A stretch of 13,205 nt of DNA from Myxococcota bacterium (GTDB lineage Bacteria > Myxococcota > XYA12-FULL-58-9 > JABJBS01): NCBI GenBank assembly GCA_036339465.1, contig JAYZAY010000090.1:1-13205 (forward strand), read 5' to 3'. The notes beneath the pieces were generated by a model. It was not told the origin of the DNA, did no database searches, and saw only the letters and a list, made by a program, of their open reading frames with translations. The first letter of the stretch is position 1, and each line of letters begins with the position of its first letter. Positions 1 to 13,205 of the stretch are shown here, one piece after another. The position numbers and the translations under genes were made by a program.

Positions 1-2
1 AA

Positions 3-614
3 AAAACAGCGGTTCAAATTTCGGACCCTTTTGGATTCTTTTTGGTCCAACAAACGAATCATCCTACCCAGATTTTTGAGTTGAAAAGAAATATTATTCA
101 TATCGGTCGTAGCAGTGACTGTGATCTGGTTCTCGCTGATACTTCGGTGAGTCGGGTCCATGCTTCCTTAGAGGTGAAGAACGCAACAGTCACTCTACTT
201 GATCGACAAAGCTCTAATGGTACTGTGGTTAATGGTGAAAAGATTGATTCAAAAGTGTTAACGCACGATGCGCAGATAAGAATTGGCCGTTTTTTTCTAG
301 GATATAAAATATTCAACTACGAGGTAAGGTCCAAAATTGATCAGTATAGGGTTTTTGACTCATATGAAACCCCAGAGTCAAAGGACCAAAATGATACAAA
401 TTTGATGGGTCCTGCACAGGTAAGTGCGATGATGGAGACACTTACGCGCCAAAAAGAGGCCTGTCTCTTGGTGTTTGGAAGTCGAGAAAAATATCAGCTT
501 GGCGATGTTCGATGGGAATTTGGAACCGCCGACCTTCCCTGTCAGGGGTTGGACGGTCGAAGCGGGGTTATTATTACCTGGGTGGATACCCATCATGTTA
601 TTCGGCGCAAGTGA
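3..614 (+). CDS. FHA-domain (phosphothreonine-binding) protein, 5'-partial; apparently tandem FHA, interrupted by TGA at 612-614
   Basis: The frame is open from position 3 (KTAVQISDPFGFFLVQQ...), so the true start is probably upstream of the window. Canonical FHA motifs: IHIGRSSDCDLVL, SVSRVHA, DRQSSNGTVVNG, IRIGRF. Confidence 0.9.
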   Translation, partial: KTAVQISDPFGFFLVQQTNHPTQIFELKRNIIHIGRSSDCDLVLADTSVSRVHASLEVKNATVTLLDRQSSNGTVVNGEKIDSKVLTHDAQIRIGRFFLGYKIFNYEVRSKIDQYRVFDSYETPESKDQNDTNLMGPAQVSAMMETLTRQKEACLLVFGSREKYQLGDVRWEFGTADLPCQGLDGRSGVIITWVDTHHVIRRK

Positions 615-725
615 CTTCGTGCCAAACGCGCACTCGTGAATGGTGTGGCGATTAAAACCCACCAACTTGAACCAGGGGATACGATTGAAATTGCTTCCGG
701 CAGATTCACCTATCGCTTAGGTTAG
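615..725 (+). pseudogene. In-frame continuation of the FHA gene beyond TGA: C-terminal half of a second FHA-like domain
   Basis: After TGA the same frame reads LRAKRALVNGVAIKTHQLEPGDTIEIASGRFTYRLG, then TAG at 723-725. This fits the FHA C-terminal pattern VNG...L.PGD.I.i...f.y and parallels VVNGEKIDSKVLTHDAQIRIGRFFLGY in domain 1. Confidence 0.8.
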
Positions 726-808
726 AGCGTCTTCGGTTTAGCGGCTCATGGGGGGAAGGCGGGGGATCCGCCGGTTCAGGGGTGGAGTTGCCAGCATTTT
801 TTTAGGCA

Positions 809-838
809 GGGCAGGGGGGGGAGTCCGGGTGGTTTGGG
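809..838 (+). other. Canonical putative G-quadruplex motif in intergenic DNA
   Basis: GGG-CA-GGGGGGGG-AGTCC-GGG-TGGTTT-GGG fits G3+N1-7 x4. Motif only; formation and function are not shown. Confidence 0.35.
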
Positions 839-975
839 AATCGGTTGGGGATATTGGTTATGCTGCCATTTTTCCAGGATTTTCCTTGCATTGTGTCTTT
901 CTCGGACTTTGGTATTTTGGTTGTGATATGGGTTTTTGTGGCATATCCATGAAGTGCTCCACGGAGGTTCCATCG

Positions 976-1815
976 ATGAGACACGTCGAATTACTTGTTT
1001 GCGCCGTGTTGTGCTTGGGGGTCGGATGTAGCGAAAAGTTTCAATCTCAGGGGGAGGGGAAAGGTGTGTCGCAGGTTGAGGCTGGAGAAAATATAGGTCA
1101 AGGGGGTGTCGTAGGGTCAGAATCCAAGGATGATGCGAAATTAGATGGCGTGGGGGCCATCAAACCAACCGGATCTTCGGGAGGTGCGCAGGGTTCTACG
1201 CCAGTGGGTGGTTTTGGGGTGATCAGTGGTGCCTGTGGAGTCCTTACGGAAGATTTGCGAAGTCAAGATGAACCTGTCTTGATTCAAAATGCGATTGATT
1301 TTTCAGAGGATCCCTATGATGAAGCGGATTATGACCTCTTAACCGAAGGGGGGCAAGAGATTATCGATGATGGCAATGCAGGGGGAAGTTCTCTCTACTC
1401 CGAGGTCTTTGCCTATGAAATTCTGGCTCGTTGTGATGGGGCCGCTTTGCTTAAAACAGAAACCGAGATCAACTATCAAGATCCGCAGGGGAAGATCACA
1501 GACCTATTGGTGGAGATCCATGGGGAGCGGGTGGGGGTGAGTGTTACTCGGGCCGTGGTTTTCCCCCGTGATGCCCCCTACACGGTGGGCCATGCTCGGG
1601 AACTTCTTGAGAATAAGCTCGGAGGCATCTTGGAAAGCACTGAAAATGTCGCAGAGAAAGACAACTGGAAAAAACAGATCTTGCATATTATCGTCTATGG
1701 GGCAGAGCATGCGGAATCACTTCAGAGTGCTTTTTTGGGGATGGATTCCGAGCTCAAGAGTAACACCATCGTTTATCTGACGGTCTCCGACGGAGAAGAT
1801 GGATTCCTGTATTGA
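976..1815 (+). CDS. Lipoprotein (279 aa) with a Gly/Ser-rich linker and a C-terminal AAC4-like, probable PD-(D/E)xK-fold domain
   Basis: GGAGGT at 963-968 lies 7 nt before ATG 976. Signal peptide with lipobox MRHVELLVCAVLCLGVG-C18. Motifs NAGGSSLYSEV, LLKTETEINY, KITDLL, VGVSVTRA, LLENKLGGI, WKKQILH match my recollection of the Dictyostelium/invertebrate AAC4 family. Confidence 0.8.
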   Translation: MRHVELLVCAVLCLGVGCSEKFQSQGEGKGVSQVEAGENIGQGGVVGSESKDDAKLDGVGAIKPTGSSGGAQGSTPVGGFGVISGACGVLTEDLRSQDEPVLIQNAIDFSEDPYDEADYDLLTEGGQEIIDDGNAGGSSLYSEVFAYEILARCDGAALLKTETEINYQDPQGKITDLLVEIHGERVGVSVTRAVVFPRDAPYTVGHARELLENKLGGILESTENVAEKDNWKKQILHIIVYGAEHAESLQSAFLGMDSELKSNTIVYLTVSDGEDGFLY

Positions 1816-1817
1816 GA

Positions 1818-3416
1818 TTATGTGCGCATGCCCGCTTTTCGGAGCATTTTTATGGTTCCTATGGGTTCGGCAGACAAGACGGAAAGTACGCCGCCCATCA
1901 TGGCGCCAATGACCCCCACGGATGCCACTTCCGATCCCGCCATAAAGAGGTTACGGATCGGACTTTGTGGGCGTAGCCATTGGGTTCGAAATCGTTTAGG
2001 CGTGGGCTCGATGCCATAGATAGAACCCGCCATGGGCCGAACGAAATGGTCGGTGGAAAGAGGGGTCGAGAGCTCAACATACTCTAGATACGGTTCTAAT
2101 TCGGGCATGTTTTTGAGAAATTGTTCAAGAAGCTTTTTCTCCATCCGCTCCTTAAAAGCATCGTAGCTTTCCCCGCGTTTTTTCCAGCGGGTATCTTTCC
2201 ATTCTTGAAAAATATCCCAAGGGACAAAGGTGACGACTTCGCCGGTATGCAATTGTTCTGGGCCGGGGTCATAGTGGGGATCCTTGAGGGAAGGGAAACT
2301 GCAATACAGAACCGGAACATCGGGAAGTTTCTGGTCGGGCGCCACCATCCAATCACTAAAATTTGGGTCCCAGGTGCCATAGAACCATTTGTTGGCGGAC
2401 CCGGCTCCCGCTTGACGGATATCGCCTTTGAATCCTAAATAGAGACAGACATGACAGGGCGCGGGATTGAGGCTTTTGATCTCTTTTGCCCATTTCTTTT
2501 CTCGATGGTTTTCAGGTAGAAGACGGGTGGCCGTGGACATGACACCGGCGGCACTTACGATGGAATTACTGCGGATTTCTTCGCCGTCTCTCAAGCGAAC
2601 GCCCACAGCTTTTCCTTTATGGACGATGATTTCTTCCACATCGGCTCGGATTCGGGTCCAGCCACCACCATCGGCCACGGTTTTTAGGAGGGTATTGGCG
2701 ATTTTTTCAGAGCCACCCACGGGGTAATAGCCACCGTGGACGAAATGACGGACCACCAAGGCTTGCATGGCAAAGGAGGAACGACTTGGAGGTGACCCGT
2801 AGTATCCCCATTGTGCAGTCATGATGCTTTGCAATTTGGGATTATCGGTGAGCCTGTTGATGACTTCTTGGGTTTTTAGCTCCAACATCGCCAGCCCTTT
2901 TTTGCCCAGAGTGGCTTCCCCAAGCCAATTAAGTTTTTGGGGTAGGGCTCGGGCGAGGTAGTAGCCCTTCATGGCGCCGGCCACTTCCCGAACGTAGGCG
3001 AGATAGCGATCGATGGCTTCTTCTTCCTCGGGAAAGGCGTCCAATAGATTTTGACGGAACTGTTTTGGGCTATCGGGAAAATCGATGCGGAAGCCTTCGG
3101 GGTAATAGAATTCATCGTAGACGGGGCCGAGGGAGGCCCATTGTAGATCGCCGCTTGTGAGGTATTCGAGAAGGCGGCCGGTGAGGGAGTGGCGCGTGAC
3201 TTCGCCGACGGCATGGACGCCCACATCCCAATGAAAATTTTTGCGTTTGAAAGTGTGGGTATAGCCGCCGGGAACATAATGCTGCTCAAGTACGAGTACT
3301 TTTTTGCCAAGCTTACTTAGCATCGCCGCAGCGGTCATGCCGCCCATGCCGGAACCGATGACAATATAATCCCAGATGCCGTCTTTCCCCTTTTTGTCCC
3401 AGTATTTCTCCGACAT
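1818..3416 (-). CDS. Phytoene desaturase family / all-trans-retinol 13,14-reductase (RetSat)-like FAD-dependent oxidoreductase, 532 aa
   Basis: Rossmann motif DYIVIGSGMGGMTAA, then VLEQHYVPGGYTHTF, WDVGVHAVG, GGYYPVGGS, STPLS...GSIYG and NLFMAG...GVIGAMMGG. SD-like GGGAG upstream. Substrate cannot be assigned. Confidence 0.9.
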   Translation of the reverse strand: MSEKYWDKKGKDGIWDYIVIGSGMGGMTAAAMLSKLGKKVLVLEQHYVPGGYTHTFKRKNFHWDVGVHAVGEVTRHSLTGRLLEYLTSGDLQWASLGPVYDEFYYPEGFRIDFPDSPKQFRQNLLDAFPEEEEAIDRYLAYVREVAGAMKGYYLARALPQKLNWLGEATLGKKGLAMLELKTQEVINRLTDNPKLQSIMTAQWGYYGSPPSRSSFAMQALVVRHFVHGGYYPVGGSEKIANTLLKTVADGGGWTRIRADVEEIIVHKGKAVGVRLRDGEEIRSNSIVSAAGVMSTATRLLPENHREKKWAKEIKSLNPAPCHVCLYLGFKGDIRQAGAGSANKWFYGTWDPNFSDWMVAPDQKLPDVPVLYCSFPSLKDPHYDPGPEQLHTGEVVTFVPWDIFQEWKDTRWKKRGESYDAFKERMEKKLLEQFLKNMPELEPYLEYVELSTPLSTDHFVRPMAGSIYGIEPTPKRFRTQWLRPQSPIRNLFMAGSEVASVGVIGAMMGGVLSVLSAEPIGTIKMLRKAGMRT

Positions 3417-3454
3417 CCGTCTTTCTCCCTGGTTGTTGTTTTGGTAGGACCAAA

Positions 3455-3483
3455 TTGCTATCGGACTCGGGGTGGTGTGTCAA
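3455..3483 (-). promoter_or_regulatory. Candidate sigma70-type promoter for the oxidoreductase gene
   Basis: Minus strand TTGACA (3483-3478), 17-nt spacer, TAGCAA (3460-3455), about 40 nt upstream of the ATG. The -35 is perfect and the -10 is weak. Confidence 0.35.
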
Positions 3484-3650
3484 CGCTTTGATTTGGGGGC
3501 TGGGGCTAAAGGCAGCGTTTCTTGGACACTTCAGGGTTTGGGCTGTGGGACTGTTGGGGTATTTCAAATGATAAGCGTAGGCAACCCTTTAGCTTTGGTT
3601 TCGACTTTGGTAGAAGACTGCACCACAAATTCTCAAAAGGATTCTACGTT

Positions 3651-5018
3651 ATGGTGTTACGAAATTATGCGGTAAGTTTGGTTGCGGGGTTGGGGTGTTT
3701 ATTGTCTTTTTCCGCTACTTGGGCGGGTAATATAGGCAACAACAGTAACTTTAGTGCGGAATATATTCGAACCTTAAACCGCGGAGCGTCTGTCGAGACC
3801 GATGCGGCGGTTTATAATCCCGCCGGAACGGTGGCCTTAGCGGATGGTTTCCACTTTGGGCTTTCTAACCAGAGTTATTTTATTAAGACCGATGAATTGT
3901 CCTATCTGGATGGTAAAACCTATGAATCCACGGTGGGGGCTTATGTCATACCCGCCATTTCGAGCGTGTATGGTTTTGGTGATTTTGCGATTTTTCTCCA
4001 TTTGGGTGTGCCGGGCGGCGGTGGTTCAAAAGATTTCTCCCAAGGCCATCCGGTCTATAAGGACTATGAGCAAAAGATCCCGCCTATAGCCACCGAAAAA
4101 GTTGGTCTGTCTATTACTTCTGCGACTTTGATTGAAGATAAACCGGAAAGGCAGGCGAAGATTAAGGGAACTTCCGTGGCCGTGGGCGCTACCCTTGGCT
4201 TGGCTTATCAGGCGGCAGACTGGGTTTCCCTAGGGGCGGGGCTTCGGCTGGTGCACGCAACCCGCAGTTATGAAGGGAGCGCGAGTTATTGGCTGAATGG
4301 GGCGCTTCCTGTGTCTATGATGCTGGAGACCTCGGCTACGGCTTTGGGGCTTAACCCGCTCATTAGTTTCAATGTGATGCCGGTGGAAGATCTTCGTATT
4401 GCATTCCAGTATCAGTTCAAAACACCTCTCAACTATAAGCGAACCTACGAGGATGGTAGCGACGAGCCACTCAAGGAGGAAGATCTTAATGCAATGATTC
4501 GGGGAAAAAAGGAGGTGCCGGTGGGGCAAGTGTTTTTTCGTTGGAAAGAAGATCGCAGGGATTTACCCGCGGTGGCCAACCTGGGTGTATCCTACCAAGT
4601 AACGCCCGAGCTGAAATTGGAGAGTTCCTTTAATTATTATTTCAATACCAGTGCGAATTGGGGAAAAACGCTCGATGGCGGGCCCAATGGAACCGAATAT
4701 CGTGATGGTATGGATGCTGGTTTGGCGGTGGAATATGCGGGCCTAGTGGAAGGACTGCGGTTGAGTGTGGGGTATCTCTTCAGCCATACGGGCGCTACTC
4801 GGGAGTCCCGAAATCTCTTGGATTGGGGCATGAGCACGCAAACTGTGGCCGTTGGTGGAAGTTATGATGTGAACGAGATGATTGAGCTCTCTCTGGGGTT
4901 ATTGAGGGTGTTCTATGTGGAAGGTGACAATTTTGACCCCAATGCACAACCATCGAGCTCTGTGCTCTACAATCAGTCCACCATGGGTTTTGCCTTAGGG
5001 GCGAATTTTCACTTTTAG
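3651..5018 (+). CDS. FadL/OmpP1 family outer-membrane transporter for long-chain fatty acids or other hydrophobic compounds, 455 aa
   Basis: AAGGA upstream of ATG 3651. Signal peptide MVLRNYAVSLVAGLGCLLSFSATWA. FadL hatch signature DAAVYNPAG, amphipathic beta-strands, DLPAVANLGVSY, and C-terminal Phe (GANFHF). Confidence 0.88.
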   Translation: MVLRNYAVSLVAGLGCLLSFSATWAGNIGNNSNFSAEYIRTLNRGASVETDAAVYNPAGTVALADGFHFGLSNQSYFIKTDELSYLDGKTYESTVGAYVIPAISSVYGFGDFAIFLHLGVPGGGGSKDFSQGHPVYKDYEQKIPPIATEKVGLSITSATLIEDKPERQAKIKGTSVAVGATLGLAYQAADWVSLGAGLRLVHATRSYEGSASYWLNGALPVSMMLETSATALGLNPLISFNVMPVEDLRIAFQYQFKTPLNYKRTYEDGSDEPLKEEDLNAMIRGKKEVPVGQVFFRWKEDRRDLPAVANLGVSYQVTPELKLESSFNYYFNTSANWGKTLDGGPNGTEYRDGMDAGLAVEYAGLVEGLRLSVGYLFSHTGATRESRNLLDWGMSTQTVAVGGSYDVNEMIELSLGLLRVFYVEGDNFDPNAQPSSSVLYNQSTMGFALGANFHF

Positions 5019-5249
5019 TGAGTCGGGGAGTTGCCATTGGCTATTCTGTGGCCATGAAATTCACGCGGAACTGGTTTTAAAGATGCGCGCCCAAGCCATG
5101 GGCGTGTTGAATACCGAACCGATCTCGCTGAACTCGAAGCTTCGGGTGGGGGATCTTCAGGTTTTATTTAGTGCGGCGGTTTGGTTCACAGAAGATCTTA
5201 CAATTCCAGTCGACTTTTGCTTTGGTTTTGAATTCCATAAATCCGTTGC

Positions 5250-5270
5250 AAAAGAGCCCACGAGGCTTTC
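5250..5270 (-). terminator. Possible intrinsic terminator downstream of the kinase gene
   Basis: Minus strand GAAAGCC-TCGTG-GGCTCTTTT, about 18 nt after the stop. Short stem and only 4 U residues. Confidence 0.3.
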
Positions 5271-5288
5271 ATACCAACGCGCGTATTC

Positions 5289-8200
5289 CTATTGCGCTAT
5301 AGCTTCTATAGCTTCTATAGCTTCTATAGCTTCTATAGCTTCTATAGCTTCTATATGCTCTTCCTGTGGTTGGTTGGTAGTGTGTGCGGGCAACCAGATT
5401 GTAAATTCGGCTCCATTAAAATCTGGATCGTTTCGTGTTGTAATGTGGCCATCAGAATCTTCGATGATTTTTTTCACCAGGTAAAGGCCTATTCCCGTTC
5501 CACTATGCAGGCTCTTGGTGGTGAAAAACTCGTCGAAAATTCGTGGTATCACGGCCTCTGGAATGCCCCCGCCGTTGTCTTTGACTTGAATCATGACCCC
5601 CGGCCGCCCTTGGTGGTGCTTTTCTTCGGTTGAAATTTCGACAACGCCAACAAATACTGACTTTGTGAGATCTTCGAGGCTTTGGTAGTGACTGTCCAAT
5701 GCATCCACAGCATTGGCAATGAGGTTCATAAAAACCTGACAAAGCCGCACGGGAACCACTGCCACGGGGACGGCGTTTCCTCGATTGAATATAAGCTTGC
5801 ATAGGGTGAGTTTGGCTTTACAGAGAATCATGACCTCATCGATCAGTGTATTGGGGTCGACCACCTCAAGCGCGTCCTCTTGTTGTCTACTTTGTCGCCG
5901 CAAAGCGTTGGTAATATCGGTAAGCCCTTTGACGGCCGCTAATGCTTGGTCCAACATTTTAAGGATGGTGCTTTGATTGTGGTGGTAGGTTTCGTAGAAA
6001 TTCACTGATTCTGAAGTTTTGGAATGTGCGTAGCTTTCAACGCGTTTAGTCATCTCCATAGTATGTTCTTGCGCCACGGTGATGCAAAGAGCGATCGCCT
6101 GGGCGGGATTGGTTACTTCATGCCCAATGGAGGAGGTGAGCTTACCAAGCTGCACCATCTTGTCGGTATCCATGGCAAATTGCTCGTGGAGTGCACGTTG
6201 TTGTGCGATCGTCTCGCTTAGGAAATCCTTGGTCTGTTGAACCTCTGTAAGGTTTTGAGCAAGTTCAGCAGCGACTCTGGATGCAACTTGTTGGGCTTCG
6301 AGGTGTTGAGAAGGGCGAGAAATCATGACGTAGCCCCACTCAAACTTTTGGGGTTCGGTCATAACCTTGGCCATGGTGAGCCAAAGACACTTTTCTTGGG
6401 AGCCATTGCGGCCAAACATCACATGGACGCCATTGACGGGGCCAAGATTGGTTGTATTAAATAGCCCATATTGAGACACAAGGTCCAGCTCATCTATCCA
6501 TTCGTAGATGGGTTTGCCGATAAGTTGCCCAAGTGGAATTCCCAACTGTTGGGCGAAAGCGCTGTTTCCCCGGATAACGGTTCCATCTTGTTGAAGAATG
6601 ACAAATCCGTCGGGAAGAGAATCGAAGAGTAATTGCAGGAACTGACTTTGTTCCAGCGCATCTCTTTCTCGTGCTTTGAGTAAGAGTAGGTTCCGTATGT
6701 GGGAGACGAGTTCTGGTTCACTATAAGGCTTGGCCACAAAAGCATCGGCGCCCGCTTCTATTGCTTCTAGGCGTGACCCGTCATCTGCTCTGGAACTCAA
6801 AACGACGATCGGTAGCGTGATGGGTCTTTTTTGTTTACGACATATTTGGATAAATTCGGTTCCGGTTATATAGGGCATCAACCAGTCGGTGACCACGAGA
6901 CTGGGTTGTCTTATCTCCATGAATTTGAGGGCTGCGACAGCATTGTTAACGACCAACACCTTATAGCCATAACGTCGGAGAGTACGGGCTATCAGTTGGC
7001 CCATTTCAGGCACATCATCGATCACTAAAATCCACTCATCTATCCATTCTTCTTGGCTTAGCTCTTGTTCAAGTTTAAGGGTGTCTGTGTCGTCATCGCC
7101 GGGTTCATGGTTGCTTGGATGGGTGTTTTTAGTCGATTCTGTAAGCGTCGGTTCCCAATCTAAAAGCCCGTCTGTGTATTTTTCACCGGATTGATAGTTG
7201 AAAGGGCTTGATTGGCACCAAGTACCAATGGCTGCAGAGGTTTTCATCGGGTCAAAGGGTTTTGACAGGAAATGCTGGACATGCGCATCGTTGATTAGGT
7301 CGGGTAATGGGACTTTCTCCGCTTCAGCGGTCATCAGTATGCGAATGGTATCCGGTTGTTTGAGGCGCATATAGGTTAAGAAATCAAGCCCTCTTTCCAC
7401 ACCGAGTAGGTTGTCGGCTAGAACCACTTTGAATCTGGCTTCTTCCAACAAAGCTTTCGCTTTTGCGGTGCCGTCGGCGACTAAAATGCGGAGGTTGTTG
7501 GCTACTAAGGTCTCCTTTAGGAGCATGGCCGTATGGTAGTCATCCTCCAAGATGAGGACGTCATAGAGGGGAAGAAGGGGGGCGGTTAAGGGAAACTCGA
7601 CCCAAAAGACACTCCCTTTTCCTACTTCGCTCTCCACGCCCACTTCACCGTGCATTTCGTTGGCTAGAGCTTTTACTAACGCGAGTCCAAGGCCAGTCCC
7701 GGTTTTTTTCAAGCTCAGGTGTTCAGGTGCTTGGCCATATAATTTGAAGAGGGATTTTTGACCATCTTTAGAAATTCCAGCTCCTGTGTCTCGTATCGAA
7801 ATTGTCGCCCGGCGGCGATTTTGGCTTAATTCTAAGCTGATTTTCCCGTTGGGGGGGGTGAATTTAACCGCATTTGAAAGGTAGTTGAAGATAATCTTTT
7901 CTAGGGCGTCAATTTCTCCGTGGATGAAAATATTTCGGTGGAAGTCCATGTCCAATTGTTGTGTGTTACTCCATGTTTCAAATTGAATCTGTTTTTTGGA
8001 GCATATTTCTTGGTATGATTTCGAAGATGCTTGCAGGAAATCTCCAAGGGAAATCGTGGTGAGTTTCAGTTTGTTTTCATTTGTACTTATTTTTTCGTAG
8101 TCCAAGAGTTGGTTGACCAGTTTCCAAAGTCGACGACTGCTTTGCAGCGGGAGAGTCAGATCCTCGTCTGGGTACTTTTGTTGCAACTCTTCGAGAGGAT

Positions 8201-8714
8201 TGACAATGAGGCTTAGGGGGGCTCGTAATTCGTGGGAGATATTTCGGAAAAAATCGCCCTTTTCTTGTTGGAGGGCCAAAAGTTTTGCAGCCTCTGTCTT
8301 CGCTTTTTGTTGTTGGAGGTTGGCTTCTTCTTGGTAAATTACCTGTTTTTTCAGAGGTTCGAAGTTGGTTAACACCATCACAGCAAAGGTGGGATGTGAC
8401 GGCTCATCGAGTTTTTGATAATGAACGGTGTAGATTTGTGAGGTTTGATCGCCACTTAAAAAAAGCATGTTTATAGGACCAGATGAGACCTCCAAGAGTT
8501 TGGTTCCAAAGGTACGAATGACATCGTTTTCATCGAGAAATGAGAGAAATCCTTTTCGGAGGACGTGATCTTGTTTGTAGCCGAGAATGTCGCAGAAAGC
8601 CTTATTTACAAAAATGATGATGTCGTTTTCATCGATGGCGATAATTGGGTTGGGCACGGTGCCCATGATCTCTTCTAGGGTGAGGCCGGATGGGTTGGGT
8701 GTTGTCGATGTCAT
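5289..8714 (-). CDS. Cytoplasmic hybrid sensor with two kinase cores: PAS-HisKA-HATPase-REC-REC-PAS-HisKA-HATPase, 1141 aa
   Basis: AGGAG (8727-8723) precedes ATG 8714. PAS1 [14 protein letters not shown]. Core 1: [37 protein letters not shown]1: LILEDD/VVLADN/LMTA/LSKPF. REC2: [25 protein letters not shown]2 [17 protein letters not shown]. Core 2: [37 protein letters not shown]. No transmembrane segment is evident. Confidence 0.95.
5297..5355. repeat. Perfect 9-bp tandem repeat (CTATAGCTT) x6 plus 5 nt, encoding (IEA)6 at the kinase C-terminus
   Basis: Units begin at 5297, 5306, 5315, 5324, 5333 and 5342, followed by a partial CTATA at 5351-5355. No mismatches. Confidence 0.97.
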
Positions 8715-8812
8715 GGGTCTAGCTCCTAGGGGAAACCTGACTTCATTAGACCTCCATGGATATGGTTGCATGGATTTTTGTTGGGGGTCAAGATGGTTTT
8801 GTGGGACATATG

Positions 8813-8836
8813 TTATGGGAATCGGCATTCTCATAA
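8813..8836. promoter_or_regulatory. Operator-like inverted repeat in the divergent kinase / HAD intergenic region
   Basis: TTATGGGAAT-CGGC-ATTCTCATAA: 10-bp arms with one mismatch and a 4-bp spacer. Confidence 0.5.
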
Positions 8837-8922
8837 ATTACTTTGCTCTTGGGGAAAAGAAAGCATGGTCGGAACCTACCTATCATGATACGCCCCCCCA
8901 TCTAAAAAGACGGGAACCGTTC

Positions 8923-10152
8923 ATGAACAACAAAGCTGTACGCACACGCACACTGATCGTGCTTTTAATCAGTCTCTTTGGGTGTACCTCCACCTCCACA
9001 TCCAATCCACCGCAAAAATCATCGGTCACCGCCGCGGGGTGGCCCTCTCAAGCCCACCGGCAATTGGAGGCATTCGTCAGTAAGTACCCACGGCCACAGG
9101 GCGGCCACAGCCCCATTGCCATCTTTGATTGGGACAACACCGTCATCAAGAACGATATTGGTCGGGCCACGGTGCATTGGACGATTACCCACGGGCTCGT
9201 GAAGCAACCTCCACAAGGGGACTGGCGAAAAGCCAATCCTTATCTCACCCAAAAGGCTGTCGGGGAACTCACGGAAAGCTGCGGGACACAAACCCCTCCA
9301 GGACAGCCACTCCCCACCCATAAAAACCCAAGATGCGCGCAGGTTTTGAGAACCATCGCCGATAAAGCCACCACCACCGACGGTAATCCCGCCTTTGCCG
9401 GATACAACTACCGAACCTACGCCGCAACCACCGCTTGGCAAACAACGGTTTTGGCCGGGTACACCCCAGCGGAGATCCGCACCATGGCAGCCGAAGTCAT
9501 CGCCGCCAAAATGAAAGTATCCACCCAAGAAAAAGGAAAATATATCCGTCTAAATCAGCCGATTCGCAATCTAATGCGGGATTTGGACCACGCAGGCTTC
9601 GAAGTGTGGGTTGTCTCAGCATCGCCTCAATACGTGGTTGAGGCCTTCGCCGACTCTATTACATTTCCCCGGGAAAGGGTGATTGGCTTGAGAAATCTCC
9701 TCGACCAACAAGGGCGCCAAACTTACGACTTTGAAGGCTGCGGTTCCCACCAAGACGGCGAAAATAGACTCATCAACAAGATTGAGGGTAAACGTTGCTG
9801 GATCAATCAAGTTATTTTTGGGATCCAAGGCAAAGCCGCCGAAGCATCCCAAACACACCTAGACAAACGCGCTGCCTTTGTGGCCGGTGATGCAACCACC
9901 GACGTCTCCATGCTCCGAGACGCCACAGGTCTTCGCCTGGTGATCGATCGCCATGACTCAGAACTCATGTGTTACGCACTCTATGGCGAGGGTCCACCTT
10001 GGGTGATCGTACCCATGTTCTTCGATCCCAAATCCCAAGGGACCGACCCTTATCCATGCAGTACCCGTGGTTGTTTGAATACCGACGGCTCAAAGGGGCC
10101 ATGCCTCGACGATCAAAACAACGTCATTCCCGATCAGCGACCAAGATATTAG
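8923..10152 (+). CDS. Lipoprotein HAD-superfamily phosphatase (phosphorylcholine-phosphatase-like motif set), 409 aa
   Basis: Signal peptide with lipobox MNNKAVRTRTLIVLLISLFG-C21. HAD motif I AIFDWDNT, II WVVSAS, III EGK, IV AGDATTD. Eight further Cys are consistent with periplasmic disulfides. The longer ORF from 8587 overlaps the kinase gene and is unlikely. Confidence 0.88.
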   Translation: MNNKAVRTRTLIVLLISLFGCTSTSTSNPPQKSSVTAAGWPSQAHRQLEAFVSKYPRPQGGHSPIAIFDWDNTVIKNDIGRATVHWTITHGLVKQPPQGDWRKANPYLTQKAVGELTESCGTQTPPGQPLPTHKNPRCAQVLRTIADKATTTDGNPAFAGYNYRTYAATTAWQTTVLAGYTPAEIRTMAAEVIAAKMKVSTQEKGKYIRLNQPIRNLMRDLDHAGFEVWVVSASPQYVVEAFADSITFPRERVIGLRNLLDQQGRQTYDFEGCGSHQDGENRLINKIEGKRCWINQVIFGIQGKAAEASQTHLDKRAAFVAGDATTDVSMLRDATGLRLVIDRHDSELMCYALYGEGPPWVIVPMFFDPKSQGTDPYPCSTRGCLNTDGSKGPCLDDQNNVIPDQRPRY

Positions 10153-10199
10153 TCTCCTTCAATCGGTGAAGCCAACCATAGGAAACGTCACCAAATTGG

Positions 10200-10583
10200 G
10201 TGGAAACCTTATCCATGGGCAATCGCGGACAGGTTTTCTATAGCACCGAATTTTACCACTACGAGGCCACATTGCGGCGCTCTCAGTTAAACCGGCGTGA
10301 GCTTTATCGACTCAACCTGGCCATTCGCGGCTATGGGCGACTTGATCGTGGCTACGACTGCAATGAAATCACCGGTGGTATCATCATGGATGCCCCTGAC
10401 GCCTATTTTGCCATCGCCAAGAATGACCGCATCAAGGAAGTGGAAGTTTCTCCCGCCATCTGCTGGTCGGAGTTGCCACGTCGTCTTCGACGCCTCAACC
10501 GAGTGCTCGACCGCATCGTCGAAAGACATTTCTCAAACCCGGACTTATATCCCTTACACGACTCCACCATCAACTCTCCATAG
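10200..10583 (+). CDS. Hypothetical protein (127 aa or fewer), possibly N-terminally truncated; weak resemblance to DUF6438-type small domains
   Basis: Protein-like pattern of strands and amphipathic helices: ETLSMGNRGQVFY, LNRRELYRLNLAI, LDRGYDC..MDAP, KEVEV, LPRRLRRLNRVLDRIV. The start is uncertain (GTG 10200 or ATG 10215), and there is an in-frame TAG at 10179. Confidence 0.5.
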   Translation: METLSMGNRGQVFYSTEFYHYEATLRRSQLNRRELYRLNLAIRGYGRLDRGYDCNEITGGIIMDAPDAYFAIAKNDRIKEVEVSPAICWSELPRRLRRLNRVLDRIVERHFSNPDLYPLHDSTINSP

Positions 10584-10972
10584 CCAGTATCTGCATCTTG
10601 AACCCTGGTAAACGCTATCTCCGAACTCAGCCCAAGCACCACTTCACAGGTGGTAAAAATCTTGCAGCCATCTAAGAGATGCCCCCCAAGACACCGTCCT
10701 TCATTGTCGGATAAAGTCATATGGAGATGCAATCGCTCCAGACCTAAGGTCCCAGAAAGCGATAGAATTTCAAAGGGCCCCTCCCTTTCAAGAATATCGA
10801 TACCTCCGGCCATGCGAAGCCTGGCATTCTTCAGACTCCCCACACAACTCACCATCCAGCCCGCACTCAATTGATGGGATTGAACGATATCCAAGAGAGT
10901 CAGTTTGAGATCTCGTCCGGGCTTGATTCGCCCCGCGAGGATCTGGTGGCCAGTGGAGGATGGCAGCTTCAT
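10403..10972 (-). CDS. PPC/DUF296 domain protein with an atypical C-terminal extension
   Basis: RIKPGRDL, SCVGSLKNARLRMAG, FEILSLSGTL, LHLHMTLSD..G.CLGGHL, FTTCEVVL, R.QDADTGYGEL. GGAG precedes ATG 10972. Lies 33 bp downstream of the hydrolase, so the two are probably co-transcribed. Confidence 0.92.
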   Translation of the reverse strand: MKLPSSTGHQILAGRIKPGRDLKLTLLDIVQSHQLSAGWMVSCVGSLKNARLRMAGGIDILEREGPFEILSLSGTLGLERLHLHMTLSDNEGRCLGGHLLDGCKIFTTCEVVLGLSSEIAFTRVQDADTGYGELMVESCKGYKSGFEKCLSTMRSSTRLRRRRRRGNSDQQMAGETSTSLMRSFLAMAK

Positions 10973-11005
10973 GTCTTTCTCCAGAAGGAGCCAATATCCC
11001 GTAGG

Positions 11006-11884
11006 TTAACTGGCAATCCGAATCATATGCCTGGAAGTCAACCAGCTTTCGAGCACATTCCACCACTGGGCTTGAATGTGAGGGACTTCATGGTGAAGCT
11101 CGTGGCTGCCCCCGGAAATACTTTCAAAACTCATATCACAATTGGTCGCATTTTCGGCAAAACGCCGCGAACCATCAATATCGCAAATGGAATCGTTGGT
11201 GCCGTGATAAACCAAAGTGGGTAAAACGACATTGTTGGCCTGCCGAATAGAGTCTTTGGCTTGGTCGACCAAGCTCGTCCCCAATCGCGTGGAGATCGAA
11301 GAGTGGATCAATGGATCCGCTAAGTAGCGCTCCACTTCACGGGGATCCGAAGAAATACCATCGGCATCGAGCCCTGTTCTTAAGGTTAGCTTCGGTAAAA
11401 TATGCGCGAGAACCCGTCCCACTTTGAGTTTTATATTGGTCGCCGTATCGGTGTGCACCCCCAACGCCGGGGAACTTAAAATCACCCCCGCGATATTCCC
11501 ATGGGGTACCCGATGGGTGAGATAGCGTGCCACCGTGGCGCCCCCCATGGAATGTCCAAAGAGAATGATTTTTTGGGCCTCGCAACGGGTTAAGAAAAGT
11601 TGCAAGAGCGATTCGAGATCATCGATAAGGCCATCGAGACCATCTGCATCGCCCCGGGCCCCTGCACTTTGACCATGCCCTCGAACATCATAACCAACCA
11701 CCTCAAAACCCAGGGCCACCAAGCGTTCGGCCATCTCCGTATATCGGTCGGCATGTTCGCCGTGTCCATGGTGGATCACAAAAAGAAAACCATTGGGTTG
11801 CTCGGGCGTCGGCCACTGGGCCAGTTGAAAGGCCGTGCCATCTGGTCCCTCCCACACGTTCTTTTGAATTCGAAAATCATTCAT
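11006..11884 (-). CDS. Alpha/beta hydrolase, lysophospholipase / monoacylglycerol lipase (Hydrolase_4) type, 292 aa
   Basis: HHGHGEHADRY, YDVRGHGQS.GARG, nucleophile elbow GHSMGG, YLADPL, HGTNDSIC (Asp) and HELHHE (His). GGGAGG upstream of ATG 11884. Confidence 0.92.
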   Translation of the reverse strand: MNDFRIQKNVWEGPDGTAFQLAQWPTPEQPNGFLFVIHHGHGEHADRYTEMAERLVALGFEVVGYDVRGHGQSAGARGDADGLDGLIDDLESLLQLFLTRCEAQKIILFGHSMGGATVARYLTHRVPHGNIAGVILSSPALGVHTDTATNIKLKVGRVLAHILPKLTLRTGLDADGISSDPREVERYLADPLIHSSISTRLGTSLVDQAKDSIRQANNVVLPTLVYHGTNDSICDIDGSRRFAENATNCDMSFESISGGSHELHHEVPHIQAQWWNVLESWLTSRHMIRIAS

Positions 11885-12025
11885 GAGGGAGTCATACCTC
11901 CCAGCAGTCCAATAAGGCAATACCCGACAATGGGTTTTGAATGAAACCCCAATGAGATTGGTGCTCTTCTCCCTCTTGGATATGGTATATCCCAATATAA
12001 GACACACAAGGAACGAGGTGAAAAT

Positions 12026-12413
12026 ATGAACACAACCAATGATTACCCCAAATGCGCCCCCACGGCATCCTCATGCCACAGCTCGAAAAACGCCCCATCG
12101 GTGGTGCTAATGGTATCGCCAGACAGGAACTAGGCATGTTGAGTGTCACACCATGGCATCCGGCTTTACCGTCTACACAATAGGCCACTTCATGGGCGTT
12201 TTAATCCTCTAGACGCCAGCTCAGCATTTTCGCATTAAGCCATGGGGATTTGATTTACCCCCATTTTTATTCCCACGGAGCGCCAAGGACAAAATCCGAG
12301 GGCTCGTCAAAGAAACTCAATCAGCCTTCTCCCTGTTGAAAGAAGAACTGGAGGAACGAGAAAACAACTTCCTGCTATGGTGGGAATTCAATCTCGCTCG
12401 TCCCTGTATTTGA
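12026..12413 (+). pseudogene. Possible decayed gene remnant
   Basis: GAGGTG (12015-12020) and ATG 12026 open only 35 codons. A separate frame reads MASGFTVYTIGHFMGVLIL*TPAQHFRIKP...LVKETQSAFSLLKEELEERENNFLLWWEFNLARPCI* (12153-12413), and its end loosely resembles a GST C-terminal helix motif. Confidence 0.25.
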
Positions 12414-12660
12414 CAGAATGGACGAATGCGGAAGAAATACGATCGGGCCAAATCAAAAACATTTCGGCCATGGTTTTCAGAGATCTCCCCTTTCTCTAAG
12501 GATAATTTTCTACTGGGCTCAACCGCTTTTCGTTATTTTTTTCCCAACCCGACGCCTCTGGCGTGGAGTTGCATGCACCAATGTTGATTTTACTCCGGGT
12601 TTTTCGCTATCGTTGGGAAGGGGAGCCCATCAACGCTCCACCCTTACTGGGGGTTCTAAC

Positions 12661-13089
12661 GTGGAAAAATCGCAAGAATTCTGTGCATTTCTGCTCAATA
12701 AGTTGCTCTTTGGCGTGCCGATCGATGACGTCCAGGAAGTCCTTCGCTATCAGACAGTCACCTTCGTACCTTGTGCCCCCCGTGCTATCCGTGGCCTTAT
12801 TAATCTGCGGGGCCGGATTACAACTGCCATCGATTTACGATCTCGGTTGGACATGCCACCCTTCCCAGACGACCACCCCATGAATGTGGTGGTAAGATCA
12901 TCGGATGGGGAGGTTGTGAGTCTCTTGGTGGACCAAATTGACGACATTATTCGCGTTCCTGATGAATTTTTTGAGAAAGCACCTGACACCCTGTCACGAA
13001 GTGCTCGGGAACTGGTTCTCGGTGCCTATAAATTAGATAAACGCCTTTTACTCACCCTAGACACCGAACGGGTCATCAATATCAAGTAA
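12661..13089 (+). CDS. cheW: Chemotaxis coupling protein CheW, 142 aa
   Basis: FGVPIDDVQEVL, VTFVPCAPRAIRGLINLRGRITTAIDLRSRL, SLLVDQIDDII, GAYKLDKRLLLTLD. GTG 12661 gives a typical CheW length. Confidence 0.95.
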   Translation: MEKSQEFCAFLLNKLLFGVPIDDVQEVLRYQTVTFVPCAPRAIRGLINLRGRITTAIDLRSRLDMPPFPDDHPMNVVVRSSDGEVVSLLVDQIDDIIRVPDEFFEKAPDTLSRSARELVLGAYKLDKRLLLTLDTERVINIK

Positions 13090-13205
13090 ACACTTCGAAC
13101 GCCCTGGTTGTTTTCCCAGTTTGACACAAAGCAAAACCCACACAAACCTACACCCAAAAATCCATGCGAAGAAAAATCAATCTCCAGGGCTAGCCGACTA
13201 AGTAC

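Follow-up and report, generated by a model that had tools for sequence, protein, structure and literature searches.

Known nucleases with the restriction-enzyme fold either work in the cytoplasm or are toxins paired with an immunity protein, and many members of the Myxococcota are predatory. Two groups of exported toxins are of interest for comparison with the gene considered here. The Zn-dependent DNases of the CdiA-CT group from TA271 and YPIII use Glu177, Asp198, Ser209 and Lys211 (PMC9086364). The SitA genes of Myxococcus are organised, according to PMC5562445, in sitBAI cassettes with the immunity gene downstream and lie in prophage-like Mx-alpha units; the same paper describes them as polymorphic and present in several copies. 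The gene at positions 976 to 1815 of the window (i.e. the whole stretch of 13,205 nucleotides that was analysed) encodes a 279-aa protein that is tentatively read as a tethered extracytoplasmic nuclease or phosphodiesterase, a model-based reading to which we would give slightly less than even chances. An exported, lipid-anchored, disulfide-stabilised and immunity-free family of this kind would represent a different use of the restriction-enzyme fold.

Locus and exported product

The main features of the gene are as follows.

963 to 967, forward strand: GGAGG, Shine-Dalgarno-like, 8 nt before ATG 976 (direct sequence reading)
976 to 1815, forward strand: coding sequence, 279 aa plus stop, with a stop-free translation
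976 to 1029, forward strand: lipoprotein-type signal peptide MRHVELLVCAVLCLGVGC, followed by SEK; lipobox L-G-V-G-C, with Cys18 at 1027-1029
1030 to 1215, forward strand: Gly/Ser-rich low-complexity tether, residues 19-80; of its 62 residues, 16 are Gly and 8 are Ser
1216 to 1812, forward strand: conserved C-terminal domain, 199 aa, residues 81-279; homologue matches span query 1-199 and a restriction-endonuclease-like fold is predicted

The reading frame is open from 748, and in the public annotation the gene begins at GTG 829 (P0002, 328 aa); a further in-frame ATG lies at 949, upstream of ATG 976. The start at 976 is preferred, since the signal peptides of homologues begin at M1 of this start; the lipobox is the same whichever of the three starts (829, 949 or 976) is chosen. 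The upstream neighbour encodes an FHA protein, while the downstream gene (1818-3416, minus strand), the product of which is an FAD/amine-oxidase-type enzyme, is convergent and lies only 2 bp away. Phage or mobile genes were not found within the window. Over 82 loci, no neighbouring gene is common to more than 7, and within 1 kb none to more than 4, so that the earlier observation that no immunity ORF adjoins the gene holds for this locus and extends to the 82 loci, where none is conserved. Among public sequencing runs, the gene is contained in DNA runs whose labels read marine or seawater metagenome, and no RNA run containing it is listed.

The signal peptide MRHVELLVCAVLCLGVGC has the basic n-region and hydrophobic h-region of bacterial lipoproteins, with the lipobox Cys inside the usual limits of about 15-35 residues, and fits the PROSITE PS51257 rule, the lipobox call being a pattern match only. 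A lipobox-like motif is found within the first 50 residues of 319 of 381 family proteins, and the xGVGC/xGIGC form also occurs in some homologues. The first-pass annotation had described a lipid-anchored exported protein with a Gly/Ser-rich tether, and both parts of this description agree with the predicted lipobox at Cys18, its counterparts among the relatives and the composition of residues 19-80. We infer lipidation at Cys18, as well as the membrane face, from the sequence. Ser stands at both +2 and +7, which suggests an outer-membrane location under the rule for lipoprotein sorting in M. xanthus that PMC5562445 cites. The tether itself is unconserved in the family alignments, in which the median linker is 69 aa long.

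A conserved domain with a predicted restriction-endonuclease-like fold

The conserved domain is larger than was initially assumed. Instead of about 145 aa from 1375, as first annotated, it comprises 199 aa from 1216 (residue 81), and the N-terminal part that had been missed contains the motifs IDF..DPYD and LT.GGQ as well as a conserved cysteine, Cys87. All motifs listed in the first annotation are present in the 279-aa protein, and each of them is a conserved column of the family. In total, about 30 polar residues of the domain are near-invariant across more than 1000 clusters. The most informative positions are given below, with helices and strands numbered as in the model of the domain.

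1234 to 1236, forward strand: Cys87, putative disulfide partner of Cys153 (1432-1434)
1375 to 1404, forward strand: NAGGSSLYSE, a loop running into the first part of helix 1; contains S142 and E143 (model helix 60-74)
1459 to 1461, forward strand: E162 of the KTE motif, where strand 1 ends; conserved as E in 362 of 383 copies (model strand 77-81)
1501 to 1503, forward strand: D176 of the TD motif, where strand 2 begins; counterpart of the 'PD' aspartate (model strand 97-101)
1534 to 1554, forward strand: GVSVTRA, strand 3, with S189, T191 and R192 (model strand 104-113)
1615 to 1617, forward strand: K214 in helix 2, K in 370 of 383 copies (model helix 124-144)
1666 to 1686, forward strand: WKKQILH at the entry of strand 4 (W231, K233, Q234), W in 378, K/R in 377 and Q in 347 of 383 copies
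1789 to 1812, forward strand: C-terminal DGEDGFLY, with D275 (D in 380 of 383) and terminal Y279 (Y in 372 of 383)

The two cysteines appear to be kept or lost together: among 369 copies in which both columns are aligned, both Cys are present in 354, both are lost in 13 and only one is lost in 2. This covariation points to a Cys87-Cys153 disulfide.

The AF2 model of the domain has a pLDDT of 96.7 and a pTM of 0.92, with the elements in the order helix 60-74, strands 77-81, 97-101 and 104-113, helix 124-144 and strand 153-160. Foldseek against the PDB returned SfsA as top match (E 4.2e-4), along with EcoO109I, HamA, Cdn1, Can2 and NucS, at TM-scores of only about 0.3. VIA-align over 48,161 chains gave XisH (Z 8.5, 119 aligned residues, rmsd 3.1), HamA (Z 7.9) and CdiA-CT toxins (Z 7.9, 7.3, 7.0 and 6.9). 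These values, none above 8.5, are middling, and the aligner itself notes that models lacking a true relative often reach a best Z of 7-8; both this and the low TM-scores weigh against the nuclease reading. Judged by title, 33 of the best 50 VIA-align entries are nucleases or have a nuclease fold, and 5 others likewise have the PD-(D/E)xK fold; of the rest, 5 are unclear and 7 unrelated. Taken together, the predicted order of elements and the top PDB matches indicate a PD-(D/E)xK fold, and the restriction-endonuclease-like fold suspected in the first annotation is thus borne out by a confident model and by two aligners that rank PD-(D/E)xK proteins at the top. As modelled, the domain is a variant of an already known fold. 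A fold alone is no proof of function, which is to be kept in mind against the nuclease reading.

Sequence profiles gave no comparable lead. Scans of the protein against Pfam, NCBIfam, PADLOC and PHROGs returned no families at E<=1, a Pfam scan of 108 alignment members revealed no shared family (none matching more than 4 of the 108), and searching PDB sequences gave chance matches only with the protein and three chance matches (E>1) with its profile. That none of the Pfam nuclease families can be tied to this one by a sequence profile also speaks against the nuclease reading.

The first annotation had further proposed that a helical E, the TD and the SVTR of the next strand form a divergent PD-(D/E)xK active site. 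The three positions are indeed found where expected, while the canonical lysine is missing. E143, which belongs to the first turn of helix 60-74, is E in 363 of 383 copies. D176, the 'PD' aspartate at the start of strand 2, stands directly before strand 97-101 and is D in 377 of 383. On strand 3, the (D/E)xK motif is replaced by S189-V-T191, followed by R192: S189, at the place of the acid, is S in 353 of 383 copies, T191, at the place of the lysine, is variable (T 69, V 27 and A 9 of 108), and the nearly invariant R192, R in 381 of 383, is displaced by one residue from where the lysine would stand. The missing lysine and this displacement count against the nuclease reading. A serine at the strand-3 acid position has precedent, because CdiA-CT TA271/YPIII have Ser209 (PMC9086364). 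According to the model, the two-residue turn between strands 97-101 and 104-113 would make D176 and S189 cross-strand neighbours, and E143, E162, D176 and S189 may cluster in space. K214 is a candidate substitute for the absent strand-3 lysine. In both relatives that carry an acid in place of the Ser, the helix-1 Glu is missing (P0181, Q+E; P0222, R+D), a point in favour of the proposed site. The full E-D-S-R-K signature is missing from 35 of 276 domain copies. In some relatives E143 and S189 are replaced by non-acidic or non-polar residues and may thus be non-essential, which would go against a catalytic site of this composition.

Family, fusion partners and distribution

The 279-aa protein has 642 homologues at E<=0.001, and the domain family comprises at least 1259 cluster representatives; as judged from its sequences, the family is large yet nameless, with no Pfam or NCBIfam entry. 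All organism names seen among the homologues are Myxococcota or "Deltaproteobacteria", and the same holds for the names among 127 matches to a profile of 17 divergent members, while 10 atypical relatives, looked up by cluster, carried metagenome or Myxococcota labels only. The distribution is patchy: a homologue is present in 37 of 301 sampled Myxococcota genomes, with one match in 36 of these and two matches in one, and the genome under study has a single match to the gene. Between distant Myxococcota the domain is 50-65% identical. Nannocystis exedens is one of the cultured species with a homologue.

A representative search found fused relatives of 515-871 aa; a separate homologue search for longer relatives had no scoring match and is uninformative given these known forms. 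In 24 longer relatives the fusion partners include fn3, Big_2, CARDB, Calx-beta, collagen, TSP3, Kelch, Peptidase_C25 and S15 modules and a T9SS tail, with the domain nearly always C-terminal to these unrelated surface modules. The conserved terminal Tyr is the exact end of the protein in 238 of 374 copies. In P0127 the domain is fused to a PLD module, for which the best NCBIfam matches, nuclease NucT and DrmC, fall below their cut-offs. From the covarying cysteine pair and the extracellular fusion partners, it seems that the domain resides outside the cytoplasm.

The eukaryotic association that the first-pass annotation had proposed, with AAC4 proteins as its basis, was recovered only indirectly. 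Foldseek identified four giant-virus proteins (A0A1X6WEL3, Harvfovirus A0A3G5A1B8, Terrestrivirus A0A3G4ZQI0 and Fadolivirus A0A7D3R268) that match the whole fold at E 1e-17 to 9e-11, with query TM-scores of 0.85-0.66 and 27-29% identity. Given the likeness in both whole-domain fold and sequence, and a similar length (154-232 aa), they are called true homologues, although they are viral or eukaryote-associated and uncharacterised. Most of the BFVD matches that follow these four have the PD-(D/E)xK fold. The three nearest ESM Atlas clusters (scores 0.98, 0.96 and 0.95) are dominated by eukaryotes, their commonest phyla being Nucleocytoviricota, Haptophyta and Mollusca. Pattern scans of IMG/VR gave one match only, an 81-kb contig with a 57%-identical copy, and found no giant-virus relatives there. 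That the motif series marks the AAC4 proteins of Dictyostelium and invertebrates was presumed in the first annotation, and the matches of the homologue searches, which carry bacterial names only, included no AAC4 sequence or name. The gene name AAC4 occurs in a sea cucumber (echinoderm) transcriptome paper (PMC4793329), and a function for AAC4 was not found in the literature searched.

It is conceivable, if rather doubtful, that these proteins together form a secreted, disulfide-latched enzyme family of the restriction-endonuclease fold, without need for immunity, that has moved between Myxococcota, giant viruses and eukaryotes (molluscs, haptophytes and the orphan AAC4-type proteins that invertebrates and Dictyostelium possess). 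If so, the activity of the bacterial protein would provide a first function for a eukaryotic orphan family of the AAC4 type. Naming the family would bring annotation to many hypothetical proteins of Myxococcota and apparently also of giant viruses and eukaryotes.

A possible extracytoplasmic nuclease and its alternatives

Under the nuclease or phosphodiesterase reading, the protein would leave the cytoplasm by Sec and be lipidated at Cys18, and its lipid would probably retain it at the outer membrane, with the flexible tether of about 60 residues bearing a compact, disulfide-stabilised PD-(D/E)xK-fold domain of 199 aa. This domain would act as a metal-dependent phosphodiesterase that cuts nucleic acid outside the cytoplasm, with environmental or prey DNA or RNA, or periplasmic DNA, as candidate substrates. 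Its putative site would combine three acidic residues, namely E143 on helix 1, E162 where strand 1 ends and D176 where strand 2 begins; S189 on strand 3 would face D176, and the cationic R192 or K214 would complete the site instead of the canonical strand-3 lysine. Both the catalysis and the substrate are inferred. Folding and disulfide formation might take place only after export, which would explain why an immunity gene is not needed. If the protein is a nuclease, this bears on the use of extracellular DNA or RNA by Myxococcota, and it could be the first housekeeping extracellular nuclease of the restriction-endonuclease fold.

A possible, though on balance unlikely, alternative is that the nuclease fold has been kept without nuclease activity, the domain being a binding module or an enzyme for another extracellular substrate (e.g. 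nucleotides, or a phosphoester in polymers or lipids of the envelope) that is displayed on the tether or at the C-terminus of other surface proteins. The missing canonical lysine and the variation of E143 and S189 in 35 of 276 copies are in line with this, as is the fact that D176, R192, Y167, W231, D275 and the terminal Tyr vary less than E143 and S189. By strand order, N224, D229, W231, K233 and Q234 form a second conserved patch away from the canonical site. The placement of the domain behind unrelated surface modules, with an exact end at Tyr in 238 of 374 copies, fits such a displayed module as well, and XisH, the best single structural match, is not known to have any demonstrated activity. 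On the other hand, the roughly 30 near-invariant polar residues over more than 1000 clusters look like those of an enzyme and less like those of an adaptor, and proteins of this fold nearly all act on nucleic acids, going by the titles of the VIA-align entries. Moreover, the E-D-S arrangement mirrors that of an active DNase toxin (PMC9086364).

Equal fold and residues would be expected if the nuclease faced the periplasm and served as a barrier to foreign DNA or in DNA processing for uptake, rather than as a feeding enzyme at the surface, and outer-membrane lipoproteins with Ser at +2 can indeed face the periplasm. This is improbable, as the T9SS sorting tail and the surface and adhesion modules of the relatives point to the cell surface or the medium, and the giant-virus relatives have no periplasm.

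Least probable is the suggestion, also made in the first annotation, of a SitA-like lipoprotein toxin that is passed to neighbours by outer membrane exchange or to prey. In its favour, a lipoprotein signal with a C-terminal nuclease-fold domain is the SitA layout, SitA3 has a toxin domain homologous to the Bp1026b tRNase of CdiA-CT, which shares the fold (both according to PMC5562445), and several of the best structural matches are CdiA-CT toxins. Against it, the gene occurs once in the genome under study and in 36 of 37 positive genomes and is strongly conserved (50-65% identity of the domain across distant Myxococcota), its N-terminal part is a low-complexity linker and no conserved escort domain, the gene 2 bp downstream is convergent and of the FAD/amine-oxidase type, and the lack of any conserved neighbour or sitI-like immunity gene in 82 loci argues against such a toxin.

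Comparison with known systems

The extracytoplasmic nuclease that we tentatively favour shares parts of its design with four described systems. XisH (PDB 2okf, 2inb) is the best single match, with 119 of 129 residues aligned to model residues 59-193; it differs in being a small cytoplasmic cyanobacterial protein of 9% identity, without the signal peptide, tether or extra N-terminal subdomain of the 279-aa protein. HamA of the Hachiman system (PDB 8vxy, 8zue) has the longest aligned span at Z 7.9 (164-176 residues, model 1-197 of 199), so that the N-terminal part of the domain is included. However, HamA is cytoplasmic, has the HamB helicase as partner and possesses a canonical ExK (an entry title names the mutant E138A,K140A), which the 279-aa protein lacks, and PADLOC defence models gave no match to the latter.

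With SitA of Myxococcus, as described in PMC5562445, the protein shares the lipobox, a C-terminal nuclease-type domain, the outer-membrane sorting residues and a host among the Myxococcota. In contrast to SitA, its gene has no sitB or sitI neighbours and no mobile-element setting, occurs as a single copy and is conserved rather than polymorphic, with an unconserved N-terminal region.

The CdiA-CT domains (the Zn-dependent DNases TA271/EC869 o11 and YPIII, and the tRNases Bp1026b and E479) match the fold at Z 7.9, 7.3, 7.0 and 6.9 and likewise belong to exported proteins with a nuclease-fold domain, whereas sequence identity is about 9-11%. In the TA271 and YPIII toxins, according to PMC9086364, a helix Glu, a strand-2 Asp and a strand-3 Ser correspond to the pattern of E143, D176 and S189, but these toxins keep a Lys two residues past the Ser that the 279-aa protein does not have. 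CdiA-CT forms the tip of the giant CdiA and is accompanied by CdiI, while the 279-aa protein is a stand-alone lipoprotein with no immunity neighbour. Compared with CdiA-CT, the predicted N-terminal lipid anchor, the conserved pair of putatively disulfide-bonded cysteines and about 58 extra N-terminal residues of the domain are found only here.

Gene start and domain architecture

The features of the gene under study are as follows.

963–967, + strand: Shine-Dalgarno-like GGAGG (ATG 976 starts 8 nt further on)
976–1815, + strand: coding sequence (open frame, 279 residues, numbered from ATG 976)
1216–1812, + strand: conserved domain (residues 81–279)

The reading frame is open as far back as 748 and contains a further in-frame ATG at 949, while the public gene call of the locus (P0002, 328 aa) begins at GTG 829 (829–975 being extra), so that the signal peptide sits behind 49 residues and predictors would miss the lipoprotein signal. 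We chose ATG 976 as the start because relatives begin their signal peptides at M1 of this start; together with the GGAGG at 963–967 it fits the family. At the N-terminus (MRHVELLVCAVLCLGVGC) a basic start leads into a hydrophobic core and then into a lipobox-like L-G-V-G-C of which the last residue is Cys18. A relaxed lipobox pattern occurs within the first 50 residues in 319 of 381 family proteins, and 18 of the other 62 look N-terminally truncated, since their domain starts before residue 45. Residues 19–80 are of low complexity (16 Gly and 8 Ser among 62 residues) and unconserved, the linkers of relatives being Asp/Ala/Gly-rich with a median of 69 residues. Both the lipoprotein signal and the Gly/Ser-rich tether described in the first-pass annotation were thus recovered, and all motifs that it listed are present and correspond to conserved family columns. 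Its domain of ~145 aa was too short: the conserved unit comprises 199 residues, with database matches spanning positions 1–199 of the query, and the added N-terminal part contributes further conserved positions, among them the near-invariant Cys87.

Family size and distribution

No model in Pfam, NCBIfam, PADLOC or PHROGs matched the protein at E<=1, and in a Pfam scan of 108 diverse members each family matched at most 4. The family is large all the same: 642 proteins were found at E<=0.001 in a 90%-clustered collection, and 1259 representatives of 50%-identity clusters matched (196 at E<=1e-30). The organism names on matches were Myxococcota or "Deltaproteobacteria" only (9 + 4 named matches in two homologue searches). 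A one-genome-per-species scan gave 300 candidate stretches, of which 241 held confirmed relatives; the retained set of 80 comes mostly from Myxococcota (a few MAGs being labelled otherwise), among them Bradymonadia, Nannocystis punicea, N. exedens, N. bainbridge, Kofleriaceae, Sandaracinaceae, Polyangia, Haliangium, Microvenator and Persicimonas. Matches were present in 37 of 301 genomes of the phylum sample (one in 36 genomes, two in 1) and concentrated by family (e.g. 9/11 in one, 8/115 in another); the gene is therefore accessory and patchy, yet strongly conserved where found. Two relatives, P0181 and P0222, carry the domain twice, with the copies linked by MopE or TSP3 repeats; the second copy in P0181 lacks the Asp along with further conserved residues (signature N-N-V-R-R) and so looks like a degenerate duplicate.

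The three nearest ESM Atlas clusters (scores 0.98, 0.96 and 0.95; 227, 209 and 207 of 256 features shared) are labelled 67–96% Eukaryota, the commonest phyla being Nucleocytoviricota, Haptophyta and Mollusca, and Foldseek against predicted viral structures returned four whole-domain homologues.

Whole-domain homologues among predicted viral structures (Foldseek E; TM-score, query; identity)
A0A1X6WEL3: 1e-17; 0.85; 28%
Harvfovirus A0A3G5A1B8: 8e-14; 0.74; 29%
Terrestrivirus A0A3G4ZQI0: 3e-12; 0.70; 27%
Fadolivirus A0A7D3R268: 9e-11; 0.66; 28%

The family therefore extends to giant viruses of protists and, probably, to eukaryotes. No AAC4-named protein, the likeness first proposed, was among the matches of the homologue searches. 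Among 'viral' contigs, a close copy (57% identity) was carried only by L001 (IMG/VR, 81 kb), which may be a phage or a bacterial fragment and on which a YqaJ-like recombinase, thymidylate kinase, DUF4326, RCC1-repeat protein and Ser/Thr kinase lie beside the copy (1–8597).

Probable location outside the cytoplasm

Lipoprotein signals, cysteine covariation and fusion partners each independently put the domain outside the cytoplasm, and on this sequence evidence export of the protein is very likely. Of 369 domain copies, 354 have both Cys87 and Cys153, 13 have neither and only 2 lack just one of them, a covariation that has the pattern of a disulfide. The partner modules of longer relatives are extracytoplasmic: fn3 (5 proteins), Big_2, CARDB, Calx-beta, collagen plus TIG, TSP3, MopE motif, Kelch, Peptidase_C25, Peptidase_S15/CocE-NonD, FGE-sulfatase, PLD and a T9SS sorting tail. 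Ser occupies both +2 and +7 past the lipidated Cys, the positions covered by the lipoprotein sorting rule described for M. xanthus (PMC5562445); by this rule they point to the outer membrane, although the rule may fail in this lineage.

Predicted fold

The AlphaFold2 model of the domain, built with a 108-sequence alignment, has a mean pLDDT of 96.7 and a pTM of 0.92. In model numbering (model residue 1 being residue 81), an N-terminal part (1–58; two short strands and three helices) is followed by helix 60–74, strands 77–81, 97–101 and 104–113, helix 124–144, strand 153–160, helix 163–174 and strand 184–192. Foldseek against the PDB gave SfsA (E 4.2e-4) and EcoO109I (8.3e-4) as top matches, followed by HamA, Cdn1, Can2, NucS/EndoMS, MGME1, XisH and a CdiA-CT toxin, with low TM-scores of about 0.3. 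VIA-align against 48,161 representative chains returned XisH (Z 8.5; 119 residues aligned, rmsd 3.1), HamA (Z 7.9; 164–176 residues, spanning the whole domain), CdiA-CT toxins (Z 7.9, 7.3, 7.0 and 6.9), AF1548 (6.6), NucS (6.5) and PaqCI (6.3). A best Z of 7–8 is common even for models without a true relative, so the weight of the argument lies on how uniform the matches are and not on their scores. By title, 33 of the best 50 entries listed are nucleases or nuclease-fold proteins and 5 are unclear; five more (XisH, AF1548, YaeQ twice and Zip2-Spo16) also have this fold, and the other 7, such as acetyl-CoA carboxylase, dynein, Rubisco activase and clamp loader, bear no relation to it. Following the element order and these mainly nuclease-fold matches, which agree with the fold initially proposed, the modelled domain can with good confidence be assigned a restriction-endonuclease fold.

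Putative active site and function

Nearly invariant polar residues among 383 domain copies (structural positions from the model)
E143: 363; first turn of helix 1
E162: 362; just past strand 1
Y167: 379
D176: 377; directly before strand 2
S189: 353; second half of strand 3
R192: 381; second half of strand 3
K214: 370; helix 2
W231: 378
D275: 380
Y279: 372

A two-residue turn joins strands 2 and 3 in the model, and in that register D176 would pair with S189 across the hairpin, an arrangement with the predicted geometry of the 'D ... (D/E)xK' motif, Ser replacing the acid. A review describes CdiA-CT TA271 and YPIII, which are Zn-dependent DNase toxins, as using Glu177, Asp198, Ser209 and Lys211 (PMC9086364), and the Ser-for-acid substitution therefore has precedent. 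These toxins have Lys211, whereas here the lysine position holds the variable T191 (on strand 3, likewise in its second half; T in 69, V in 27 and A in 9 of 108), without such precedent. Relative to the canonical lysine R192 is shifted by one position, and K214 on helix 2, or K160, might substitute for that lysine. An acid at position 189 occurs in only two relatives, both without the helix-1 Glu (positions 143 and 189 are Gln plus Glu in P0181 and Arg plus Asp in P0222), a small hint from sequence that position 189 and E143 may share a role.

The best explanation is a tethered, disulfide-stabilised extracytoplasmic enzyme with a restriction-endonuclease fold, which would most likely act as a metal-dependent nuclease or phosphodiesterase on extracytoplasmic nucleic acid. 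Catalysis on nucleic acid is a tentative assignment, with a slightly less than even chance of being correct, and the main rival is that the same fold serves a non-nuclease role. The E-D-S-R-K signature is departed from in 35 of 276 copies, often by a hydrophobic residue at 143 or 189, which counts against a strictly catalytic role; one fused relative, in which the domain is joined to a PLD module (best matches the nuclease NucT and DrmC, well under cut-offs), hints weakly at a role on nucleic acid.

Neighbourhood and comparison with known systems

The upstream gene encodes an FHA-domain protein and the downstream gene, convergent and 2 bp off, an amine-oxidase/FAD-type enzyme, in agreement with the first-pass annotation in that no immunity ORF is adjacent. 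Other genes in the window encode a FadL-like porin, hybrid histidine kinase, HAD-like protein, PCC-domain protein, alpha/beta hydrolase and CheW. The kinase gene (1181 aa, 5289–8834, minus) has a perfect 9-bp tandem repeat at its 3' end (5297–5355; unit CTATAGCTT, 6.6 copies, 100% matches), coding for an (EAI)n tail right before the stop. Some 115 codons inside its listed frame, the HAD-like ORF (8587–10152) contains a start that resembles that of a lipoprotein (…RTLIVLLISLFGCTSTS…), and the gene is therefore probably shorter, coding for another lipoprotein.

When ORFs of at least 80 aa were clustered over 82 loci, no neighbour was common to more than 7 loci, and the larger clusters consisted of shadow frames of the studied gene. 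A second clustering, of stop-to-stop frames with a minimum of 50 aa (1 kb each side), gave a largest neighbour cluster of 4 closely related loci. SitA toxins are described as polymorphic, encoded in sitBAI cassettes with the immunity gene downstream in prophage-like units, and confined to traAB species (PMC5562445). The studied gene shares with them only its being a lipoprotein, and with no partner conserved over the 82 loci and a single copy in its own genome (4.17 Mb, 102 contigs), the SitA-like toxin suggested earlier is unlikely. As for the proposed tethered enzyme, its fold is already known, while the family has no name, the active-site pattern departs from the canonical one and a lipid-anchored, immunity-free setting is unusual.
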